Source: a virus
Taxonomy: Duplodnaviria > Heunggongvirae > Uroviricota > Caudoviricetes
DNA length: 47,890 nucleotides
IMG/VR virus record: IMGVR_UViG_2671180896_000002
Strand: one strand, 5' to 3'
In this document: positions 1 through 47,890 of the stretch, piece by piece
How the letters are laid out: each line of letters opens with the position of its first letter
Numbering within the stretch: position 1 is the first letter of the stretch
Notes under the pieces: model-generated
Databases searched by the model: none
Told to the model about the DNA's origin: nothing
What the model saw: only the letters and a program-made list of their open reading frames with translations
Position numbers and translations under genes: made by a program

Positions 1-1667
1 TTGCCAGGGATATCCGCACCGTTCTTATCTTTCTGCAGACGTTTCTCAGCATTGTCATTGGCTGCTTTTACTGCCTTTGGTGTTGCTGCCAGCGTTTCAG
101 ACGTGCTGTTGGTCGCGCTGCTTAGCTGGACTATCCCTTTCTGTGCTGTCGTTGCATCCTGTGCGGTGTATTTCCCGTCAGCCAGGTCATACGCGGCCTT
201 AACGGCTTTTGGCGTTGCCGCCAGTGACTCGGAAGTGCTGTTGGTCGCACTGCTGAGCTGTACTATCCCCTTTTTCGTCGTGCTCGCATCCTCAAGCGCC
301 ACGGCGGATGCAATATCCTCTGCCCGTTTTGCCGCTGTCTCAGCGCGCGTTGCCGCGGATTCCGCCGTACTTTTGCTCTGTGCTGCCGCCGTCGCACTGC
401 CAGCTGCCTCTGTCGCCTTCGTGGATGCTGTCGTGGCGCTGCCCTTCGCTGCGGACGCTTGTCTGGTCGCCTCATCTTTTGAAGCAGACGCCGATGATGC
501 CGATGACGCCGCCGAACTGGCGGACGATGCGGCAGCCGTTTTTGAGGATTCTGCGCTGGTTTCCGACGCTTTCGCGTTCGTCTCGGATGTCTTCGCTGCG
601 GAAGCAGACCTCGCTGCTGCGCTGGCCTGTTCAGTGGCTTCGCCAGCCTTCGTTGTGGCTGTTGAAGCAGACGATGCGGCACTTTCTGCCGATTTTCCGG
701 CGGCGGTGGCACTGGCTGAGGCCTGCCCGGCACTTGTTGACGCGGCACTGGCAGACGACGCAGCCGCTGTTTTTGAGCCTGCCGCAGCCGAGGCGCTCTG
801 TCCCGCTGCCGTTTCAGAAGACCTGGCGTTTGTCTCAGACGTCTTTGCCGCCTTCGCGGAATTGCCTGCCGCCGTTGCCGAGGAAGCGGCACTACTGGCG
901 CTTGATGATGCGTTCGTTTCTGATGATTTCGCTGCCTCTTTTGAGGCCGCCGCATCCCGGGCTGAGGTGGCTGCTTCTGACGCCTTCGTGGTCGCGGCGG
1001 ATGCAGAAGTGGCTGCTGATTGTTGTGACGCTGCCGCATTCGTTTCTGACGTTTTCGCCGCAGCGGCACTGGTAGCTGCCGCGCTTTTTGAGGACTCTGC
1101 AGCAGCAGCACTTTTCGATGCTTCACTGGCCTTTGTTGATGCCGTTCCTGCGCTGGAAGATGCTGACTGAGCCGACGACGCGGCCTGTCCGGCTGACGTG
1201 CTGGCTGCGCGTGCTGAGCCTGCAGCATCAGTCGCATGGGTTGCCGCCTCACGGGCTGATGTGCTGGCATCGCTGGCTGACTTCTTCGCGACTGCCGTGT
1301 TCTGTGCCACCGCGGACGCGTTACGCGCCACCTCTTCCACCATCAGTTCAAAACGGCGCAGTGCCTCAGGACGGGCATCATCCTCCGTCATGGCACCGAG
1401 AAAATCATTCAGCGTACCGGGTTGAGAATCTTCATACACGGTGATGGTCCCGGCATGTGACGGCGGGAATCCTTCCACCAACAGAATAACGCTGTACTGC
1501 CCGTACTCAACGTCCATGCTGTAACGCCCGGCTTCATCCGGATTTTCTGAGGCCAGCGTGTTCACCACCACCGTGGTGCTGTTACGTTTTGCTTTCAGCT
1601 GGATTGTGCAGTTCTGTACCGGTTTTCCTGTGCCGTCTTTCAGTACACCTGAAATCTTTACTGCCAT
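1..1667 (-). CDS. stf: Side tail fiber protein, N-terminal ~555 aa (3' end of gene lies beyond window start)
   Basis: Reverse complement of 1441-1667 translates MAVKISGVLKDGTGKPVQNCTIQLKA..., the lambda Stf N-terminus; ATG at 1665-1667 (minus). Followed by Ala/Ser-rich repetitive sequence. Position downstream of lom as in lambda/Rac. Confidence 0.85.
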   Translation of the reverse strand, partial: MAVKISGVLKDGTGKPVQNCTIQLKAKRNSTTVVVNTLASENPDEAGRYSMDVEYGQYSVILLVEGFPPSHAGTITVYEDSQPGTLNDFLGAMTEDDARPEALRRFELMVEEVARNASAVAQNTAVAKKSASDASTSAREAATHATDAAGSARAASTSAGQAASSAQSASSSAGTASTKASEASKSAAAAESSKSAAATSAAAAKTSETNAAASQQSAATSASAATTKASEAATSARDAAASKEAAKSSETNASSSASSAASSATAAGNSAKAAKTSETNARSSETAAGQSASAAAGSKTAAASSASAASTSAGQASASATAAGKSAESAASSASTATTKAGEATEQASAAARSASAAKTSETNAKASETSAESSKTAAASSASSAASSASSASASKDEATRQASAAKGSATTASTKATEAAGSATAAAQSKSTAESAATRAETAAKRAEDIASAVALEDASTTKKGIVQLSSATNSTSESLAATPKAVKAAYDLADGKYTAQDATTAQKGIVQLSSATNSTSETLAATPKAVKAANDNAEKRLQKDKNGADIPG

Positions 1668-1678
1668 ATTCACCCCAC

Positions 1679-1705
1679 AAAAAAGCCCGCCTGAACCGGC
1701 GGGCT
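1679..1705 (-). terminator. Rho-independent terminator-like hairpin between lom and stf
   Basis: Minus strand reads AGCCCGCC-GGTTCA-GGCGGGCT followed by TTTTTTG; 8-bp GC-rich stem plus T-run immediately after the lom stop. Confidence 0.6.
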
Positions 1706-1731
1706 GTCATAACACTGTGTTACCTGGCTAA

Positions 1732-2331
1732 TCAGAATTTATAACCAACACCCACGATGAACCCGTCAGTGCGCCAGTCACCACTGCCGGAGCCTTCATA
1801 AGCGACATCAATGGCCACGGATTCGGTCGGGTTAAACTGCACGCCAGCTCCCCACGCCAGAGACGTGTTGCTGTGGCGACCGTCATCACTTCCGGTCAGC
1901 ACATCGTGCGTTTTCCCCTTATTGTCAGTTACGCGGAGATAATCCCCGGAGAAAGTCGACACACGGCTGTAAGCCACACCCGCCATCGCATACGCGCTGA
2001 ACCATTCATTCACGCGTACAGACGGCCCCGCCATCACGCTGAACCAGCGGTTACGCACGGAATCTTCATACCAGCGGGTATCGCTGTAACGGGTCAGCTG
2101 GCGATTCTTGTCTCCTGCATAGCTGAACGACGTCACCATCCCCAGTGTGTCCGTAAACTCATAACGGTATTTCACGTTAATCCCGTTAAGATCATCGCTG
2201 CCGGGAACGTTCGTCGAGGCATGAAGATACCCCGCGCTCAGCGTGGACTGATGTTCAGATGCCCATGCAGGCGCACCGGATACGGCCAGACAAATGGCTG
2301 CGGAAAAAATGGCGGCATAAAGTTTACGCAT
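1732..2331 (-). CDS. lom: Lom/Ail-family outer membrane protein (lysogenic-conversion moron)
   Basis: 199-aa ORF MRKLYAAIFSAAICLAVSGAPAWA... with signal peptide and aromatic C-terminus (GVGYKF) typical of 8-strand OMP beta-barrels; lambda lom position between J and stf. Confidence 0.9.
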   Translation of the reverse strand: MRKLYAAIFSAAICLAVSGAPAWASEHQSTLSAGYLHASTNVPGSDDLNGINVKYRYEFTDTLGMVTSFSYAGDKNRQLTRYSDTRWYEDSVRNRWFSVMAGPSVRVNEWFSAYAMAGVAYSRVSTFSGDYLRVTDNKGKTHDVLTGSDDGRHSNTSLAWGAGVQFNPTESVAIDVAYEGSGSGDWRTDGFIVGVGYKF

Positions 2332-2354
2332 AATTACCTCTCGCTTTTCTGCAA

Positions 2355-2380
2355 TAAAAAAGGCACCATTTCTGGTGCCC
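2355..2380 (-). terminator. Rho-independent terminator after J
   Basis: Minus strand: GGCACCAGAAATGGTGCC stem-loop followed by TTTTTTATT, directly downstream of the J stop. Confidence 0.6.
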
Positions 2381-2400
2381 TTATATGGGTTATAACAATT

Positions 2401-5400
2401 TCAACGAATACTGATGCCGGAAGCGGCTTTTTTGGTCACAATCACCGTACAGTCGGTGATATTGCCTGCCCCCTGATTGCCTTTCTGGAAAATCTTAAAC
2501 TCCAGAGTGACGCTACCACCACCACTAGGCATATCAATAACTGCACTGTAACTACCGGGAATGGCCCCTTTAGTTTCTCTGGATGCGATTAATACGCCGT
2601 TTTTGCGAACTTCAAAACCATAACCCGTGTATCGCGTGCCTCCTGGGTTATTTCCGCTCCCCGGATCGTCATACGCTATACCGTTAAAAATAATGGGCGG
2701 AATAATAATCTGGCGGTCAAAGTTATGATCATCGCTGATGGTGACTGTAACCGTACCGTTTGGTGTTTCCGTGTTACCCCACGTACCGACTTTTTTCGGG
2801 AAGGCTTTTGATACAGCTTTAACGAAATCCCCTCTGACCTGGGTCGCCTCCAGCATGCCCTTAATCGTACAGTTCTGGTTAATCGTGACATTGTTGAGCG
2901 TTCCTGAGTTCGCATTCACACTACCACTGATATCCGCATTTTTAGCGGTCAGCTTTCCGTCTGATGTCAGGGAAAATACCGGAGGACTGCCACCGCTGGT
3001 AATGGTGGGGGCTGTCAGGCGCTTCAGGAACACGTCGTTCATGAATATCTGGTTGCCCTGCGCCACAAACATCGGCGTTTCATTCCCGTTTGCCGGGTCA
3101 ATAAACGCGATACGGTTAGCGGCAACCAGAAACTGGCTCAGCTTGCCTTCCTCCGTGTCCTCCATGCTGAGGCCAATACCCGCGACATAATGTTTGCCGT
3201 CTTTGGTCTGCTCAATTTTGACGCCCCACATGGCATTCCATTTATCGTTAGCGTCCTTCCACTCTTTCGAAAACTCATCCAGTCTGCTGGCGTTATCCTC
3301 CGTCAGATCAACTTTTTCCAGCAGCTCTTTACCGAGATGGGATTCGGTTATCTTGCCTTTGAAAAAATCCAGGTAACCTTCCGCATCATCGCTCGCCCGA
3401 CCGACAGCCTCCACGAATGCCGATTTGCCAACGGTGTTCACACTGCGAACGTAAAAATAATAATCATGGCCCGGTTTGATATTGATACTGGCGGCTATCC
3501 AGTACAGCGCCGTACCAAGATAGCGGGCTGTGGTTTCAACCTGCCTGATATCGGTAATCCGCTTTTCCGAGAACCAGAACTCAAACTGTACCGTCGGGTC
3601 ATAAACAGCAAGATGCGGCGTGGCGGTTATCTGAAAATAGCCCGGCGTCAGCTCAATCCTCGACGGTGCTGCCGGTGCGGCAATCCGGAACGATACCGAC
3701 GCCGGATCACCCTGCTGCCCCCGGGCATTTACCGCCCGGACTGTCAGCCTGTAGTTCCCCAGCGCCAGTTGCGTGAAGCGGTATGTGGTTTCCGTCGTCC
3801 GGGCCGTGCTGACCAGCCGCTCACTGCCGTCGTCCGCTGTTACGGTCAGACGGAGCAGGAAGCTCACGCCCTTCACCACCTTCGGTGTGTCCCATCGAGC
3901 CAGCACCTGGTATTCCCCACTGTCTGCGGTGACTTCTGCGGTCAGGTGCTGCACCGCTGGCGGCGTGACACCATTCACCGTGCCGCTCTGGTCGCCGTCA
4001 AAGTGCGCCCCGTTATCCACGATGGCTTCTTTTTCCGGTACATGCTGCACGGCAGTGATGGCATACGTGCCGTCATCGTTCTCACGGATACTCACACAGC
4101 GGAACAGGCGCTGACGCAACGTCGGCAACTTCAGCCCCCACACACTGTATTCTGCAACGCCGTCAGGAACCCGGTTCACTTTCACCTTAAGTCCGTCGGT
4201 GACGGACTGAACCTCCACGCTGACCGGATTACCACTTCCGTCAACCAGGCTTATCAGCGTGGTACCGGAGGATGGCAGCGTGATTTCACGGTCGAGCGTC
4301 AGCGTCCGGGTCTGGCTGTTCACCGCCAGCACGCGACCACCGGTGCTGATACCGGCATAGTCATCATCGCAGATTTCAATGACATCGCCCGGTACATGGC
4401 GAAGCCCTTCAGCACCCACGCTGAAATCCACGGTCTGCGTTTCCAGCAGTTCCGTTTTAATCAGCCACAGCCCGGCTCGGTGTGCCTGCCCCCGACTGGT
4501 ACAACCAAAGGCATCCATCTTCGTGACATTACGACCGTAACGGGCAATGGCCTGCGTATCTTCAACAAGCTCTGTCGCCGTCTCCCAGCCGTTGTTCGGG
4601 TCAATCCAGTTCACCTCAACGGCATTATGGCGGTCCTTCAGGGCGCTGAAGCTGTAGCGGAACGGCGCGCCATCATCCGGCATCACCACATTACTGCGGT
4701 TATAGGTCCACACCTTATCCGACGGTCGGTCCTGCACGAACGTCAGCGTCTGCCCGTTCCATACCGGCATACAGCGCATCGCCGAGCAGAAATCACTGAG
4801 CACATCCCACGCCTTACGCTGTGTGGTCAGGTACGCATTACAGGTGATGCGCGGCTCCGTGCCGCCAAAGCCGTCCGGCACTGACTGGTCGCAGTACTGG
4901 CCGATGACATACAGCGCCCATTTGTCCACATCCGCCGCACCAAGACGTTTCCCCATGCCGTAGCGTGGATGGCTCAGCATATCCCACAGACACCAGGCCA
5001 TGTTATTGCTGTATGCTGGCTTAAACGTTCCGTCCCAGATACCGCTGTATTGCCGCGTCTGCGGGTTATAGTTCGACGGCACCTGCAGAATACGCCCGCG
5101 CAGATGATAATTACGGCTCACCTGCTGGCTGCCGAACTGCTCCGAATCCACCTGCACGCCGACCAGTGCCGTGTTCGGGTAGCACTGTTTCACATCGATG
5201 ATTTCGGTGTATGACGACCAGAGCGTTTTGTTCTGCAGCTGGTCTGTGGTGCTGTCCGGCGTCATCCTGCGCATCCGGATATTGAACGGGCGCGGCGGCA
5301 GGTTACCCACCACCACCGATGCCAGATACTGTGAGGTGGTTTTGCCTTTAATGGTGATGTCTTTTTCCGTCACCCAGCCACCGTTACGCTGTATCTGAAC

Positions 5401-5814
5401 CAGCAGGCGGACTTCCGACGGATTCCGGTCCCCCTTTGAGGTGGTTTCCACCAGTGCCTGCACACCGAAGGTAAAGCGCAGACGGTCAATGTTTGCCGAC
5501 GTGATGGTCCGGGTAATCGGCGTGTCGTACTTCACTTCCGTACCCAGCACCGTCTCGGAGCCGGAGGATTCAAATCCCTCCGGCGGTGTCTGCTCCTGCT
5601 CACCTGCCCGGAAAACCACCGTGACACCGGAGATATTGGTATTCCCCTCACTGTCCAGCACCGGCGTACTGTTCAGCAGCACACTTTTTAATCCGTCCAC
5701 CGGACCTTCAACCGGCCCTTCACTGATGGCGTCTATCACGCTCAGCATCTGGGATGATTTCAGGTTGTCCTTCGCTTCGCGCGGGGTATGCCCCTTACTG
5801 CTGCCTTTACCCAT
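2401..5814 (-). CDS. J: Host specificity protein J (central tail fiber / tail tip)
   Basis: 1137-aa ORF starting [34 protein letters not shown]..., recognisable as lambda gpJ; gene order I-J-lom. Confidence 0.95.
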
Positions 5815-5874
5815 TCCTCACGCTCCATAAACGACAAAACCGCCCGGAGGCGGTTTCACATAAAACGTTTTTCA

Positions 5875-6522
5875 TCAGCGACCAATCACCACAACCTGAC
5901 CACCATCCCCTTCGTCTGCCGTGCTGATCTCCTGAGAGACCACCCGCGACCCCACGCGCATTTCACCGTACAGAACGGGCAGAACATTGCCCTGGGCAAC
6001 CATGTTATCCAGTGACGAGAAATACGTGTTCTGTTTGCCGTTATCTGTACTGGCTGCCGTGGGCGTCCTGGCTTTCGGTGCCAACATCTGCGCCACACCG
6101 CCCAGGATCATACTGGCCCCTGCCGCATACATACCCGATACAGCCGTGGCCCCCAGCCAGCCCACAGGGTTCCACCATGCAACCGCAATCAGCGCCGCCC
6201 CCAGCACTGCCTGAAAAATACCGCCACTTTTAGCACCCGCCGGACGCGGTACGATGTGGATCACGGCACCATTTTCCAGCGGCTCATTAAGACGGGCAGA
6301 CAATTCAGTTTCACCTGCATCACGCCCGGCAATGCGTACCTGGTACCAGCCGTCGCTCAGTTTCTGACGAAATGCCGGGATCTGCATGGCCAGCGCCCGG
6401 ATGGCTTCGGACCCCGTTTTCACTCGAAGGTCGATGCGGCGGCCAAATCGTTGTAAATCCCCGTAAAGGCAGATGCGTGCCATGCCCGGTGACGCCAGAG
6501 GGAGTGTGTGCGTCGCTGCCAT
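5875..6522 (-). CDS. I: Tail assembly protein I
   Basis: 215-aa ORF MAATHTLPLASPGMARICLYGDLQRFGRRIDL... ending ...TADEGDGGQVVVIGR, lambda gpI-like; precise start uncertain because the ORF overlaps the upstream K ORF by 103 nt. Confidence 0.85.
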   Translation of the reverse strand: MAATHTLPLASPGMARICLYGDLQRFGRRIDLRVKTGSEAIRALAMQIPAFRQKLSDGWYQVRIAGRDAGETELSARLNEPLENGAVIHIVPRPAGAKSGGIFQAVLGAALIAVAWWNPVGWLGATAVSGMYAAGASMILGGVAQMLAPKARTPTAASTDNGKQNTYFSSLDNMVAQGNVLPVLYGEMRVGSRVVSQEISTADEGDGGQVVVIGR

Positions 6523-7163
6523 TTGTCGGTGTACCTCTCTCGTTTGCTCAGTTGTTCAGGAATATGGTGCAGCAGCTCGCTGTCACCACAGTAAATGGCG
6601 GCATGATTCGGCACCGATGAACCAAAACAGCACAGCAGCACATCGCCCGGCTGCGCCGCTGACAACGGCACCTGATACAGCCCTGTGGCCTCCAGATTAT
6701 CCAGATAGAGATTCTGACCGTGACGCCACCAGTTATCCCCGCGATGAAAATCCGGCATCTCAATTCCCGCCAGATGGTAAGCGTCCCGGAACAGCGTGTA
6801 ACAGTCCGTCACCCCGTGCTCAAAGCGCCGCCCGGTGAGATGCGGCACACAGCGGAATTTATGAATCGCCCCCCGGCAGACCAGCCACCACGGCAAATCA
6901 CTCTGTACCTGCAGCCGCCGGTCGGCCTCACTCAGCCAGGGCAGACCACCGGGGTGGCTGTGGACCAGCGCCACAATCTCTCCCTGCATTTCTGCACTCA
7001 GCCAGTCCTCCGGCGACATCCGGAAATACGCCTCCGGCTCACCGGAGATATTCACGCAGGGAAAATATCTTTCCTCCTCCGGCGTTCTCACCACGAAGCC
7101 GCACGACTCCGCTGGCGCACATCGCCGGGCGTGCGCCAGAATCGCTGATTCTGTCTCTGTCAT
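6420..7163 (-). CDS. K: Tail assembly protein K (JAMM/MPN plus NlpC/P60-like domains)
   Basis: 247-aa ORF MTETESAILAHARRCAPAESCGFVV... with HSHP metal-binding motif; lambda gpK-like, between L and I. Confidence 0.85.
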   Translation of the reverse strand: MTETESAILAHARRCAPAESCGFVVRTPEEERYFPCVNISGEPEAYFRMSPEDWLSAEMQGEIVALVHSHPGGLPWLSEADRRLQVQSDLPWWLVCRGAIHKFRCVPHLTGRRFEHGVTDCYTLFRDAYHLAGIEMPDFHRGDNWWRHGQNLYLDNLEATGLYQVPLSAAQPGDVLLCCFGSSVPNHAAIYCGDSELLHHIPEQLSKRERYTDKWQRRTHSLWRHRAWHASAFTGIYNDLAAASTFE

Positions 7164-7168
7164 GGGAT

Positions 7169-7867
7169 TTACTGCGAAAGTTTGTTAATGGAAAGGAAGC
7201 TGCCAAAGTTGCCGACATTATTGCGAAACTTACAGCCACTCAGGCATTTGCTGCATTTATCCTTCGTGATATCGGACGTCGGCTGGTCATATTCATCCGC
7301 GACCGCCGGACCGCTATAACCGCACTCATCGCCGCGATAGGTCCAGGTGCAGGTGTTGGCCAGCATGATACGTCCCGGAAAAACAGCGCCATCCGTTTCA
7401 GTCGGCGTGGACAGTACAAAAGAGGCACTGACCGCGCTCAGTTCGCTGCACTGCTCGATGCGCCAGCGGCTGATCACCTCCTGCTCCGGATCGGCTTCGC
7501 TGTTTCCGTTGACGAAGTTCACCGCATCCAGAAAGCGGGCGTAAACCTTACGCCGGACCACCGTTCCGCCGACCAGACTCTGCAGATCTTCCGCCATCCC
7601 GGTGATCATGCCGTGCAGGTTAGAGACCGTCAGTGTCGGACGGGCAGCACTGCCCTTGCCGTTCATCTCAAATCCACTCCCCTGAATGGGATAGGCCTGA
7701 TACTGCCGACTCTGCCAGGTGACAGACTCACCTTTTTCGTTCTGCTCATTACAGAAAAAGTAGCGATCCCCACCTACCTCGGTCAGGTCGATTTCCCAGA
7801 GCACCACGCTGGCCGACTGCTCCGCACGAATGCATTCATTCAGCGTTTCCTGTTGTATGTCCTGCAT
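7169..7867 (-). CDS. L: Minor tail protein L
   Basis: 232-aa [34 protein letters not shown]... with C-terminal Cys cluster (CTWTYRGDECGY...KCSKCLSGC); lambda gpL-like. Confidence 0.9.
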   Translation of the reverse strand: MQDIQQETLNECIRAEQSASVVLWEIDLTEVGGDRYFFCNEQNEKGESVTWQSRQYQAYPIQGSGFEMNGKGSAARPTLTVSNLHGMITGMAEDLQSLVGGTVVRRKVYARFLDAVNFVNGNSEADPEQEVISRWRIEQCSELSAVSASFVLSTPTETDGAVFPGRIMLANTCTWTYRGDECGYSGPAVADEYDQPTSDITKDKCSKCLSGCKFRNNVGNFGSFLSINKLSQ

Positions 7868-8205
7868 CAGATCACCACTTCGTCAAACTGACACGAAAAA
7901 TCGGTATAGGTGATATGTTCTGTCGCTGACCACGTTCGACACACCACTCTGATTTTTCTGTTAATACCCGGCGGGCGCCAAAAAAAAGATTTATAGCCTT
8001 CATGCCGGGCTAAAAATTTTTCAAATGAATCACGTTCATTCGCCTCAACTTTGAAATCACAGGTGAAAACGCGCAGAGAATGATTAAGTCCATTTGGACT
8101 TCGTTGCTCATAACCATCGCCAAATCTTACAGTTTTTATCGATGGTTTATTTTCTGTTTTCATTCCATCCTCTGGTAACCAGTGAAATTCTTCCGTATTA
8201 GCCAC
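7867..8205 (-). CDS. Minor tail protein M-like (divergent from lambda M)
   Basis: 112-aa ORF between H and L containing the [10 protein letters not shown] motif shared with lambda gpM (VRFGDGYSQR); locally AT-rich DNA, start/stop overlaps with H and L. Confidence 0.7.
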
Positions 8206-11200
8206 TTAACATTCCCCCATCACGTCGCATATTTAACAGATTGCCCTGCACCCGCTGATCAACCATCCCCATAAGTGCTTTTATTGCCTGAGGGCCAATC
8301 TCTCCATTCTGGCCGTCATTTTGAATAGTGATTTGGTATACAGGGGCATAGGTAATATCTCCGCCTCCATTACCACTTTTACTATTAATAGCTCTGACAC
8401 CAAGAGAACCATCGGAAGTTCGTGTTAATGGCATAATGGCTTCCGGACCAGCCTCACCAAAAACACCAGCCCCTCTTGCAAAAGCAAAAAATTGCGGGGA
8501 ATCATAAATACCGTTCGAATACGTGTTCAATGACGGAGACTCATAAACACCGCCCTTTGCATTCGGAATAAATTTACTAATAGCACTCCCGATAGTTCCT
8601 AAAATCCCCCCAGAAGAACTGTTACTAATGCTGTCGAAAATCCCAGTAATTGAAGCCTTTAATGCTATTCGACTAAGATCCGAAATCACGGAAGTAGCGA
8701 AAGAACGAAAATTTGCCTTGCCTGTCGTGACAAAATCACCCAGCGCATCGGTCATTCCATCAAACATCTGAGTCGTGGTTGATTTTATCTGCTCACTGAT
8801 ATCCTTAGTGTCATCCAGCCAGTTATTGAATCCCTGGGAGGCACCACTAACCCAGTCTCCTGCCTGAATATCGAGCTGCTCGTTTTTCTGTCTGACAATT
8901 TCTTTTTCTCGTTCCAGAGCATCATTCAGAGCCTGCATTTTCTCCTGAAAAACATGATTTGACATCCCACGGGATTTATCTGCATAGTCACGTTCAAGTT
9001 GCAGACGCTGATTGTTATATTCACGTTCAATCCGCAGTAATTCCTGCTGGCGTTGCTGATTTTTATCGCCAACCCCATAACCAGCAATCTGAATATCATA
9101 CCCCTGTTGACGATTATCAATCGAAGCCTGCAATGAATCACGCCATGCAGCTATTTCGGCGGATTCCTTGATTAGCCTGTTATTTTTTTCAATCGCAACA
9201 TTTTTCTCCATCAACGCGGTTATTTCTTCCCGGTGTAAGAGAAGCGATTTCTGATCCTGGGTTAATTTCGATGACGGTCGTGACTCCAGGTCGGCAATCT
9301 GCTGACGCCACTTAACCAGTTCCTGTTCAGAGGAACTTAATTTAACGGTTAATTCAGTTTGTGAACTTAGTAACGCATTCTGTTGATTCAGATGATCAAT
9401 CATTCGTTGGGCAGCATCATCCGAATAACCTTTCGCCTTTGGTTGCTTTGGATCTTTATAACGCTCATTTATTTGAGCGATAAAATTATTATATTCTTCC
9501 TTTGAATACTGACTCTTTAGCTTTTCCAGTTTTGCAAGTTCACTAGCTCTCTGCTGCTCCCGGGTCTGATATTGTTTTGAAAAGGCATCTGCTCTCTGTC
9601 TGAGTTCAATTCCTTCCTGTTGTCGCTTGTTGTAATCGTTTATTGATGAATTTAGGACGTCCTGAGCAATTTTTTCTGCTTGAAGTACGCCCAATTGCTG
9701 CTTTAATCGTGCCAGCCTTTTATTTTGAGCTCCGCCATCTCCAATGCCACCTAACCCGAAAACTCCGGGTCGGGTATTTTTTTCTATTTCATCAATTTGA
9801 CGGAGAACATCTGAGATTTTTTGATCAAGGGAGGCCTCACGGCCAATGTCCAGCATGGAATCCCATGCCCATTTTGCGGAGTCTGCGACAGCTTTCCATG
9901 CAGTCTCAAGATAACCAAGATTTTCTTTAATCTGGTTGGTGCGCTGGATCATTGAGGATGAGTATGCTTCTGTCGCAATGCGGGCGGCCTCCTGCTGGTT
10001 CCCTTCATCCTGTAGCGCCTTAATCTGGTTATAAGTCGCAATTGTCAGAAAATGGTACTGATCATTAAGTTTTGATATGGCACTGACAGGATCCTTTGCA
10101 ATTTCATTGAAGTCATTAACCAGTTGTTCGGTTGATATTCCTGTTACTTCGCTCGTTTTTACTATCGCTGTCGTCACTTGCTCCAGCGAACTGCTCGCTA
10201 CCTTTCCCGAACGCACAAGCTGGTTTAATACTGCCGCCGCAGCGCCAGTTGTCGAATCAGCCGCATTCCCGGCACGTTGAGCTATATCGGCCAATTGCCC
10301 GCTGGTTGTCCCCAACTGATTTCCGGTAAGAATAAGAGATTTATTAAATTCGTCCTGCTCCTGAGAGCCTTTATAGTAAGCCAGCCCTAAGACGCCAACG
10401 GCTGCTGCGGCCAGGGTAAAAGGATTAATTAATCCCAGCACATAAGAACCAACACCTTTGATCGCCGGGCCAATCCCACCGAACATATCTTTTAGCTGGC
10501 CGCCCTGCTGCATTAACACCATAAAAGGCGACTGACCAGTGGACAACCCAACAACAATATCCGTCATTTGTGCAGGCAACATGCGCATAGCAAAAGCCGT
10601 TTGTTTTGCCGACATTCCGGTTTTGCTTAATTGAGATTGAGTAACCTCAAGCTCACTCCGCATAGCACGAAGTTTTCCAGAAAGTTCCTCATACATTTCA
10701 GGAGAGAGCATCCCCTTAGCTTTTGCTTCATTGAGCTGTTTCTGTTGTTCTACCAGACGATTAAAAGCAGTTCCGACAGGGTCAAGTTGAGCAATCAGAC
10801 GTTGCAAAGCAGCAACCTGTTCATCATGCGCTTTTGCTGCTTCTCGCTCTGCCTGAGCCTCTCCGGTAAGCTCTCGCCGTGTTTCCTGCATTTTTCGGCT
10901 ATAATTCTCAAACTGAGAACCATTTATTTTCCCGGATGCAAACGCAGCATTAAGTTCATCCTGCTGTTGTTCAAGATTTCTTAGCGCCGCAGCCAGAGGG
11001 TCGATCTTGTCCAGCATTCTTTGAAAGGCCTGAGCCTGCGCTTCCTGCTGGGCGGCAGCAAGTTTTCCGGCCTTCTCGGCTTCTCTCTGCGCTTGCGCAA
11101 CCCCGCTCAATTCCTCTGTGGTTTCATTAAGTTTACGGACAAGAAATTCATATTCTTCTTTATCAATAAGCCCTTTATCGAAAAATTTCTTTAATTCAGA

Positions 11201-11431
11201 ATAGCGTCGACCGACAGTATCAATTGCGGCACCAACTGGATCAATAGCTGCTTTTAATTTTGCGAGCGCGTTCTTCTCATCTTCTGTTGCCTTAGTCACT
11301 TTCCCTGCGCTATTTGCAGCAGTTTCCCCGGCCTGCGTCATTTTGACTAATGAGGAGGTCAGATTGTCAGCATTATTTTTTGCTCCAGTGCTATCAATAA
11401 TTATTGCGAGACGCGAGGTTTGCTCTGCCAT
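8198..11431 (-). CDS. Tail tape measure protein (H-like)
   Basis: 1077-aa ORF, coiled-coil-rich with three tandem ~60-aa repeats near the N-terminus, hydrophobic central segment and glycine-rich C-terminal part; follows the G/G-T chaperone genes. Confidence 0.9.
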
Positions 11432-11452
11432 TTATTAAAACTCCAGACAACA

Positions 11453-11476
11453 AAAAGCCCACCGAAGTGGGTTTCA
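11453..11476 (-). terminator. Terminator-like hairpin between G-T and the tape measure gene
   Basis: Minus strand: GAAACCCAC-TTCG-GTGGGC followed by TTTTTG; lies in the 160-bp gap between the G-T stop and the H start. Confidence 0.4.
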
Positions 11477-11594
11477 GGCGACATAATAGTAGATATAGCG
11501 ATTACGAGGCCACGCAATGCTTTTCTCCAGGAGCATCATCGATTTAATTAAAGACACCATCACATCTCTGTAACAGAGTGTACGTAATTAACAA

Positions 11595-11915
11595 CTACAC
11601 ACACTGCTCCTGAAAATACTGGTCATCCAGTGCAAAGATCACTGCTTCAAACTCATCGCGCTCAATCAATACCGGATGAGTGGCTAAATATTCATTTATC
11701 TCTGTCAGAGATAAAGGCAAAGGCACCCCGGTCATTCCAGCATAACGTCGGGCACGGGATATTACCGAATAGGCGTACAACAATTCCTTAAGCACCGGGT
11801 CTATTTCTGGTTCCGGTATCGGTGGCAACCTGAGTTTTTCTCGCTTCCATCTTGCCTTTTCCCCCCTTTCTCCCCCGAACTCCGATAACCACCGCTGGGC
11901 GGCTATGGCTTTTTT
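11595..11915 (-). CDS. T-like extension of the tail assembly chaperone (expressed as G-T fusion after -1 frameshift)
   Basis: -1 frame relative to G is open from the slippery site through ...RLPPIPEPEIDPVLKELLYAYS... to the stop at 11595; conserved G/G-T arrangement upstream of tape measure genes. Confidence 0.7.
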   Translation of the reverse strand, partial: KKAIAAQRWLSEFGGERGEKARWKREKLRLPPIPEPEIDPVLKELLYAYSVISRARRYAGMTGVPLPLSLTEINEYLATHPVLIERDEFEAVIFALDDQYFQEQCV

Positions 11916-12364
11916 ATCGTATCCTGCTTCTGCTGCTCTTTACCCTGGGCGATGCTGGCTGCTTCTGCAAGGATCTGCCAGTACAACTCTGGATTCTGCT
12001 TAAGCAGCGCGATCCCTCGTTCTGGCGTATATTCCAGTGCAACCTCAGCACCATTAACCAGTTCACCAACCCCTTTCCAGTCTTTCAGCAGATAACGAGC
12101 AGCATTATCAATGAGTAAATCATCAACAGAATCTACCTCGGAAACCTTTGAAATATCAAACTCCTTCGTTCCGACGTGCAAACTGGCATCCATTTTCTCA
12201 ATGTGACGACGGATTAATGCATTACGGGAGCGATACTGATCGTTATCGCTGCTTGCCACCAACAGTTTTAACCCGTCTACAGGTTTTAAGTCCTTCATTG
12301 GCGTAAACCAGCGTTCTCCACCGATGATAATTTTCTGATTAAGAATAAACATCCATAACCTCAT
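11903..12364 (-). CDS. Tail assembly chaperone G
   Basis: 153-aa ORF directly downstream of the major tail gene; AGGGGGA SD 9 nt upstream of ATG at 12364; ends at TAG 11903-11905 immediately after the slippery heptamer. Confidence 0.8.
   Translation of the reverse strand: MRLWMFILNQKIIIGGERWFTPMKDLKPVDGLKLLVASSDNDQYRSRNALIRRHIEKMDASLHVGTKEFDISKVSEVDSVDDLLIDNAARYLLKDWKGVGELVNGAEVALEYTPERGIALLKQNPELYWQILAEAASIAQGKEQQKQDTIKKP
11909..11915 (-). other. Programmed -1 ribosomal frameshift site (slippery heptamer A AAA AAG)
   Basis: Minus-strand codons ATA AAA AAG CCA TAG at the end of G; the -1 frame is open from here to 11595 with no stop codon, and the downstream ORF frame (coordinate mod 3) matches a -1 shift. 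Confidence 0.75.
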
Positions 12365-12412
12365 TCAATGCGTCCCCCTGTAGTGCAGTACCACAGGGGG
12401 AATAACGGAAAA

Positions 12413-13375
12413 TCAACTAATCGCATCAGCACTGGCTTTTGCGATCACGGCAGTCGGGGAGCATTTTTTTCTGGTTATCGTAGGTGCTTCATCTGCTGCG
12501 GTAATGCTCAATTGAACCTGGATAATGTCAGTATTACCCCCATCAGGCCATTCACCTGACACCTGAACCTTCGGGAAACTGAAAGTGTATGCCCCCTCTC
12601 CATTCGAAAGCGTGAAGCTGAACGGAACTGTTTCTCCAGTCAGTGTTTTACTCCAGATTTCCCACGCGGCTTTAGACCATGAAAGCGTCACCGTACCGGA
12701 CGGTGTAAAAGTAGTCGGAATATTTGCTCCTGCATAAGGCGAGCCAGTCCCGATACAACGCTGTGTCTGGAGTTTGTTATCGAACTGAATATCAAAACTG
12801 TCGATACAAAAACCGTTACCTCCGGCAACACCATTCAGGCTTACTGCTGAAACCGCCTTAAACGAATAGCGTAACTTTCCTGCACTATCCACAGGTTCGC
12901 CTTTGATAAAATTCGTATCATCGGCCTTTGATTCCCAGCCCAGCCCGGCAAAGGTTACGGTCGCTGTAATATCGCCGTCGTTAGGGATCTGCATTTTCCA
13001 TGAGCCAACCTGCGCTCCTCTGACGACAGAGGCAATTCCGACATCGGACGCATAGGTCGCCAGAGAAAATGTTATTCGCTCATTCCCCATTGTCAGAGAA
13101 TCGCCTGACCATTCCGCGCCGAAACAGGATGCAAGAAAATCATCATGTTGACCCCAGCGAAATTTGGTACCAACATCACCGCCGACATCCACAGTGCCAG
13201 GCGTCGCCCCCTGAGCCATCCGGGAGCCACCAATCTCATTATTTTCGCCTTTATTCTGGGTGGGTTTTACTCCCCAGCTTGTGCGTTTTAATAAACTCCA
13301 GTCACCACTTGCTGGCGTAGTGCCTGCAACTGTCTCCCGGATAAATGCCGAGATAACCTTTGCACCTGAACTCAC
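12413..13375 (-). CDS. Major tail protein (V-like)
   Basis: 320-aa ORF with GTG start preceded by AGGAGG SD; position between tail terminator-like gene and G; size and Ser/Thr/Gly-rich composition typical of siphovirus major tail subunit with C-terminal extension. Confidence 0.7.
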   Translation of the reverse strand: MSSGAKVISAFIRETVAGTTPASGDWSLLKRTSWGVKPTQNKGENNEIGGSRMAQGATPGTVDVGGDVGTKFRWGQHDDFLASCFGAEWSGDSLTMGNERITFSLATYASDVGIASVVRGAQVGSWKMQIPNDGDITATVTFAGLGWESKADDTNFIKGEPVDSAGKLRYSFKAVSAVSLNGVAGGNGFCIDSFDIQFDNKLQTQRCIGTGSPYAGANIPTTFTPSGTVTLSWSKAAWEIWSKTLTGETVPFSFTLSNGEGAYTFSFPKVQVSGEWPDGGNTDIIQVQLSITAADEAPTITRKKCSPTAVIAKASADAIS

Positions 13376-13401
13376 AGGAGCCTCCTATGTCATTAATTGC
13401 G

Positions 13402-13794
13402 CTAGAGCGCGTGATATGGAATTTGAAGATTAAGCTGGAACCAGCCATTCTTTTCGCCGACGGCTATTGAGGAAACAGCCTGGTAACTGAGACGATCGTC
13501 ATCCTGAAACTCAAACAGTTCCCGCAATTTATCGGCTGTCTCAGTAATGAGTTTTGAACCAGAACCTGCGGGGACAAATAACTGAATAATGATTATCCCC
13601 GTGCGATAAACAACCGGCCCCGCGCCAATTTCATTAACTCCAGCCTGCCCGGGAATATTACTTAACCGCGCCCAGATTAACTTACCGGAAGGATCGAACG
13701 TTGGCGCGTTCGGATACAATACGTCTTTTCCATCAATAATCGTCTGTGCCGTCATTCTGGAAATAACCGTATTTCTGATTTCAGTAAACGTCAT
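13402..13794 (-). CDS. Tail terminator / tail completion protein (U-like, by position)
   Basis: 130-aa ORF immediately upstream of the major tail gene; assignment by gene order only. Confidence 0.5.
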   Translation of the reverse strand: MTFTEIRNTVISRMTAQTIIDGKDVLYPNAPTFDPSGKLIWARLSNIPGQAGVNEIGAGPVVYRTGIIIIQLFVPAGSGSKLITETADKLRELFEFQDDDRLSYQAVSSIAVGEKNGWFQLNLQIPYHAL

Positions 13795-14171
13795 TTGTAA
13801 GCCTGTAAAACACCATGAAAAGCGTTGGCATACACGCCAGTTGGCGCTTGTTGTGAATGACCGTTTTCAAGAGCCTCTGCATAAGGAAGGTTATTCTGGA
13901 TATAAATAACTCCGTAATTTGCAGCTTTCGAAATAACCCCGATCCCACGCTGAACCGCAATCGTACCGTTCGGATCCACGTTATCAGATATACCAAAATC
14001 GGGATGCTGTAACGACACCAGGTTGTTATTTCTGAAACGTCCGGTATCAACCGGAGCAGCAATATCAATAGCAGTAAGAATCTGCATAGCGATGTAGCGA
14101 ATTTTCAGCCCCACATCTTCCTCAATCATCCCGGCAAATATTGACGGTTCTATATCCCATGCCTTTGCCAT
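13791..14171 (-). CDS. Head-tail joining / tail completion protein (Z-like, by position)
   Basis: 126-aa ORF in the head-tail connector block, 4-nt overlap with the downstream gene; assignment by synteny. Confidence 0.5.
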   Translation of the reverse strand: MAKAWDIEPSIFAGMIEEDVGLKIRYIAMQILTAIDIAAPVDTGRFRNNNLVSLQHPDFGISDNVDPNGTIAVQRGIGVISKAANYGVIYIQNNLPYAEALENGHSQQAPTGVYANAFHGVLQAYK

Positions 14172-14555
14172 TTACGCTCTCCTTAACTGGATAGAGTAAA
14201 CTGATGCGGAAGGATCTACACTCGCTGTAATTACCTCGTATCGTTGTAACTGCCTTAATACAGGATCATAAATCTCAATAATATGGTCGACAGCGGGTTT
14301 ATCCGTAACCTCGCATACCAGAGCGGTTAATTTAAGGTCACCATGCAAAATATTAATCCCATCAATTCTGCCCAGCTTATAACGTGTCAACACGCCTCGC
14401 CCGGTATAGATTGCGGTGGATTCGCCGCCAGTTTCCGTCACAGGATCCCAGTGCCGGTGCGTAACGTAAGAACCAGAAAAATCACTCACGGCGTCCGCTA
14501 AATCCTCATCAAAAGCAGCGGCAACCTCTGACTGAATCTCTTCACGAAGCCCCAT
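14172..14555 (-). CDS. Head-tail adaptor / head completion protein (by position)
   Basis: 127-aa ORF between the connector-like gene and tail completion genes; start overlaps upstream stop. Confidence 0.5.
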   Translation of the reverse strand: MGLREEIQSEVAAAFDEDLADAVSDFSGSYVTHRHWDPVTETGGESTAIYTGRGVLTRYKLGRIDGINILHGDLKLTALVCEVTDKPAVDHIIEIYDPVLRQLQRYEVITASVDPSASVYSIQLRRA

Positions 14556-14950
14556 TATCCCCCCCTCACAACCCTGACTTGTGAGCGACTAAGTCCGTAC
14601 GGTTTCAGCAGTGCTATCGCAAGCTGTAAATCGGGTTCAAGCAATGCAGTGCTGTTTGCTGGCAACTCAGAAAATGATTTCGATACACTGACCCCGTCAG
14701 CCGACACGGCTTTACTGATAACAACGCCAGAATCATTTTTCTGCTGAAACAACTTACCGAATGAGGCAATTCTGGCTGCATATGCTCCCGCAAGTTTTAC
14801 CTCTTCCGGAATACGGGATGGGTTAATTTTCAGGTTGAAGCCATTAAGCCAGGCATTAGCCATTAAAACAGCTTTATTTTTAGCGTTCTCACTCGTCCAG
14901 GCGTTCCCAAACGCATTATCAACGTCATCACAGGTCACGTAAGTGATCAT
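14555..14950 (-). CDS. Head-tail connector protein (gp6-like, by position)
   Basis: 131-aa ORF MITYVTCDDVDNAFGNAWTSENAKNKAVLMANAWL...; first gene after capsid gene and terminator, typical location of phage head-tail connector. Confidence 0.5.
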   Translation of the reverse strand: MITYVTCDDVDNAFGNAWTSENAKNKAVLMANAWLNGFNLKINPSRIPEEVKLAGAYAARIASFGKLFQQKNDSGVVISKAVSADGVSVSKSFSELPANSTALLEPDLQLAIALLKPYGLSRSQVRVVRGG

Positions 14951-14953
14951 GTG

Positions 14954-15130
14954 TTACTCCTGAGTTTTCCAGCCCATAGCCTTCCAGTTGTCAACTTCAT
15001 CAGGATGAACATTAGCGATAGTTGGTGCGCCGGGAAACATCTGATAATCGGTCACCATAACCACTAACTCAATTTGCGTTTTTTGTGCGGCTTCACGCTG
15101 TGCTCTTTGCTCTTTAGTTAATCCGGCCAT
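14954..15130 (-). CDS. Small hypothetical protein (58 aa) between capsid and connector genes
   Basis: ORF below the 60-aa cutoff of the supplied track: MAGLTKEQRAQREAAQKTQIELVVMVTDYQMFPGAPTIANVHPDEVDNWKAMGWKTQE; ATG at 15130, TAA at 14954-14956; fills the otherwise empty gap. Confidence 0.4.
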   Translation of the reverse strand: MAGLTKEQRAQREAAQKTQIELVVMVTDYQMFPGAPTIANVHPDEVDNWKAMGWKTQE

Positions 15131-15141
15131 ATGCCCCCCAT

Positions 15142-15166
15142 TAAAAATGGGGCCGAAGCCCCGTTT
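15142..15166 (-). terminator. Rho-independent terminator after the major capsid gene
   Basis: Minus strand: ACGGGGC-TTCG-GCCCC followed by ATTTTTAA, 7 nt downstream of the capsid stop. Confidence 0.6.
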
Positions 15167-15172
15167 GAATGT

Positions 15173-16312
15173 TTAACCAAGAATCAGACAACCATGTGCC
15201 GGCTTCACTGATGAAACACCCCATGCCAGTCCAACTTCATAGCGCACCTGGCGATACTGACGATACAGTGCAATCTGGAACGTAATCCCTGAAATCGGGT
15301 CCGTAACATTCATTACATCATCAGCATTATCGCCACCTTCCGGCATTGCCGGAGTACGGGATGCCAGCAGAAACGCGTTGCGATCAAACGCCATATTTGC
15401 AGTAAAGGCCCCAACAACTGTGATGGCAGTATCATCGGCCAGATCCTGACGCAGTCCGGGCGCTGCAAGAGTAATCAGATTGCTGGTCGCTGCTGCTACA
15501 ACATACTGATTCGGATCACCAGCGAACGTAACAATCTGACCTGCAGAAATACTCCCCGAACCAGTATCAATGGAAATAAGAACATCGCCTTCTTTTTTCT
15601 CTCCATTCACGAGATAACCAGTTGCAGCAACCTTTGGCGCTCGTTTCACACCTGCCGAACTATGAATATTGAATCCCTCCAGACGCCCCAACACGCCCTC
15701 ACGCAGTAGCTGTTCAGTGCCGGATTCATTCACTTTAAACAATACAGACTGTTTTCCGCGCAAATTAGCAATGGCAGTGGAGCCAAGCACCATCTGCAGA
15801 TCGGTTGTCGGTGCGCCGTTATCCTCCAGAACCTGACGAGCCAGAGCAGCATCAGAAAGATCATCTTTAACACCAAACGGCGTTGTCCCTGCGGTTCCCA
15901 CGGCGCGGGAAGCACCGAAATACAACGCACCAAGATCAGCCTCAACCTCGTTTGCAAGGGCGCGAAAAGCCTGCTTGAACTGATCAGCCAGAATGGTGTT
16001 GTAAGTCCCTGAAGGGCCAAGAGCCAGTTGTTCTTCACCATTCCATTTAACCGGTGCCATTTTGGATTTAGTAATTTTTACATCAACAGTGCCAATATTT
16101 TGATCACCGGTATTCGGAGCTGACGGCCCCGGTACGATATCTTCGGTTTTCGCCTCAGGCGCAACTGGCGCGGTTACCGTTTGATCTTTTGCTGCGGCGT
16201 CAGCTTTTGCGTTTTTTGCTACCGCAGGGATAAAACCTACCTGCTCACGGGATACAACATCCAGGGCGGTATAAATAGTCGGGATCAACCCGGTCAGGGT
16301 ATTTCCAGCCAT
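15173..16312 (-). CDS. Major capsid protein
   Basis: ORF open to 16405 but probable start MAGNTLTGLIPTIYTALDVV... at 16312 with AAGGAA SD; ~380 aa, downstream of the scaffold gene and followed by a strong terminator. Confidence 0.75.
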   Translation of the reverse strand: MAGNTLTGLIPTIYTALDVVSREQVGFIPAVAKNAKADAAAKDQTVTAPVAPEAKTEDIVPGPSAPNTGDQNIGTVDVKITKSKMAPVKWNGEEQLALGPSGTYNTILADQFKQAFRALANEVEADLGALYFGASRAVGTAGTTPFGVKDDLSDAALARQVLEDNGAPTTDLQMVLGSTAIANLRGKQSVLFKVNESGTEQLLREGVLGRLEGFNIHSSAGVKRAPKVAATGYLVNGEKKEGDVLISIDTGSGSISAGQIVTFAGDPNQYVVAAATSNLITLAAPGLRQDLADDTAITVVGAFTANMAFDRNAFLLASRTPAMPEGGDNADDVMNVTDPISGITFQIALYRQYRQVRYEVGLAWGVSSVKPAHGCLILG

Positions 16313-16410
16313 AATTAAATATTCCTTAAAAATTTGCGTAATTGTGAATAGATGGAGTAATGAGCTATCCAGCCCTGACACCAGCTCCCATCCGGAAGCT
16401 GACAAATGTG

Positions 16411-17175
16411 TTAATCAACGATTGTGATACCGTCTTTCAATGCGTTTTGCTTACCTGCAACATCCAGTGCATCAAAAGCAGAGCGTTTCATCGTTTTCTG
16501 ACCAATATCATGCTGTGTCGGACGGGAGCCGCCGCCATTGTTGCCACTGGCTTTCAGGATGTAGTCTTTCTGAGGGTAATTTTCGACAAGGAACTCCAGC
16601 GCCTCATCAAACTGCGCCAGTTCGCCAGGCTTCGCGCGGGAATAAATTTTGTTGCCGGAAGCGTCATAAGCAACGATCCTCCCTTCTTCCACTTTGAATG
16701 CCTGCCCGAAGCGGGCTTGTAATAAATCTGCCGGGATCGCAATTTTATCGGCAATATATTTTGAACCCGCAAAACTACCGCCAATCATAGAATCGTAAAG
16801 CTGCTTCTCCAGCATCTGAGAGCGTTGCTTTTCTTCATCTAATTGCTGCTGAAAATTTTTCGTAATTTCTGCCTTAACCTGGTCAACCTGTCCCGCATCG
16901 AGCAGCTTTTTCTGGTCGATTTTTGACAGCATTTCCAGTGCCTCGATCGCCTTCTTCGGGTCTTCGATAGCGGCAAACTTAGCCAGTTTTTCCTCTGCAG
17001 CTTCTTTAGCCAGGCGATGATTTTTTGCCTCGCCATTAAGCTCTGTAATTTTTTTTGTCGCCAGCGGTGCATCGAAGCCAATTTCTTTACCATCGTCGTG
17101 CACATAAACTGGCAGGCCAGCAGTATCAATTTCTGCGTATTGTTTTCCGTTAATCTCGACCGTTTTCAGTTTCAT
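16411..17175 (-). CDS. Head scaffolding protein
   Basis: 254 aa from MKLKTVEINGKQYAEID... (ATG 17175); charged, coiled-coil-rich (EEKQRSQMLEKQLYD) sequence between minor head protein and capsid genes. Confidence 0.65.
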   Translation of the reverse strand: MKLKTVEINGKQYAEIDTAGLPVYVHDDGKEIGFDAPLATKKITELNGEAKNHRLAKEAAEEKLAKFAAIEDPKKAIEALEMLSKIDQKKLLDAGQVDQVKAEITKNFQQQLDEEKQRSQMLEKQLYDSMIGGSFAGSKYIADKIAIPADLLQARFGQAFKVEEGRIVAYDASGNKIYSRAKPGELAQFDEALEFLVENYPQKDYILKASGNNGGGSRPTQHDIGQKTMKRSAFDALDVAGKQNALKDGITIVD

Positions 17176-17234
17176 ATTAGTACCTGGTTTAAGTCTTCCG
17201 ACAGTTACGCTGCTCACCATCCGGATCGCAGCAA

Positions 17235-17259
17235 TAAAAAAGGCCACCCGAAGGTAGCC
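17235..17259 (-). terminator. Terminator-like hairpin between minor head protein and scaffold genes
   Basis: Minus strand: GGCTACC-TTCG-GGTGGCC (one G-U pair) followed by TTTTTT. Confidence 0.5.
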
Positions 17260-17279
17260 TGTTGTAATAAATGATTTAT

Positions 17280-18395
17280 TTAAATCCCTGCTTTTCTGAA
17301 TACCTGTGCATCACGCTCACGGAGCTGCTTCAGCGTCAGCCATTCGCCTTTATCGGTGTAAAATTCATCTGGCGACATACCACCATCCCGAATCAGCTTT
17401 GCTCGGGTTTCCCCCACAATCTGTTTTTGTCTGGTGTAAGGCTGACGCAAAAACCATTCCCTGTAGGTTGTATCTCCGGCCACCACGCCATCCATGCTGG
17501 CCCGCTCAGCCGGGGAAATATCGCGAACATCAATACCCAGTTCCTTCGCTGATTTCAGAATGAACGTTTCCGTTGAGCGGCAGCAGAAATGAATTTTTCC
17601 CGGCCCCTGCAAATAAGGCACGCTGTGACCTACAGGTTTATTATTCAGCGTATATTTGAGGCGATCCCTGATTCGACATTGTGGCGTAGTACGATTATCA
17701 AGCGTTGATAACCATTGCTTACCCTTAATCAAATCATTATTCGCGCTGGCAAAACTCTCACGGGCAGTAGCAGCAAGATGTCCAACCGCTGTTTTTGCAA
17801 TGCTGGCCGCATTAGCCCGGCTCATCTGCAATGCACCATCCTGAAATCCCTTACTGACATGTCCCCGAATTTTTCTTGCGATCTGCTCATTGGTATCCCC
17901 CAGCAAAAAACCCTGACGCACTGTATTTGTTATGCGTCTGAGCCGATCCGCCTCAAGATCTGAGGCCCACTCACTGAGCAGTCGTCCCTGGAATGGTCGC
18001 GCCATTGCAGCGGCATAAAGTGCATCAGGAGAGATACCAACCAGAGGGTGAACATCAGCAACAAAATCAGGTAGCATAGAATCAAACAGACTTAACTGAT
18101 AACCAGCCTCATAAATTGCCAGCTCGTTCAGCTCTCCGGAGAGACTGGTAAACATGCTGTTAATAGCAGTGCGGTTAACCTTTCTGACGCTCGCCAGAAG
18201 TGACTCCAGGCGCTTAACGGTAAAATTACCTGGATCGAGGCTGTCCAGTGCTATCAGCAGGCGAGCAGTAAGTTCCGCATCGCTGTCATTCAGTATTTTC
18301 ACCATTCTGGCAGCCACGCCAGTGCTATAGCGGGATATCCAGACTGCATGAGCAATTGATTCATCACGCAGCCGTTCATTCACGGTTTGCATCAT
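17280..18395 (-). CDS. Minor head protein, Mu gpF / SPP1 gp7-like head morphogenesis protein
   Basis: 371-aa ORF directly downstream of and overlapping the portal gene; the portal then minor-head-protein order is typical of SPP1-like headful packaging modules. Confidence 0.6.
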   Translation of the reverse strand: MMQTVNERLRDESIAHAVWISRYSTGVAARMVKILNDSDAELTARLLIALDSLDPGNFTVKRLESLLASVRKVNRTAINSMFTSLSGELNELAIYEAGYQLSLFDSMLPDFVADVHPLVGISPDALYAAAMARPFQGRLLSEWASDLEADRLRRITNTVRQGFLLGDTNEQIARKIRGHVSKGFQDGALQMSRANAASIAKTAVGHLAATARESFASANNDLIKGKQWLSTLDNRTTPQCRIRDRLKYTLNNKPVGHSVPYLQGPGKIHFCCRSTETFILKSAKELGIDVRDISPAERASMDGVVAGDTTYREWFLRQPYTRQKQIVGETRAKLIRDGGMSPDEFYTDKGEWLTLKQLRERDAQVFRKAGI

Positions 18396-19782
18396 TGATT
18401 TCCATCAGCATTACACTCTGATTTTTTAATTCATCGATCACTTCCTCTGGACGGGAATCCTGATCGATAAATTTCAACGCCTGCAACACCCGAACCGCAT
18501 CAATCTGACGTATATCACCGCCCTGACGCAATGACTGAACAGCCAGCGCGGAGGATGAGTCAAACACCTGGGCAGATACATCCAGTTCAGTGCGCACATC
18601 CACATTGCCACCGCAACTCTCTCCGATCCATTCCGCCATTATCTGGAGAATATTATCGAGGGCATCTTCGAGGGAGTTCGCCATTGTATAAAGCGGCGAG
18701 TTTTCCTGCATTCGCTCTTCATTAGTCTGATCAACAGATTTGGTGGATGTATTTTCAGCACGCAGAAGTTTAGCGCCGGCATGACGCATCTGATTTTCCA
18801 GCTTCTCAAGTGATGTTTCGCCAGATTCTATCGCTGCGCCACTATGTTCAACATATTCGAGGCCATTTTTTATTCTGTCCTCAAAAATCGTAGCGGTGGA
18901 TGCACCAACCGTCAGTTCTTCATTCCTGTCCAGCCCGTAGGCCACCAGCAATGGAACGCGGGCAACATGAAGAATATTGTCCTGCTCGCTCTGGCTTTGC
19001 CAGTGCTTGATATTCAGCAAGCCAAGATTAAGCAATGGCGGTGTACCACGCATAAATCCTGTTTTCTTCGTGTACAGTGTTACCAGAGGAATATCATCAC
19101 GGCTGGTATTCCATGACTCATGAAGCGTCCAGACAGATTCGCCATTAGTGCCTTCGCTACGTCGATAAATTTCAACTCGACGGGGCATAATATGGCGGAT
19201 CTGCTCCACCTTCTTCTGCCCGAAATCATCACCATCAATAATGATGACCTCTTTTATACGCAAATCAGTGAGAACAACTTTCCCTTTTTCAACTTTCGAT
19301 TTCCATCCAATAACCTGGCGTGGATTCAGCATCGTAACGTACGGACGACCACCGGTCGCGTTTTCATCGGCTTTTGTACGAATCTCTTTCATATCCGTTC
19401 GTGGATAGTCCACCAGCGCATGTGCCACACCATACTGAAATGCGAGGCTGAAAAATTGCTGCGCCCACACATCCAGTCGGCTCCCCTCCATGTCGATATT
19501 TTCTGCATATTCCCTGATTTTTGCCGGCGTTTCCTCACTCAATACTGTCGGCTCTGCAAATATGCGCCCAATATTTTGCTTGATGCTTTCTTCATACACA
19601 GGAAGTAGCGTAGCCACAGACAGGCGTTTTTTATAAGCGTCTTCATCTTCGTTAGGCCATTTTGGGAGATAATTTTCCCCCTGCCTGCGCATTTCAAGGG
19701 TACCGCCCATCAGTGCGTCGTTAATATCCCACGCCTCCAGCATATCGTTATAGTCGAGGTTGGGTGTTGATATATCAGCCAT
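18376..19782 (-). CDS. Portal protein
   Basis: 468-aa ORF immediately downstream of the large terminase gene (3-nt gap). Confidence 0.75.
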   Translation of the reverse strand: MADISTPNLDYNDMLEAWDINDALMGGTLEMRRQGENYLPKWPNEDEDAYKKRLSVATLLPVYEESIKQNIGRIFAEPTVLSEETPAKIREYAENIDMEGSRLDVWAQQFFSLAFQYGVAHALVDYPRTDMKEIRTKADENATGGRPYVTMLNPRQVIGWKSKVEKGKVVLTDLRIKEVIIIDGDDFGQKKVEQIRHIMPRRVEIYRRSEGTNGESVWTLHESWNTSRDDIPLVTLYTKKTGFMRGTPPLLNLGLLNIKHWQSQSEQDNILHVARVPLLVAYGLDRNEELTVGASTATIFEDRIKNGLEYVEHSGAAIESGETSLEKLENQMRHAGAKLLRAENTSTKSVDQTNEERMQENSPLYTMANSLEDALDNILQIMAEWIGESCGGNVDVRTELDVSAQVFDSSSALAVQSLRQGGDIRQIDAVRVLQALKFIDQDSRPEEVIDELKNQSVMLMEINDANRE

Positions 19783-19784
19783 AA

Positions 19785-21095
19785 TTAAATCCGAAGTGAT
19801 GTGACTCTTCCGGTCGGTTTGACAATAGGGAATTGCTTAACGATGAAATAACCTCCGGCATCATTCGGGTGATCATTGCCAGATTTTTTATCAGGCTCCC
19901 CCTTCTCATCCCAGACCTGTTGCTCCAGAGATTCGGCATATAACGGGCAACGCTTCACATTAACTTTATAGCGACGCTCACCATTGGCATTGCAGAACAT
20001 TGCATTCATTGAGTTAACGCGATCTTTTACTGGCGGGTTCGAGCTGTTCACCACAACGTTAAAACCAGCCTGCTTAAGCTGGGCTATATCCGTCGTACTT
20101 GCGTTACTTGATTTTCTGGAATCCCCGGAAGCATCTGGATAAATATAAATTTCCCTCACTTTCCGGTAATCATTCCCATCATACAGCCAGAAGCGTTCTT
20201 TAATGATGCGGATCATATCCGGCGTATCGTAGGCATTGATGATTTCAGTTACCGCACATGGAAGCCCCAAACGCAGCACATGGACGATTCCCGCCATCTT
20301 TCCAACGTTAAAATCCATCCCAATATAAATCGGCTCCCCTGGCTGCTCCACTTCTTCGCAATTATTCAGTTTCCGGTCAAACTGATGGTAAACAGTACCA
20401 CTTGTCAGGTTAGTAAACTGTCCTCGAAGATAGGCTTTAATCAGCTCTGGAGGGTATGATTCAAGAAGCGAAGGAATGTAATCTGCTGGCAGGTTCTTTT
20501 CATTATCGAAAGTAGATGCCTGCACCAGACCATACAGTGAGGCCAGCTCTGTTTTTTCACGCACGGCTTTAACAAACTGCTCGTAGACAAATTTGAATCC
20601 TTCCGGCGTGGTTGTAACGTCAATACCGTTGCGAAGTCCATCAATCTTATAACGCATACGTGCAATTATCTTGCGCCACGCCGTTCTGGCTTTTTCCTTC
20701 GGCAAAATGTCCAGTTCATCCACCAACGCATTACCAATTTTGAAACCGACGATCGTTTGTGGCTTCTCCATCGATCTGCAGATAGTGGTTCCCCGATACT
20801 GGCGTCCGTAATAAAAGTGAACCTCTTTATTTCCCTCATTAATTTTTACGTTCAATCCCCAGTCAGCAGCAACTTCTTCCACTGTAGGGTAAAAAATATC
20901 GCGAATTTGGGGATACGTTGGCGCAAAATATCCCTGATTTATACCTGGATGCTCCCAAATCCCCTTGCATATGCCGCCACACCCAACCCATGTTTTGCCC
21001 GAGCCAAAACCAGCAATATAGGCTTTAAATTTATGGGGCATTGAAAGAAATCGCGCCTGAGGCACATTAAGCGTCGGAGAGATCATCTTCATCAC
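19785..21095 (-). CDS. Terminase large subunit
   Basis: 436-aa ORF with Walker A-like motif (AGFGSGKT) near the N-terminus; start overlaps the end of the small-subunit gene. Confidence 0.85.
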   Translation of the reverse strand: MMKMISPTLNVPQARFLSMPHKFKAYIAGFGSGKTWVGCGGICKGIWEHPGINQGYFAPTYPQIRDIFYPTVEEVAADWGLNVKINEGNKEVHFYYGRQYRGTTICRSMEKPQTIVGFKIGNALVDELDILPKEKARTAWRKIIARMRYKIDGLRNGIDVTTTPEGFKFVYEQFVKAVREKTELASLYGLVQASTFDNEKNLPADYIPSLLESYPPELIKAYLRGQFTNLTSGTVYHQFDRKLNNCEEVEQPGEPIYIGMDFNVGKMAGIVHVLRLGLPCAVTEIINAYDTPDMIRIIKERFWLYDGNDYRKVREIYIYPDASGDSRKSSNASTTDIAQLKQAGFNVVVNSSNPPVKDRVNSMNAMFCNANGERRYKVNVKRCPLYAESLEQQVWDEKGEPDKKSGNDHPNDAGGYFIVKQFPIVKPTGRVTSLRI

Positions 21096-22161
21096 TCCTT
21101 ACTCTGGCATCAACCACATTAATATTGATCGCCACAGGCTGGGGATGTTCATTATCTTCCACCGTTTCGATCTCTTTGCGCAGCTTCTGGTTTTCCATTC
21201 TGCGCCGTTCAATTTCCAGTTCCTGTAGCCGTTTATCTGCACATAAAGCCCCGCCAGCAGAAAACAAACGCAACAATTCACGCCGGGCGGCAGCCTTATC
21301 CTCCAGCAGGATCTCAACGCCGAATTTTCCGAATTTTGCCCCTGCATATAATTGCCGCGCATCCCCATCAAGCAGAGTGGTATCAGCCATATAAAGCTGT
21401 CCCGTTCCCTCACCGCAGCACTTCGGGCAGTCCGGATTGGGTATGGCGTTATCAACAAAGCCGAGGCCTCCATATTCCGGTTCGGGTTTGCCATCTCTGG
21501 AAGCCTGCGCCGCTGCCTTGTCGAATTCTGCTATATCGCGCCACTGGTAGAGATGATTCTCGCCCCAGCAATAACGGCAGTTAACACGGCGAAATTGTGC
21601 AAGCTGATTGGGGTCGGCCAGGACAATAGCCATCAACTGACTCACTAGTAAATCCAGGTCTGCGGTATAGCGTTTCTGGTACTGATTGCGGAAGTAGCTG
21701 ATAGCGCGAAAAACCCTGGCATTTCTAAGCATACGACTGGCGTTGCTGTTAGCTGTCGCACCTTGCCCCTCATAACCGGCTAGTCGGTACGCCTCTGTCG
21801 GCTTTTTACCCTGAGCAACAAGCATCGCAAACTTAGCCTGCTGGTCAGAAATGCCGAATTCATCGGGACAGAACGAAAATTCCTCCGCGTCGCCCTCATT
21901 CAGGCCCGCATCGAATACTGGCTTTTTTTCCTGAGATTTTTCGTTCCGCTTTTGTGCAGTCTGCGCAGATTTTTTCTGCGCACTTTTTTGCGCAGTTTTG
22001 CACATTTCTGTCTGCGCATTTTTCGGAGTTTTTTTGATGTAACGACGGGCTGTTGCGTAATTCAGTCCCCTTGCTTCACACCATGCCACCGGAGATATAC
22101 CGGAGCGGGTGTATTCAGCAATATACTCCTGCTGCAACGCCCCCCAGTCCGGTCTGCTCAT
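21067..22161 (-). CDS. Terminase small subunit (Terminase_2-like)
   Basis: 364-aa ORF with N-terminal HTH-like region and the segment FAMLVAQGKKPTEAYRLAGYEGQGATANSNASRMLRNARV typical of terminase small subunits; overlaps TerL start. Confidence 0.7.
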   Translation of the reverse strand: MSRPDWGALQQEYIAEYTRSGISPVAWCEARGLNYATARRYIKKTPKNAQTEMCKTAQKSAQKKSAQTAQKRNEKSQEKKPVFDAGLNEGDAEEFSFCPDEFGISDQQAKFAMLVAQGKKPTEAYRLAGYEGQGATANSNASRMLRNARVFRAISYFRNQYQKRYTADLDLLVSQLMAIVLADPNQLAQFRRVNCRYCWGENHLYQWRDIAEFDKAAAQASRDGKPEPEYGGLGFVDNAIPNPDCPKCCGEGTGQLYMADTTLLDGDARQLYAGAKFGKFGVEILLEDKAAARRELLRLFSAGGALCADKRLQELEIERRRMENQKLRKEIETVEDNEHPQPVAININVVDARVRSDEDDLSDA

Positions 22162-22164
22162 CAG

Positions 22165-22416
22165 TTAGTCCTGATTTTTATCCACCCTGAGTAGTTCGCG
22201 CAGAGCAAAGGCATCCCCTTTTCTGGCAAGCTTAAACAATGCCGCTCGTAACTCGGCTTCACCTTTCGCTCTGCCCTTACGGATGGCCGCATAAAAATCT
22301 GTCATTGCTTCCCGATTTTCTTTCAGTCGGTTCAGATCAACATCCAGAACGTCAGCGATTTGTTGTGCAGTCATCCGGCACGCTGCCAGAGACTCGACTT
22401 TCGAATACGGAATCAT
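22165..22416 (-). CDS. Small putative DNA-binding (HTH) protein
   Basis: 83-aa ORF (possible internal start at MTAQQIADVLDV...) just upstream of TerS; overlaps the 3' end of the upstream ORF. Confidence 0.4.
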   Translation of the reverse strand: MIPYSKVESLAACRMTAQQIADVLDVDLNRLKENREAMTDFYAAIRKGRAKGEAELRAALFKLARKGDAFALRELLRVDKNQD

Positions 22417-23305
22417 TTGTCACCCCCATTGATATGCAGGGTGTCTTCTTCCTGTATTTTTCGTGAAGGATTTTTACTGCAGCGTTGTTCCAGGTGACCT
22501 GATGGTGAATGCGTTTATGGCTGGCACCCATCAGTGAGATTTTTACGCACGACGGCGCATACATGACGGAGTAAAAACTTTTAACGTAGGTTCCGGAATC
22601 CAGATATAGCTCGGTCATTCCGCCGCTGTTTTTCTGCGTCTGTTTCTGCCCTAACTGGACAGCACCGATCGTCATAAACAATTCACCACAGCGACCGAGA
22701 TTCGTGTACGTATTCACATCCTCGTTAATGCGCCCCATGAATGAGAACGGTCGATCAACCGAACAGATAAAGCTGTTCATTGCCTTGCGTTTCACCCACG
22801 AAGCATGGCCGCCATTGTCACCAAGAAAATCCCCGCCCTGCGACATAGCGATGGAAAGAGCAGGTATTGATTCGTAGTACGCCAGCATTTCAGAAAGGAT
22901 CGCATCCAGTTTCCTTATCGGAAAATAGGCCTGGTCATAGTTGCGATCCACCCGAAACTGGAACTCGTGATAATCATCATCGAGCTGAATGAAGTATTTA
23001 CACCCGACCAGTTTTGCCAGGTCGAAACAGGCATTACGGGCGTAAAAAATTGAGCGGCGGTCACAGAAATTATCGGCTTCGTCAAAACGACTGGCGATAT
23101 CGGCTTTGGAAAACACCAGCACCTGTTCACCAAATTCAGCCATGTACTGATTCCGTGTCTTATCTTCATCATCAACAACGATAAAAATTTTCCCGGTATA
23201 GCCAGCACGACGCAACGTCCGGTAAGTCAGAACTTTGTCCGGTCGCCCGTGAGTCAGAATAAAGGCGCAAAAATCATCACGCATATTCCTCCTCCTCACC
23301 ACCAT
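22352..23305 (-). CDS. Hypothetical protein, 317 aa, function unknown (possible nucleotide-binding/transferase-like fold)
   Basis: ORF translationally coupled to the upstream ParB-like gene; contains FIVVDDEDK and LDDDYHEF acidic motifs; no confident family assignment possible by eye. Confidence 0.5.
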   Translation of the reverse strand: MVVRRRNMRDDFCAFILTHGRPDKVLTYRTLRRAGYTGKIFIVVDDEDKTRNQYMAEFGEQVLVFSKADIASRFDEADNFCDRRSIFYARNACFDLAKLVGCKYFIQLDDDYHEFQFRVDRNYDQAYFPIRKLDAILSEMLAYYESIPALSIAMSQGGDFLGDNGGHASWVKRKAMNSFICSVDRPFSFMGRINEDVNTYTNLGRCGELFMTIGAVQLGQKQTQKNSGGMTELYLDSGTYVKSFYSVMYAPSCVKISLMGASHKRIHHQVTWNNAAVKILHEKYRKKTPCISMGVTNDSVFESRVSGSVPDDCTTNR

Positions 23306-24068
23306 GCATGATCTCCACCATGCGCTGCGTCATCCGGACAAATCCATTTTCAATAGCCTGCTGATAATCAATGATCACCAGCGCCGACTCCTCGAAAAAA
23401 CACTGAATTTCAGAGGGGGCGTGAGCGTAATAGTCCGCAATTCTGCTGAAATTAAACACCGTGTGACGTTCTGCCGCACACAGGAGGAATTTCTCAATAT
23501 CAGGCTCAAGGGACGCCGAACGTATCCGGCTGATCAGCTCCTGAGTTTTCGTATCGTCGTACAGTTCACTGATATCCGGTTTACCGCCCGACGGCTCATA
23601 AACAGGCGTATCAATTTTCGTCGTATACGGCTCCTCCTCATTTCCTGTACCGGGCAAAACATCCGTCAACAGTTCATCAATTTCTGTCGGGATGAAGCCT
23701 GTCAGGGAGACATCAAAATCAGCATTGATTAGGTCCGACAGCTCCATCCGCAACAGATCTTCATCCCAGCCAGCATTCATCGGCAGGCGATTATCTGCCA
23801 GGCGGTACGCCTTTTTCTGCTCATCCGTCAGGCCAGACAGAACAATGACCGGAACAGAATCCATTTTGAGCATTTCAGCCGCCATAACACGACCGTGACC
23901 CGCAATAATTTCGCCCTTTTCGTCAATCAGCACCGGATTAGTCCAGCCGAATTGCTTAATACTTTCTACCAGTTGTGCCACCTGCTCAGGGCTGTGCGTC
24001 CTGGCGTTGTGCGCATACGGTGACAATTCTTGTAATGGGCGATAGACTATCTTTAATTTCTCGCTCAT
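23277..24068 (-). CDS. ParB-like nuclease domain protein
   Basis: 263-aa ORF with N-terminal segment LIDEKGEIIAGHGRVMAA resembling the ParB/Srx-fold GxxR box; acidic C-terminus. Confidence 0.6.
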   Translation of the reverse strand: MSEKLKIVYRPLQELSPYAHNARTHSPEQVAQLVESIKQFGWTNPVLIDEKGEIIAGHGRVMAAEMLKMDSVPVIVLSGLTDEQKKAYRLADNRLPMNAGWDEDLLRMELSDLINADFDVSLTGFIPTEIDELLTDVLPGTGNEEEPYTTKIDTPVYEPSGGKPDISELYDDTKTQELISRIRSASLEPDIEKFLLCAAERHTVFNFSRIADYYAHAPSEIQCFFEESALVIIDYQQAIENGFVRMTQRMVEIMHGGEEEEYA

Positions 24069-24205
24069 ACAGCCTTGCTTTATGAATAAAACGCACCCCA
24101 GCAGCCAGTGCTACTGGGGACGGAGGGGTTGCTGGTAAAGTTAGGTATTGGATCAATGAGTGAGTCAACATAATATTAAACTCACAATTATAAATCAGCC
24201 ATATA

Positions 24206-25663
24206 TTAGGAGCGCCAAAAAAAACCTGAAAACAATATAATAACAGGATAAATTTCAAGGCGACCAAGAATCATAGCTATGCACATTAAACATTTTGCAA
24301 TGTCATTAAGCACTCCGAATGACGATGCAGTAGCCCCAAAACCTAATCCCATATTATTAATACATGCAGCCACTGTTGCAAATGATGTAAGAAAATCATA
24401 TCCCATACCATTTAACACCAGTATAAAAAACACCGTGAAGAGAGTATAAAGAAAAAAGAAACTCCATACAGACCTCATTACACGATCTGTAACTATCTTC
24501 CCTCCTACATTTACACTCAACAACGCTCTGGGATGAGAAAGCTGATTTATCTCGTGTTTGCTTTGTTTGAAAAGTATAAGAAATCGAAGTGACTTAATTC
24601 CACCACAAGTTGAACCTATACATCCCCCAAAGAAACTTGACAACAGCAAAAACACTATCGTGTGCGTGGGCCAACTTGCATAATCCTGCGTAGCTAAACC
24701 ATTATCAGTGAGCATGGAGCTGGCAAGAAAAAACGAATGAATAAAACTTCCATGCAAGTCATACATACCTATATGCCAGACCTGGAAAGAGGTAACAATG
24801 ATCACCCCTAAGGCTATTAACAGAAAGAAACGAAGTTCAATATCTCTGATTAAAGGTTTTATCGTTTTCCTGCTAATAACAATATACCAAAGAGTGAAGT
24901 TGAAAGCCGATAGCAGGGAAAAAGAACCAGCCACCAGCTCAACCAAATAGTTATTAAAATATCCGATACTCTCGCTATGAGTTGAGAAACCACCAAGCGA
25001 AACTGTGGAAATCCCGTGACAAATAGCATCAAACAAAGGCATTCCTGCAAGTCTATAACAGACAATACAAGCAATACCTAATAAAGAATAAGTTATCCAC
25101 AGTGTCCGTGACGTATCGGCCAGGCGGGGAGTGAGTTTGTCATCCTTAAATGGCCCCGGCATTTCTGACTGATAAAGCTTTGCACCACCAATACCCAATA
25201 ATGGCAATACAGCAACCGCCAGAACAATAACTCCTAAACCACCTATAAAATTTAACTGTGACCGATAGTACAAATATGCCCGAGGTAATGAACTAACATC
25301 ATCAATTACAGTTGCTCCTGTTGTTGTTATTCCAGAAACCCCTTCAAACAGAGCATCAATGAACGTTAAATTAAGTTCTGAGTCAATCCATAAAGGGAAT
25401 GCACTAATAACAGAAAACAAAATCCAAAACATTACAATTATAATAAACCCATCACGGGTACGTAATTGAATGCCAGATTTCTTAGTTGTATACCACGCTC
25501 CGCCACCAATGCAAAAAAATATAACGAAAGTTATAAAGAAAACGAACAGGCTTTTTTCTTTATAAAACAATGCTACAACCATTGGTGGCAACATTGAAAG
25601 ACTATAGAGCCAAACCAGGAACCCACACATATGAGTAACAACTCTTACATGAGATGTATTCAT
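24206..25663 (-). CDS. trkG: Trk-system potassium uptake protein TrkG (TrkH/KtrB family)
   Basis: 485-aa polytopic membrane protein from MNTSHVRVVTHMCGFLVWLYSL...; recognisable as Rac prophage TrkG; gene is markedly AT-rich. Confidence 0.9.
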   Translation of the reverse strand: MNTSHVRVVTHMCGFLVWLYSLSMLPPMVVALFYKEKSLFVFFITFVIFFCIGGGAWYTTKKSGIQLRTRDGFIIIVMFWILFSVISAFPLWIDSELNLTFIDALFEGVSGITTTGATVIDDVSSLPRAYLYYRSQLNFIGGLGVIVLAVAVLPLLGIGGAKLYQSEMPGPFKDDKLTPRLADTSRTLWITYSLLGIACIVCYRLAGMPLFDAICHGISTVSLGGFSTHSESIGYFNNYLVELVAGSFSLLSAFNFTLWYIVISRKTIKPLIRDIELRFFLLIALGVIIVTSFQVWHIGMYDLHGSFIHSFFLASSMLTDNGLATQDYASWPTHTIVFLLLSSFFGGCIGSTCGGIKSLRFLILFKQSKHEINQLSHPRALLSVNVGGKIVTDRVMRSVWSFFFLYTLFTVFFILVLNGMGYDFLTSFATVAACINNMGLGFGATASSFGVLNDIAKCLMCIAMILGRLEIYPVIILFSGFFWRS

Positions 25664-25800
25664 ATCTAAATATTCTTTCAATTATAACCACCTTGCTGCA
25701 ATATTATGATTATACTGTATAAAATTTAACTCCTCTTAGATCTTACTTCACTGTTCCTTATGAAACAATCATCAAAATGAATCATATTGTAGTTAAGATT

Positions 25801-26265
25801 TTACTTTAAACACTGCTCGGTTATGTATTGCTGAGCACCTTCAAGTTGGGCCTGCATCATTACCAGTCGTTCCCGGAGGGTGAAATAATCCCGTTCAGCG
25901 GTGTCTGCCAGTCGGGGGGAGGCTGCATTATCCACGCCGGAGGCGGTGGTGGCTTCACGCACTGACTGACAGACTGCTTTGATGTGCAACCGACGACGAC
26001 CAGCGGCAACATCATCACGCAGAACATCATTTTCAGCTTTCGCATCAGCTAACTCCTTCGTGTATTTTGCATCGAGCGCAGCAACATCACGCTGACGCAT
26101 CTGCATGTCAGTAATTGCCGCGTTCGCCAGCTTCAGTTCTCTGGCATTTTTGTCGCGCTGTTCTTTGTAGGCGATGGCGTTATCACGGTAATGATTAACA
26201 CCCCATGACAGGCAGACGACGATGCAGATAACCAGAGCGGAGATAATCGCGGTTACTCTGTTCAT
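25801..26265 (-). CDS. Spanin, inner-membrane subunit (Rz)
   Basis: Start [21 protein letters not shown] (N-terminal TM) overlapping the endolysin stop (ATGA); coiled-coil periplasmic domain; last gene of the lysis cassette. Confidence 0.8.
25860..26045 (-). CDS. Spanin, outer-membrane lipoprotein subunit (Rz1), embedded in Rz in another frame
   Basis: 61-aa [27 protein letters not shown]... with lipobox (VVGC) and proline-rich mature part ([15 protein letters not shown]), fully inside Rz. Confidence 0.75.
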
Positions 26266-26759
26266 TGCTGACCCCACAAACAGATTTCACGCTCAATCTC
26301 ACGACGAGTCATGAGACCTTTCCATTGCTTACCGCCAGCATATGTCCAGCGACGTAGCTGATCACATGCGCCTTTGATATCGCCCTGGTTTATTTTGCGA
26401 AGAAGCGTCGATGTTCTGAAATTGCCAGCACCCACGTTGTAAACGAATGAGTAAAGAGCGCCGCGCGTTGTTTCCGGTATATCGACTTTGATGTACGGGT
26501 TAATTTGTCTGGCGACCGTGGCAAGGTCTTTATTCAAGAGTGTTTTGCATTCTGCTTTGGTATACGTTTTACCGAGCATGATGTCTTTTCCTGTATGCCC
26601 GTGACATACAGTCCATACACCAACAATATCTTTGTATGGTATGTAGCTGACACCTTCCAGACCATCGTTACCACTTGGGCCAGTGATTAACACTGATGCT
26701 ATAGCAATTGCTCCGCCACCAATAGCAGCAGCAACGACTTTTCGTAATGATGGAGGCAT
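26262..26759 (-). CDS. SAR endolysin (lysozyme family, N-terminal signal-anchor-release domain)
   Basis: 165-aa ORF with Gly/Ala-rich weakly hydrophobic N-terminus ([20 protein letters not shown]); start overlaps holin stop (TAATG). Confidence 0.8.
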
Positions 26760-26974
26760 TATTCACCTCTCGCAGCCTTGCGCTTATCTTCTTTAATCTT
26801 GAAATAAAGGTTTGTCAGGTACGTCAGCAGGCCAAATACCAGACTACCCAGCACACCGATTGCAGCCCACTGTGACGGAGTTACTCTATCGAGCAACTGT
26901 AAAAACCAGTAGCCAGCACTGCCTGCGGAGGTGCCGTAGGCAATGCCTGTTGAAATTTTGTCCATGGATTTCAT
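26759..26974 (-). CDS. Pinholin (phage 21 S-like) with dual-start motif
   Basis: [71 protein letters not shown]: two TM segments, dual starts MKSM.../MDK... as in S21 antiholin/holin; GGAGGTGAGG SD upstream. Confidence 0.85.
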
Positions 26975-27075
26975 AGCCTCACCTCCGCACGGAACGGATG
27001 GCATAGTTATTATGTGTAGGCTTTCAGACACATCAATCAGAGCCTTAATTGATATATATGCTGGAGACGATGCAA

Positions 27076-27100
27076 TATAAAAAGCTCGCCGTAGCGAGCT
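27076..27100 (-). terminator. Rho-independent terminator between moron lipoprotein genes and the lysis cassette
   Basis: Minus strand: AGCTCGC-TACG-GCGAGCT followed by TTTTTATATT. Confidence 0.55.
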
Positions 27101-27225
27101 AATATAATGTATTTCTCTGATATTATGTTTATTTGTATTAGCTCAGACTTGACATCACAGGTTTCGTATATAGAACATCATCAAATCTGTCAGTTTGCTA
27201 TGAATGAGATATAGTAATTGAAGAG

Positions 27226-27621
27226 CTAACCTCGCATGTCAAAGCCAGATTTCTGAAAATCTCTGTAGACTTCCGGATTGTTGAAGGCCGGAAATTTGGC
27301 TTTATGAGCTGCGGACTTTATCGCTTCGCAATAGGCTTTATCACCGTTACTGGTAGATATTTTTAACGCCGTGCCATCCTGAGAGAATTCCATATGCAAC
27401 CTGCATTTTTTCCCTTTCCAGTTATGCGGCTCATCAAGTTTGGCATTAATTGCAGCTCTGATTCCCCGCGCTTGCGCCCCCCATTCATCCTGATCATCCC
27501 AGCGTCCTGAACTGCAACTACCTGTAGCAGTAGTTTTGTGGCAATCTGAAGGGTGTAAAGGTGTGCATCCCGCAACAAAACCGACCCAAAAAGTCAACAT
27601 AACGATTTTCTTTAATCCCAC
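27226..27621 (-). CDS. Lipoprotein with TolA C-terminal (domain III)-like region, paralog 1
   Basis: 131-aa ORF; signal peptide plus lipobox (FVAGC); C-terminal KGKKCRLHMEFSQDGTALKISTSNGDKAYCEAIKSAAHKAKFPAFNNPEVYRDFQ follows the same pattern as paralog 2 and TolA domain III. Confidence 0.6.
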   Translation of the reverse strand: MGLKKIVMLTFWVGFVAGCTPLHPSDCHKTTATGSCSSGRWDDQDEWGAQARGIRAAINAKLDEPHNWKGKKCRLHMEFSQDGTALKISTSNGDKAYCEAIKSAAHKAKFPAFNNPEVYRDFQKSGFDMRG

Positions 27622-27771
27622 TTCTTGCTCCTCAATCCATTAAAATCTCAGCAATAGTAGTTGTTACGTCCGCCACTGGCTCAGAGCTGACTATCCGCTA
27701 AATTTAGCTCAGTGCCGTAGCTGTGTCAGAACAAACCTAAGCCGAAACCGTTTATTACAAAACAATAAATA

Positions 27772-28200
27772 TCAGGGTTTAAAATCCAGCACCCCATTTT
27801 GAAATACTTTATATACTTCCGGCGAAGGGGGGGCAGGTATATCAGCATTCTTTATCGCATTCATCGCTTCACGACATAAATCGAGGTCTCCACTTTCTCT
27901 TTTAACCTCCAGTAGAAGGCCATTCGGGGCCATATGCATTCTCAGTGTACACTCTTTTCCTGAATACTTACTCGCATCCCCGAACTGTTTTTCGATGGCG
28001 CTCTTGATTTGATGGGCATACAGACGGATATCCTCACTAACATCAGAAGTACGTTCAGATGAACTCACATACTGTGTCTCTATTGCTTTATCGGAGTAAT
28101 ATGATGTACGGTCATGATAATTTGTCGATACAGCATCAGTGCACCCGATAATAATCCCACTAATAATCAACGTAAGAATTGATGCGCTACGAAAACCCAT
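27772..28200 (-). CDS. Lipoprotein with TolA C-terminal (domain III)-like region, paralog 2
   Basis: 142-aa ORF; lipobox (IIGC); C-terminal YAHQIKSAIEKQFGDASKYSGKECTLRMHMAPNGLLLEVKRESGDLDLCREAMNAIKNADIPAPPSPEVYKVFQNGVLDFKP closely resembles the C-terminus of E. coli TolA as I recall it (...YAGQIKSAIESKFYDASSYAGKTCTLRIKLAPDGMLLDIKPEGGDPALCQAALAAAKLAKIPKPPSQAVYEVFKNAPLDFKP). Confidence 0.7.
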   Translation of the reverse strand: MGFRSASILTLIISGIIIGCTDAVSTNYHDRTSYYSDKAIETQYVSSSERTSDVSEDIRLYAHQIKSAIEKQFGDASKYSGKECTLRMHMAPNGLLLEVKRESGDLDLCREAMNAIKNADIPAPPSPEVYKVFQNGVLDFKP

Positions 28201-29138
28201 TTTTCCTCACATATGTCATATAGTAAAGGATTATATATACCGTTGTTTTGGACGCTCAAACAGCGAATCAGATCAAATAAAACGCACATTTGTTAACATT
28301 TACACAAAGTCTGCGTGGGATATTCTGAAAGAATATCCATAATGTGGAGAGAATCTATTGAAGTGCATGGTGCCGGGTGCCTCCCGGTGAACAAAATGTT
28401 CGTGATACCTGTCGGCGACAGAAAAGGTTAATGGTATCACCCCACCGCACAGGGGGATTCACCATGCAGGAGTTTTCTTAGCAAACTCACTGCGCGCCCG
28501 GCAACTCCCAACCACATAAAATGCGGAGTTTGTGGTATTTATGCATATAACTCGCAGGAATTATCTTAAAAAACTGATGTCGATCCGGATTAAAAAGAAG
28601 CAGGTCATCATCAGATGACTGGAAAAAAGGAAAACAAAAAATACTCATCATACAGTTTTGATTGCAGGGATGAGCCTGCTATGCACAATATGCAGAATAT
28701 AAGCAAGATAAAAATATGCAGGCATATTATTTCGGGTTTTGTTATTAACACAACCTTTTTAATAATCATTTGGCATACAATAAACCAGCCCAAAAAGAAC
28801 CGCCTAAACAGGCGGTTGGTCAATACAAAGGATGCTTCGTCTTTATTATAGTAATCTGAGGCGTCGGGTGTCTTGTATCAGACAACATATTGTCCCGCTA
28901 AACAGCGAATTACAAACCACCCTGCAATGATCTCTCATCTCATTTTATATGAGTTGACGACATCAGGATAACGCATCATCAGCCCCTGCCAAGAAATATC
29001 AAAACTCCCGCCAGCAATGTGTTATCACAATATTGTAAAAAAAACACAGCACCGAAACTATAACTGGTCTCTGTTATAATTTGGAGCAGAAAGACCAGTT
29101 GCCCAACTAGCAGCATTCTCCCCTGCTTTCCTGACGTA

Positions 29139-29166
29139 AAAAAACCGCATTAAGCGGTTTTTTTAC
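29139..29166 (-). terminator. Strong hairpin with flanking A and T runs, candidate late terminator (tR'-like) downstream of the Q-like gene
   Basis: AAAAAAACCGC-ATTAA-GCGGTTTTTTTA; on the minus strand the stem is followed by a 7-T run; about 80 nt downstream of the 180-aa gene stop. Confidence 0.55.
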
Positions 29167-29244
29167 GATGTCCATGTCTGCAATCCGCCTCGCGATACAG
29201 CTTTGCGAAGCATAGCAAAATTGAAGCAGTTTATACGTAAGAAA

Positions 29245-29787
29245 TCAAGCCATTTTCTCAGCAAATGATTCACGCATGGGAATATATAGGGCATACTCAG
29301 CAACAGCTAACCAATTAGCAATCCGTTTTTCGCATGTGCTAAAACACCACTCTGGGTGTGCATCATTTAGCAATTCAGCCATTTTGCGCTTAGTCATCCC
29401 CCGCCCTTCATAGCGTTGCCGGAGAATGCAAATCAATCCTGGATGCTCTGCCAGCACCTCACTTATGACTCGATCAATACATAACGCCTCTGCATCAGTA
29501 CAATGCGCCAGCCAGCTCTTTTGCTTGCCGTTGATCATCTCTCGCAAAAACGCTTCCAGCTCAGCTTTCTCTATTCCCGCTTTTTTCATTCTGCGCAGGG
29601 CTTCATTAATGGCTGTTTTCGTCAGTTTTTTGGATGCCAACAACTGATTGAACATATTCCCTGACCTGCCACCGCCAATATACGACCAGCGCCCCCACAT
29701 ACGTAGTTTTCCCTGAATCCAGACACTTTCCAGCGTGGTGAGGCGAAGGTGTTCTCCGCTTTTTCCTGTATTCGTTGGGTAAATCAT
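29245..29787 (-). CDS. Putative late-gene antiterminator (Q-like) by position; family not identified
   Basis: 180-aa ORF with Cys pairs (HCTDAEALC, EWCFSTCEK); last gene of the nin-like block, followed by terminator hairpin, morons and the lysis cassette, the position lambda Q occupies. Not lambda-Q-like in sequence. Confidence 0.4.
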   Translation of the reverse strand: MIYPTNTGKSGEHLRLTTLESVWIQGKLRMWGRWSYIGGGRSGNMFNQLLASKKLTKTAINEALRRMKKAGIEKAELEAFLREMINGKQKSWLAHCTDAEALCIDRVISEVLAEHPGLICILRQRYEGRGMTKRKMAELLNDAHPEWCFSTCEKRIANWLAVAEYALYIPMRESFAEKMA

Positions 29788-30074
29788 AAATGACCTTTCT
29801 TTCTCCAGATTTCTTGTGTGCGAAAAACCCCTTCAGCATGCATCAGGCGCAATTCTTCTTTGGTGTAATCGCTGGTTTTTACCCGCTCGTCGATTAGATC
29901 GTGGCATGAGCTACAGGCTATCGCCGCCTGCATATCGTGTGGTTTTGTCGCTGTTCCGCACGTCCCCGCCAGCCTGTAATGCGCCAGCACAGAGGTTTCG
30001 GGATTGTGATTGCAGTAGCCAGGGATTCTGATCTGGCACATCTGGCCTTTAGCCGCTTTACGTAAATTCACCAT
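29784..30074 (-). CDS. YbcO-like (DUF1364) protein, putative Zn-binding nuclease of lambdoid nin regions
   Basis: 96-aa ORF MVNLRKAAKGQMCQIRIPGYCNHNPETSVLAHYRLAGTCGTATKP...IACSSCHD with four conserved Cys, resembling DLP12 YbcO as recalled. Confidence 0.65.
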   Translation of the reverse strand: MVNLRKAAKGQMCQIRIPGYCNHNPETSVLAHYRLAGTCGTATKPHDMQAAIACSSCHDLIDERVKTSDYTKEELRLMHAEGVFRTQEIWRKKGHL

Positions 30075-30673
30075 TACGCAAACTCCAGTAGTTGTGCGGC
30101 CACATTTTCAACTTCCTCCTGAGAGGAGAATTTACGGAACAGAATCCAGTTCCACAGCACATTCAGTACAGATTTATAAACCTGCTGAAACTCGACTTCG
30201 TCCATATTCGCAAAAGCGATGGATTTTGCCCGACGCCCACGGCTACCGTCCGGATAAATATGCTCGGTGTAAAATCCGGCCTGAATGGTTACCCACTCGC
30301 GGAAAGCCTCAAACGACTTTAGCAACGCCGTATCCCGGGTTCTACGAGTCGCAACGGTGTTAAGGTATTGCTCTGCGGCATCACTCAGGGCTGGCGTGTG
30401 TTCCCGACCAACTGATTCGCACAGGTAATCAACGAAACCAGACAGCAGTTCTCGTTCGCGAGGCGTGATCGCCCCACCGACCGGAGTCCAGTAATCGAAT
30501 CCCAGTTGCAGGAGTTTGAAAAAACGCTTGTGGAATGCGTAGTTACGCACACGCTTAAAGTCTGCGTGTATCCACTCACCTATTTTGATTTGATGCAGAA
30601 AATCGCAACTCTCCGGCGTCGCCGGGAGAAGTAAACCAGAAGAAGTTTGTTTGACCAGTTGTATATGCGCCAT
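30074..30673 (-). CDS. Hypothetical nin-region protein (199 aa)
   Basis: ORF translationally coupled (ATGA overlap) to the YbcO-like gene; no confident family assignment. Confidence 0.5.
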   Translation of the reverse strand: MAHIQLVKQTSSGLLLPATPESCDFLHQIKIGEWIHADFKRVRNYAFHKRFFKLLQLGFDYWTPVGGAITPRERELLSGFVDYLCESVGREHTPALSDAAEQYLNTVATRRTRDTALLKSFEAFREWVTIQAGFYTEHIYPDGSRGRRAKSIAFANMDEVEFQQVYKSVLNVLWNWILFRKFSSQEEVENVAAQLLEFA

Positions 30674-30946
30674 TTCTCAATCTCTCGATGGCGCAGTGCA
30701 GCAGATGCCAGTTGTTCAGGCTGACGTATAAAGTATAAATAAACTGGTTCCAGTGTAAAGCCCCCACCTTAATGGAATAAAAACCAAACAACAGATTGCT
30801 GGGATACAAACAACGCTTATTATTAAAAGCGGTTAAACAAATTAAATTTTAATGTTATGCAAATTTGTCAGATCACCATAATATCTCATTTGAAAACCGC
30901 TGAAATAACAGCCCTATCAGGGTTAATCATATTAAGGTGAGTAAAT

Positions 30947-31033
30947 ATGGAAAACAACAAATCTGTACATTACGTTCCTTTTTTATCTGTAATACTTTTT
31001 GTTTTATGCTGTGCGTGGGCATTATTTTTATAA
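30947..31033 (+). CDS. Small hydrophobic peptide (28 aa), candidate small membrane protein/toxin
   Basis: ATG preceded by AAGGTGAG SD at 6-nt spacing; MENNKSVHYVPFLSVILFVLCCAWALFL, a single predicted TM segment; not in the supplied ORF track (too short). Confidence 0.3.
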   Translation: MENNKSVHYVPFLSVILFVLCCAWALFL

Positions 31034-31124
31034 AAATATTTACAGATGAAGTAAACCCGCCAATCAGGTTAACTGTGGCTGCGTTGAGGATGCATAATAC
31101 ATCAGAGGTTGCGGGGATTTCTCC

Positions 31125-31147
31125 CATAAGCGCTAACTTAAGGGTTG
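31125..31147. repeat. IS186 left terminal inverted repeat
   Basis: CATAAGCGCTAACTTAAGGGTTG; exact reverse complement of 32441-32463. Confidence 0.9.
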
Positions 31148-31173
31148 TGGTATTACGCCTGATATGATTTAAC

Positions 31174-32292
31174 GTGCCGATGAATTACTCTCACGATAAC
31201 TGGTCAGCAATTCTGGCCCATATTGGTAAGCCCGAAGAACTGGATACTTCGGCACGTAATGCCGGGGCTCTAACCCGCCGCCGCGAAATTCGTGATGCTG
31301 CAACTCTGCTACGTCTGGGGCTGGCTTACGGCCCCGGGGGGATGTCATTACGTGAAGTCACTGCATGGGCTCAGCTCCATGACGTTGCAACATTATCTGA
31401 CGTGGCTCTCCTGAAGCGGCTGCGGAATGCCGCCGACTGGTTTGGCATACTTGCCGCACAAACACTTGCTGTACGCGCCGCAGTTACGGGTTGTACAAGC
31501 GGAAAGAGATTGCGTCTTGTCGATGGAACAGCAATCAGTGCGCCCGGGGGCGGCAGCGCTGAATGGCGACTACATATGGGATATGATCCTCATACCTGTC
31601 AGTTCACTGATTTTGAGCTAACCGACAGCAGAGACGCTGAACGGCTGGACCGATTTGCGCAAACGGCAGACGAGATACGCATTGCTGACCGGGGATTCGG
31701 TTCGCGTCCCGAATGTATCCGCTCACTTGCTTTTGGAGAAGCTGATTATATCGTCCGGGTTCACTGGCGAGGATTGCGCTGGTTAACTGTAGAAGGAATG
31801 CGCTTTGACATGATGGGTTTTCTGCGCGGGCTGGATTGCGGTAAGAACGGTGAAACCACTGTAATGATAGGCAATTCAGGTAATAAAAAAGCCGGAGCGC
31901 CCTTTCCGGCACGTCTCATTGCCGTATCACTTCCTCCCGAAAAAGCATTAATCAGTAAAACCCGACTGCTCAGCGAGAATCGTCGAAAAGGACGAGTAGT
32001 TCAGGCGGAAACGCTGGAAGCAGCGGGCCATGTGCTATTGCTAACATCATTACCGGAAGATGAATATTCAGCAGAGCAAGTGGCTGATTGTTACCGTCTG
32101 CGATGGCAAATTGAACTGGCTTTTAAGCGGCTCAAAAGTTTGCTGCACCTGGATGCTTTGCGTGCAAAGGAACCTGAACTCGCGAAAGCGTGGATATTTG
32201 CTAATCTACTCGCCGCATTTTTAATTGACGACATAATCCAGCCATCGCTGGATTTCCCCCCCAGAAGTGCCGGATCCGAAAAGAAGAACTAA
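31174..32292 (+). CDS. insL: IS186 transposase (IS4 family, DDE)
   Basis: 372-aa ORF (M)PMNYSHDNWSAILAHIGKPEELDTSARNAGALTRRREIRDAATLLRLGLAYGPGG..., recognisable as IS186/IS421 transposase; sits inside the inverted repeats. Confidence 0.9.
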   Translation: MPMNYSHDNWSAILAHIGKPEELDTSARNAGALTRRREIRDAATLLRLGLAYGPGGMSLREVTAWAQLHDVATLSDVALLKRLRNAADWFGILAAQTLAVRAAVTGCTSGKRLRLVDGTAISAPGGGSAEWRLHMGYDPHTCQFTDFELTDSRDAERLDRFAQTADEIRIADRGFGSRPECIRSLAFGEADYIVRVHWRGLRWLTVEGMRFDMMGFLRGLDCGKNGETTVMIGNSGNKKAGAPFPARLIAVSLPPEKALISKTRLLSENRRKGRVVQAETLEAAGHVLLLTSLPEDEYSAEQVADCYRLRWQIELAFKRLKSLLHLDALRAKEPELAKAWIFANLLAAFLIDDIIQPSLDFPPRSAGSEKKN

Positions 32293-32440
32293 CTCGTTGT
32301 GGAGAATAACAAAAATGGTCATCTGGAGCTTACAGGTGGCCATTCGTGGGACAGTATCCCTGACAGCCTACAAAACGCAATTGAAGAACGCGAGGCATCG
32401 TCTTAACGAGGCACCGAGGCGTCGCATTCTTCAGATGGTT

Positions 32441-32463
32441 CAACCCTTAAGTTAGCGCTTATG
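32441..32463. repeat. IS186 right terminal inverted repeat
   Basis: CAACCCTTAAGTTAGCGCTTATG; exact reverse complement of 31125-31147. Confidence 0.9.
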
Positions 32464-32485
32464 GGATTTCTCCCCGCCGGTCCTC

Positions 32486-32641
32486 TTACTCCCCAAGTTC
32501 GTAAGCTGTGAAGACAGCGACCTCCGTCTGGTCGGTTCGGATTCGTACCTCGCAGAGGTCTTTCCTCGTTACCAGTACCGTCACTATAACGGTTAAACAG
32601 ATGACGATCAGGGCGACTAACATCGCCTTTTGCTGCTTCAT
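32486..32641 (-). CDS. hok: Hok/Gef-family type I toxin (small membrane toxin)
   Basis: MKQQKAMLVALIVICLTVIVTVLVTRKDLCEVRIRTDQTEVAVFTAYELGE (51 aa), near-identical in pattern to HokD/RelF and HokC; the supplied ORF extends in frame upstream to 32698. Confidence 0.85.
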   Translation of the reverse strand: MKQQKAMLVALIVICLTVIVTVLVTRKDLCEVRIRTDQTEVAVFTAYELGE

Positions 32642-32970
32642 AGCCTGCTTCTCCTTGCCTTTCGGCACGTAAGAGGCTAACCTACATGTGCAAAGCATGA
32701 AATTGGCCTCAGATTAATGTTAAGCGTCTTGCCGGATGCGTAATGTTAACTGGGGCTTTTCTCTATCTGCCTTTGATGTTCATGCCCGAGGCAGATAGCC
32801 TCAAGTATCCGCAGCTATTTGTCTGCTGTTACCACCTACCTGCGCCAATCACTGACTCTACAAAGATCTATCCGCGATAACATTTTGAGTTTAAGAACTT
32901 TTGCGTACGCACCAAAAGATGCATATACTAGACTAGTCATAGTTCTAATCTGCTTGATTATGGAGTCAGG

Positions 32971-34029
32971 ATGAGTTTCCTTTCTGAACAAGACGTACAA
33001 AATTTAGTCATTAATAAAATGATCTTTCACGTTGTAGGTAAGAATCTTGAAGCACCGACACTTCTCAAAGAAATAAAACCAGTTCAGCATGTGGATTTTT
33101 TTCTTGAACGTATCAAATCTTCACTGAAAGGAAATCTTTTCACTTTTCTGGAGAATTCAAATACCGAAAGAATCCTGCGTATCATTAGAGATAAAGCAGA
33201 TGCTGAAGCTAATTGTTTTACAGAACAATCGAAGCTACTGGCCAGTGATTTTCAGTCACACCATTCTAGCGGTAACACGAGTATGGGATGCTTTTTCTTA
33301 TTTGAATTGGTTTCAGATAAGGAAAAATTATATGCAATTATAAAATACGATAATGAAGATGTGGTTCGTTATGTTCTTGACGAAAAGTTATCTGAAGAAC
33401 AAATGCCTACTTTAGAAAGATTTCATGAAACTTTCGTAAAAAAAGCTGAGGCAATGCAAAAAATAGCGTTAATTCAACTTGATCCAAGTGGGAAAGGCGG
33501 GAAAGTTATTGTAAAAGACAGGAGTAAAAGAACCAATATTTCAGGATATTTTAAAGGCTTCTTAAATGTTAAAAGAGTCAACTCTGAAATTGAACTTTGC
33601 AATAAGCTTATTGATGCGCTGAAAATAACCTTCAAAAGGCATAAAGAATTATTACCAGAGTCAATTCAAAAAAGCGGCGTAAATAAAATATATGAAGTTT
33701 TAAGCAGAGCTGATTTCGAATATAATCCTGAAGATGCTTCTCCGTTATTGACCAGCATTTTTGGGCCGTTAGATGAAAAATCACCAATTCTCAACACATT
33801 CAAAACTCAAACAAAAAATGCTGGTATTGAAGGCGAATCCTTTACTGTAAAAGCAGATGGCATTCATAAACCACCAAGACGAAAAATTGAAACTGCAGAA
33901 AGTGTAGTAATTAGTTATAATGAAGATGACCGTCCAGAAATAAGAAACTTAGATGATGGGCGAAAACAAATTATTGTTACTACTGCGAGGATTATTACTG
34001 ATGACATCGATACTTCAAAAAATCGATGA
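32971..34029 (+). CDS. NdpA/YejK (NA37)-like nucleoid-associated-protein-family protein, 352 aa
   Basis: ATG with GGAG SD; motifs NKMIFHVVGKN, MGCFFLFELVSDKEKLYAIIKYD and ISGYFKGFLNVKRV parallel YejK motifs (ALHQLIK, GGFVLFCHYRYLAVEYLL, YLTFLKGRVGRKV) as recalled; AT-rich gene on the strand opposite to flanking phage genes. Confidence 0.55.
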   Translation: MSFLSEQDVQNLVINKMIFHVVGKNLEAPTLLKEIKPVQHVDFFLERIKSSLKGNLFTFLENSNTERILRIIRDKADAEANCFTEQSKLLASDFQSHHSSGNTSMGCFFLFELVSDKEKLYAIIKYDNEDVVRYVLDEKLSEEQMPTLERFHETFVKKAEAMQKIALIQLDPSGKGGKVIVKDRSKRTNISGYFKGFLNVKRVNSEIELCNKLIDALKITFKRHKELLPESIQKSGVNKIYEVLSRADFEYNPEDASPLLTSIFGPLDEKSPILNTFKTQTKNAGIEGESFTVKADGIHKPPRRKIETAESVVISYNEDDRPEIRNLDDGRKQIIVTTARIITDDIDTSKNR

Positions 34030-35434
34030 GTCTATACAGGCGTCAAGGAAAGACCCTGAATTTTTGGCATCAGAATCAATAAAAAATGATTCTGCGCGCG
34101 TTCTAATTTCTGCCAAAATGGACAAAGATGCACTCATTCTTTGGCAGTACGTTTACGAAAACGTACCAAATTGGATTGAAATTACTGTTAAAGATGACTG
34201 TAATGACGAAGTAAAACCATCGTCATGCAGTGAAGGTGATAAACTTAACATTACGCTAAAATGCATTGCATTCGAAAATAACAGGTATATTTTTACGCTC
34301 GAAGGGTGGAATGTTTTTCTACACAATGATGATTTAGTATCAATAACCAATAAAGTGAATATTCTCGGTTTGAAACATGGATTTGAAACTTTAGGATATT
34401 CTGTTGAGCCATGGAACCATGCTCCAGAAAAAATTGAACCTAATGAAACCGTACGAACTTCAATCAATTTACAGAGCTACGTTAAATTCTATTCTAGTGA
34501 GTTCATGCCTGCATCTGATATAGCTCCTTGGGTACTTTATAAAATGCCTGAGGCAGAGGACAACTTTTTCAAAAAATGGTTACAAGTTTCCTGCAATATG
34601 CTTTGTCGCACTCTCGTTAATGAATTATTAGCAGATGAAAAGAAATCAATTTGTTTAACTGGAAAGCCACCAAAAAAATTAATTTATGGAGATCCAGACA
34701 TTCTGCTTTCCGACTATTCAGTTTTACAAACTGTAATAAACTGGATCTTTATTGAGGGCAATGAGATTGAACTCAAACATACTTTCTTCACAAGTGAGTT
34801 AGCACGAGAATGGCCAGAGTATGTATCCTTCTGTGAGGGTTTACCAAAAAAACTCCCTATGGCCTTTGAGTCAGCAAAATTACTATATAAGGCCCACATT
34901 CGCGCTAGCAGCAGAGAGACTATTAAATCTCTGTCCGATCTAAGGAAAACCTTAGCTGAAGACACGCAAAAAATAATAAGTCAGTCTAAAGACATCACAT
35001 CCGCTCTTTGGAAAGATCTGGCTCTGGTTATAAGTCTATTTGCAATAAAATATGCGCTAGACGCATCAAAGATTAATATAACCAATAACATATTCCCATA
35101 TATGTTCTTCGCGTTATCTATATATATTTTTATATCTCAGGTTACAACTCTCTTCATAAATAAAAATTACTTTAAGATACTTGATAATACTAGGCTAGTC
35201 TGGAGAGATAAACTATATGGTTTTCTTGATGATACTGACTATGAGAATCTTGCAGTCACACCATTAAGAGAGGCATACAAAGCTTATCAGATTATAGCCA
35301 CATTCGTTGTGATTCTGACTTTGCTGATTTCATTTATAATGATCATATTAGGATTCTCAATGCTTGATGAACATGCTACGAATGCAATTACCTCTTGGCT
35401 CAGTTCTCACTTAATCAATAGTTACTGTAGTTAA
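34001..35434 (+). CDS. Membrane protein, ~477 aa: N-terminal soluble domain plus three or more C-terminal transmembrane helices
   Basis: Start ATG 34001 (MTSILQKIDESIQ...) overlaps the upstream gene by 29 nt (supplied ORF begins at 33953); C-terminal hydrophobic segments LALVISLFAIKYAL, IFPYMFFALSIYIFISQVTTLFI, IIATFVVILTLLISFIMIILGFSML. Confidence 0.6.
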   Translation: MTSILQKIDESIQASRKDPEFLASESIKNDSARVLISAKMDKDALILWQYVYENVPNWIEITVKDDCNDEVKPSSCSEGDKLNITLKCIAFENNRYIFTLEGWNVFLHNDDLVSITNKVNILGLKHGFETLGYSVEPWNHAPEKIEPNETVRTSINLQSYVKFYSSEFMPASDIAPWVLYKMPEAEDNFFKKWLQVSCNMLCRTLVNELLADEKKSICLTGKPPKKLIYGDPDILLSDYSVLQTVINWIFIEGNEIELKHTFFTSELAREWPEYVSFCEGLPKKLPMAFESAKLLYKAHIRASSRETIKSLSDLRKTLAEDTQKIISQSKDITSALWKDLALVISLFAIKYALDASKINITNNIFPYMFFALSIYIFISQVTTLFINKNYFKILDNTRLVWRDKLYGFLDDTDYENLAVTPLREAYKAYQIIATFVVILTLLISFIMIILGFSMLDEHATNAITSWLSSHLINSYCS

Positions 35435-35464
35435 TTTAAGGCGAGAGAAACTCGCCTTAAAAAA

Positions 35465-35995
35465 TCAACGGTAATAGATACAACCTGCAATAAATCCCAT
35501 TGCCATTTGCATTTTTTTCCTTATTTTACCATCTGAACATTCGTTTATCTTAGCTAAACAACGCAATGAAACTCTCATAACAAAATGAGCGATAATTAAC
35601 TCATAGTCATCTATCCTATATTGTTTAAGCCTCAACATGCAGGTATCAATTATACCCCCTTCATCATTGCTGCACTGACGACGTGATTTTTTACCATGAG
35701 GAACAACATTTTTATATTTATCAGCTATTTCCTGCCAATCAATAGAACTATTTTCAGCTACAGCCCAGGCTCCCCAACCGTCCAAAATATCATATATATT
35801 AGCATTGCTATCTACCTGTTTTTTATATTCTTTTTTGAAGCGCGCAAGAAGCATCCTAGCCATCGTTATTATTTCTATACTTGTAACTGATTCATAAGCA
35901 TCAGGAGAAATAATTCTCCCATCACTTAATGCCCCATCACTAAGATTTGCTATTTCCAATAATCGTTCTTTAGTTATTTCCATTATTATCTCCAC
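35465..35995 (-). CDS. Q-like antitermination protein (QuuD / Phage_antitermQ-like family)
   Basis: Contains DGWGAWAVAEN...KKSRRQCSNDEGGIIDTCMLRLKQ...CLAKINECSDGKIRKKMQMAMGFIAGC matching the WGAWA and Cys-pair pattern of DLP12 QuuD as recalled; start may be an internal Met (MARML..., 35863); AT-rich. Confidence 0.5.
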   Translation of the reverse strand: MEIIMEITKERLLEIANLSDGALSDGRIISPDAYESVTSIEIITMARMLLARFKKEYKKQVDSNANIYDILDGWGAWAVAENSSIDWQEIADKYKNVVPHGKKSRRQCSNDEGGIIDTCMLRLKQYRIDDYELIIAHFVMRVSLRCLAKINECSDGKIRKKMQMAMGFIAGCIYYR

Positions 35996-36143
35996 CGCCT
36001 TTTCGGGCGGCCTCCTGATGATTTGAGAGTGCAGAAATTCCTCCGGTTAAGGACTCTATTTTATTCACAGTGCTGAATTTAATTATTCAGATTTGGATTA
36101 TGCTTTCTCTTTCACTTCACCAAGTTCCGATTATTAATTTGGC

Positions 36144-36566
36144 TCACAACAGCACCTCTTGAAAGTTTCCCCGATAAAACGCCAGTACACGCTGCATAAC
36201 TTCTCTTTTACGGCACTCACTACAAATTATATTATGACGCCTGTCGTAACGACGTATTTCTCCGTCAGATAACGAGCAGATAAGGTCAGGATCAACCATA
36301 ACCGGTTCCTTCGACTTTGCACTCGAGAGTTTTTTGCTGGCGTTTTGCCAGTCTTTACGTGCCTGCTCAGACGGGAATAACCCGTAGCCAGAGTTGTATA
36401 CGTAACCACTCGAAACCAGCTCTTTGGCGAGAATACTTATCAGATATCTGGTTGCCCCTGTTTTAGCTTCCAGTTGTCGTAACGTCTCTCGCTCACTCTG
36501 GCGTACGAGATCAACAATCTGCCCTTTAATTTTTTCTCGCTCTTCCTGTGTTAATACTTTTGCCAT
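36144..36566 (-). CDS. Hypothetical protein (140 aa)
   Basis: ATG at 36566 with GGGGAGGG SD (supplied ORF extends to 36632); Cys pair near C-terminus (CSECRK); between YdaW-like and Q-like genes. Confidence 0.5.
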   Translation of the reverse strand: MAKVLTQEEREKIKGQIVDLVRQSERETLRQLEAKTGATRYLISILAKELVSSGYVYNSGYGLFPSEQARKDWQNASKKLSSAKSKEPVMVDPDLICSLSDGEIRRYDRRHNIICSECRKREVMQRVLAFYRGNFQEVLL

Positions 36567-36582
36567 AAGCCCTCCCCTAGAA

Positions 36583-37332
36583 TCACTTTTCCGACACAAT
36601 ACGACTGGAGGAATCGACAATCTGACGGACAATATCCTGGTGCTTGTTCAGCTCACGCAGCGCGGCGCAGACTCGCTCCCACTTCTGGACATGACTTTTC
36701 GCCCGACGCAGTTCGCGGTTTGCCATATGCAGCGATGGTAAAACCAGGTCATCTGCTCGCGTTTCAGTGAACGATGGCAGCGGCTGCACAATGTCCGCCA
36801 CAGTTTCTGTTTTAATTTCTTCCTGTATTGCAGCCTCCTGTACTGGTAAAACAACACCTGCGGGCTGAGGAAAGGCCTTACCATCAGTTTCCGCTACCGA
36901 TGCTGCTTTCGGCTCTGCTGGTAAATTATCGCCCGGTATGCAGTAACGAAATTTACCGCCCTGATTTACGCGAATCAGACGACCTTTGCTGATTGCCATT
37001 GCCAGCGTTGAAGCCACTTTGCGTGATGTGGTACCAAACAATGTAGCCAGCTCATCAGCCGTTTGTGGTCCGCGTTGTTCAATCGTCGCGGTTAAATCGC
37101 TCTCCGAAATTTTTGTCACTGTTGCCGTAGTAGTTTCTTCCGGCGCTGGCTGTTCCTGCTGAACGTTGTTATCAGCCACACGCCAGGTGTACGCGCTTTT
37201 ATCAACAAAACCAGCCTTTTTCAGTTCCCATAGTTCGTTCAGCACTTCTTCACGACTGATATCAAGTCGCGCAGCAAGTTCTATGGATGTGGCTTTTCCC
37301 ATTGCTTTCAGTGCGTCAAAAACAGTCTCCAT
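36583..37332 (-). CDS. YdaW-like protein, full length (K-12 Rac retains only a pseudogene), probable winged-helix DNA-binding protein
   Basis: Start [43 protein letters not shown]... at 37332 with GGGAGA SD; assigned by synteny downstream of the DnaC-like gene. Confidence 0.5.
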
Positions 37333-37354
37333 TAAATTTTTCTCCCGGTAAAAA

Positions 37355-38101
37355 TTACTTCGCAATTCCTGGCTGGACGACATTCGGACGCCAGCTCTCC
37401 CAGTTAAAATTCACCCAACGCCCGCCGTTCATGGTCATGCGATCCATAATCCTCTCGCCGAGCAATGGTTTCATGGCCTCATAGTTCAGGTTTGTCAGCA
37501 TTCCCACGCTACGCATCGACGCTGTCCGTCGATCAATAATCTGGTGCAGTACCACCTGCTCGTTTTTCGTCTCGCGCTGAATGCCAATTTCATCAAGAAC
37601 CAGCAGATCCACTTCGCACAGCTCCCGCAAAAATTTTTCGCCTGACTGCCCGTCGTCATAGCTGGCGTGCAGGGCGCTCATAACATCAGCCACGGTAACC
37701 ACAATCACTGTCTGACCGTCTTTCAGCAGGCGATTCCCGATAGCTGCCGCTAAGTGATTCTTCCCGGTACCAGGTTTTCCGCTGAACGCAAAATTTGTAC
37801 ACCCGGTCATCAGTTCATCGGCGATGGATTTCGCCTGGCTTAACGCGTATCGCTGCCCTTCGTTCTGCACCTGGTAATTCGCAAACGAGCATTTGCGGTG
37901 CAACGGCTGGATGCCAGAGCGATTCAGGATTTTTTCCACCCGCAACTGACGATTCAGGCGGTTGATCTCCTCGCAACGTTTCTGGCCTTCAGCAAGTTGC
38001 CACTCGCGCCACTCCGCAACCGTTCTGAATGGGGCGGTTACATGTGGTGGGGTCAGTCTGCGGATACGCTCCAGAACGCCTCCTGTCGCAATATTTTTCA
38101 T
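37355..38101 (-). CDS. ydaV: DnaC-like helicase loader / replication protein (IstB-like AAA+ ATPase)
   Basis: 248-aa ORF with Walker A ([15 protein letters not shown]) and Walker B (LLVLDEIG); same size and position as Rac YdaV. Confidence 0.8.
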
Positions 38102-38107
38102 GGCCTG

Positions 38108-38896
38108 TTACCCCCTGAAGCCTGGCGGGATCGCACTATCCGGTAACGAGACGGTGTTAACCTGTCGGAGTAACGTCTCAGGTCGAACACCTTTCGGCGC
38201 GAACAAGCCCTGGTATTCGTTGGCGATGCTGTGTCGAATCACCTGCTCAGGTGAAAAACCCTGCTGGCGGAATTTTTCCAGCTCCCGTATCGCCCCGTTA
38301 GCGCCCTGCTCCGTTCGAATCGGTTTTCGCAATGCCTGCCTGAACTGAACCCACTCATGCCAGAGTGTTTCCGGCAACCAGTCAGGCAGCTCGATAGCCT
38401 CCGGTTCGAATTTTTTAGACGCTCGTTTTTGGCGAGGGGGATTTAGGGGGAGATAAGTATTTATATCTTCCTCTTTCTCTTCCTCTGGTAACGCTTTTTG
38501 ATCCGTTTTTGTAACGCTGGCAGCGTTACCTTTTCGTTTCAGTTCTCGTATTTTTGTTACTCTCTCGTTTGTAACCGCCCGTTTTTTAGAGCTTTTCCCG
38601 TTATGGCGCTCAAAGTTAGGAAGCGACAACACACCATTAGTTTCGACCAGCCATCCAACCTGAATTAACGCATCAGCAAAACCAGCCATAAAAGTGATGC
38701 GATCTATTGCACTTTTTGTAACGCCGCGAGCGTTACACTCTGCGTTACCGTCTATCATTTGTTGATCCGCCCATGCCCAGAAGCGAATGACTTTCCCTAA
38801 TGCGGCATCTGGATCAATATTCAGAATCTCAGCAAGCCTGAATATTTCCGGCTTATCCGGCGTAATAACTTCGAGCTTTATCCAGTTTGAAGCCAT
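38108..38896 (-). CDS. ydaU: Replication-initiation-region protein, YdaU-like (DUF1376-type), putative O-like function
   Basis: 262-aa ORF immediately upstream of the DnaC-like gene; carries two of three 19-bp palindromes inside its coding sequence; named by Rac synteny. Confidence 0.55.
   Translation of the reverse strand: MASNWIKLEVITPDKPEIFRLAEILNIDPDAALGKVIRFWAWADQQMIDGNAECNARGVTKSAIDRITFMAGFADALIQVGWLVETNGVLSLPNFERHNGKSSKKRAVTNERVTKIRELKRKGNAASVTKTDQKALPEEEKEEDINTYLPLNPPRQKRASKKFEPEAIELPDWLPETLWHEWVQFRQALRKPIRTEQGANGAIRELEKFRQQGFSPEQVIRHSIANEYQGLFAPKGVRPETLLRQVNTVSLPDSAIPPGFRG
38511..38529. repeat. 19-bp palindrome GTAACGC-TGGCA-GCGTTAC (copy 1 of 3)
   Basis: Perfect 7-bp inverted arms with 5-bp spacer, inside ydaU-like gene. 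Confidence 0.8.
38718..38736. repeat. 19-bp palindrome GTAACGC-CGCGA-GCGTTAC (copy 2 of 3)
   Basis: Same arms as copy 1, 207 bp away; an extra GCGTTAC half-site follows at 38742-38748. Confidence 0.8.
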
Positions 38897-38909
38897 TTGT
38901 TTTCACCTT

Positions 38910-38928
38910 GTAACGCTCGCAGCGTTAC
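38910..38928. repeat. 19-bp palindrome GTAACGC-TCGCA-GCGTTAC (copy 3 of 3)
   Basis: Same arms, 14 bp upstream of the ydaU-like start codon in the ydaT-ydaU intergenic region. Confidence 0.8.
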
Positions 38929-38973
38929 ATTTAACTGATACCGAACAAAACAGTTCGGTACGATTAATTTCAA

Positions 38974-39396
38974 TCAATGCACTACGACAGAATCGCTAGG
39001 AGAACCGCCGCCGCTGAAATGTGCTTTACGGTAAACGGCCTGGACTGCATCATCATGCGCATCAATTGCCGTACTCAGTGCATCCTGTGCCGCCAGTAAT
39101 GCACGGCGTTCCAGGGTATCGAAGATGCAGAGTCGGTGACGCAGCTCGCGAGGAAGAATTGCCAGAACCGCAGGGATCAGTTTCTGAATTTTTTCCCTTT
39201 GCGCATTCGTTTCACCTTTCAACCAACGATGATAGATATTCTGCTGATTGTTCCAGTCCTTGCCTGGTACCAGGGGCAATTCGCCGCCCCCCTGGCGCAG
39301 ATATTCTTCAGTAATTGCGTTAGCGACCCACGCCTGCCCTTTTTCGGCTGCCAGGGCTAACAACACTGATTCGATGTGCTCATGCTTGATTTTCAT
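38974..39396 (-). CDS. ydaT: YdaT-like protein (Rac immunity-region protein, reported toxic partner of YdaS)
   Basis: 140-aa ORF, 4-nt overlap with the upstream Cro-like gene; size and position match Rac YdaT. Confidence 0.6.
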   Translation of the reverse strand: MKIKHEHIESVLLALAAEKGQAWVANAITEEYLRQGGGELPLVPGKDWNNQQNIYHRWLKGETNAQREKIQKLIPAVLAILPRELRHRLCIFDTLERRALLAAQDALSTAIDAHDDAVQAVYRKAHFSGGGSPSDSVVVH

Positions 39397-39647
39397 GAAT
39401 CAACTCCCATCAGCTTTTTCGTAGTAGTTTTATTTCTGCCAATAGTTAAAATTGCATCGGCAGAAAATAATCCGTTTGATGCATGAGCGATTTTTTCAGC
39501 GTAATTTGTTTCGCCGGTATATTCTGTGCGAGGCAATTTTCCGTTATCCATCCATTTGTAGATTGCTCTTTGGCTGACACCACAAACGTCGGCCACAACA
39601 GAAACGCGAACAGTTTTGATTACATCTTCAAGTGTTTTCTGGTTCAT
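39393..39647 (-). CDS. ydaS: Cro/YdaS-like HTH regulator
   Basis: 84 aa from MNQKTLEDVIKTVRVSVVADVCGVSQRAIYKWMDNGKLP (HTH) with GAGGGTG SD (supplied ORF extends to 39719); divergent from the racR-like gene. Confidence 0.6.
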   Translation of the reverse strand: MNQKTLEDVIKTVRVSVVADVCGVSQRAIYKWMDNGKLPRTEYTGETNYAEKIAHASNGLFSADAILTIGRNKTTTKKLMGVDS

Positions 39648-39726
39648 ATCACCCTCACAATGTGAACTTTGAGTACATGCTATAACAGAACTGACAGTAC
39701 ATTCAAGAGCGAATATCATTGAACTT
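39648..39726. promoter_or_regulatory. OR-like divergent promoter/operator region between ydaS and racR
   Basis: Plus strand CTGACA(39691-39696)-17 bp-TATCAT(39714-39719) ending 7 nt before the racR ATG (leaderless, cI/PRM-like); minus-strand TTGAAT-16 bp-TATAGC toward ydaS; AGTACAT motif at 39672-39678 and 39696-39702 overlapping promoter elements. Confidence 0.5.
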
Positions 39727-40146
39727 ATGGTTCATGAAGATAAAGCGCGTAAAGAGTTCGCCAGTAGGCTTGCGCTAGCCTGTGAAAACGCTGGTTATGA
39801 ACAACATGGAAGGCAGGCAGAAATTGCCCGTCGAATGAAATTAACACCAAAAGCGGTTAGCAAATGGTTTAATGGTGAAACAATTCCTCGCCGAGAGAAA
39901 TTAAGGGAATTAGCAACACTCATTGGAACAACACCAACCTATCTTTTGGGAGAGGATACAGAAGAAAGTGGACAGATACGTTTCTATCAGGAGTTAAATC
40001 CAAGACAAAAAATCATCATTGACCTTCTGGACGAGCTCCCTGACAGTGAGACAGATGAACTTTTAAAAACTCTTGAGGAGAAAAAACAGAAGTACAATGC
40101 AATTTACGAAGAGTTAGCACGAAAGAAAAAACAAAAAGCCTCTTAA
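39727..40146 (+). CDS. racR: Prophage repressor, RacR-like (HTH; no obvious C-terminal peptidase domain)
   Basis: 139-aa ORF with HTH (RQAEIARRMKLTPKAVSKWFNGETIP), divergent from the cro-like gene, no SD; position equivalent to Rac racR. Confidence 0.6.
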   Translation: MVHEDKARKEFASRLALACENAGYEQHGRQAEIARRMKLTPKAVSKWFNGETIPRREKLRELATLIGTTPTYLLGEDTEESGQIRFYQELNPRQKIIIDLLDELPDSETDELLKTLEEKKQKYNAIYEELARKKKQKAS

Positions 40147-40214
40147 ACCAGCATAAATCCGGTAGCGTCCCCCTCCGGGTTTGTGCTTCACTTTATCCCG
40201 TCTCATTTTTTTAT

Positions 40215-40270
40215 ACATAAAATGTACTTAAAGTACTTTACAACGATGAACACAAAGTACATTATATACC
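40215..40270 (+). promoter_or_regulatory. OL/pL-like promoter-operator region for the early-left operon
   Basis: TTTACA(40237-40242)-17 bp-CATTAT(40260-40265) on plus strand; the operator motif recurs here as ATGTACT (40222-40228, inverted), AGTACTT (40232-40238) and AGTACAT (40256-40262). Confidence 0.45.
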
Positions 40271-40433
40271 TACCAACCCACCCCGCCCCACAGAACGCCG
40301 GGCAATACTTCGAGTTACCAGGCAGTGGTCAGGGGTTAAGTAGCCAGCCCGAGGCGTATGAACATGACGGCGGGATTCAAATTTTGCAGTGCAGCAGTTA
40401 GTTCCGCCACCCGGCGTTAAGGGGATAGATAAG

Positions 40434-40568
40434 ATGGTGCATTACGAAGTAGTTCAGTATTTGATGGATTGTTGCGGTATCACTTACAACCAGGCTGTGC
40501 AGGCTTTACGCAGCAACGACTGGGATCTCTGGCAGGCAGAAGTCGCTATACGTAGCAACAAGATGTGA
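40434..40568 (+). CDS. ydaG: Small Rac early protein YdaG (44 aa)
   Basis: Below the track cutoff: MVHYEVVQYLMDCCGITYNQAVQALRSNDWDLWQAEVAIRSNKM; first gene after the pL-like promoter. Confidence 0.7.
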   Translation: MVHYEVVQYLMDCCGITYNQAVQALRSNDWDLWQAEVAIRSNKM

Positions 40569-40578
40569 GGTTCGCAAA

Positions 40579-40734
40579 ATGCAAAAAATCGACCTCGGCA
40601 ACAACGAATCCCTGGTGTGCGGCGTGTTCCCCAACCAGGATGGAACGTTCACTGCCATGACGTATACCAAAAGCAAAACATTTAAAACCGAAACTGGTGC
40701 GCGCCGATGGTTGGAGAAGCACACAGTAAGCTAA
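40579..40734 (+). CDS. ydaF: Small Rac early protein YdaF (51 aa)
   Basis: Below the track cutoff: MQKIDLGNNESLVCGVFPNQDGTFTAMTYTKSKTFKTETGARRWLEKHTVS; stop overlaps the convergent sieB stop. Confidence 0.7.
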   Translation: MQKIDLGNNESLVCGVFPNQDGTFTAMTYTKSKTFKTETGARRWLEKHTVS

Positions 40735-41219
40735 CGATTAAAACGTCTACTCCTGCTGTTCCAGAATAACTTCATAAAATGGGAGTATTTTTCGGTGACG
40801 AGATAATAAGAACAGTTTGCGCTATCACTCTGATGTTGAATGATGCCCTTCCGTTCTAATTTTTTCATAACCGGGTTACGGCAAGGAGAAGTGATAATAA
40901 GATTTCCTGTTTTAAGGAAATCTTTAAATACAGCGATTTCTTTCTCAGATAAACGAAGCAATACTCGTTGCTCTGGCAGTAATGAATAATGCTTTTGAAT
41001 ATGTGCTCGCAATCTTGAGAAGGAAATGGCGACCACGAAAGAAAAGGCAAAAACGATAATCTGAAAGAGCCAAGGTATTTCAGTATAAGCATTGAATGCG
41101 ACAGTAAACTCTTTCGGTATCAGCCAGAGAGTGAGACCAAAAATGATAATCGTATACATAAGTCTTTCGAGTGGCTCGTTAGCAAAAAGTTTCAACAATG
41201 GAGTAAATACATCCAACAT
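40731..41219 (-). CDS. sieB: Superinfection exclusion protein B
   Basis: 162 aa from MLDVFTPLLKLFANEPLERLMYTIIIFGLTLWLIPKEF... with two N-terminal TM helices (supplied ORF extends to 41342); opposite strand within the early operon as in Rac/lambda. Confidence 0.8.
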   Translation of the reverse strand: MLDVFTPLLKLFANEPLERLMYTIIIFGLTLWLIPKEFTVAFNAYTEIPWLFQIIVFAFSFVVAISFSRLRAHIQKHYSLLPEQRVLLRLSEKEIAVFKDFLKTGNLIITSPCRNPVMKKLERKGIIQHQSDSANCSYYLVTEKYSHFMKLFWNSRSRRFNR

Positions 41220-41660
41220 ATCAATAACTCTCAACTGTAAGGGTATTGAAATGTTAACACAAGCTCTCGCTGTAGGGGTATAGCCGAGACCACCGAAGCC
41301 CGGAGGTGGTGAAATAAAACCGGGCACAACACGAAGGCGCATTTCCGATATCCATAAAGAGTCGGTCTTGTCTGTTAAATTTAAATGGTGGGAGTGCGCC
41401 TCCGGTTGTAAATAACGACATTGCTGTGTGTAGTCCTGGCGGCATCAGTTTTTTTCTTGAAGTTCGGCTGATGTCCGCCCTTTTTAAAGTGAATTTTGTG
41501 ATGCGGTGAATGCGGCTAAGCGCACGTGGCACAGTTAAAAGTCATGTTAGTCCTTATTGGTTTGGGTGGGAAAGCCGACTGTAATTGTTAACTGGTTGCA
41601 GTCACCTGGAGGCACCAGGCACCGCATCAACAAAGTTCATTTGTAAAAATGGAGATAATT

Positions 41661-41882
41661 ATGATTGCACATCACTTCGGAACTGATGAAATACCACGTC
41701 AGTGTGTGACTCCTGGCGATTATGTTCTTCATGAAGGCCGGACATATATTGCCTCGGCAAACAATATTAAAAAGCGAAAACTATATATTCGTAACCTGAC
41801 CACAAAAACATGCATTACTGACCGCATGATTAAAGTCTTCCTCGGTCGTGATGGTTTACCTGTAAAGGCGGAGTCATGGTGA
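41661..41882 (+). CDS. kilR: Killing protein KilR (FtsZ-ring inhibitor)
   Basis: 73 aa [73 protein letters not shown]; matches Rac KilR. Confidence 0.85.
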
Positions 41883-42052
41883 TGACTAAGAAAATAAAAT
41901 GTGCTTACCACCTTTGCAAAAAAGACGTTGAAGAAAGCAAAGCTATTGAAAGAATGCTTCACTTCATGCACGGGATTTTATCAAAAGACGAACCGAGAAA
42001 ATATTGCAGTGAAGCTTGTGCCGAAAAAGACCAGATGGCACATGAACTTTAA
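41882..42052 (+). CDS. ydaE: Small Cys-rich protein YdaE (56 aa)
   Basis: Below the track cutoff: [59 protein letters not shown] overlaps the kilR stop (TGATG). Confidence 0.7.
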   Translation: MTKKIKCAYHLCKKDVEESKAIERMLHFMHGILSKDEPRKYCSEACAEKDQMAHEL

Positions 42053-42126
42053 TTAATTGACTATTCGAAACTGAATTTATGCCAGAAATGGCAGGTATTC
42101 GCTCAACCTTAATTAAGGAGAAAAAC

Positions 42127-42402
42127 ATGATTACCAATTATGAAGCCACTGTTGTAACTACCGATGACATTGTTCACGAGGTGAATCTGGAAGGAAAGCG
42201 CATTGGCTACGTAATTAAAACAGAAAATAAAGAAACCCCATTCACTGTGGTTGATATCGATGGTCCATCAGGCAACGTAAAAACACTTGATGAAGGTGTC
42301 AAAAAAATGTGCCTGGTGCATATCGGAAAGAATCTGCCCGCAGAAAAAAAAGCCGAATTTCTGGCAACTCTAATTGCAATGAAATTAAAAGGTGAAATCT
42401 GA
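42127..42402 (+). CDS. racC: RacC protein
   Basis: 91 aa from MITNYEATVVTTDDIVHEVNLEGKRIGYVIK... with AAGGAG SD (supplied ORF starts earlier at 42079); immediately upstream of recE. Confidence 0.8.
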   Translation: MITNYEATVVTTDDIVHEVNLEGKRIGYVIKTENKETPFTVVDIDGPSGNVKTLDEGVKKMCLVHIGKNLPAEKKAEFLATLIAMKLKGEI

Positions 42403-42503
42403 AAGAAATAGCCTGCGTATGGCGCAGGCTATGAACAGTGTGTATCCGGCAAGATCATTCACTGAACAAAACGAATTTTAATCTGAGTTGAGGTTAAAAA
42501 ACA

Positions 42504-45104
42504 ATGAGCACAAAACCACTCTTCCTGTTACGGAAAGCGAAAAAATCATCCGGTGAACCTGACGTCGTCCTGTGGGCAAGCAACGATTTTGAATCGACCT
42601 GTGCCACTCTGGACTACCTGATCGTTAAGTCAGGTAAAAAACTGAGCAGCTATTTTAAAGCTGTTGCCACGAATTTTCCTGTCGTTAATGACCTGCCCGC
42701 TGAAGGTGAGATCGATTTTACCTGGAGTGAACGCTATCAACTCAGCAAAGACTCCATGACATGGGAACTAAAACCGGGAGCAGCACCAGACAACGCTCAC
42801 TATCAAGGCAATACCAACGTCAACGGCGAAGACATGACTGAGATTGAGGAGAATATGCTACTCCCAATTTCTGGCCAGGAACTGCCCATTCGTTGGCTTG
42901 CTCAACACGGCAGCGAAAAACCGGTAACGCACGTTTCACGCGACGGACTCCAGGCATTACACATTGCTCGGGCTGAAGAACTACCGGCTGTTACTGCCCT
43001 GGCTGTTTCCCACAAAACCAGCCTGCTCGACCCGCTGGAAATTCGCGAACTCCACAAACTGGTTCGTGACACTGACAAAGTTTTCCCTAATCCTGGTAAT
43101 TCAAACCTGGGACTGATAACTGCTTTTTTCGAAGCATACCTGAACGCTGACTACACCGATCGAGGACTGCTGACAAAAGAGTGGATGAAGGGTAATCGTG
43201 TTTCACACATCACTCGCACGGCTTCCGGTGCTAATGCTGGCGGCGGAAACCTCACCGATCGCGGCGAAGGTTTCGTACACGATCTGACGTCACTGGCGCG
43301 CGACGTAGCCACTGGCGTACTGGCCCGTTCAATGGATCTGGACATCTATAACCTTCATCCGGCACACGCTAAACGCATTGAGGAAATTATCGCTGAAAAT
43401 AAACCGCCCTTTTCTGTTTTCCGCGACAAATTCATCACCATGCCTGGCGGGCTGGATTATTCCCGCGCCATCGTGGTTGCGTCCGTAAAAGAAGCACCAA
43501 TTGGGATCGAGGTCATCCCCGCGCACGTCACTGAATATCTGAACAAAGTACTGACTGAAACCGATCATGCCAACCCTGATCCGGAAATCGTGGATATTGC
43601 CTGCGGTCGCTCCTCTGCCCCGATGCCGCAGCGAGTAACAGAAGAAGGAAAACAGGATGATGAAGAAAAACCGCAACCATCTGGAACAACGGCAGTTGAA
43701 CAGGGAGAGGCTGAAACAATGGAACCGGACGCAACTGAACATCATCAGGACACGCAGCCGCTGGATGCTCAGTCACAGGTAAATTCTGTTGATGCGAAAT
43801 ATCAGGAACTGCGGGCAGAACTCCATGAAGCCCGGAAAAACATTCCATCAAAAAATCCTGTCGATGCCGATAAATTGCTTGCTGCATCACGTGGTGAATT
43901 TGTTGACGGAATTAGCGACCCGAACGATCCGAAATGGGTAAAGGGGATCCAGACTCGCGATTGTGTGTACCAGAACCAGCCAGAAACGGAAAAAACCAGC
44001 CCAGATATGAATCAACCTGAGCCAGTAGTGCAACAGGAACCGGAAATAGCCTGCAATGCCTGCGGCCAGACTGGCGGGGATAACTGCCCTGACTGTGGTG
44101 CGGTGATGGGCGACGCAACATACCAGGAAACATTCGCTGAAGAGAGTCAGGTTGAAGCTAAGGAAAATGATCCGGAGGAAATGGAAGGCGCTGAACATCC
44201 GCACAATGAGAATGCTGGCAGCGATCCGCATCGCGATTGCAGTGATGAAACTGGCGAAGTCGCAGATCCCGTAATCGTAGAAGACATAGAGCCAGGTATT
44301 TATTACGGAATTTCGAATGAGAATTACCACGCGGGTCCCGGTATCAGTAAGTCTCAGCTCGATGACATTGCTGATACTCCGGCACTATATTTGTGGCGTA
44401 AAAATGCCCCCGTGGACACCACAAAGACAAAAACGCTCGATTTAGGAACTGCTTTCCACTGCCGGGTACTTGAACCGGAAGAATTCAGTAACCGCTTTAT
44501 CGTAGCACCTGAATTTAACCGCCGTACAAACGCCGGAAAAGAAGAAGAGAAAGCGTTTCTGATGGAATGCGCAAGCACAGGAAAAACGGTTATCACTGCG
44601 GAAGAAGGCCGGAAAATTGAACTCATGTATCAAAGCGTTATGGCTTTGCCGCTGGGGCAATGGCTTGTTGAAAGCGCCGGACACGCTGAATCATCAATTT
44701 ACTGGGAAGATCCTGAAACAGGAATTTTGTGTCGGTGCCGTCCGGACAAAATTATCCCTGAATTTCACTGGATCATGGACGTGAAAACTACGGCGGATAT
44801 TCAACGATTCAAAACCGCTTATTACGACTACCGCTATCACGTTCAGGATGCATTCTACAGTGACGGTTATGAAGCACAGTTTGGAGTGCAGCCAACTTTC
44901 GTTTTTCTGGTTGCCAGCACAACTATTGAATGCGGACGTTATCCGGTTGAAATTTTCATGATGGGCGAAGAAGCAAAACTGGCAGGTCAACAGGAATATC
45001 ACCGCAATCTGCGAACCCTGTCTGACTGCCTGAATACCGATGAATGGCCAGCTATTAAGACATTATCACTGCCCCGCTGGGCTAAGGAATATGCAAATGA
45101 CTAA
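42504..45104 (+). CDS. recE: Exodeoxyribonuclease VIII (RecE)
   Basis: 866-aa ORF (same length as K-12 RecE) with acidic central linker and C-terminal nuclease domain; followed by overlapping recT. Confidence 0.9.
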
Positions 45105-45906
45105 GCAACCACCAATCGCAAAAGCCGATCTGCAAAAAACTCAGGGAAATCGTGCACCAGCAGCAGTTAAAAATAGCGACGTGATTAGTTTTATTAACCA
45201 GCCATCAATGAAAGAGCAACTGGCAGCAGCTCTTCCACGCCATATGACGGCTGAACGTATGATCCGTATCGCCACCACAGAAATTCGTAAAGTTCCGGCG
45301 TTAGGAAACTGTGACACTATGAGTTTTGTCAGTGCGATCGTACAGTGTTCACAGCTCGGACTTGAGCCAGGTAGCGCCCTCGGTCATGCATATTTACTGC
45401 CTTTTGGTAATAAAAACGAAAAGAGCGGTAAAAAGAACGTTCAGCTAATCATTGGCTATCGCGGCATGATTGATCTGGCTCGCCGTTCTGGTCAAATCGC
45501 CAGCCTGTCAGCCCGTGTTGTCCGTGAAGGTGACGAGTTTAGCTTCGAATTTGGCCTTGATGAAAAGTTAATACACCGCCCGGGAGAAAACGAAGATGCC
45601 CCGGTTACCCACGTCTATGCTGTCGCAAGACTGAAAGACGGAGGTACTCAGTTTGAAGTTATGACGCGCAAACAGATTGAGCTGGTGCGCAGCCTGAGTA
45701 AAGCTGGTAATAACGGGCCGTGGGTAACTCACTGGGAAGAAATGGCAAAGAAAACGGCTATTCGTCGCCTGTTCAAATATTTGCCCGTATCAATTGAGAT
45801 CCAGCGTGCAGTATCAATGGATGAAAAGGAACCACTGACAATCGATCCTGCAGATTCCTCTGTATTAACCGGGGAATACAGTGTAATCGATAATTCAGAG
45901 GAATAA
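45097..45906 (+). CDS. recT: Single-strand annealing recombinase RecT
   Basis: 269 aa from [28 protein letters not shown]...; start overlaps recE stop by 8 nt (supplied ORF begins upstream at 45040). Confidence 0.9.
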
Positions 45907-45962
45907 TTCAGCCTGGCGGTGTAATGCACCGCCAACTTGAAATATTTTTTATGAGAAAAATT

Positions 45963-46157
45963 ATGAGATATGACAATGTTAAACCATGTCCATTTTGTGG
46001 TTGTCCATCAGTAACGGTGAAAGCCATTTCAGGATATTACCGAGCGAAGTGTAACGGATGCGAATCCCGAACCGGTTATGGTGGAAGTGAAAAAGAAGCA
46101 CTCGAAAGATGGAATAAACGAACCACTGGAAATAATAATGGAGGTGTTCATGTATAA
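45963..46157 (+). CDS. ralR: Restriction alleviation protein Lar/RalR (type I TA toxin, Zn-finger DNase)
   Basis: 64 aa MRYDNVKPCPFCGCPSVTVKAISGYYRAKCNGCESRTGYGGSEKEALERWNKRTTGNNNGGVHV with CxxC...CxxC. Confidence 0.85.
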   Translation: MRYDNVKPCPFCGCPSVTVKAISGYYRAKCNGCESRTGYGGSEKEALERWNKRTTGNNNGGVHV

Positions 46158-46359
46158 AATTACCGCCACTATTGAAAAGGAAGGTGGCACTCCTACTAAC
46201 TGGACAAGATATTCAAAATCTAAACTAACGAAATCAGAATGCGAAAAAATGCTCTCAGGTAAAAAAGAAGCAGGCGTTTCCAGAGAGCAGAAAGTAAAAC
46301 TGATAAATTTTAATTGCGAGAAACTTCAGTCCTCGAGAATTGCATTGTATTCAAATTAA
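46150..46359 (+). CDS. ydaC: YdaC-like small protein
   Basis: 69 aa MYKITATIEKEGGTPTNWTRYSKSKLTKSECEKMLSGKKEAGVSREQKVKLINFNCEKLQSSRIALYSN; ATG overlaps ralR end. Confidence 0.75.
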   Translation: MYKITATIEKEGGTPTNWTRYSKSKLTKSECEKMLSGKKEAGVSREQKVKLINFNCEKLQSSRIALYSN

Positions 46360-46437
46360 AACTTCATAGCTGATTATTAATAATCAACATCGGGCGTCAA
46401 TTTCAGTCTAACATTGGCGCCTGCCAGAGGTGATGCG

Positions 46438-46653
46438 ATGGCACAAGTAATCTTTAATGAAGAGTGGATGGTTGAATACGGCCTGATGCTTCGCACTGGT
46501 CTGGGGGCCAGACAAATTGAAGCATACCGCCAGAACTGTTGGGTGGAGGGCTTCCACTTCAAACGAGTATCTCCTTTAGGTAAGCCAGACAGCAAACGAG
46601 GGATTATCTGGTACAACTATCCAAAGATAAATCAGTTTATCAAAGACTCATGA
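46438..46653 (+). CDS. xisR: Excisionase (XisR)
   Basis: 71 aa [46 protein letters not shown]...; stop abuts the int start. Confidence 0.8.
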
Positions 46654-46654
46654 T

Positions 46655-47890
46655 ATGTCTAAATTACCAACAGGTGTCGAGATTAGAGGTAGATACATTC
46701 GCATCTGGTTCATGTTTCGAGGAAAACGATGTCGGGAAACATTAAAAGGCTGGGAGATTACAAACAGTAATATTAAAAAGGCCGGAAATTTAAGAGCGCT
46801 GATAGTTCATGAAATAAACTCCGGTGAATTTGAGTATTTAAGACGTTTTCCCCAGTCCAGCACTGGGGCAAAAATGGTGACAACGAGAGTCATAAAAACG
46901 TTCGGAGAGCTTTGTGATATCTGGACAAAAATTAAAGAGACAGAGTTAACAACAAACACAATGAAGAAAACGAAATCACAATTAAAAACACTCAGAATAA
47001 TAATTTGTGAAAGTACCCCGATATCACATATTCGTTATAGCGATATCTTAAACTACCGGAATGAACTGCTGCATGGAGAAACGCTTTACCTGGATAATCC
47101 AAGATCCAACAAAAAAGGAAGAACCGTGCGCACAGTTGATAACTATATCGCCCTGCTCTGTTCGCTGTTGCGTTTTGCGTATCAGTCGGGATTTATATCA
47201 ACCAAACCATTTGAAGGAGTAAAAAAATTACAGCGAAACAGAATAAAGCCTGATCCGTTATCTAAAACAGAATTCAATGCATTAATGGAAAGTGAAAAAG
47301 GACAGAGCCAGAACTTGTGGAAATTTGCCATTTACTCAGGACTTCGTCACGGGGAACTGGCAGCTCTGGCGTGGGAGGATGTGGATCTCGAAAAGGGAAT
47401 AGTGAATGTCAGAAGAAACCTGACGATACTTGATATGTTCGGTCCCCCAAAAACAAATGCCGGGATCCGAACAGTAACACTACTGCAGCCTGCTCTTGAA
47501 GCACTGAAGGAGCAATACAAACTGACCGGGCATCATCGCAAAAGCGAAATCACCTTTTATCATCGGGAGTACGGCAGAACCGAAAAGCAAAAACTGCATT
47601 TTGTTTTCATGCCCAGGGTGTGTAACGGAAAACAAAAACCTTATTACTCGGTAAGCAGTTTGGGGGCAAGGTGGAATGCAGCAGTAAAACGTGCTGGTAT
47701 TCGCCGCCGTAATCCGTACCATACGCGGCATACTTTTGCCTGCTGGCTGTTGACGGCAGGAGCGAACCCGGCATTTATAGCCAGCCAAATGGGGCATGAA
47801 ACTGCGCAGATGGTGTATGAAATTTACGGTATGTGGATTGATGACATGAACGACGAACAGATAGCCATGTTGAATGCGCGGTTATCGTAG
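46655..47890 (+). CDS. intR: Tyrosine-type site-specific integrase (IntR)
   Basis: 411-aa ORF with C-terminal catalytic region (...HTRHTFACWLLTAGANPAFIASQMGHETAQMVYEIYGMW...); stop codon is the last triplet of the window. Confidence 0.9.
   Translation: MSKLPTGVEIRGRYIRIWFMFRGKRCRETLKGWEITNSNIKKAGNLRALIVHEINSGEFEYLRRFPQSSTGAKMVTTRVIKTFGELCDIWTKIKETELTTNTMKKTKSQLKTLRIIICESTPISHIRYSDILNYRNELLHGETLYLDNPRSNKKGRTVRTVDNYIALLCSLLRFAYQSGFISTKPFEGVKKLQRNRIKPDPLSKTEFNALMESEKGQSQNLWKFAIYSGLRHGELAALAWEDVDLEKGIVNVRRNLTILDMFGPPKTNAGIRTVTLLQPALEALKEQYKLTGHHRKSEITFYHREYGRTEKQKLHFVFMPRVCNGKQKPYYSVSSLGARWNAAVKRAGIRRRNPYHTRHTFACWLLTAGANPAFIASQMGHETAQMVYEIYGMWIDDMNDEQIAMLNARLS

Follow-up and report, generated by a model that had tools for sequence, protein, structure and literature searches.

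A complete IS186 element lies in the 3' hairpin of hok, a toxin gene carried by a Rac-type lambdoid prophage, where it very probably arrived by motif-directed transposition, and comparison with relatives supports the view that the insertion detaches hok from the native 3' end of its transcript. The window (the whole 47,890-nucleotide stretch analyzed here, positions 1-47890) is such a prophage, ending at intR next to ttcA and carrying intR, xisR, recET, kilR, sieB, ralR, trkG, TolA-like fragments, and lysis, head, and tail genes. Window positions equal L001 coordinates plus 11099.

The IS186 element and its target site

The element, its ends and the two halves of the interrupted hairpin occupy the following positions:

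31111..31124, minus strand: hok-distal part of the interrupted 3' hairpin, one half of target site GCGGGGATTTCTCCCCGC, from comparison with the empty site and the fold
31115..31124, no strand: left copy of the target-site duplication GGATTTCTCC, 10 bp, directly outside the left terminal inverted repeat (IRL)
31125..32463, plus strand: complete IS186 (IS421), 1339 bp, 99.85% identical to K-12 IS186A
31125..31147, plus strand: IRL, 23 bp, CATAAGCGCTAACTTAAGGGTTG, the exact reverse complement of 32441-32463
31180..32292, plus strand: intact IS186 transposase gene (InsL), 370 aa, reading frame open, with A204V as the sole difference from K-12 InsL1
32441..32463, minus strand: right terminal inverted repeat (IRR), 23 bp, a perfect match to IRL
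32464..32473, no strand: right copy of the target-site duplication GGATTTCTCC, 10 bp, directly outside IRR
32464..32477, minus strand: hok-proximal part of the interrupted 3' hairpin, still joined to hok, from comparison with the empty site and the fold

Alignment of the element with K-12 IS186A gave two mismatches and no gaps over 1339 bp, and CATAAGCGCTAACTTAAGGGTTG also forms the termini of both K-12 IS186A and IS186B. The transposase scored 93.6 bits against Pfam DDE_Tnp_1, over the cut-off, and 133 bits against the NCBIfam IS4 family transposase model (transpos_IS4_1; cut-off 115), and it carries the RefSeq label 'IS4-like element IS421 family transposase'. By its sequence the element is IS186/IS421, a member of the IS4 family with a DDE transposase; all structural requirements for transposition are intact, and the copy may still be mobile. 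A degenerate or partial IS was ruled out, both repeats being perfect and the transposase intact. Of 5426 complete E. coli genomes, 2221 carry IS186, with a median of four copies among carriers.

The duplicated 10-mer corresponds to nucleotides +13 to +22 past the hok stop codon (32486-32488, minus strand). A sequence-only reading of this DNA had described a complete IS186 with perfect 23-bp inverted repeats, a 10-bp direct repeat on both flanks and a duplication 13-22 bp downstream of hok, and our coordinates agree with it on each of these points. An equally valid parse of the junctions gives a 1337-bp element with 22-bp repeats and a duplication of 12 bp (GGGATTTCTCCC). With GGGG/CCCC closing the target and C...G at the ends of the IS, the choice between 10 and 12 bp is ambiguous, which is inherent to IS186 targets and was the same at every IS186 site examined.

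We joined both flanks with a single copy of the 10-mer and searched this empty-site query against the E. coli genome collection, which returned the uninterrupted site in 546 genomes. The best match, E. coli S42, has a single copy of the 10-mer and reads GCGGGGATTTCTCCCCGC without interruption (wider context GGTTGCGGGGATTTCTCCCCGCTGG), as the sequence-only reading had foretold. S42 differs from the window by 9 mismatches across 10 kb of flanks and carries the same Rac-type prophage and the same Hok protein (WP_197731663.1). The source of the empty-site sequence is thus E. coli chromosomes; in the phage collection, no record matched the full empty-site flanks, the matches being limited to the hok cassette. 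Related genomes showed neither the same junctions without a duplicated 10-mer nor differing empty sites, and on the sequence the GGATTTCTCC repeats are a transposition footprint and no chance repeat.

The target of IS186 is very specific, 5'-GGGG(N6/N7)CCCC-3' with insertion in either orientation, and the K-12 genome has only 19 N6 sites of this motif (Lee et al. 2016, PMC5009759). The empty site, GGGG-ATTTCT-CCCC (GGGGATTTCTCCCC), fits GGGG-N6-CCCC, and the reconstructed 46.5-kb window contains just two such sites, the hok hairpin and one at 15149. When the reconstructed 3' region was folded, the target formed a 7-bp GC stem (GCGGGGA/UCCCCGC) within a longer stem (-26.1 kcal/mol over 69 nt, z = -3.2), in keeping with the earlier proposal of a GC-rich hairpin that matches IS186 preference. 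IS186 would have transposed into this GGGG-N6-CCCC hairpin, 10-27 nt past the hok stop in a Rac-type lambdoid prophage at ttcA, and the site would have been chosen because it is one of the two prophage sequences that fit the narrow motif. Its transposase would recognize GGGG-N6-CCCC, and staggered cuts around the 6-nt loop, followed by repair, would duplicate GG-N6-CC, which is GGATTTCTCC. The second motif site, GGGGCCGAAGCCCC at window positions 15149-15162, is unoccupied by IS186.

The hok/mok/sok locus and its 3' control region

On the minus strand, to the right of the element, lies a hok/mok/sok cassette, and an fbi-like element lies to its left:

31077..31089, minus strand: fbi-like element, CCUCAACGCAGCC on the hok strand, conserved in hokC, hokW, and plasmid hok
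32486..32641, minus strand: hok toxin gene, 51 aa; Pfam HOK_GEF 76.5 bits (cut-off 22); RefSeq relatives are named Hok/Gef family or HokD
32486..32698, minus strand: mok reading frame, 70 aa, overlapping hok in frame, as mokC and mokW do
32636..32810, minus strand: hok mRNA leader and Sok target region, with the sok antisense within; full-length match to Rfam RF01794, 99.4 bits (gathering 59), E = 1e-22

The RF01794 match places the 5' end of the hok mRNA (tac) at about 32810. We aligned the reconstructed locus with S42, K-12 hokC (its IS removed in silico), plasmid hok, and hokW of phage 933W, and found that homology runs about 50 nt beyond the insertion point and ends in a conserved CCUCAA(C/U)GCA(C/G)CC, which is complementary to the conserved hok mRNA 5' end GCGGGUGCUUGAGG. 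In the window, the fbi-like element is now 1.35 kb from hok, with the 1339-bp IS between them. The earlier claim that the insertion removes the native 3' end from the hok transcript is supported, since fbi is left of the IS and is conserved in the relatives.

MFE folds of four reconstructed hok mRNAs (368-391 nt, IS removed) paired the first 15 nt with the last 25 nt in all four cases:

hokC (K-12): 12 of the first 15 nt paired to the last 25; 5'-3' duplex -18.5 kcal/mol
plasmid hok (pGF66.2-B): 12 of the first 15 nt paired to the last 25; 5'-3' duplex -21.2 kcal/mol
hokW (933W): 14 of the first 15 nt paired to the last 25; 5'-3' duplex -25.6 kcal/mol
window hok, reconstructed: 8 of the first 15 nt paired to the last 25; 5'-3' duplex -10.2 kcal/mol

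The window hok 5' end also pairs in silico with IS-derived sequence at -15.1 kcal/mol, a value to be read with the ease at which such a partner arises by chance in 60 nt; IS-derived sequence as a replacement fbi was set aside as a probable chance pairing.

Within IS186, a terminator-like hairpin with a T-run (GCCGGAAAGGGCGCTCCGGC TTTTTTATTA) occupies 31891-31910 on the minus strand, antisense to the transposase gene. On the hok strand this hairpin (31910->31891) could stop hok read-through and give it a defined 3' end, and it might have a polar effect on prophage early-rightward transcription toward DUF1367/DUF1364/DUF1133 and the lysis genes. On the other side of hok, positions 32971-35434 (plus strand) encode an NA37-like nucleoid-associated protein (Pfam PF04245) and an overlapping 477-aa hypothetical ORF. 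In a moron-like position between the Q antiterminator and hok, this pair is encoded on the strand opposite to that of the phage early genes, and a PADLOC scan of it gave no match.

State of hok before and after the insertion

With the element in place, transcription of hok would continue into the IS through its right end and run antisense to the transposase gene. A hok mRNA without the terminal hairpin and fbi could not take the closed, stable, untranslated, Sok-refractory form, and, if R1 hok/sok and K-12 hokC and hokE are a guide, no pool of inert, slowly activated hok mRNA for post-segregational killing would build up. Any hok transcript made would be in the open form, and Sok-directed decay would remove it. 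For R1 hok/sok, the work of Thisted (1994) and of Franch and Gerdes (1996) reportedly found that mRNAs without fbi are quickly bound by Sok and cleaved, leaving no reservoir; in the R1 studies of Thisted, Franch and Gerdes, 3'-truncated or fbi-mutant hok mRNAs are likewise said to be translatable and to bind Sok rapidly. Reasoning by this analogy, we consider it fairly probable that the IS on its own abolishes the post-segregational killing capacity otherwise present at the hok locus, and we infer that hok function is lost with the IS, rather than earlier changes at the promoter or 5' end, as the cause.

Behind K-12 gef/hokC, IS186 is thought to disrupt fbi and mRNA processing; the transcript there is about 644 nt long and ends within the IS, and gef/hokC is still transcribed and still under antisense RNA control (PMC3562002). 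Because K-12 gef/hokC remains transcribed and regulated despite its IS (PMC3562002), 'inactivated' may be too strong a word for the window hok. The IS could instead alter hok expression without abolishing it: a read-through mRNA lacking fbi would be translatable, and toxin would be available under Sok control, perhaps with different kinetics, to serve for example in phage defense or in arresting growth under stress. Points in its favor are the regulated K-12 transcript, the intact hok, mok, and Sok regions of the window, and the terminator-like hairpin at 31910->31891, which could define a 3' end for the message. We nevertheless judge altered expression to be improbable: the crude consensus scan recognized no promoter in this hok lineage, and the mRNAs of R1 that lack fbi were, as noted above, reportedly captured by Sok and cleaved too fast to build a reservoir. 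In addition, K-12 hok loci with an IS were classed as inactive by Pedersen & Gerdes 1999, as relayed in PMC2654758.

Loss of function through the IS also has to be weighed against the condition of hok before the IS arrived. Upstream of 32810, a consensus scan found no hok promoter in the window, the scan being crude and having also missed the sok promoter; the same scan of the canonical allele L010 (strain Combat11I9) found TTGGCG-17-TAGAAT at the expected place. L010 reads TTGGCG-17-TAGAAT-TGCTGCGGGTGCTTGAGG and the window and S42 read ACAAATAGCTGCGGATACTTGAGG, with the upstream sequence of the empty-site S42 being that of the window. At 32805-32850 (minus strand), the -10 region is ACAAAT/CAAATA in the window versus TAGAAT/TATAAT in canonical alleles. 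The mRNA 5' end (tac) is GGAUAC in the window and S42 versus GGGUGC in hokC, hokW, plasmid hok, and L010, two G-to-A changes that lower the predicted end pairing; with the IS removed, this pairing amounts to -10.2 kcal/mol in the window lineage versus -17.2 to -25.6 kcal/mol in relatives. The NA37-like gene beside the hok leader is found in only 29 of the 5426 genomes, some with the site filled and some with it empty.

The IS may not be the sole cause of inactivity, because the empty-site S42 likewise seems to lack a recognizable promoter and has weak end pairing, and hok of this lineage may have been impaired before the IS arrived, making the IS neither the first nor the only cause. Promoter and 5'-end decay in the window lineage is a lead, not a demonstration. 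In its strongest form, this reading holds that the Rac-lineage hok was already dead before IS186, its promoter lost and its tac-fbi pairing weakened when the upstream NA37-type cargo came in, and that the IS was a neutral, motif-driven hit that changed nothing more in the phenotype. We consider it possible but rather unlikely. The window's upstream sequence in S42, the missing promoter-like site where L010 shows one by the same scan criteria, the GGAUAC 5' end with its lowered pairing energy, and the confinement of the upstream junction to those 29 genomes would all be expected from it. The scan, however, is a crude consensus match that failed on the sok promoter too, the hok and mok frames and the Sok target region are intact, and the identical insertion behind relBE-hokD (described below) means that the IS did not necessarily land first in the NA37-type lineage. 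The sequence-only reading had proposed that the IS may have inactivated the toxin gene; this remains plausible, but the IS may not be the only lesion, given the state of the promoter and the 5'-3' pairing in S42.

The practical consequence concerns annotation. It would be wrong to list the Hok/Gef gene of this Rac-type prophage as an intact hok/sok module for addiction or defense, because the 3' control region of its mRNA has been cut off and its promoter and 5' end also look degraded.

Recurrence at hok loci and spread of the allele

IS186 lies beside hok at other loci as well, including two on the K-12 chromosome, hokC and hokE; the sequence-only reading had pointed to such copies in K-12 without naming the loci:

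Rac-type prophage hok (window): duplication GGATTTCTCC; reference orientation
K-12 hokC: duplication GGATCACTCC; same orientation as the window
K-12 hokE: duplication GGAGTAATCC; orientation opposite to the window
plasmid hok (pGF66.2-B, pDX6A, pL73-2): duplication GGATCTCTCC; same orientation as the window; one shared event

Because the four duplications differ, at least four independent IS186 events have struck the same hok hairpin position. One of the closest parallels is K-12 IS186A/hokC (gef; NC_000913.3 15387-16731), a 1339-bp element with two nucleotides different, whose IRR abuts the hok 3' end at the same nucleotide of the GCGGGG-N6-CCCCGC hairpin, with a 10-bp GG-N6-CC duplication and fbi on the far side. 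It differs in being chromosomal, between dnaJ and nhaA with no prophage, in having its own loop and duplication and so an independent event, and in retaining a canonical promoter (TATAAT) and canonical 5' end. K-12 IS186B/hokE (NC_000913.3 608007-609351) shares a GGGG-N6-CCCC hairpin about 10 nt past the hok stop and a 10-bp duplication, but there the IS is reversed and the gene is a divergent hok paralogue (HokE), chromosomal beside entD. The plasmid hok insertions match the window in position and orientation and differ in being plasmid-borne. Their transposases are intact in pGF66.2-B and pL73-2, and that of pDX6A (L008, 1904-3016) has an internal stop and is annotated as a pseudogene. A junction query made of the IS right end and the hok 3' end was covered to at least 80% in 819 genomes, and most of these matches reflect shared ancestry of the hokC insertion.

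Outside hok, the IS186 hot spots in the lon promoter, fimA, and menC show the same motif, with the core and flanking G/C duplicated and insertion in either orientation (PMC5009759); they differ in being promoter or coding sites with selectable phenotypes, whereas in the window the motif belongs to the hairpin at the 3' end of the mRNA for a type I toxin. Conversely, hokW/sokW of phage 933W and other lambdoid-phage hok loci have a homologous hok/mok/sok cassette, a similar phage genome, and a 3' region with fbi but no IS, and the 933W hairpin, GGGGGAGTAATCTCCC, does not fit the IS186 motif. The original consensus target of IS186, along with hot-spot insertions, was reportedly set out by SaiSree et al. 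2001.

The recurrence of IS186 at hok is fully explained by the published GGGG-N6-CCCC motif and implies no new mechanism. A more far-reaching view starts from one hok mRNA branch (hokC, hokE, the Rac/Qin-type hokD group, and plasmid hok) whose 3' hairpin is the very rare IS186 motif, and takes these loci as recurrent IS186 traps beyond a coincidence of motif, each of the four or more insertions having severed hok from its fbi element; we hold this to be quite unlikely. If it were true, E. coli would have in IS186 insertion a general way of disarming hok addiction modules that can be used again and again, and hok hairpins would be safe landing sites that helped to shape the target choice of IS186. 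The IS186-hok association in K-12 was known already, and the window insertion is already annotated in public genomes. Our analysis adds prophage and plasmid cases to the two K-12 chromosomal ones, giving at least four independent hits at one hairpin position, together with an allele spread by recombination and a hok lineage that may already have been decaying.

The precise junction on the left, where Rac flank meets IS, occurs in 43 of the 5426 complete genomes, whose sources span several countries and include dogs, poultry, humans, and river water, and the insertion allele is seen in at least two hok upstream arrangements. IS-bearing strains include CUVET20-1667 and D9. In EH10-18-47 (L011, 1526-3640), the identical insertion, duplication, and flanks stand downstream of relB-relE-hokD, and the match to the window breaks off at 32655, immediately upstream of the ribosome-binding site of hok. 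To judge from the sequences, this breakpoint points to recombination among lambdoid prophage hok regions. Because 43 genomes and at least two upstream contexts share it, the insertion is an inherited or recombined allele and no private recent event. The insertion is structurally young, with ends, duplication, and transposase intact, so the earlier description of it as relatively recent is right about the condition of the copy and fails for its age as a single event, given its distribution.

A rival origin for the IS186-hok junction itself is that it was copied in from a different hok with an IS186, such as hokC, through homologous recombination or gene conversion. In its favor, the IS186 of hokC interrupts its hairpin at the same position and points the same way, hok loci share about 90% identity, to which the IS adds 1.3 kb of homology, and recombination clearly moves the allele between prophage contexts. 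Yet GGATTTCTCC is unlike the duplications at hokC (GGATCACTCC), plasmid hok (GGATCTCTCC), and hokE (GGAGTAATCC), it exactly matches the locus's own empty-site loop as seen in S42 and L010, and each flank stays specific to this locus as far as the end of the IS. We therefore rejected the idea that gene conversion from hokC-IS186 produced the junction; with a duplication that is that of its own empty site and differs from those of the other hok loci, the proposal is effectively refuted, and direct transposition into the prophage hairpin is the reading we retain.

Next to the insertion, an unannotated hydrophobic ORF of 28 aa (MENNKSVHYVPFLSVILFVLCCAWALFL) at 30947-31033 on the plus strand, preceded by a strong Shine-Dalgarno sequence (AAGGTGAG), converges on the hok 3' end. 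An NCBIfam scan of this ORF gave no match. It is conserved in S42 and L010, and its predicted product could be a small membrane protein or a toxin-like peptide.

Follow-up and report, generated by a model that had tools for sequence, protein, structure and literature searches.

The window (the whole stretch of DNA analyzed, 47,890 nucleotides) carries a locus that almost certainly belongs to the hok/mok/sok family and whose toxin arm has probably been disabled, leaving a silenced and decaying toxin gene alongside a Sok antisense RNA that would still be expressed, as in K-12 hokC(gef)::IS186 and hokE::IS186. The proposed damage comprises three lesions: an IS186 in the loop of the 3′ GC stem-loop, which leaves fbi and the terminator 1.3 kb off; a −10 box reading ACAAAT at the homologous position, with a 20-nt spacer; and two G-to-A changes in tac that would weaken both tac/fbi and tac/ucb pairing. 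The three lesions are independent, and each is, judged against the characterized loci, of a kind that is inactivating in R1 or K-12.

The hok/sok pair is a textbook type I toxin-antitoxin system and is enriched in prophages. The window is itself a Rac-type lambdoid E. coli prophage, with recET, ralR, kilR, sieB, a Q antiterminator, lysis genes, and intR by ttcA, a gene content taken from the annotated record of a close relative (L001), which is 97.8–98.9% identical over most of the length and represents a different prophage; the tRNAs annotated in that relative are absent from the window. The hok locus lies on the minus strand, between nin-type genes and Q.

The toxin gene, its leader and the antisense RNA

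The hok coding sequence (32486..32641, minus strand) is an intact ORF of 51 amino acids plus stop that begins at an internal ATG, at 32641, of a 70-aa ORF and encodes MKQQKAMLVALIVICLTVIVTVLVTRKDLCEVRIRTDQTEVAVFTAYELGE. This peptide scores 75.4 bits against Pfam PF01848 HOK_GEF (cut-off 22) and matches NCBIfam Hok models below their curated cut-offs (44.8 vs 73), and the identical protein WP_197731663.1 is named “Hok/Gef family protein” by PGAP. Together with a 99.4-bit match to Rfam RF01794, the Pfam score bears out the original prediction of a hok-type type I toxin locus, and the HokD/RelF-like character it gave to the 51-aa ORF is confirmed by 46/51 identity (90%) with K-12 HokD, compared with 40/51 (78%) for HokC and 35–41% for HokA, HokB, and HokE. 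The residues conserved in the family, in R1 numbering C16, T18, L30, C31, E32, E41, and Y48/E49 (bioRxiv 10.1101/2025.08.07.668861), are all kept in the alignment as C15, T17, L29, C30, E31, E40, and Y47-E48, and the TACGAA editing context is retained. The window Hok does carry G37D, at a glycine that is invariant across 104 phage copies; glycine 37 is absent from the published list of conserved residues (same preprint). The mok/hok loci of lambdoid and Stx phages share 91–94% DNA identity over window positions 32464–32819, and by sequence relationship the cassette is a member of the lambdoid-prophage hokD/hokW clade with its full leader kept.

The 70-aa ORF is mok (32486..32698, minus strand), which forms a 19-codon N-terminal extension of hok in the same frame, is collinear end to end with curated K-12 MokC, and is preceded by a GAGG Shine-Dalgarno sequence (32707–32710) located 8 nt 5′ of its start. 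Phage homologues carry mok or MokW annotations of equal extent, and in the curated K-12 genome mokC similarly extends hokC in frame, with sokC on the other strand, starting 8 nt into mokC. The out-of-frame mok that had been expected by analogy is thus not what is found here. For R1, the published mok is out of frame; in the R1-type IncFII copy examined it was in frame, and both arrangements occur in the family, K-12 mokB being out of frame and mokC in frame. The architecture of a mok Shine-Dalgarno sequence with an overlapping ORF driving hok is present in the sequence, and translational coupling is presumed.

The 5′ leader of the hok mRNA occupies 32642..32810 on the minus strand, its putative +1 at 32810 being placed by homology with R1 and phage copies and by the Rfam match and alignments. 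RF01794, although named “sok”, matches 32636–32810 on the minus strand over the full length of the model (E = 2e-21; gathering score 59). Because this match is on the hok-sense strand and runs from the homologue of the R1 mRNA 5′ end to the hok AUG, the model recognises the hok leader, that is, the Sok target. Within the leader, the 10-bp inverted repeat of the original prediction is real and sits one base from where it had been put (32763–32798 rather than 32762–32797, minus strand): its arms CTATCTGCCT and AGGCAGATAG match perfectly, at 32763–32772 and 32789–32798, with 16 nt between them. The leader 5′ hairpin that they form is present in minimum free energy (MFE) folds and is kept in R1 via a two-sided compensatory change (R1 U14-A62 vs window A15-U46); a chance repeat is ruled out by its identity with the conserved first helix of RF01794. 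Further into the leader is ucb, the anti-Shine-Dalgarno element AAGCCCC (32752..32758, minus strand), homologous in position to R1 A70-C75, which would pair with the mok Shine-Dalgarno sequence in the closed form; MFE folds do pair mRNA nt 99–105 with nt 55–61.

Base-for-base mapping of curated K-12 sokC places a predicted sok antisense RNA of about 77 nt at 32690..32766 on the plus strand, inside the 32650–32800 interval in which such an RNA had been anticipated, and the alignment to R1 and chromosomal hok loci that the original prediction suggested also located mok, the sok promoter, and tac/fbi. Its predicted fold, in which a long hairpin stands between an unpaired 9-nt 5′ tail and a U-rich tail, has an energy of −28.4 kcal/mol (z = −4.6), equaled by 0 of 200 shuffles, and the RNA is complementary to mRNA nt 45–121, spanning ucb, the mok Shine-Dalgarno sequence, and the mok AUG. 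The candidate sok promoter (32655..32683, plus strand) reads −35 TTGCCT, a 17-nt spacer, and −10 TAACCT, corresponds by homology to the R1 sok promoter TTGCGC-17-TATCCT, and is identical in 80 of the 104 phage copies. A consensus promoter scan of the window did not call it, since it scores below the threshold of the tool, as does that of R1, and its placement therefore rests on homology. The antitoxin arm, Sok with its promoter, looks intact, and we infer its start site and its expression.

IS186 in the 3′ stem-loop

The element downstream of hok is a simple insertion of IS186/IS421 (IS4 family), 1337 bp long (31126..32462, plus strand), complete with inverted repeats at its termini, a transposase of the DDE type, and a duplication at a site that carries the target motif. 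Inverted repeats at 31111–31147 and 32441–32477 flank the 372-aa transposase gene (31174–32292, plus strand), which is convergent with hok, scores 93.5 bits against Pfam DDE_Tnp_1, and is labeled “IS4-like element IS421 family transposase” by PGAP; alignment with K-12 IS186A gave 1335 identical columns. The duplication GGGATTTCTCCC is a 12-bp direct repeat at 31114–31125 and 32463–32474, and its two copies lie respectively in the distal half (31111..31125) and the proximal half (32463..32477) of the 3′ GC stem-loop on the minus strand. In an IS-free allele (L002) the hairpin is intact as GCGGGGATTTCTCCCCGC, beginning 10 nt past the hok stop; in the window this GCGGGGA-GAAA-UCCCCGC hairpin is cut by IS186 between 32463 and 31125.

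The empty site in the IS-free allele, GGGGATTTCTCCCC, is a perfect GGGG(N6)CCCC, and the reported target motif of IS186 is GGGG(N6/N7)CCCC, entered in either orientation (PMC5009759). The allele was found in 29 of 5,426 complete E. coli genomes and is 99.9–100% identical among the genomes listed; 13 of the 29 are occupied by the element, 7 in the orientation of the window and 6 reversed (as in L003). The presence of both orientations at one site means that it was struck at least twice. In K-12, IS186 occupies the homologous hairpin of both hokC and hokE, with duplications GGGATCACTCCC and GGGAGTAATCCC, respectively. The perfect GGGG(N6)CCCC motif is shared by the hairpins of the window allele, hokC, and hokE and occurs in only 2 of 104 phage-type copies, and IS186 is absent from all of the phage-type copies (0/104).

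The position shared with hokC points to independent transposition into a hot spot. Gene conversion from hokC was considered and rejected, as the two insertions differ in their flanks and in the duplicated core (ATTTCT vs ATCACT) and as an empty site and a reverse-orientation allele both exist. More broadly, we would give even weight for and against the proposal that a hok stem-loop carrying GGGG(N6)CCCC acts as a landing pad for IS186, with such alleles being disarmed repeatedly and independently while the phage form, with its imperfect motif, escapes. If this were true, IS186 would act as a recurrent, sequence-programmed neutralisation of prophage and chromosomal Hok in E. coli, with Sok kept. 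Pedersen and Gerdes are said to have described hokC and hokE, in 1999, as inactivated by IS186. All components are already documented, including the RefSeq protein name, the Rfam leader, the hokW-sokW clade, and IS186 in the hokC hairpin; the one mildly new point is quantitative, in that IS186 sits, in one orientation or the other, in 13 of the 29 genomes whose allele offers it a perfect target.

mRNA closure, the promoter and the state of the toxin arm

The IS-free ancestor is proposed to have worked as plasmid R1 does, with hok weakly transcribed into an mRNA of about 416 nt that is closed by tac/fbi and with the mok Shine-Dalgarno sequence sequestered by the upstream ucb anti-Shine-Dalgarno element. 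Slow 3′ trimming to the GC stem-loop would then open the mRNA, translation of mok would drive that of hok, and a short-lived Sok, made from its own promoter within the leader, would pair with the mok start region and lead to RNase III cleavage. When the IS-free allele was aligned with five phage homologues, with K-12 hokD, and with K-12 hokC minus its IS, the conserved module was seen to run from the −10 box through the leader, mok/hok, the GC stem-loop, and a segment complementary to the 5′ end to the terminator. In the MFE fold of the reconstructed IS-free 416-nt mRNA, nt 1–11 pair with nt 374–385, which is the tac/fbi closure of the R1 model.

In the window, the 1337-bp element separates hok from its fbi and terminator. 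The tac element GGAUACUUGAGG (32799..32810, minus strand), a variant of the near-invariant GGGUGCUUGAGG, remains at the 5′ end, and the detached fbi CCUCAACGCAGCC (31077..31089, minus strand), homologous to the near-invariant phage CCTCAACGCACCC, is now beyond the IS and 1.3 kb off, so that tac/fbi pairing is impossible in the IS-interrupted RNA. The detached terminator (31054..31070, minus strand) is a weak terminator-like hairpin, AACCUGAUUGGCGGGUU followed by UUACUUCA, that aligns with what in phage alleles is a clear terminator, AACCCGCTTCGGCGGGTT-TTTGTTTTT; a consensus scan called a terminator in a phage allele (L011) and none in the window. The IS also cuts through the stem-loop at which the processed, active mRNA ends. 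In R1, toxicity is abolished by 19 substitutions located in this stem-loop of the truncated mRNA (PMC9841398), and for gef/hokC the downstream IS186 is believed to interfere with fbi and with the normal processing of the mRNA (PMC3562002).

The tac changes bear on the same structure. Across 104 phage and prophage copies the 5′ end is near-invariant as GGGTGCTTGAGGC, with fbi CCTCAACGCACCC, whereas the window allele and its IS-free sisters have GGATACTTGAGGC and CCTCAACGCAGCC. One of the two G-to-A changes in tac, A5, aligns with R1 G4A, a change that drastically lowers Hok protein at a site where, as at C5 and T6, any substitution abolishes toxicity (PMC9841398); by alignment, window A5 would be equivalent to this loss-of-function mutation. 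The predicted local tac/fbi duplex falls to −9.3 kcal/mol in the window allele vs −21.5 for the phage type, and the tac/ucb duplex to −5.1 vs −10.7 kcal/mol, with ucb unchanged. Two limits apply to these comparisons. The 104 copies offered no covariation of tac with fbi to count, both elements being essentially invariant, so the pairing rests on complementarity and the R1 model. Similarly, whole-molecule MFE folds and base-pair probabilities of the 3′-trimmed mRNA gave no tac/ucb pairing even in the wild-type phage allele, and the whole-molecule fold therefore cannot show that the tac changes matter.

The degenerate hok promoter (32817..32848, minus strand) reads TTGGCG, a 20-nt spacer, and ACAAAT. 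Phage alleles have TTGGCG-17-TAGAAT with the −10 located 6 nt upstream of the start, and a TAGAAT-type box occurs in about 100 copies; the consensus scan that called a hok promoter in the same phage allele as above called none in the window. At the conserved position the window lacks a −10 of the TANNNT type, the rule being broken at −12 and −11. In R1, where the −10 is TATGAT, T-12C, A-11C/G, and T-7C are loss-of-function changes (PMC9841398). Both the promoter and the tac changes are shared with IS-free sisters and predate the IS.

Taking these lesions together, we infer a loss of toxin activity and favor a disabled toxin arm as the probable state of the locus. Several observations count against one part or another of this reading: the IS-interrupted gef of K-12 is reported to be still transcribed, so such loci need not be fully silent; the Hok ORF is kept intact in an allele that scarcely varies among the genomes listed; and IS-free copies could regain closure through a 5′-shifted transcript.

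The first of these observations leads to the better of the two alternatives, which we regard as unlikely: a working toxin-antitoxin pair in which an unrecognised or read-through promoter gives a hok transcript that ends inside IS186, as reported for gef. An mRNA without fbi would be open once made and restrained only by continuous synthesis of Sok, and loss of Sok, for example upon DNA damage as with sokW, would free Hok and cause cell death or help lysis at induction. No damage is seen in the Hok ORF, in mok with its Shine-Dalgarno sequence, or in Sok and its promoter, and the IS has exactly the orientation and junction found in K-12 hokC, the transposase and hok stops lying 194 bp apart at each locus. 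That K-12 locus is reported to make a longer transcript ending in the IS, which is still antisense-regulated (PMC3562002); the Sp5 pair hokW-sokW is functional and mitomycin C-responsive (PMC8621323); and Hok homologues are almost always toxic when overexpressed (42 of the 45 tested; bioRxiv 10.1101/2025.08.07.668861). A working pair is, however, difficult to reconcile with a −10 that breaks TANNNT at two positions and a scan in which no promoter-like site appeared, with tac changes that coincide with R1 loss-of-function positions, and with a split in the 3′ stem-loop, the structure that shields the active mRNA from exonucleases (PMC9841398). Furthermore, as far as the citing account goes, those chromosomal hok loci that were tested gave no post-segregational killing (Pedersen and Gerdes, cited in bioRxiv 10.1101/2025.08.07.668861).

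The other alternative takes up the 5′-shifted transcript and is, in our judgment, quite improbable. Transcription would start tens of bases upstream of 32810, GCUGCG...UUGAGG would pair with CCUCAA-CGCAGC, and IS-free copies would be functional with IS-bearing copies disabled. The extended tac/fbi duplex has a predicted energy of −16.9 kcal/mol, vs −9.3 for the canonical 5′ end, and a C-to-G change in fbi (GCACCC to GCAGCC) completes a match to GCUGC, giving a perfect 6 bp with the GCUGCG upstream of the putative +1. However, most phage copies also have GCUGC upstream of +1 with an fbi that does not match it, so that the match in this allele may be a coincidence; no convincing upstream promoter was found in the window; and tac/ucb pairing is weakened too, with no compensating change in ucb. 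The allele does persist, its ORF intact, in the 29 genomes and in 4 viral contigs. A search for the variant 5′ end elsewhere recovered only the same allele in the same context, in those 4 viral contigs (1 of which is IS-interrupted too), and it was absent from GTDB representative genomes; restriction to one context is as expected of a single derived lineage, and there is no evidence of an independent functional lineage carrying the variant 5′ end.

With a disabled toxin arm as the preferred reading, the original prediction requires some revision. The interval it assigned to the locus, 32486–32970, does hold hok and its leader; it also includes a divergent intergenic region toward the next gene (32825–32970) and omits the detached 3′ part at about 31054–31125. 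Where inactivating changes were to be sought, the Hok ORF has come through and the regulatory RNA and promoter have not, on account of IS186, the −10, and tac; IS186, the non-consensus −10, and the two tac substitutions had all been missed. The suggested role as an addiction or defence module is unsupported for this copy. The two downstream genes encode an NA37-like protein and a 493-aa protein without a Pfam match, and PADLOC, Pfam, and NCBIfam scans of these two genes gave no defence-system match; a survey has found hok to be enriched in prophages and not near defence systems (bioRxiv 10.1101/2025.08.07.668861). Given an IS186 lesion as in K-12 hokC and hokE together with the promoter and tac changes, the locus should not be classed among active modules for addiction or defence. 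Its annotation should be corrected to an in-frame mok and a sok at 32690–32766 on the plus strand. The 29 loci, which are otherwise identical and differ in being IS-free or in having the element forward or reversed, constitute a small natural experiment on the roles of fbi and the 3′ stem-loop in the chromosome.

Comparison with known systems

The nearest characterized relative is hokW-sokW of Sakai prophage 5 and Stx phages, which falls in the same clade with ~91% DNA identity over the whole module, 43/51 identical residues in Hok, an in-frame mok, the same Sok promoter, and a Sok antisense to the 5′ UTR. SokW is 71 nt and antisense to the hokW 5′ UTR (PMC8621323), compared with about 77 nt predicted for Sok in the window. 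Unlike the window, Sp5 has a TAGAAT −10, a GGGTGC tac, a matching fbi, a clean terminator, and no IS, and is functional; hokW-sokW is the only characterised prophage homologue, and it helps phage release, with defence action not demonstrated (PMC8621323).

The K-12 locus hokC(gef)/mokC/sokC shares the lesion. IS186A lies there in the same orientation and at the exactly homologous site, although with the duplication GGGATCACTCCC rather than GGGATTTCTCCC; its mok likewise shares the frame of hok, and its sokC aligns with the window base for base. In contrast to the window, hokC is part of the core chromosome adjoining nhaA and retains a TATAAT −10 and a GGGTGC tac, and the window leader has 18 extra nt in the Sok hairpin. 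The closest toxin is that of K-12 hokD (relF) in the Qin prophage, with the 46/51 identity given above and with a homologous 3′ UTR, fbi, and terminator; however, hokD is fused behind relBE and is without leader, mok, or sok, homology ending ~15 nt before the ATG. K-12-type strains match only window positions 32475–32655.

Plasmid R1 hok/sok (parB), the experimental reference for the mechanism (PMC9841398), has its elements in the order seen in the window, which is tac, the 5′ hairpin, ucb, the mok Shine-Dalgarno sequence, the Sok promoter/dcb, the hok Shine-Dalgarno sequence, hok, the GC stem-loop, fbi, and the terminator. It differs from the window in being plasmid-borne, in mediating post-segregational killing, and in having a far more divergent Hok, HokW and R1 Hok sharing 44% identity (PMC8621323).

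Genes and small features flanking the hok locus

Divergent from hok lies a two-gene moron (32971-35434, plus strand) that serves as a marker of the rare hok allele, which is carried by 29 of 5,426 complete E. coli genomes. The first gene encodes a 352-aa protein of the NA37 (YejK-like) nucleoid-associated family (Pfam, 49.6 bits), and the second, the ORF of which overlaps the first by 77 nt, encodes a 493-aa protein that had no match in Pfam and NCBIfam searches. PADLOC returned no match for either gene.

Just past the detached hok terminator, and convergent with hok, there is a 28-aa hydrophobic ORF, MENNKSVHYVPFLSVILFVLCCAWALFL (30947-31033, plus strand), with a good ribosome-binding site, AAGGTGAG, separated by 6 nt from its ATG. 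The 3′ end of this ORF is contained in an A+T-rich inverted repeat (30982-31000 and 31032-31050), and an NCBIfam search with the ORF gave no match. The ORF may encode a small membrane protein or may have arisen by chance.

The same hok allele also occurs with IS186 reversed at the identical site in six complete genomes, for example at 1356-2701 of NZ_CP150019. A single IMG/VR viral contig has the element in the orientation of the window. These variants form a natural allelic series that could be used to test the role of fbi, the 3′ element of the hok mRNA.

Other RNA genes of the prophage

In the RalR/RalA type I toxin-antitoxin system of Rac, the sRNA RalA acts as the antitoxin. A full-length Rfam match to this sRNA (225 bits, E = 8e-54) was found at 46156-46334 on the minus strand, and the prophage therefore has a second type I system in addition to the hok locus; this RalR/RalA system is apparently intact. 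The sRNA STnc100 was also matched, at 28311-28497 on the minus strand (86.6 bits vs. a Rfam gathering score of 47), inside a segment at approximately 26989-29183 that has no counterpart in L001, a closely related annotated prophage. The corresponding region of L001 (16439-16592) contains tRNA-Gly and tRNA-Thr instead, and ARAGORN detected no tRNA in the entire window.

Strand and length of Sok

The Rfam family RF01794, named for the sok antitoxin, matches 32636-32810 on the hok-sense strand, a span that runs from the 5′ end of the hok mRNA to the hok AUG. The match above gathering threshold is therefore to the leader and indicates neither the strand nor the extent of Sok RNA, and automated annotation by this match would assign sok to the wrong strand. 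At 32718-32735 lie 18 nt, AGCGTCTTGCCGGATGCG, that are present in the prophage clade but absent from K-12 hokC/sokC; they lengthen the Sok terminator hairpin by adding a small apical stem (GCGUC/GAUGC). Because of this insert Sok is predicted to be longer here, at approximately 77 nt, than K-12 sokC, which lacks the insert and is 59 nt.

Follow-up and report, generated by a model that had tools for sequence, protein, structure and literature searches.

The window analyzed here, a stretch of 47,890 nucleotides from a Caudoviricetes virus (IMG/VR record IMGVR_UViG_2671180896_000002), carries two overlapping genes on its plus strand. ORF1 (32971..34029) encodes a YejK/NdpA-like nucleoid-associated protein (NAP) of 352 aa, a candidate PagA-type sensor acting as a DNA clamp, and ORF2 (34001..35434) encodes a partner protein of 477 aa, a candidate PagB-type effector. 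The 3′ end of ORF1 and the 5′ end of ORF2 share 29 nt (34001..34029, plus strand), an arrangement suggestive of translational coupling. Each gene has its own Shine-Dalgarno sequence on the same strand, as the first-pass annotation had read them: GGAG at 32962..32965, 5 nt 5′ of the ORF1 ATG, and GAGGA at 33987..33991, within ORF1 and 9 nt 5′ of the ORF2 ATG. The open frame of ORF2 in the ORF list begins at 33953; the ATG at 34001 is the RefSeq start and is backed by homologues, which gives the 477-aa product and the 29-nt overlap. The protein accessions for the pair are WP_042097780.1 and WP_046788432.1. A promoter and terminator scan around the pair returned no more sites than shuffled sequence did, with none at the expected place 5′ of ORF1.

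GC content across 33001-36000 was 0.34-0.36, compared to 0.45-0.54 in the flanks. Because this DNA is so AT-rich, long open reading frames are especially improbable by chance in the segment of the pair. The flanking phage genes (Q-family antiterminator, DUF977, DUF1627, ydaV-like, hok, DUF1367, and YbcO) lie on the minus strand, so that the GC profile and the gene orientation agree with the initial description of the pair as AT-rich and antisense to its neighbors. The low-GC segment also takes in a Q-family antiterminator allele that converges with ORF2 (35465..35995, minus strand; Phage_antitermQ in Pfam, E 1e-32; GC 0.34). Homology to other Rac-like prophages stops at the start of this allele, which was found in 37 genomes versus 29 for the pair; it co-occurs with the pair and lies outside the conserved two-gene module. 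The hok gene (PF01848) and a DDE transposase near the pair had been taken together as part of the island. Both are present, but the IS element (~31126-32462, with a 12-bp target duplication) belongs to this strain only, and E. coli S42 is 100% identical over 32700-35500 and lacks the IS. The pair was present in 29 of 5426 complete E. coli genomes, and its position in Rac-like prophages is occupied by different cargo in other strains. Since most otherwise near-identical Rac-like prophages lack the pair, it is dispensable for them. The pair is an occupant of a variable cargo slot in a Rac-like prophage.

ORF1 matched PF04245 (NA37) at 49.6 bits against a cut-off of 24.6, with residues 18-335 covering model positions 1-316 of 325, and PF04245 was also found in all listed full-length ORF1 homologues. 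This near-full-length match above the curated threshold supports the earlier assignment to the NA37 (NdpA/YejK) family. The two-domain YejK fold is present in ORF1 at about 14% identity to chromosomal YejK (PDB 9be2). YejK is a dimeric clamp whose DNA-binding pore is lined by the basic residues R173/R176/K177 and R276/R280/K284. Invariant positions of the ORF1 family include numerous basic residues, such as R47, R70, K125, K158, K164, R184, and R202; an hhalign comparison of the family with YejK aligned only the first ~80 residues, without significance, and is too weak to map the pore residues. Scans of both proteins against PADLOC, NCBIfam, and PHROGs yielded no informative match, except that ORF1 fell into phrog_1974, an unannotated PHROG. 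Profile searches of the PDB by sequence gave no match for either the ORF1 or the ORF2 family. Chromosomal YejK (NdpA) is a housekeeping gene that stands alone and is inherited vertically; ORF1, by contrast, always accompanies ORF2 and moves horizontally. A housekeeping NAP role for ORF1 was ruled out, as the pair is sporadic in E. coli, low in GC, and located on mobile elements.

The AF2 model of ORF2 (pLDDT 89.3) has an α/β domain at its N terminus, long helices, and a hairpin at its C terminus. In this model, the cytoplasmic part consists of the α/β domain (aa 1-230) and a helical bundle (aa 232-355). Two helices follow on the plus strand, aa 364-404 (35090..35212), containing the first conserved TM core at aa ~368-386 within a hydrophobic segment at aa ~364-386, and aa 411-454 (35231..35362), containing the second and strongest core at aa ~431-449 (mean KD 3.07); both are located by family hydropathy and the AF2 helices H364-404 and H411-454. 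A weaker amphipathic stretch at aa ~335-358 may or may not cross the membrane. ORF2 is thus predicted to have two, perhaps three, TM helices, because only two hydrophobic segments are conserved family-wide, and the original count of at least three was not supported. The soluble part was net negative in all 67 loci compared, with a median of −9, and is predicted at −10 with a pI of 5.2 in the present protein. By composition this N-terminal acidity is moderate, and it does not discriminate, since the unrelated partner protein of the DS-1 system is similarly acidic. The juxtamembrane helical region at aa ~248-340 is highly conserved, and its invariant residues include E257, H260, E266, R269, W271, H299, R315, Q328, W337, and D339. 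No relative of ORF2 was found in Pfam, PADLOC, or the PDB. The ORF2 family is large, with hundreds of clusters (676) at 50% identity, and has neither a Pfam model nor a solved structural relative.

The pairing recurs elsewhere. In every one of 70 loci, an ORF1 homologue lies directly upstream of ORF2 on the same strand, and this order holds down to 22-28% identity. The loci are from Proteobacteria, with a single record each from Acidobacteria and Bacteroidetes in addition. The overlap of the two genes is retained in 69 of the 70 (8-53 nt, always 2 mod 3), and no third gene is conserved beside the pair across the loci. The ORF1 and ORF2 distance matrices were correlated at r = 0.955 (Mantel p = 0.001), a mirror-tree correlation that any co-inherited operon would give. 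Judged from these sequence comparisons, ORF1 and ORF2 form one co-diverging unit. ORF1 is the better conserved partner, with a mean column identity of 61% versus 43% for ORF2.

The carriers of the pair are diverse. GC content of the pair was below that of the flanks in 54 of 70 loci. An integrase-adjacent island with the pair was inserted at two different chromosomal sites, and 10 plasmids carried it, 5 of them conjugative. The isolated marine temperate phage Thiobacimonas phage vB_ThpS-P1 has an intact copy adjoining a Cro/CI repressor. In Methylomonas the pair adjoins a VapBC-like TA pair, and in Sphingomonas it lies next to a Multi_ubiq/ThiF cluster. The nearest flanking ORFs included 11 integrases, a raw tally with no random-gene background and with crude ORF calls in high-GC loci. 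Further flanking-ORF matches were to PtuA/PtuB, AbiJ, QatA, ThsB, DrmD, AriA, type I and IIG R-M, SoFic, mad, and PDC models, again as raw tallies uncalibrated against random genes. The pair travels on mobile DNA, namely prophages, a temperate phage, integrase islands, and plasmids, and known defense genes often adjoin it.

This setting bears on a non-defense reading, in which a DNA clamp and a membrane anchor tether or regulate the mobile element's own DNA, for example by biasing lysis-lysogeny as RexA does, by membrane-associated replication or partition, or by modulating the host nucleoid or topoisomerases. YejK itself modulates topoisomerases as a general nucleoid protein, RexA has a defense-independent role in the lambda switch, genes for regulation and replication lie close to the pair in both phages, and many loci have no recognizable defense neighbor. 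However, the element types differ widely (prophage, integrase island, plasmid, small chromosomal islet) and share no common replication or partition genes, the pair is dispensable for Rac-like prophages as noted above, and an anti-phage phenotype has been demonstrated for the same architecture (bioRxiv 10.64898/2026.04.06.716658; PMC13092281). We consider this reading improbable.

The first-pass annotation recognized no named defense system in the pairing, and a scan of both proteins against PADLOC-DB 2.0 (2023) also matched no known system. The pairing is nevertheless no longer undescribed, as a 2026 preprint names this kind PANGU type II (Pag2A/Pag2B). In PANGU, a YejK-like sensor quits the phage-degraded nucleoid and then activates its partner (bioRxiv 10.64898/2026.04.06.716658, Li et al., April 2026). 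Type II consists of the NAP Pag2A and of Pag2B, which begins with an acidic DNA-mimicking (DMK) domain and ends in a TM domain. The E. coli type II system gave 3-4 log protection against T4, required both genes, and behaved as abortive infection, and T4 denA mutants escaped it. Infection moved Pag2A off the nucleoid, and Pag2A bound the DMK domain of Pag2B with a KD of 19 nM (all bioRxiv 10.64898/2026.04.06.716658).

Compared with the published description of PANGU type II, the present pair is likewise bicistronic, with a YejK-like NAP gene first and one partner gene second, and ORF2 has the C-terminal TM domain expected of the partner, along with an acidic N-terminal part that is a candidate counterpart of the DMK domain. 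As with PANGU type II, the source is E. coli, the distribution crosses phyla, and defense genes are linked to the locus. The preprint mentions no prophage carriage, whereas here a Rac-like prophage and an isolated temperate phage carry the pair as cargo. The pair thus appears to match PANGU type II in architecture, as the same family or an analogous one likened to it by description. By this analogy, it is probably a PANGU-type abortive-infection module.

The PANGU data also speak to a toxin-antitoxin or addiction function, in which a membrane toxin, ORF2, would be restrained by ORF1 and the element stabilized by post-segregational killing. In favor of this, the two genes overlap and are co-transcribed, one product lies in the membrane, and the pair adjoins hok here and the VapBC-like pair in Methylomonas. 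Against this, the proteins are large (352 and 477 aa) compared to typical TA pairs, and ORF1 is better conserved than ORF2. Neither PANGU gene was toxic alone, nor was the pair, and the NAP is an activator rather than an antitoxin (bioRxiv 10.64898/2026.04.06.716658). These observations make an addiction module very unlikely.

A second experimentally validated E. coli two-gene system, DS-1 (DefensePredictor, D390; WP_000355468.1 and WP_000150292.1; Science 2026, PMC13092281), has a comparable layout, with a YejK/NA37-domain protein followed by a partner of ~400 aa that combines an acidic soluble N-terminal part with C-terminal hydrophobic segments. Its reported spectrum covers Bas1, Bas26, Bas3, T3, T7, and T5, with no T4 entry (PMC13092281). 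The DS-1 NAP has 391 aa and an additional N-terminal zinc ribbon that ORF1 lacks, and its genes abut without overlap (221777/221780), whereas ORF1 and ORF2 overlap. Identity with DS-1 was rejected, as hhalign probabilities were 0.2-0.6% for single sequences and for partner-family profile-profile comparison. For ORF2 against the DS-1 partner, the probability was 0.55%. Given that ORF2 and the DS-1 partner are not homologous, architecture alone is no proof of common descent with a validated effector.

Two better-known systems also couple a DNA binder to a membrane protein. Kiwa encodes KwaA, a small 4-TM protein, first and KwaB with DUF4868 second; the pair has neither, and no profile match was obtained, so that the pair was not identified as Kiwa. 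Lambda RexAB resembles the pair as a prophage-encoded DNA binder and membrane protein, and the repressor beside the Thiobacimonas phage copy adds to the likeness. RexAB is expressed in the lysogen and makes infection by T4-type phages abortive; its DNA binder is a non-specific dimer whose fold is RdgC/CENP-L/N-like. ORF1 and ORF2 are not RexA-like and RexB-like, and identity with RexAB was also set aside. Kiwa uses its membrane protein as sensor and its DNA binder as effector. If roles were reversed in this way, ORF2 would sense an envelope event such as DNA injection or membrane stress and release or activate ORF1, which would clamp incoming phage DNA and block its replication or late transcription while leaving the cell alive. 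We regard this Kiwa/Rex-like mode of action as unlikely.

Taken together, we consider it likely that the pair is an anti-phage module of the PANGU type II kind that is self-contained and moves horizontally, and that a Rac-like E. coli prophage carries it here as cargo. The initial proposal of a two-gene anti-phage or abortive-infection cargo module is partly supported: the pairing, the mobility, the defense-gene neighbors, the cargo slot, and two published systems that join a YejK-like protein to a TM partner all fit it, the membrane-disrupting effector is putative, and its novelty and its TM count did not stand. By analogy with YejK and with Pag1A/Pag2A, from which DNA binding and localization are taken, ORF1 would sit on the host nucleoid before infection as a dimeric clamp with the YejK fold. 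Once an infecting phage breaks down the host DNA, for which T4 uses EndoII, ORF1 would lose its substrate and be freed, following the PANGU preprint. Free ORF1 would then bind the acidic cytoplasmic domain of ORF2 instead of DNA. For this step, acidity, strict pairing, and co-divergence are features of the present loci, and binding itself is carried over from the 19 nM KD of Pag2A and the Pag2B DMK domain. ORF2 would be anchored by its conserved two-helix membrane hairpin under a long helical stalk. We speculate that bound ORF2 changes state, probably by oligomerizing or opening, and thereby damages the integrity or the energetics of the membrane. The infected cell may then cease to support phage growth, which would amount to abortive infection. 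The conserved out-of-frame overlap may couple translation of the two genes, and the stoichiometry of ORF1 to ORF2 would then stay fixed.

It is also possible, though we give it less than even weight, that the ORF2 family is a separate membrane effector of new fold, distinct from Pag2B and independently coupled to a YejK-like clamp. If so, defenses combining a NAP with a membrane protein would have at least three origins in Enterobacteria (Pag2AB, DS-1, and this pair). Together with RexAB and Kiwa, this would point to a general rule in which a non-specific DNA clamp and a membrane protein form an infection switch. Temperate phages would then be one main vehicle of such clamp-membrane defenses.

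As a PANGU type II-kind module, the pair offers a concrete, natively encoded candidate example of NAP-based abortive infection as prophage cargo. Because the ORF2 family has no Pfam model and is not detected by PADLOC-DB 2.0, defense annotation that relies on these resources will miss it. The comparative data provide starting points for the question raised by PANGU of how a NAP engages its membrane partner and how the latter acts: 70 intact loci, a conserved overlap, the conserved region at aa ~248-340 of ORF2, two TM helices at invariant positions, and a confident model. The pair would tie PANGU-type sensing of host-genome destruction to the exclusion of lytic phages by prophages, as known for rexAB in lambda.

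The gene pair lies on the plus strand of the window. ORF1, which encodes a YejK/NdpA-like (NA37) nucleoid-associated protein (NAP) of 352 aa, spans 32971–34029 and is preceded by a Shine-Dalgarno motif, GGAG, at 32962–32965. ORF2, which encodes its 477 aa membrane protein partner, runs from an ATG at 34001 to 35434, with its own Shine-Dalgarno motif, GAGGA, at 33987–33991. The listed frame of ORF2 begins upstream at 33953; the 34001 start follows the RefSeq annotation and homologue support, and with it the two genes overlap by 29 nt (34001–34029). GC content is 0.34–0.36 across 33001–36000, compared with 0.45–0.54 in the flanks on either side. Stop codons are themselves AT-rich, and two frames that stay open for 352 and 477 codons at this composition are therefore not chance occurrences. 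The neighboring genes run on the minus strand. The first-pass annotation had reported two plus-strand ORFs, a Shine-Dalgarno motif at each start, a low-GC island, and opposite-strand neighbors; all of these are seen in the sequence, and the observation of the gene pair is real.

One side of the pair carries racR, ydaS/T/U/V, DUF1627, DUF977, and a Q-family antiterminator, and the other carries hok, DUF1367, YbcO/DUF1364, DUF1133, and lysis genes. This gene set identifies the element as a Rac-like lambdoid prophage. The nearby hok gene and IS transposase proposed earlier were both confirmed. The insertion sequence, an IS4-family element of the IS186/IS421 type, lies between DUF1367 and hok at about 31126–32462 (31114–32474 including the target duplication). 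It has a plus-strand DDE transposase (31174–32292), terminal inverted repeats (about 31126–31147 and 32441–32462), and a perfect 12 bp target-site duplication, GGGATTTCTCCC. The E. coli S42 prophage, otherwise identical in this region, is without the element. Cargo between DUF977 and hok/DUF1367 varies from one Rac-like prophage to another; related elements (L081, L082, and L083) have QueH with a DUF1971 protein, KilA-N with a TehB-like protein, or QueH with hokD in this slot. An AT-rich allele of the Q antiterminator (35465–35995) was found in only 37 complete genomes and accompanies the pair, which is present in 29 of 5426 complete E. coli genomes, always in this prophage context. Elsewhere in the window, GC dips to 0.39–0.43 at 8000–9500, 24000–26000, and 28000–29500 against a background of 0.46–0.50, and additional cargo or morons of the prophage may lie there.

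Immediately past hok, ~120 nt (32700–32820) share about 94% identity with the hok/sok locus found in numerous Stx and lambdoid phages, annotated in 933W as the SokW antisense RNA. Partial matches to 4222 E. coli genomes were recorded, most of them probably owing to this homology. A putative Sok-type RNA at 32700–32820 would be transcribed toward ORF1, for which no separate promoter was found.

Homologues of both proteins occur in Enterobacterales, Methylomonas, Methylobacterium, Sphingomonas, and others, and an exhaustive profile search for ORF2 yielded 676 clusters at 50% identity. Conservation was assessed in 70 genome loci, 69 reached via ORF2 relatives plus E. coli S42, including a Terriglobus genome and a Bacteroidetes MAG. 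An ORF1 homologue was directly upstream on the same strand in 70/70 loci, at identities down to 22–28%. No third gene was conserved beside it among these loci. The overlap was kept in 69 of the 70, at 8–53 nt and always 2 mod 3. In these 69 loci, the ORF2 start lies in a constant relative frame within the conserved acidic C-terminal tail of ORF1. Pairwise distances among ORF1 and ORF2 homologues were correlated (r = 0.955, Mantel p = 0.001), which establishes joint inheritance and would fit co-evolution. The pair had lower GC than its flanks in 54/70 loci. Although ORF1 and ORF2 are unrelated by sequence, the protein collection groups them together at 90% identity, perhaps through a fused or mis-called protein that bridges the two; this cluster has 386 members and a partial ORF2 as its representative, and its member counts mix both proteins.

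The exact ORF2 protein was present on 638 contigs of a large collection. Citrobacter and E. coli have an ORF2 relative, 41–42% identical, immediately behind a tyrosine integrase and at the margin of an island that occupies two distinct chromosomal sites. In Methylomonas, the pair and a VapBC-like pair form an islet between housekeeping operons. In Sphingomonas, the pair adjoins an RNase_T/Multi_ubiq/ThiF cluster; immediately downstream (L078, 12000–17096) are RNase_T, three unannotated proteins, a Multi_ubiq-like protein, and an E1-like DUF6791-ThiF protein, which by domain content looks like a candidate ubiquitin-like conjugation (Bil/Bub-type) defense cluster. ORF2 relatives were also found on ten plasmids, five of them conjugative. 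On the Klebsiella variicola IncHI2 plasmid NZ_CP044051.1, a copy of IS26 within a resistance region is followed directly by an ORF2 relative (L087, 6001–7194) that is truncated at its N-terminus and has no NAP gene beside it; IS26 apparently cut a pair here, leaving this remnant. The isolated Thiobacimonas phage vB_ThpS-P1 (KT381864.1; L086, 545–3011) carries an intact pair at its genome end, adjoining a Cro/CI repressor. Read from ATG 545, its upstream ORF encodes 350 aa and is homologous to ORF1 over the full length (hhalign 99.8%, E 7e-28), though too divergent for Pfam NA37 to detect; the start of the 281 aa annotated gp52 is probably wrong.

When the two ORFs closest to the pair on either side were scanned in bulk, 11 integrases were recovered, along with matches to defense models (PtuA/PtuB, AbiJ, QatA, ThsB, DrmD, AriA, type I and IIG R-M, SoFic, mad, and PDC). 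The defense genes, as counts uncalibrated against background, are suggestive. Strict pairing, coupled translation signals, co-divergence, and mobile-element carriage are established by this analysis. Non-defense roles serving the element, or action of the pair as an addiction module, are less likely; the anti-phage or abortive-infection function first guessed is probably right.

ORF2 had no match in Pfam, PADLOC, NCBIfam, or PHROGs and none in the PDB by sequence. Its structure was modeled confidently (pLDDT 89.3) as an α/β domain (aa 1–230), a helical bundle (aa 232–355), and two very long helices (aa 364–404 and 411–454) followed by a short terminal helix. Hydropathy across the family revealed two conserved hydrophobic cores (~368–386 and ~431–449) preceded by a weaker amphipathic stretch, and therefore two TM helices are predicted, perhaps three; of the "three or more" suggested initially, two are conserved. 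With a pI of 5.2 and a net charge of −10, the soluble part is acidic, and it was net negative in 67/67 loci tested. The ORF2 domain layout, acidity, and predicted TM hairpin, together with the ORF1 family (NA37/YejK) and fold, are established here.

An April 2026 bioRxiv preprint (10.64898/2026.04.06.716658) defined PANGU, in which the YejK-like NAP PagA sits on the nucleoid, is freed when phage nucleases degrade host DNA, and then binds and activates the effector PagB via an acidic "DNA-mimicking" (DMK) domain. Protection by the E. coli PANGU^Ecu operon requires both genes, resembles abortive infection against T4, and is escaped by T4 denA (EndoII) mutants; the operon blocks T4 but not T1 or T5. 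The KD of Pag2A for the DMK domain of Pag2B is 19 nM, and upon infection Pag2A departs from the nucleoid (10.64898/2026.04.06.716658). The architecture of ORF1/ORF2, compared with the description of Pag2A/Pag2B, appears to agree feature for feature with PANGU type II, the acidic soluble part of ORF2 being a candidate DMK domain. Independent work with DefensePredictor validated DS-1, in which E. coli pairs a zinc-ribbon plus YejK protein with a 404 aa protein bearing C-terminal hydrophobic segments (PMC13092281). No relationship to ORF1 or ORF2 was detected for either DS-1 protein, and the ORF2 and DS-1 partner families gave no profile-to-profile match. Recorded DS-1 effects cover Bas1, Bas26, Bas3, T3, T7, and T5, with no T4 entry, whereas PANGU^Ecu blocks T4 and not T5; because these spectra differ, DS-1 is probably not PANGU^Ecu, which modestly raises the chance that the ORF2 family is the published one. 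We lean toward placing ORF2 in the Pag2B family, an effector family distinct from Pag2B being possible but less probable. The system was initially put forward as a candidate undescribed one; as of 2026, it is a member or close analogue of a described kind and not a new class.

By analogy with YejK and PANGU, ORF1 dimers would clamp host DNA, and loss of intact DNA during infection would free ORF1 to bind the acidic domain of ORF2. The architecture suggests that this binding could switch ORF2 to a membrane-compromising state, aborting the infection. The main rival within defense is a reversed, Kiwa-like logic; Kiwa and RexAB are functional analogues only, without profile matches to the pair, and the KwaB fold match was weak. 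The pair, missed by PADLOC-DB 2.0 and by Pfam, offers a good natural case, carried by a prophage, in which to study the effector step of this kind of system.

Follow-up and report, generated by a model that had tools for sequence, protein, structure and literature searches.

Q antiterminators are textbook late-gene switches. What, then, is the role of a Q-family gene that lies kilobases away from the lysis genes, in a prophage that carries a second Q-like gene? The question is raised by a minus-strand open reading frame (ORF) at 35465..35995 of a 47,890-nucleotide stretch of Caudoviricetes DNA (IMG/VR record IMGVR_UViG_2671180896_000002), which is referred to below as the window. A sequence-only reading of this DNA had proposed that the gene is a stranded late regulator, and that it might control something other than lysis.

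Family and fold of long Q

The mechanical ORF comprises 176 aa and opens at a GTG (35995). The start codon is likely the ATG at 35983, because a GGAG motif is located 7 nt upstream, the homologues all begin with MEITKERLL and the RefSeq protein has 172 aa. The gene, here called long Q, thus spans 35465..35983 on the minus strand (172 aa plus stop). It matched Pfam PF06530 (Phage_antitermQ) with E=1e-32 (113 bits compared to a cutoff of 26; aa 66-173 of the 176-aa ORF) and PHROG 79 ('anti-termination protein Q-like'; E=2e-32). The WGAWA motif is present at aa 70-74, and the sequence-only reading was right to call the protein Phage_antitermQ-like. The Cys pairs that it had also named were not found: long Q contains five cysteines without CxxC pairs, with C104 and C149 conserved in the family. 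Core residues that are invariant across long and short forms of the protein include the tryptophans of WGAW, GKK, D107, G109 and ID. Conservation of core residues in long Q is only indirect support for antitermination activity.

PF06530 represents the Q21 family and not the Q82 family (PMC9388147). The family models of Q82 (PF06323) and Q-lambda (PF03589) gave no match to long Q at E<=0.1. Thus, when long Q was compared with the relatives suggested earlier, kinship to Q21 and QuuD stood and kinship to Q82 did not. An AlphaFold2 model of long Q, based on a 59-sequence alignment from a representative search, reached a pLDDT of 86.7 (48 with 22 close sequences alone). In a Foldseek search of the PDB with this model, ranks 1-12 were all Q21 of phage 21, followed by ECF sigma region 4 domains, with TM-scores to Q21 of up to 0.63 (~0.4-0.5 for chains from RNA polymerase complexes). 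A PDB search with the single long-Q sequence gave no match, and a profile search was required; the subfamily profile identified the Q21 chains 6p18/6jnx (E=2e-5). Long Q resembles Q21 (PDB 6P18, 6P19, 6JNX) in family and fold, including the sigma-region-4-like DNA-binding domain, and the Q21-like core with its helix-turn-helix occupies aa 62-172 (35468..35800, minus strand). Their sequence identity is ~12%, and only in the structural alignment. However, the DNA-binding motif of Q21 is a helix-turn[loop]-helix, and its site consists of two direct repeats (TGAGCA); in long Q, an ordinary short turn is paired with a palindromic candidate site. By its sequence, long Q is an intact Q21-family (QuuD-type) antiterminator, with antitermination as its predicted activity.

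Among named relatives, QuuD (YbcQ) of the DLP12 prophage of E. coli K-12 also belongs to PF06530 and is 38% identical to long Q over the Q domain (E=1e-24), in line with the earlier description of the gene as QuuD-like. The short Qs of mEp460, SfII, Stx1a_499, Stx2a_1447, vB_EcoS-569R4 and Klebsiella ST846-OXA48phi9.1 are more similar, with 47-58% identity over aa 62-172; the 58% is reached by the sole Q of the Stx1a phage. The closest of them share a near-identical recognition helix (CSDGTIRK) with long Q. These short Qs have 103-115 aa (the Klebsiella gene is annotated shorter still) and are located beside the late genes, whereas long Q has 172 aa and is set apart. Moreover, no Q-type gene other than the short Q is annotated in the stretches examined, whereas the window contains a DUF1133 gene as well.

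The additional length of long Q is due to a lineage-specific N-terminal extension (aa 1-61; 35801..35983, minus strand), modeled as two short helices and an N-terminally lengthened helix H1. The extension is missing from all 113-127-aa relatives examined; Q21 lacks it, as does QuuD with its 127 aa. Its sole homologues are truncated long-Q fragments. The extension did not arise by fusion to the ORF that precedes Q in the Stx1a phage, and DUF7167 and other small ORFs found behind the same upstream element elsewhere are unrelated. The long form is confined to a narrow lineage of E. coli and Salmonella prophages (68 of 5426 complete E. coli genomes), and no isolated phage carries one.

Neighbourhood and late regulator

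Long Q does not directly precede a late promoter, terminator and lysis genes, unlike Q21-family genes in the canonical position. It sits behind replication genes, 5.7 kb from the DUF1133 gene and 8.4 kb from the holin gene. These values correct the distance of 6 kb to the lysis genes given previously. Between long Q and the lysis genes are an accessory cassette, a hok/sok region (32486..32810, minus strand; hok at 32486-32641 by Pfam HOK_GEF, sok with 99 bits in Rfam), an IS421/IS186-type element of the IS4 family (31053..32463, plus strand, boundaries approximate; transposase at 31174-32292), and the genes for DUF1367, YbcO and DUF1133. This confirms the hok, IS186 and nin-like genes recognized before. 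Also as described before, long Q is convergent with a two-gene operon on the plus strand (32971-34029 and 34001-35434), the 3' ends being 30 bp apart. The gap contains a single hairpin, GGCGAGAGAAACTCGCC (35440..35456), which has a good U-run on neither strand and was not called in a terminator scan.

The second Q-like gene occupies the canonical position and encodes a DUF1133 protein (29245..29787, minus strand; Pfam DUF1133, E=2.5e-107). Its match to PF06530 is marginal (26.1 bits), and hhalign to the Q21-subfamily profile gave a probability of 81%. Pairwise BLAST of long Q with the DUF1133 protein gave no match; the link of DUF1133 to the family emerges from profile methods alone. The prophage thus has two different Q-like genes, as had been claimed. 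A DUF1133 gene precedes the late genes also in loci L001, L003, L010 and L011. In the window, a candidate late promoter/terminator unit for DUF1133 is located at 28798..28874 (minus strand), with AAGACA-18-TATAAT at 28874-28845 and a strong intrinsic terminator ~30 nt later (28817-28798); an Rfam STnc100 match (28311-28497) lies further downstream. A literature search on DUF1133 found nothing directly relevant. On these sequence features, the DUF1133 protein is the probable real late regulator.

The late regulators that coexist with long Q belong to DUF1133, as in the window, or to the families of Q-lambda (PF03589) and Q82 (PF06323), which were found in sister prophages. Because its partners are of these different kinds, long Q is not tied to any lysis module. 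As judged from these partners, from the promoter/terminator unit right after DUF1133 and from the single copy in the window of the 13-mer described below, long Q is not the late-gene switch of its host prophage, and the earlier suggestion that it regulates something other than lysis is favored.

The convergent cassette and the invariant 13-mer

The plus-strand operon is a cassette of an NA37-like nucleoid-associated protein of 352 aa (gene 1, 32971..34029; Pfam PF04245, E=5e-13) and a protein of 477 aa with hydrophobic C-terminal helices (gene 2, 34001..35434; 493 aa from an earlier ATG at 33953). A convergent cassette follows long Q in 46/46 loci, these being the related loci with enough downstream DNA, and six unrelated cassette types are represented. 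In PADLOC 2.0, neither cassette protein of the window nor long Q matched a catalogued defence system; the sister cassettes matched only the candidate family PDC-M53A (E=2e-21) and, weakly, RexB (E=0.0015). The cassettes are sets of two to three genes of putative exclusion type, the window pair combining an NA37-like and a membrane-type protein. The last ~60 aa of long Q co-vary with the cassette type, and the N-terminal part recombines independently.

Past the cassette, 2.5 kb downstream of long Q and not directly behind the gene, is the invariant 13-mer TGCGTACGCAAAA (32899..32911, minus strand), which holds the palindrome GCGTACGC and is a candidate Q-binding element. The window contains a single copy (0.06 expected). 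One exact copy is present beyond the cassette in each of the 46 loci and with all six cassette types. Both flanks vary among the cassette types, leaving the 13-mer as an island of perfect identity. In 42 of these loci hok comes next; for the remaining four, either the contig is too short or hok was undetected.

The palindrome adjoins promoter-like sequences on both strands. On the plus strand, a predicted cassette promoter (32901..32929; consensus match only) combines a -35 TTGCGT that lies within the palindrome with a -10 TATACT after a 17-nt spacer; the ATG at 32971 is 42 nt downstream. TTGCGT with a -10-like hexamer 17-18 nt away was found in 5/6 long-Q cassette types, the pattern failing in type 4, and in the short-Q phages checked; it is less clear in DLP12. 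In a scan of the region, promoter-like sites were no commoner than in shuffled sequence. On the strand of Q, a -10-like TAAACT (32888..32893) follows 9 nt after the palindrome and may be the remnant of a promoter toward hok. Its offset equals that of the conserved TAnnnT in short-Q late promoters; across the cassette types the hexamer is not conserved, being missing at this offset in types 1, 2 and 6 and placed 1 nt further in type 4. The position of the palindrome just upstream of a -10-like hexamer, as in the short-Q phages, corresponds roughly to that of the Q21 binding element, which lies between the -35 and -10 elements (PMC6606751; bioRxiv 10.1101/651190). However, the Q21 element is a direct repeat and not a palindrome (PMC6606751), and the binding geometry is therefore not simply transferable.

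Phages with short Qs have the same arrangement in what appears to be a complete form. In mEp460, SfII, Stx1a_499, Stx2a_1447, vB_EcoS-569R4 and the Klebsiella phage, the late genes are preceded, in this order, by the site GCGTACGCAAAA, a -10-like hexamer, a conserved leader and an intrinsic terminator. Along with this site, the short-Q phages have convergent cassettes of two to three genes, some of which are homologous to long-Q types 1 and 5. The QuuD locus is organized similarly, with Q, convergent cargo (nmpC), and then a palindrome and AAAA beyond the cargo. In DLP12, the leader, terminator and essD-rrrD-rzpD come directly after the palindrome, whereas in the window hok takes their place and the lysis genes are probably under a regulator of their own. 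None of the long-Q loci has kept the conserved late leader and terminator. In the window, the short-Q leader and terminator found no match with up to 3 mismatches allowed, and the 200 bp from the 13-mer to hok yielded no terminator-like call. Thus, a search for a Q-binding element and a pause or terminator site, as recommended previously, yielded a candidate element but not the conserved leader and terminator.

Because the order of Q, cassette and site recurs in mEp460, SfII, the Stx1a/Stx2a phages, the Klebsiella phage and DLP12, the island appears to have arrived with part of the late-control region of another phage. This supports the mosaic history inferred in the sequence-only reading, as Q, cassette and palindrome travel together in 46/46 loci. 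The idea of a single stranding event gives way to a recurrent, selectively maintained arrangement across these loci and their six cassettes. A literature search on a hotspot between Q and the late promoter found nothing directly relevant.

We therefore favor, with a probability of about 0.55, the view that long Q is part of a portable Q-cassette-site module derived from the late-control region of another phage, that it is not a lysis switch, and that it may regulate the cassette and hok.

Alternatives and proposed mode of action

Could the module be a decaying relic? Long Q would then have been idle since the late promoter, leader and terminator were lost on recombination, and would persist because the insertion is recent. 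The loss of the conserved leader and terminator from all long-Q loci and the presence of another late regulator are consistent with this idea, as are the frameshifts or premature stops in 6/48 loci, which indicate that the gene is dispensable in some lysogens. However, Q is intact in the window and in 42/48 related loci, and dN/dS is 0.26-0.32 over all three segments of long Q, with 0.32 in the N-terminal extension itself. Synonymous divergence (pS) is as high as 0.5 in the C-terminal part, and the divergence is therefore not recent. Furthermore, long Q retains the family-invariant residues, and the 13-mer is perfectly identical amid flanks that differ among six cassette types. These sequence comparisons show long Q, including its extension, to be under purifying selection and kept as a working gene; the truncated pseudogene that the sequence-only reading had considered as a counter-possibility was not found in the window. 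We regard a relic as unlikely.

The 13-mer could also be conserved only as the core of the cassette promoter (-35 plus upstream part) or as a recombination linker, with long Q targeting something else. Lambdoid mosaics often break at short conserved sequences, and a -35 TTGCGT within the motif is indeed combined with a -10-like hexamer at 17-18 nt in most cassette types. However, 13 invariant bases exceed the need of a -35 hexamer. Moreover, the palindrome changes symmetrically with the helix-turn-helix of Q. QuuD and the Q of mEp332, which have a different recognition helix, are associated with the symmetric variant ACGTACGT, followed by the same leader. In PhiR5_1, which has no cassette, a further variant (GCGGTCCGC) is located 38 bp after Q, again with the same leader behind. 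This explanation is accordingly improbable, and because of the co-variation the palindrome is the likely Q-binding element.

A third possibility is that long Q is produced in the lysogen as an interference factor, acting in trans on superinfecting phages with the same element or on host transcription. There is precedent for an expressed Q-like protein affecting termination globally and toxically in AntQ of Gifsy-1 (PMC4825925), and the palindrome is shared by phages that are frequent in E. coli (mEp460, SfII, Stx phages). AntQ itself was rejected as an equivalent of long Q, since it holds the canonical Q position. A promoter for expression in the lysogen could reside in the widespread intergenic element of 105-150 nt upstream of long Q (35994..36143, minus strand), which contains the palindrome TCTGAATAATTAAATTCAG, AGGAGG and, immediately ahead of the start codon, a GC hairpin. 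This element is present in 2841/5426 E. coli genomes, with other genes behind some copies. Checked as a structured RNA or nut-like site, it gave no match in Rfam and an RNA-fold z of only -1.67. However, the promoter scan predicted none in the element, long Q is in line with the repressed early-right operon, and unscheduled Q would act on the resident site too, making this role very improbable.

Least probable is a second, redundant late activator at the ~28.85-kb promoter, with or instead of DUF1133: although long Q belongs to a bona fide late-antiterminator family and DUF1133 is just a remote Q21 relative of putative function, the single palindrome of the window is 4 kb from the late promoter, the short-Q leader is missing, the IS element and hok intervene, and long Q pairs with three unrelated late-regulator families and differing lysis cassettes.

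Returning to the portable module, we propose that its source was the late-control region found in lambdoid phages of QuuD/mEp460/SfII type, with cassettes inserted between Q and the late promoter. The module would have entered a Rac-type prophage by recombination, landing in the early-right operon with the replication genes on one side and hok on the other, and losing the late leader and terminator. Upon induction, long Q, encoded last on the early-right transcript, would be produced and bind the palindrome. Since the palindrome supplies the -35 TTGCGT of the cassette, bound Q should compete with sigma-70 and lower cassette expression during the phage's own lytic growth; we thus infer repression of the cassette promoter from the overlap of the two sites. 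Because TAAACT is placed at the offset of functional late promoters, Q may in addition load on RNA polymerase starting toward hok and relay transcription in that direction. Once loaded, it may carry terminator-resistant transcription on to the nin-like genes and DUF1133.

Two other modes of action were considered. A bypass, in which Q would guide early transcripts through the cassette, was rejected because loading of Q-type factors takes place at promoter-proximal pauses and the sole candidate site lies past the cassette instead of ahead of Q. Antitermination from the cassette promoter is unlikely, since the distance from site to -10 is ~7 bp longer at this promoter than at the late promoters.

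More tentatively, the module may work as a switch in both directions. Before induction, firing of the cassette promoter toward the Q 3' end, with no strong terminator intervening, would damp leaky Q expression in the lysogen. Upon induction, Q would silence a Rex-like abortive-infection cassette, so that the prophage is spared its own defence. It would also carry terminator-resistant transcription beyond the cassette, as far as hok, the nin-like genes and the actual late regulator. In more general terms, gene and site would be portable 'bookends' that allow opposite-strand defence cassettes to insert into a phage operon without polar damage. A related solution is known from Tha/Ith of S. aureus phage 80alpha, where a defence gene expressed in the lysogen is overlapped by an opposite lytic transcription unit, preventing self-targeting (PMC11087260). 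However, the proteins and host of Tha/Ith are unlike those of the long-Q module, and its inhibitor is a small antisense-encoded protein together with transcriptional interference, whereas a Q-family binder of DNA and RNA polymerase is proposed here.

In conclusion, long Q is a Q21-family member that is uncoupled from the late genes, N-terminally enlarged, and strictly co-inherited with interchangeable cassettes and a 13-bp site. Even if the functional inference fails, the locus is a clear case of module transfer between lambdoid phages. If it is correct, the palindrome provides a testable Q-binding element for the large QuuD/mEp460/Stx-phage subgroup of Q proteins, including the Qs of Shiga-toxin phages. 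The segment from Q to the late promoter would be a previously undescribed cargo hotspot, with at least six cassette types, most of them uncatalogued, that could be mined for new exclusion systems. It would also suggest a way for a prophage to switch off the defence cargo that it carries on going lytic.

Long Q is a conserved member of the Q21 family

The open reading frame at 35465-35995 (minus strand) probably starts at the ATG at 35983, since a GGAG lies 7 nt upstream, MEITKERLL opens every homologue and RefSeq annotates 172 aa; the product at the 100% identical RefSeq locus is named 'antiterminator Q family protein'. We call this protein, which carries an N-terminal extension, long Q, and relatives lacking the extension short Q. 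In Pfam, ~110 C-terminal residues of long Q matched PF06530 (E=1e-32; 113 bits, cutoff 26), which is the Q21 family and not the Q82 family (PMC9388147). Long Q also matched PHROG 79, 'anti-termination protein Q-like'. A profile of 22 homologues found the solved Q21 chains 6P18 and 6JNX at E=2e-5, and K-12 QuuD is 38% identical (E=1e-24). The best twelve PDB matches of an AlphaFold2 model (alignment of 59 sequences, pLDDT 86.7) were Q21 entries, followed by region 4 of ECF sigma factors. Thus, long Q is a bona fide Q21-family member, and the sequence-only reading of a QuuD-like gene is borne out by alignment to both QuuD and Q21. The WGAWA motif that it described is present (residues 70-74). 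The Cys pairs are not: the five cysteines form no CxxC pair, and family-wide conservation is limited to C104 and C149.

A large protein database search returned two size classes. The long class (~170-185 aa) has a highly conserved N-terminus of 60-65 residues and comprises E. coli and Salmonella proteins 64-99% identical to that of the window. In the short class (~114-145 aa), which is without this N-terminus, identity over the Q domain is 51-60%. Among 1.84 billion cluster representatives, the N-terminal part was covered solely by the long-Q cluster and its truncated fragments, and the N-terminal 65 residues used as query matched solely frameshifted long-Q fragments. In the AlphaFold2 model, the extension folds into two short helices and also prolongs the first Q-domain helix. 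The long form is present in 68 of 5426 complete E. coli genomes, with one copy in each, and in none of 50,697 deposited phage genomes, in which every match starts at residue 62.

We compared 48 long-Q loci, nine from E. coli genomes (window included) and 39 from a viral-contig collection. Long Q is untruncated in the window and intact in 42 loci, so the notion of a truncated pseudogene fails. With dN/dS values of 0.32 (extension), 0.29 (core) and 0.26 (C-terminal part), the gene is maintained. In six viral contigs (L048 and L049-L053) it is broken by a frameshift or premature stop; such fragments make up PHROG 3323 and several 'hypothetical protein' database entries.

Upstream of long Q lies a conserved intergenic element of ~105-150 nt (35994-36143, minus strand), also found in three other loci (L005 and L006, both ~5001-5099; L007, ~5001-5107). 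It contains the palindrome TCTGAATAATTAAATTCAG, AGGAGG and a hairpin directly ahead of the start codon, with a 6-bp GC stem and a GAAA loop. It matched no Rfam family, and its fold z-score is only -1.67. The element occurs in 2841 of 5426 complete E. coli genomes, with up to 7 copies per genome, and the first gene behind it varies (long Q, DUF7167 or other small ORFs).

Long Q belongs to a recurrent Q-cassette-site module

In all 46 loci with enough downstream DNA, long Q is followed by a convergent cassette of two to three genes and then by the 13-mer TGCGTACGCAAAA, of which each locus has exactly one exact copy on the Q strand. The comparison with related prophages thus shows that the arrangement is recurrent and not a one-off. 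In the window, the 13-mer occurs once (32899-32911; chance expectation 0.06). The first gene of the cassette (32971-35434, plus strand) encodes an NA37-like protein (32971-34029), and the second (34001-35434) a protein of 477 aa whose C-terminus has hydrophobic helices. The cassette ends 30 bp past the long-Q stop codon, confirming the convergent two-gene operon noticed earlier. A hok gene was found beyond the 13-mer in 42 loci, at 245-400 bp in nearly all and ~1.7 kb downstream in L030; in the remaining four, the contig ends too soon or hok was undetected.

Six unrelated cassette types (22, 11, 6, 4, 2 and 1 loci) share this slot, sister cassettes being those of L002, L008, L011, L029 and L033. 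In most types, one protein is soluble (~300-400 aa) and its partner has several hydrophobic helices, similar to RexA/RexB. Two types have an NA37-like first gene, one combines DUF6731 with a protein weakly matching RexB, and the first gene of one matched the PADLOC candidate family PDC-M53A (E=2e-21). Neither the remaining cassette proteins nor the pair in the window matched anything catalogued, and the window pair has no counterpart among known defence systems. The last ~60 residues of long Q, including the helix-turn-helix, track the cassette type; recombination has acted independently on the N-terminal two-thirds. Depending on the locus, the late regulator that accompanies long Q is of the Q-lambda family (PF03589), of the Q82 family (PF06323) or DUF1133, so it is the cassette, and no lysis module, to which long Q is linked. 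That long Q is a relic without function is unlikely, considering both its dN/dS and the invariant site.

The palindrome in the 13-mer as a candidate Q-binding element

The 13-mer, which contains a palindrome, is an island of identity, as the flanking sequence on both sides differs between cassette types. We examined short-Q loci of Stx1a_499, mEp460, Stx2a_1447, vB_EcoS-569R4, SfII and a Klebsiella phage. In these functional phages, short Q is the only annotated Q-type gene in the region, and each has a convergent cassette of two to three genes behind it. Beyond the cassette, (C)GCGTACGCAAAA is followed by a -10-like TAnnnT, then by a conserved leader (TGTTAAGAGTGGTTACTTCGCCACACAGCTTAAAC...) and an intrinsic terminator, behind which lie the late genes (stx, holin); this is the anatomy of a Q-dependent late promoter. 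Behind QuuD in K-12 DLP12 and mEp332 lies convergent nmpC; ACGTACGTAAAA comes next, and the same leader and terminator separate it from essD. In PhiR5_1, which has a Q with another recognition helix and no cassette, GCGGTCCGCAAAA lies 38 bp past Q with the same leader. Because changes in the palindrome are symmetric and go with those in the Q helix-turn-helix, the neighbouring leader being constant, the palindrome probably carries specificity, as expected of a Q-binding element. It is located just upstream of the -10-like hexamer, roughly where Q21 has its element, between -35 and -10 (PMC6606751). However, Q21 binds two direct repeats, whereas the site here is palindromic.

Note that in the MG1655 copy of DLP12 (L058, 1457-5114; same quuD-nmpC-essD architecture, ACGTACGTAAAA at locus position 4699), the interval from nmpC to essD contains the variant palindrome, conserved leader and terminator. 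The late promoter of DLP12 is thus likely to be found beyond nmpC rather than beside quuD.

Long-Q loci lack the conserved leader and terminator; in the window, which has no match to them with up to 3 mismatches allowed, hok comes after the site instead. A -10-like TAAACT (32893-32888, minus strand) lies at the exact offset of TAnnnT in functional late promoters. Type 5 has such a hexamer at the offset, type 4 has it one nt further along, and types 1, 2 and 6 have none at that offset. On the cassette strand, a -35-like TTGCGT within the 13-mer and a -10-like TATACT (32924-32929), 42 nt before the first ATG of the cassette, match the consensus. This pattern, with a spacing of 17-18 nt, is seen in five of the six long-Q types and also in the short-Q phages checked, with a weaker match in DLP12. 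These assignments are consensus matches only, promoter-like sites in the region being in no excess over shuffled sequence. That the 13-mer is no more than a promoter core or a linker for recombination appears rather improbable.

The Q family, QuuD and morons between Q and lysis genes are already known. We found no description in the literature of the palindrome as a site bound by this Q subgroup, of a Q-to-late-promoter cassette hotspot with a shared divergent promoter region, or of an N-terminally extended Q uncoupled from late genes.

Late control in the window and a possible role of long Q

The window is a Rac-type lambdoid prophage located at ttcA. On the minus strand, long Q is preceded by cro-like, YdaT-family, O-like and DnaC-like replication genes, DUF1627, DUF977/Ren-like and the 150-bp intergenic element. 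Past the cassette follow hok/sok (Rfam sok), an IS421/IS186-type element, DUF1367, YbcO and DUF1133, so that hok, the IS element and the nin-like genes do separate long Q from the late genes, as first read. DUF1133 (29245-29787, minus strand) matched PF06530 marginally (26.1 bits) and aligned to a Q21-subfamily profile with 81% probability. Behind it lie a terminator, a promoter-like site (28874-28845, 370 bp downstream), a strong intrinsic terminator ~30 nt further on (28817-28798), STnc100 (28311-28497, Rfam match), two TolA-C-domain genes and a holin-lysozyme-Rz cassette, all on the minus strand. The unit at 28798-28874 resembles the late promoter and terminator of a putative DUF1133-type antiterminator, and DUF1133, a Q-like gene in canonical position, is the most plausible late regulator.

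The TolA-C genes (27226-27621 and 27772-28200), between the late promoter region and holin, are moron-like cargo in the classical Q-S position. The RalA antitoxin sRNA (46156-46334, minus strand; Rfam, 225 bits) adjoins ralR, as in K-12 Rac. The hok-IS block (~31053-32698) is 98% identical to blocks in L009 (4621-6266) and L010 (4648-6263), and the prophages that carry it have different modules for replication and late functions. Either hok and the IS travel together, or the position behind hok is a hotspot for insertions of this IS.

In relatives, the Q-cassette-site module is the late-control region. Since long Q lies in such a module, the proposal that part of the late-control region of another phage arrived together with the island is supported. 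We consider it somewhat probable (roughly 55%) that long Q binds the 13-mer site and regulates this divergent promoter region. Expression in the lysogen with action on incoming phages is very unlikely, and a role as redundant late activator is hardly credible.

Regulation of the divergent promoter region by long Q could have two outputs, each less probable than binding and regulation as such. After induction, the early-right transcript, with long Q as its last gene, would supply the protein, which would bind the palindrome. As the palindrome overlaps the -35 of the predicted cassette promoter, bound Q should compete with sigma-70, so that the cassette would be expressed less while the prophage itself grows lytically. 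For another prophage defence gene, similar logic has been demonstrated (PMC11087260). Given the conserved RNA-polymerase-contacting family core and the -10-like hexamer at the right offset in the window, polymerase that initiates in the direction of hok may still pick up long Q, which would then carry terminator-resistant transcription on to the nin-like genes and DUF1133.

Follow-up and report, generated by a model that had tools for sequence, protein, structure and literature searches.

A predicted replication origin of phased half-site arrays inside the initiator gene of a Rac-type prophage

Introduction

What reads a 19-bp palindrome that occurs three times in and just upstream of a phage replication gene, and what is it for? 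We address this question in a stretch of virus DNA (Caudoviricetes) of 47,890 bp, all of which was analysed and which we call the window. A preliminary description had likened the repeats to those of phage lambda and suggested that they bind the replication initiator, as an origin embedded in the initiator gene, or else bind another regulator. The lambda origin lies in mid-O and combines inverted-repeat iterons with an AT-rich tract; extra iterons, as in Stx phages, insert residues into the O protein (PMC7466680). For the Rac prophage, an active origin named oriJ has been reported (PMC3945230).

The initiator locus

The repeats lie in and beside a minus-strand gene for a putative initiator, in which an acidic linker joins an N-domain to a C-domain. 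The gene, its domains and its neighbours are as follows:

38108..38896, minus strand: initiator gene, 262 aa
38531-38896, minus strand: N-domain, winged-helix-like, aa 1-122
38111-38389, minus strand: predicted DnaT-like C-domain, aa 170-262
37355..38101, minus strand: ydaV, DnaC-like helicase loader (Pfam IstB_IS21 and Bac_DnaA; PHROG 50 "DnaC-like helicase loader")
38974-39396, minus strand: ydaT
39727-40146, plus strand: RacR-like repressor gene, facing a Cro-like gene

A DUF1627 gene on the minus strand belongs to the same neighbourhood. The ydaV product is the presumed partner of the initiator C-domain. A 100%-identical E. coli genome contains a Rac-type prophage that is fairly complete and lies at ttcA; its annotation of the 262-aa gene is only "hypothetical protein" (RefSeq). 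DNA similar to the initiator locus is present in 2,219 of 5,426 complete E. coli genomes, with at least 80% of the locus covered in 677.

Palindromes in the window

Using an exact-match scan of the 47,890-bp window, we find perfect copies of GTAACGC-N5-GCGTTAC at 38511-38529, 38718-38736 and 38910-38928, and no further copy in the window even when 2 mismatches are allowed. Dinucleotide shuffles give a chance expectation of 0.06 palindromes, and 3 copies were reached in 0/100 shuffles. The preliminary description had reported three perfect palindromes at these positions, far above chance, and both statements hold. In coding orientation the copies start at -31, +161 and +368 of the initiator gene, whose ATG ends at 38896. 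The first of them stands outside the coding sequence:

38910..38928: upstream palindrome GTAACGC-tcgca-GCGTTAC, -31 to -13 relative to the initiator ATG, exact match

It is directly adjoined by an AAGGTG ribosome-binding site.

Beyond the palindromes, exact 7-mer half-sites occur at 38488-38494 (GTAACGC) and 38742-38748 (GCGTTAC). Three additional half-sites had been proposed earlier. The one at 38742 is exact, and the one at 38488 is real as GTAACGC, but the form given for it, GGTAACGC, is one base off. The third, TTGTAACC near 38568, was rejected as it has the GTAAC core alone (5/7), which is not significant by itself.

The preliminary description had also named a dispersed, REP-like host repeat as a finding that would speak against initiator binding. 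In the window outside 38488-38928 there are 5 exact half-sites, against a chance expectation of ~5.8, and therefore the motif is not a dispersed repeat of this kind. We rejected a REP/BIME-like element on further grounds: there is no extra palindrome in the 47.9 kb, no GTAACGC or GCGTTAC half-site in 6 kb of K-12 Rac, and at least 84% of the occurrences in viral contigs fall in the initiator gene family.

Phased arrays of half-sites

A half-site scan places both internal palindromes within larger arrays:

38718..38748: array 1, palindrome 38718-38736 plus direct half-site 38742-38748, order -> -> <-
38488..38529: array 2 (the linker array), palindrome 38511-38529 plus half-site 38488-38494

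The extra half-site of array 1 is 12 bp from the palindrome arm. This array codes for the N-domain loop GNAECNARGVT (aa 50-60), which has low pLDDT in both structure models, and the extra half-site amounts to a 12-nt, 4-aa insertion in that low-confidence loop. Array 2 codes for the linker GNAASVTKTDQKALP, and its half-site at 38488-38494 sits 23 bp from the inner palindrome arm. The complete half-site map of the window is F-31 R-19; F149 F161 R173; F368 R380 R403. Across 48 non-redundant lineages, the distances between half-sites have peaks at 12 bp (159 pairs) and 11 bp (35) and harmonics at 23-24 bp (125) and 33-36 bp (96), and the usual order is -> -> <- <-, as in the full array of lineage L019 (GTAACGC aaaaa GTAACGC aacaa GCGTTAC aaaaa GCGTTAC). 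The spacer prefers T at position 1 and A at position 5, with the consensus GTAACGCTnnnAGCGTTAC. In these phased arrays the 7-bp half-sites are 11-12 bp apart, and the palindromes form the core. Distances from array to array are 192 and 207 bp in the window and 195-264 bp in relatives; we looked for a fixed helical phasing between arrays and found none over distances of 195-264 bp.

This arrangement bears on the proposal that the sites act as RNA hairpins in the operon mRNA, where they would control translation, stability or processing and might be bound by the initiator. Every site is part of the coding-strand transcript, the upstream one folds into a stable hairpin just before the ribosome-binding site (z = -4.1, intergenic RNA), and the RNA-binding winged-helix proteins SelB and Roquin are among the weak fold hits of the N-domain. 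However, -> -> <- arrays and unpaired half-sites 11-12 bp apart cannot form hairpins. The stem sequence, beyond mere pairing, is invariant across phyla while the loop is free to vary, and among sites with a single mismatch 13/15 break pairing and 2/15 give G-U, no better than the 17% from random substitution. We therefore regard an RNA function as very unlikely.

Several variations on the arrays were seen. A GATC (Dam) site at 38500-38503 lies within a degenerate inner half-site of the linker array, and GATC is found at the equivalent place in several enterobacterial lineages (L007, L009, L011, L149 and L155); it could link the array to Dam/SeqA. A distant family member from Brevifollis gellanilyticus (L028) has no GTAACGC palindrome at the usual linker position. 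The linker of its initiator contains three tandem copies of a 12-bp unit, AGCGCTGAAGAG, and then a further AGCGCT (+505 to +546), which may be a different type of iteron. Two viral loci of class A have an extra perfect GTAACGC-N5-GCGTTAC ~4.9 kb downstream of the initiator start (positions 161, 380, 4857 and 161, 380, 4938), which could either act as a distal site or have arisen by chance.

Distribution across lineages

The loci of relatives were gathered by DNA and protein pattern scans. Identical arms occupy the same places in the gene in 10 genera of Enterobacterales (Rouxiella, Erwinia, Mixta, Serratia, Rahnella, Winslowiella, Yersinia, Pectobacterium, Samsonia and Pantoea) and also in Verrucomicrobia, Planctomycetota and Mesorhizobium MAGs. 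They are unchanged at N-domain identities down to 35-45%, and the spacers vary freely. The preliminary description had suggested a check of conservation among Rac-like prophages; the arms are kept from E. coli to Verrucomicrobia, and K-12 Rac is without the motif. Both internal arrays occur in nearly all lineages. Of the three sites the upstream one is conserved least, with an equivalent (-31 to -43) in 10 of 48 non-redundant lineages.

In a reverse test, the sole criterion for retrieving viral loci was the presence of two palindromes at a distance of 194-224 bp. The N-domain is encoded in all 120 of 120 such loci (35-100% identity), and the sites lie at +149 to +161 and +338 to +392. Single-palindrome occurrences on viral contigs, taken as an arbitrary sample, lie inside the initiator gene family in at least 101 of 120 cases (at least 84%). 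Phages that carry the N-domain include epsilon15, SPN1S, TL-2011b and Xanthomonas CP2.

Signs of selection on the DNA itself

For a test of synonymous sites we used 26 loci picked purely by protein or nucleotide similarity, blind to the motif. Third codon positions within the arms are 0.95-1.00 conserved, compared with a median of 0.56 at other conserved codons (Mann-Whitney p = 6e-5). Phages TL-2011b, BUCT554 and ZX5 and a Klebsiella prophage, whose initiator genes have ~66-70% nucleotide identity to that of the window, have perfect palindromes at +149 and +358, in which the arms are identical and the spacers differ. In the window the linker site falls in frame 1 (GNAASVT); TL-2011b, BUCT554 and the Klebsiella phage read it in frame 0 (VTPTALQ and similar). 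That the linker DNA is kept while peptide and frame differ argues for selection on DNA, not protein, and from these comparisons we conclude that selection acts on the DNA of the sites. Across 137 family members (alignment A2), the linker has the protein consensus NAxSVTxALPxxEKRREE, which is the translation of the palindrome, the last half-site GCGTTACC and the polypurine tract described below. This apparent protein conservation is probably caused by the DNA.

The same data weigh on the view that the palindromes have no function and are a by-product of the repeated peptide GNAxSVT or of chance. In its favour, both internal sites of the window are in the same frame and encode NA-x-x-VT. Yet the chance expectation is 0.06, one site is non-coding, related phages read the linker site in another frame with another peptide, and the synonymous positions are frozen (p = 6e-5). 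We give this view next to no credence.

The initiator protein

The window protein has no match to any Pfam family at E <= 10, and none was found for the N-domain in 137 relatives. Nevertheless the N-domain is common: it occurs in 8,579 clusters at 50% identity (E <= 1e-3) and is always N-terminal. An AF2 model built with 137 sequences (pLDDT 80.5) shows four helices, then a beta-hairpin and then a basic helix. By weak structure matches, the fold resembles winged-helix DNA binders, among them DnaD-NTD, ORC2 and a plasmid initiator. The C-domain (aa 170-262) aligns weakly to the ssDNA-binding C-domain of DnaT (2ru8, E = 1.6e-4; 9zbt, E = 5.9e-4). For the Pfam family DnaT (PF17948) the window protein is under threshold and relatives with the same N-domain pass, and the epsilon15 homolog is likewise annotated as DnaT-like. 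Based on these alignments, we predict that the C-domain is DnaT-like.

A comparison with the Rac prophage of E. coli K-12 is informative about the N-domain. The C-terminal half of K-12 YdaU has 81% identity over 124 aa to the window initiator, with the last 65 aa identical, and the BLASTP alignment of the two proteins is restricted to aa 139-262. No homology between the window N-domain and the DUF1376 domain of YdaU is detectable (hhalign probability 0.2%), nor does the window protein have a DUF1376 match. The preliminary description had called the gene ydaU-like; the label suits the C-terminal half and the gene order, which match K-12, and does not suit the N-domain, which is different and belongs to no Pfam family. 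K-12 Rac thus has the appearance of a natural domain swap, with the same C-half and neighbours, a DUF1376 N-domain and no motif.

The gene is itself a mosaic: window positions 38108-38480 align with positions 3090-3477 of the K-12 MG1655 locus (L115), and the junction falls close to a PLNPP motif that lies immediately downstream of the predicted unwinding tract. Modules may have been joined by recombination in this origin/linker region.

The candidate reader of the sites

We compared gene content in 24 diverse loci. The initiator gene is the only gene common to all of them; YdaT-like and RacR-like genes are present in 12-13. This addresses the possibility that another factor, such as YdaT, RacR, YdaS or a host protein, binds the sites. 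In favour of YdaT, it is a DNA-binding regulator encoded directly upstream, and its relatives bind inverted repeats (PMC11014345). Against this, the motif is present in loci without YdaT-like, RacR-like or YdaS-like genes, and K-12 Rac has YdaT, RacR and YdaS but no motif. A host reader is disfavoured by one motif across hosts of different phyla and by different motif classes in phages of one host species. Binding by any of these factors is, in our estimation, improbable to a high degree. The suggestion in the preliminary description that RacR or another regulator reads the sites is accordingly disfavoured, as the motif persists in loci without RacR-like and YdaT-like genes.

Changes of motif point in the same direction. 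The N-domains of the epsilon15, phiPSA1 and RPZH6 type are diverged (33-36% identity), and these phages have arrays of GTCCGC-N7-GCGGAC at +66 and at +342 to +366; the half-site map of epsilon15 is F55 F66 R79 R101; F334 F345 R358 R369. Both GTCCGC dyads are present in 71/80 epsilon15-type loci retrieved by protein. In Ralstonia phage Raharianne the sites are GTAGACG-N6-CGTCTAC, at +154 and +370. All copies in an array set have switched together, and therefore the reader should be a trans-acting factor with changed specificity. Phages of a single host species include two motif classes, and a single class extends over several phyla, so the reader should be phage-encoded. Linkage accounts for part of the co-inheritance of sites and N-domain that the K-12 swap and the reverse test show, because two of the three sites lie inside the DNA that codes for the domain or the linker. 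For this reason the argument rests more on the synonymous-site, frame and concerted class-switch evidence than on co-occurrence. We also observed a gene for a C-5 cytosine DNA methyltransferase directly upstream of the initiator gene, and overlapping it, in epsilon15-like phages (L236) and Vibrio phages.

A low-stability tract beside the linker array

The linker array is followed by a tract of unusual composition:

38464..38486, minus strand: polypurine tract AGAGGAAGAGAAAGAGGAAGATA (coding strand), beginning 2 nt past the last half-site
38452..38491: least stable 40-bp segment of the gene region, a candidate DNA-unwinding element (nearest-neighbour free energy -44.9 versus a mean of -54.6 kcal/mol)

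The polypurine tract is the longest purine run of the gene and has the same position, immediately beyond the final half-site of the linker array, in ~45 of 54 lineages. The median length of the longest purine run is 23 nt, compared with a shuffle mean of 14 and a 95th percentile of 19. The tract is translated in all three frames (PEEEEEE, PEKRREEK and REEKRRE). Together with a subsequent TATAAA-like patch it forms the least stable 40-mer in 37/54 lineages, and in 37/54 lineages the least stable 40-mer begins at +370 to +470. The GC minimum, 0.35, is at 38450-38509. A conserved low-stability tract therefore lies directly after the linker array.

A candidate origin within the initiator gene

Based on these data, we propose that the three arrays and the low-stability tract probably constitute the replication origin of this Rac-type prophage, and that the N-domain, fused to the DnaT-like C-domain, would bind its own coding DNA much as lambda O does. 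Initiator-binding sites that form an origin inside the initiator gene, the lambda analogy of the preliminary description, are the best-supported reading of the conservation of the DNA across phyla and frames, the co-variation of sites and N-domain, the lack of any other shared gene and the adjacent low-stability polypurine/AT tract. The palindromes would be the high-affinity cores of the arrays, read by the winged-helix-like N-domain that the same DNA encodes. In the mechanism that we envisage, derepression of RacR would lead to transcription of the ydaS-ydaT-initiator-ydaV operon, and dimers or oligomers of the initiator would fill the arrays at -31, +161 and +368. The resulting nucleoprotein complex would destabilise the adjoining low-stability tract, and the DnaT-like C-domain and the DnaC-like YdaV would bring host DnaB to the opened DNA. 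Protein binding, unwinding, helicase loading and origin activity are all inferred from evidence that is strong but purely comparative. Autoregulation may be a further role of the upstream site, which adjoins the ribosome-binding site.

The main competitor is that the arrays are operators only, at which the binding of the initiator or its N-domain would repress or roadblock transcription of the initiator gene, possibly through loops between sites ~200 bp apart, with the origin elsewhere. All the protein-binding evidence fits this equally well. The upstream palindrome, at -31 to -13, abuts the ribosome-binding site, distances of 190-230 bp are usual in repression loops, and Rep dimers of iteron plasmids use inverted repeats as operators. 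An operator-loop function is also plausible because the arrays, unlike the compact lambda iterons, are ~190-230 bp apart without fixed helical phasing. However, the upstream site is missing in many lineages whereas the internal arrays are nearly universal. A consensus promoter scan detects no sigma-70-like promoter near the upstream palindrome, a result with no bearing on origin function, and so the site has no promoter-like element beside it. In addition, an operator leaves unexplained the polypurine/low-stability tract that follows the linker array independently of frame. We consider an operator role without an origin unlikely; operator and origin functions are not mutually exclusive.

Comparison with known systems

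The predicted origin resembles the lambda ori/O system in lying in the initiator's own gene, at the boundary of an N-domain for DNA binding and a C-domain for recruitment, both functions being predicted for the window protein. In both, repeated sites of ~19 bp, each an inverted repeat, are within the initiator coding sequence, with an easily unwound AT-rich tract beside them, and the residues that O gains via iterons are comparable to the 12-nt, 4-aa extra half-site of the window gene. There are also clear differences. The window N-domain has no detectable similarity to Phage_rep_O or any other Pfam family, and its repeat unit is a 7-bp half-site at 11-12 bp spacing. Lambda has 4-6 tandem, contiguous iterons in ~100-150 bp, whereas the window has three separate arrays ~200 bp apart, and the window protein has a DnaT-like C-domain with a DnaC-like loader as its partner where the partner in lambda is P. 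The principle of an origin inside an initiator gene is thus already known from lambda and would here be extended to a new family. The origin of phage SPP1 likewise lies within the gene of its replisome organiser, G38P. The N-terminal winged-helix domains of DnaD-type proteins and phage replisome organisers show no sequence similarity to the window N-domain and score low against it in structure.

The K-12 Rac prophage shares with the window its prophage type, the attachment site ttcA and the gene order racR, ydaS, ydaT, initiator, ydaV, ydaW, and differs in its DUF1376 N-domain and in having no GTAACGC sites. Because K-12 Rac is without half-sites, oriJ, whatever its nature, uses different sites. 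In iteron plasmids such as the pPS10, R6K and F families, a winged-helix Rep protein binds repeats about one helical turn apart beside a DNA-unwinding element, and inverted arrangements of half-sites can be the autoregulatory operator. The locus described here is similar in its winged-helix-like initiator, its repeats about one turn apart and the predicted unwinding element that adjoins them. E. coli DnaT, to whose C-terminal domain that of the window initiator aligns, lacks a domain for sequence-specific origin binding and works in PriA-dependent restart; in the window initiator a DnaT-like module is fused to a putative site-specific N-domain.

In the literature that we searched, we found no published origin for any member of this initiator family. 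The family, its recognition sequence, the dispersed phased arrays, the candidate polypurine unwinding tract and the specificity classes appear to be undescribed there. Although the initiator is "hypothetical protein" in RefSeq and lacks a Pfam family, there are ~8,600 clusters of the N-domain. For this family our analysis names a concrete recognition sequence, gives base-pair coordinates for a predicted origin, proposes an unwinding element and identifies natural switches of specificity, and it offers a clear example of regulatory DNA that constrains protein sequence. A broader model, which we put forward tentatively and with more doubt than confidence, is that these proteins are modular phage initiators found across phyla, in which a swappable winged-helix-like reader co-evolves with half-site arrays in its own codons. 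There would be at least 3 specificity classes (GTAACGC, GTCCGC and GTAGAC cores). The role of the DnaT-like C-domain would be to capture the purine-rich strand in the unwinding tract and to load DnaB without the help of DnaA or PriA. If true, the specificity classes would define orthogonal groups of replicons, which would let related prophages coexist and could be used as orthogonal origins.

Other features of the window

The intergenic region between ydaT and the initiator gene contains a second kind of perfect palindrome, TACCGAAC-N6-GTTCGGTA at 38939-38960, which is unique in the window. In the minus-strand transcript it forms a strong hairpin with no T-run, and it might serve as a YdaT-type operator or function at the RNA level. 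The "terminator-like" hits from the promoter-scan analysis are all on the non-coding strand. There are no tRNA genes in the window. Rfam matches above the gathering score, all on the minus strand, are the RalA antitoxin sRNA (46156-46334), the STnc100 sRNA (28311-28497) and the sok antitoxin RNA (32636-32810), which in a related genome adjoins a Hok/Gef gene.

Follow-up and report, generated by a model that had tools for sequence, protein, structure and literature searches.

Does the region at 39648-40270 of this window (the whole stretch of 47,890 nucleotides of viral DNA) hold a lambda-style immunity switch, and to which family would that switch belong? The prophage backbone is Rac-like, with intR, xisR, recET, kilR, sieB and ydaF. 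An earlier note, made from the letters alone, had read the region as an immunity region resembling lambda OR/OL. It proposed a leaderless racR gene, a divergent promoter facing a ydaS-like or cro-like gene, and the repeated 7-mer AGTACAT as operator motif. By sequence comparison, the immunity cassette at about 39403-40270 is homologous to the immunity region of phage HK022, and this homology supports the lambda-style OR/OL reading. We consider it very probable (roughly 85%) that the cassette of this Rac-like lambdoid prophage is an HK022-type genetic switch working as proposed below. The switch is an ordinary member of a well-studied kind, and it leaves the current understanding of phage switches unaltered. 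The control region mapped here belongs to a prophage of many E. coli strains, O157:H7 among them; of the 5426 complete genomes of E. coli, 645 have the cassette. For annotation, the analysis provides a testable map of five operators, three promoters, a CII-like box and the cassette borders, and it corrects the racR and ydaS labels.

Genes and borders of the cassette

The repressor gene (39727..40146, plus strand) encodes a protein of 139 aa, with an N-terminal helix-turn-helix domain of the HK022 CI type and a DicA-like helical C-terminal domain. In BLASTP, the N-terminal domain matched HK022 CI at 46/99 positions (E=9e-32). Its recognition-helix motif TPKA-SKWFNGE is shared with HK022, and the residues T40, P41, K42, A43, S45, K46, W47, F48, N49, G50 and E51 are invariant in relatives. 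The S24 peptidase (self-cleavage) domain is absent from the repressor, as Pfam returned only HTH families and the alignment lacked the S24 part; in its place, the predicted structure has an all-helical C-terminal part of about 60 aa. The NCBIfam model of DicA (NF007257) covers residues 29-137 of the repressor with 56.4 bits, below its cut-off of 101. DicA of the Qin prophage is built like the window repressor, with an HTH_3 domain and a C-terminal helical module of the form LPxSE...LEEKK; the window repressor differs from it in its HK022-type DNA-binding domain and in its operators. A sequence search of the PDB with the repressor returned generic HTH_3 domains only. Foldseek with the AlphaFold model likewise gave no more than generic HTH_3 domains; over the full length, the best resemblance was EspR-like (TM 0.58). 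Neither search accounts for the C-terminal domain.

The cro-like gene (39393..39647, minus strand) encodes 84 aa, and its start is identical to that in RefSeq. Its product is a homologue of HK022 Cro, with 62% identity over 73 aa (E=1e-34). A Shine-Dalgarno sequence for cro, GAGGGTG, was read at 39650..39656 on the minus strand, and HK022 is annotated with a putative ribosome binding site in the equivalent place.

The left junction of the swapped cassette is marked by a YdaT (CII-like) box, TTGATT-TTCATG-AATCAA, at 39386..39403, which lies across the cro stop codon and the ydaT ATG. Homology with E. coli K-12 stops at this box. The corresponding K-12 box is ATGATT-n6-AATCAA (PMC11879457). In prophage CP-933P, YdaT is the CII equivalent and acts at TTGATT-N6-AATCAA, to which the window box is an exact match (PMC9986795). 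The YdaT protein of the window is 94% identical to that of K-12. The right junction lies at about 40264-40275, and is followed by the leader of the leftward operon (40271..40433, plus strand; a ydaG-like gene, then ydaF), which is common to the K-12 Rac prophage. K-12 Rac and the window have one chromosomal backbone, to which the cassette is joined at the same two points, the YdaT box and the pL start. The two prophages exemplify the modular exchange of immunity cassettes, with both flanks shared to the base and unrelated sets of repressor, Cro and operators.

An Rfam search over 39300-41400 (E<=1) gave no match, and hence no put-like or other known RNA was found downstream of pL. Folding of the leader at 40272-40436 was no better than that of shuffled sequences (z=-1.4). 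Furthermore, no LexA box (CTGT-N8-ACAG) occurs in the whole window, so that there is no obvious SOS-controlled antirepressor.

Operators and promoters

AGTACAT or its complement occurs five times in the 47.9-kb window compared with 3.6 expected, which is without window-wide enrichment, and 30 of 100 shuffles reached this count. As the window-wide count is uninformative, the clustering needed a test of its own. Four copies are clustered, at 39672-78 (plus), 39696-702 (plus), 40222-28 (minus) and 40256-62 (plus). For an unbiased test, every 7-mer was counted on both strands of the two non-coding stretches (39648-39726 and 40147-40270), and the largest count was recorded. It reached 4 in only 21 of 5000 dinucleotide shuffles, which upholds the earlier suggestion that such clustering is improbable by chance. 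A de novo dyad search gave 2/300 and 7/300 in its chance test. AGTACAT turned out to be one half-site of a 17-bp dyad, ATGWACT-N3-AGTWCAT, of which the cassette contains five copies. The dyad had initially been defined as TGWAC-N5-GTWCA, and was refined to 7+3+7 because the de novo search favoured an N3 centre. The four motif copies in the earlier note thus stand as half-sites, but a fifth site, at 39719-35 over the ATG, had been overlooked. An additional exact match at 32985 lies within an open reading frame and scored low with both matrices described below; it was dropped as a chance occurrence.

The further claim that the 7-mer overlaps a −35 or −10 element every time holds for two of the four copies. 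The copy at 39696-702 overlaps the −35 elements of both PRM and pR, and the copy at 40256-62 overlaps the −10 element of pL. In contrast, the copy at 39672-78 only abuts the −10 element of pR, and the copy at 40222-28 is located 8 nt upstream of the −35 element of pL. When the whole 17-bp operators are considered, all five except O3 are in contact with a promoter hexamer.

Operator O1 (GTGAACTTTGAGTACAT, 39662..39678) corresponds to HK022 oR1 by alignment, ranks 2-3 with the position weight matrix (PWM) and covers the predicted pR start. Operator O2 (CAGAACTGACAGTACAT, 39686..39702), identified by the PWM and aligned with HK022 oR2, is located 24 bp from O1, in the pR spacer and over the −35 element of PRM. 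Operator O3 (TTGAACTTATGGTTCAT, 39719..39735) aligns with the annotated HK022 oR3 and is the best PWM match in the window. It lies 33 bp from O2, directly follows the PRM −10 hexamer and spans the predicted PRM start; the central 15 bp of O3 form a perfect palindrome, with the A of the repressor ATG at its midpoint. On the other side of the repressor gene, OL1 (ATGTACTTAAAGTACTT, 40222..40238), found with the PWM and aligned with an annotated HK022 oL site, overlaps the upstream edge of the pL −35 hexamer. OL2 (ATGAACACAAAGTACAT, 40246..40262), found with the PWM and by HK022 alignment, is positioned 24 bp from OL1; it occupies the spacer of pL and extends into the −10 hexamer.

The HK022 GenBank record (X16093.1) annotates oR1-3, oL, pR and pL at the aligned positions. 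A matrix built from the five annotated HK022 operators of this record alone gave, as the top five positions of the window, 39720, 39663, 40223, 39687 and 40247. A broader operator matrix placed the same five sites on top, with a clear gap before the sixth site in the 47.9-kb window. No PWM match was found in the window at the place of HK022 OL3 (53 bp upstream of the OL pair) or for the far-right operator, which lies downstream of cro in HK022. Both of these are present in HK022 and HK75, and OL3 is also present in Raoultella L006.

We compared 11 related loci drawn from Escherichia, Salmonella, Raoultella, phages and metagenomes. The offset between O1 and O3 was exactly 57 bp in all 11. Invariant positions amounted to 22 of 25 in the half-sites (including those of O1) and 12 of 22 in the promoter hexamers, compared with 0 of 7 in the operator centres and 1 of 26 at other non-coding positions. 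The centre of O2 retained the −35 bases TGA in 11/11 loci, whereas the centre of O1 varied freely. Moreover, an OL/pL block of about 50 bp was conserved despite unrelated flanks, and the OL pairs in related loci stayed downstream of the repressor gene, even where other genes were inserted between them.

The promoter CTGACA-17-TATCAT proposed for the repressor gene was confirmed. The −35 hexamer of this PRM (CTGACA, 39691..39696, plus strand) and its −10 hexamer (TATCAT, 39714..39719, plus strand) together match 10/12 consensus positions and are separated by a 17-nt spacer, and 7 nt (TGAACTT) lie between the −10 hexamer and the ATG at 39727. As had been noted, the repressor ATG has no Shine-Dalgarno sequence; nothing GGAGG-like occurs upstream. 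No in-frame start codon precedes this ATG in the open reading frame. A TAnnnT hexamer is located at the same distance from the repressor ATG in 11/11 loci. From this geometry and from precedents in the two other Rac-type switches, the repressor mRNA is predicted to be leaderless. A leaderless repressor transcript was mapped for paaR2 of CP-933P by 5' RACE and N-terminal sequencing (PMC8630535), and a leaderless racR transcript was mapped from PracR3 in K-12 by primer extension (PMC9638921), whereas the start in the window is predicted from geometry.

The divergent cro promoter was borne out by homology. Its −35 hexamer TTGAAT (39701..39706, minus strand) and −10 hexamer TATAGC, after TGT (39679..39684, minus strand), are separated by 16 nt and occupy the alignment columns annotated in HK022 as the pR −35 (TTGACT) and −10 (CATAAT) elements. 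The TTG of the −35 hexamer is invariant across the 11 loci. The consensus promoter scan, with its threshold of 9/12, did not list pR, both hexamers of which are moderate matches. The same scan did find pL, with a −35 hexamer TTTACA (40237..40242, plus strand) and a −10 hexamer CATTAT (40260..40265, plus strand). This promoter reads TTTACA-17-CATTAT in the window, compared with TTTACA-17-CATCAT at the same place in HK022. A scan for intrinsic terminators between the repressor gene and pL found none.

Proposed working of the switch and alternative readings

The working of the switch, from binding order, cooperativity and looping to transcription starts and autoregulation, is what we infer from the positions of these elements. 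The 139-aa repressor would bind the five 17-bp dyads as a dimer. Its binding would presumably be cooperative within each 24-bp pair, and OR-OL looping over about 560 bp would be possible. [quoted passage not shown] Because the C-terminal domain of the window repressor is unlike that of HK022 CI, these two properties may not transfer.

Repressor on O1 and O2 would cover pR, the rightward promoter of cro, ydaT and the replication genes, at its start and in its spacer. Repressor on OL1 and OL2 would cover the leftward promoter pL at the edge of its −35 element, in its spacer and at its −10 element. With both operator pairs filled, both lytic operons would be silenced. The repressor gene itself would be transcribed from PRM, with its start predicted at the A of the ATG. 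The −35 element of PRM falls within the pR spacer and that of pR within the PRM spacer, so that the two promoters interdigitate, with predicted starts about 55 bp apart; RNA polymerase could therefore not occupy both promoters simultaneously. Blocking pR at O1 would free PRM. At higher repressor levels, O2 (centre −33) and O3 (centre +1) would shut PRM off, and the net outcome for the repressor gene would be negative autoregulation. The Cro homologue would be expected to act on the same operators, and the CII-like protein would establish the synthesis of the repressor by acting at the conserved YdaT box (39386-39403).

The centre of O2 at 39694 corresponds to −33 relative to 39727, and O2 covers the −35 hexamer at 39691-96. 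Hence, lambda-style activation from −42 does not follow from the geometry. The position of O2 on the PRM −35 hexamer is also a point against the model, because the repressor gene would have to stay expressed while O1 and O2 are cooperatively filled.

The labels racR and ydaS would make this a K-12 Rac-type RacR/YdaS/YdaT switch, with a RacR-type repressor acting on its own operators. The Rac-like backbone and the YdaT protein are in line with this reading, and so is the architecture of the K-12 locus. Its OR has three dyads with N3 centres, of which the third covers the repressor ATG (PMC9638921), and another two dyads surround a promoter on the downstream side of the repressor gene, as in the window. 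The proteins and the operator sequence contradict it. BLASTP with RacR matched only 33 aa of the helix-turn-helix, and the NCBIfam RacR model NF049929, which scores 244.6 bits on K-12 RacR, gave no match on the window repressor. Moreover, the Cro-like protein has no meaningful similarity to K-12 YdaS. The K-12 dyad TAGGC-N3-GCCTA, which occurs four times in the K-12 OR and twice around TTGACA-17-TATAGT downstream of racR, is absent from OR and OL of the window. Membership of the RacR/YdaS family is thus refuted by protein models, BLASTP and operator dyad, both labels fall, and we regard a switch of this type as very improbable. That the motif differs where the repressor differs, between K-12 Rac and the window, also bears on the suggestion that the repetition of the 7-mer reflects chance or the composition of AT-rich promoter DNA and has no protein-binding role. 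The unremarkable window-wide count is what chance would give, and GTAC-containing words are plausible in AT-rich spacers. In contrast, the local clustering was rare among the shuffles, the sites are the top five of a matrix derived from another phage, and the half-sites are almost invariant in 11 diverged loci in which the adjacent bases vary. We regard a chance origin as very improbable.

The sites and promoters could also be as mapped, but belong to a relic module whose repressor only silences toxic early genes, like RacR in K-12, and runs no functional lysis-lysogeny switch, with a main repressor transcript other than the leaderless one from PRM. Such a transcript might start, for example, at a YdaT-activated promoter inside cro. 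The Rac-type prophages of K-12 and CP-933P are cryptic (PMC5700373; PMC8630535), and K-12 has additional racR promoters, including a YdaT-dependent reverse promoter in ydaS (PMC11879457). The perfect YdaT box, the overlap of O2 with the PRM −35 element, the lack of an S24 domain in the repressor and the lack of a LexA box in the window fit this reading as well. On the other side, the cassette is found in isolated phages, namely vB_EcoS-666R9 and relatives (99.9% identity) and Tritos (97.6% identity), and in 11/11 loci the PRM −10 and −35 bases are conserved and their distance to the ATG is constant. Furthermore, the promoter scan from 38900 to 39730 gave no further promoter, and a transcript from farther upstream would likewise have no ribosome binding site at the repressor ATG. 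On balance, we consider the relic reading unlikely and favour the HK022-type switch.

Comparison with known switches and the composition of the repressor

The closest counterpart is HK022 (X16093.1; also HK75 and O276), which has the same operator consensus, OR spacing (24/33 bp) and OL spacing (24 bp) as the window, together with a homologous Cro and a homologous repressor DNA-binding domain. HK022 oR3 lies across the repressor ATG, as O3 does in the window, and the hexamers of pR and pL occupy the same positions. The DNA identity between the two is about 70%. HK022 CI has a C-terminal S24 peptidase domain for RecA-stimulated self-cleavage, whereas the window repressor has the helical domain of about 60 aa instead, and the window has only two OL sites, with neither OL3 nor the far-right operator of HK022. 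The two also differ in what follows the switch. In HK022, putL and nun come after pL, and putR and cII after cro; in the window, the Rac leader and ydaG/ydaF come after pL, and ydaT after cro.

In K-12 Rac, the repressor, the Cro-like protein and the operator sequence are all unlike those of the window. The paaR2-paaA2-parE2/ydaS-ydaT switch of CP-933P in E. coli O157:H7 resembles the window in having a repressor without S24 domain, divergent PR and PRM promoters, and a PL with matching operators (PMC8630535). Its operators differ, with four inverted repeats and GTTTAGTAA-type repeats, and so does its spacer, which measures 97 bp (PMC8630535). CP-933P also has a toxin-antitoxin pair downstream of the repressor, and the window has none.

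Lambda has 17-bp dyad operators, a cooperative pair at 24 bp centre to centre, three OR sites and a counterpart set in OL. The window is alike in operator size, pair spacing, number of OR sites and presence of an OL set, but has no significant sequence similarity with lambda. The lambda cI gene begins at the first base of its own transcript. The pR and PRM starts are about 82 bp apart in lambda, and the middle operator is located at −42 of PRM. In contrast, pR and PRM overlap in the window, with predicted starts about 55 bp apart, and O2 is located at −33. Lambda has three OL sites and an S24 repressor, whereas the window has two OL sites and a repressor without S24 domain.

The unusual point of the window switch is that a DNA-binding domain and an operator layout of the HK022 type go together with a DicA-like tail that is non-cleavable, and this pairing raises questions on the means of cooperativity and of induction. 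We tentatively suggest, with the odds somewhat against it, that the repressor is a natural chimera of an HK022 CI DNA-binding domain and a DicA-type tail, retaining exactly the operator layout (24-bp pairs at OR and OL) of phages in which the repressor relies on an S24 domain for cooperativity. If true, two unrelated oligomerisation modules could serve one cooperative, looping operator geometry. The interdigitation of pR and PRM would then imply that the repressor induces its own gene by promoter competition rather than by contact with RNA polymerase. Immunity against HK022-type phages would be SOS-insensitive in the carriers, which make up about 12% of the complete E. coli genomes, O157:H7 included. 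A helical tail of the DicA type occurs in small helix-turn-helix proteins of about 37 clusters, joined to a variety of N-terminal domains.

Operators and promoters of the immunity region

The window corresponds to a Rac-like lambdoid prophage of E. coli that is almost complete. A stretch of 1342 bases around the immunity region (39648–40270) shares 99.8% identity with E. coli O157:H7 strain 86-24, where it is flanked by ydaT, ydaV, sieB, kilR, recET, xisR and intR. This stretch was carried by 645 of the 5426 complete E. coli genomes (coverage of at least 80%) and by isolated phages, i.e. vB_EcoS-666R9 and its relatives (99.9%) and Tritos (97.6%). The minus strand carries the genes for the CII-like protein YdaT (38974–39396) and for an 84-aa helix-turn-helix protein (Cro; 39393–39647), and the plus strand carries the gene for a 139-aa HTH_3 protein (the repressor; 39727–40146). 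Further neighbours are a 44-aa ydaG-like gene, ydaF (+) and sieB (−). Cro has 84 aa in RefSeq, whereas the Tritos record gives 108 aa, beginning inside OR, between cro and the repressor gene (window 39393–39719; Tritos locus L013 4001–4327). One Salmonella record (L004 3001–3456) starts the repressor 13 codons 5' of the conserved ATGGTTCA. The alignment with phage HK022 favours the 84-aa form of cro and, for the repressor, the conserved ATG.

The earlier note had described repeats of AGTACAT around the repressor gene. We found this 7-mer or its complement at 39672, 39696, 40222 (minus strand) and 40256, with one further copy in 47.9 kb; the window-wide total (5 versus 3.6 expected) is unremarkable. 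The clustering of four copies was, as claimed, unlikely by chance, since, when the two non-coding stretches were dinucleotide-shuffled 5000 times, a 7-mer reached four copies in only 21 cases. Overlap with a −35 or −10 hexamer, claimed for every copy, holds for only two of the four.

The 7-mers are embedded in direct repeats of 19–22 nt, 24 bp apart, on both sides of the repressor gene. Each repeat unit is a dyad. A de novo search that tried every half-site and spacer settled on GWACT-N3, and with flanking bases the dyad takes the 17-bp form ATGWACT-N3-AGTWCAT (n = 5 sites). O1 (39662–39678), O2 (39686–39702) and O3 (39719–39735) lie in OR, the 15-bp core of O3 being perfectly palindromic around the A of the repressor ATG, while OL1 (40222–40238) and OL2 (40246–40262) lie downstream of the repressor gene. 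The four copies noted earlier stand, but one more site had been missed. One copy lies on the other strand because the unit is a dyad, this copy being the left half of OL1. An exact match to TGAAC-N5-GTACA at 32985–32999 is probably due to chance: it is situated 14 nt into an ORF at a distance of 6.7 kb from OR, and scored low with both operator matrices.

The scan recovered the proposed repressor promoter PRM, CTGACA-17-TATCAT at 39691–39719 (+; −35 at 39691–39696, −10 at 39714–39719; 10/12). The repressor ATG at 39727 indeed lies 7 nt past the −10 hexamer, without a purine-rich ribosome site 5' of it, and is the earliest possible start in the ORF. The 7-mer clustering, the promoter scan and the position of the ATG therefore imply that the original observation is real. 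Downstream of the repressor, pL (TTTACA-17-CATTAT, 40237–40265, +) scored 9/12. Directly 3' of the repressor stop, a possible 8-bp hairpin with a 12-nt loop was seen by eye at 40155–40182 (AAATCCGG...CCGGGTTT); it was absent from the terminator-scan output and might be a weak terminator ahead of pL.

Likeness to HK022 and conservation among relatives

The OR/OL-type reading is correct, and in its sharper form the region is an HK022-type immunity cassette in a Rac backbone. When phage records were searched for distant DNA matches, HK022, HK75 and O276 matched Cro, OR and the N-terminal part of the repressor at ~70% identity. The HK022 record (X16093.1) annotates oR1, pR −10, oR2, pR −35 and oR3 across the cI ATG, as well as two oL sites interleaved with the pL −35 and −10; the annotation of HK75 and O276 is the same. 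All of these HK022 operators and promoters align onto the corresponding window features, including the hexamers of pR, the divergent promoter predicted earlier to face the cro-like gene (−35 at 39701–39706, minus strand). The HK022 pL differs slightly (TTTACA-17-CATCAT). A weight matrix built from only the five GenBank-annotated HK022 operators and scanned over the whole window gave O1, O2, O3, OL1 and OL2 as its best five matches. Window Cro and HK022 Cro share 62% identity, and the repressor can be aligned with HK022 CI over its first ~75 residues (E = 9e-32). The recognition-helix motif TPKA(V/I)SKWFNGE was invariant across every relative examined.

A protein search returned two kinds of relatives: full-length ones in Salmonella (62–65% identical), and proteins from Raoultella, Klebsiella and metagenomes that join the same N-terminal domain to a Peptidase_S24 domain, i.e. 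classical CI proteins. All relatives' loci contained O1, O2 and O3, the distance from O1 to O3 always being exactly 57 bp, and the OL pair, 24 bp apart, was found downstream of the repressor wherever the contig allowed, even with intervening genes (HigB/HigA in Salmonella, an AAA ATPase in Raoultella). Among 11 distinct OR sequences, 22 of the 25 half-site columns were invariant (mean column identity 97%), compared with 12 of 22 in promoter hexamers outside half-sites (86%), 0 of 7 in operator centres (69%) and 1 of 26 in other non-coding columns (63%). The O2 centre is the exception among centres, its invariant bases TGA being the core of the PRM −35, which fits the model of the switch. In the OL alignment, a conserved block of ~50 bp is flanked by unrelated DNA.

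The slot between repressor and OL/pL holds the HigB/HigA toxin–antitoxin pair in Salmonella (L003 3553–4220, L004 3588–4255), a 480-aa AAA_15/AAA_21 ATPase in Raoultella (L006 3808–5250) and paaA2-parE2 in CP-933P, and is empty in the window. In a metagenomic relative with an 89% identical repressor, the pR −10 is altered from GCTATA to ACATAC (plus strand; L014 1058–1063) with all operators intact; this pR may have decayed or shifted.

Exchange of the cassette with K-12 Rac

On both flanks, the window is collinear with K-12 Rac (YdaT 94% identical). Identity reaches the YdaT box on the left (window ~39402) and restarts on the right at ACCCACCCCGCCCC, 10–11 nt past the pL −10; between these borders the two are unrelated. 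The names racR and ydaS used in the earlier note were wrong: K-12 RacR matches the window repressor only over 33 aa of the helix-turn-helix, the NCBIfam RacR model did not match the repressor, and K-12 YdaS is unrelated to window Cro. K-12 has a different dyad, TAGGC-N3-GCCTA, with four copies in OR, of which the last covers the racR ATG; downstream of racR, two further copies, 25 bp from each other, lie around TTGACA-17-TATAGT. This dyad was not found in the window cassette. Where the repressor differs, OR and OL thus both carry a different operator word, as should be expected of an operator.

Three inverted repeats have been described in K-12 Rac, O3 spanning the ATG, together with PracR3, the main promoter, which is leaderless (PMC9638921). 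In CP-933P, paaR2 is leaderless by RACE and protein sequencing, and PL has matching operators (PMC8630535). HK022, lambda, K-12 Rac and CP-933P already provide examples of this architecture. The window allele, with a repressor without an S24 domain, is described in none of the papers retrieved and appears to be unstudied.

A perfect YdaT box, TTGATT-TTCATG-AATCAA (39386–39403), spans the stop codon of cro and the start codon of ydaT, and its position coincides exactly with the left border of the exchanged cassette. Another, ACGATTAATTTCAATCAA (38960–38977), has one mismatch and overlaps the stop codon of ydaT, at a distance of 426 bp from the first; YdaT reportedly forms a tetramer able to bridge two sites. 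The leader from pL to the ydaG-like gene (40271–40433, ~160 nt) is 85–99% conserved in >3000 E. coli genomes, including K-12 Rac, and lacks an annotated feature in many of them. It had no Rfam match and did not fold better than shuffles (z = −1.4); its position is that of the putL antitermination RNA in HK022.

Proposed switch and repressor protein

Operator positions are given relative to predicted transcription starts. A pR start at ~39672 would place the centre of O1 at +3 and that of O2 at −22, in the pR spacer, and a pL start at ~40272 would place OL2 at −18 and OL1 at −42. Occupation of both 24-bp pairs would block both lytic promoters. The PRM transcript is predicted to begin at the repressor ATG. 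Since pR and PRM are interdigitated, each −35 lying within the spacer of the other promoter, repressor at O1 should free PRM by displacing the competing polymerase, while O2 (centre −33) and O3 (centre +1) would repress it. In lambda, in contrast, OR2 at −42 activates PRM. OR and OL are ~560 bp apart in the window; according to PMC8053113, citing Carlson and Little 1993, HK022 CI binds cooperatively to adjacent operators and forms OL–OR loops.

The LexA box CTGT-N8-ACAG was absent from the whole window. The AlphaFold model of the repressor is all-helical (mean pLDDT 83.6), with a DNA-binding domain of five helices, then a linker of lower confidence, and at the C-terminus three helices, the last of which is long (106–138). 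An exhaustive search with residues 76–139 (window 39952–40143) yielded 37 clusters (50% identity level, E ≤ 0.001). In every cluster the matching part is found at the C-terminal end or close to it; complete members are small and have varied helix-turn-helix N-terminal domains. The shared motif, LxPRQKIxxxLxxELPDSExDxLLKTLEEKKxxY, is a portable module on different helix-turn-helix heads, for which Pfam has no family. The NCBIfam DicA model aligns with repressor residues 29–137 at 56 bits, below its 101-bit cut-off. Given the HK022-like N-terminal domain and these C-terminal matches, the repressor appears to combine an HK022-type head with a DicA-type tail. K-12 RacR may have a very distant version of the same C-terminal module.
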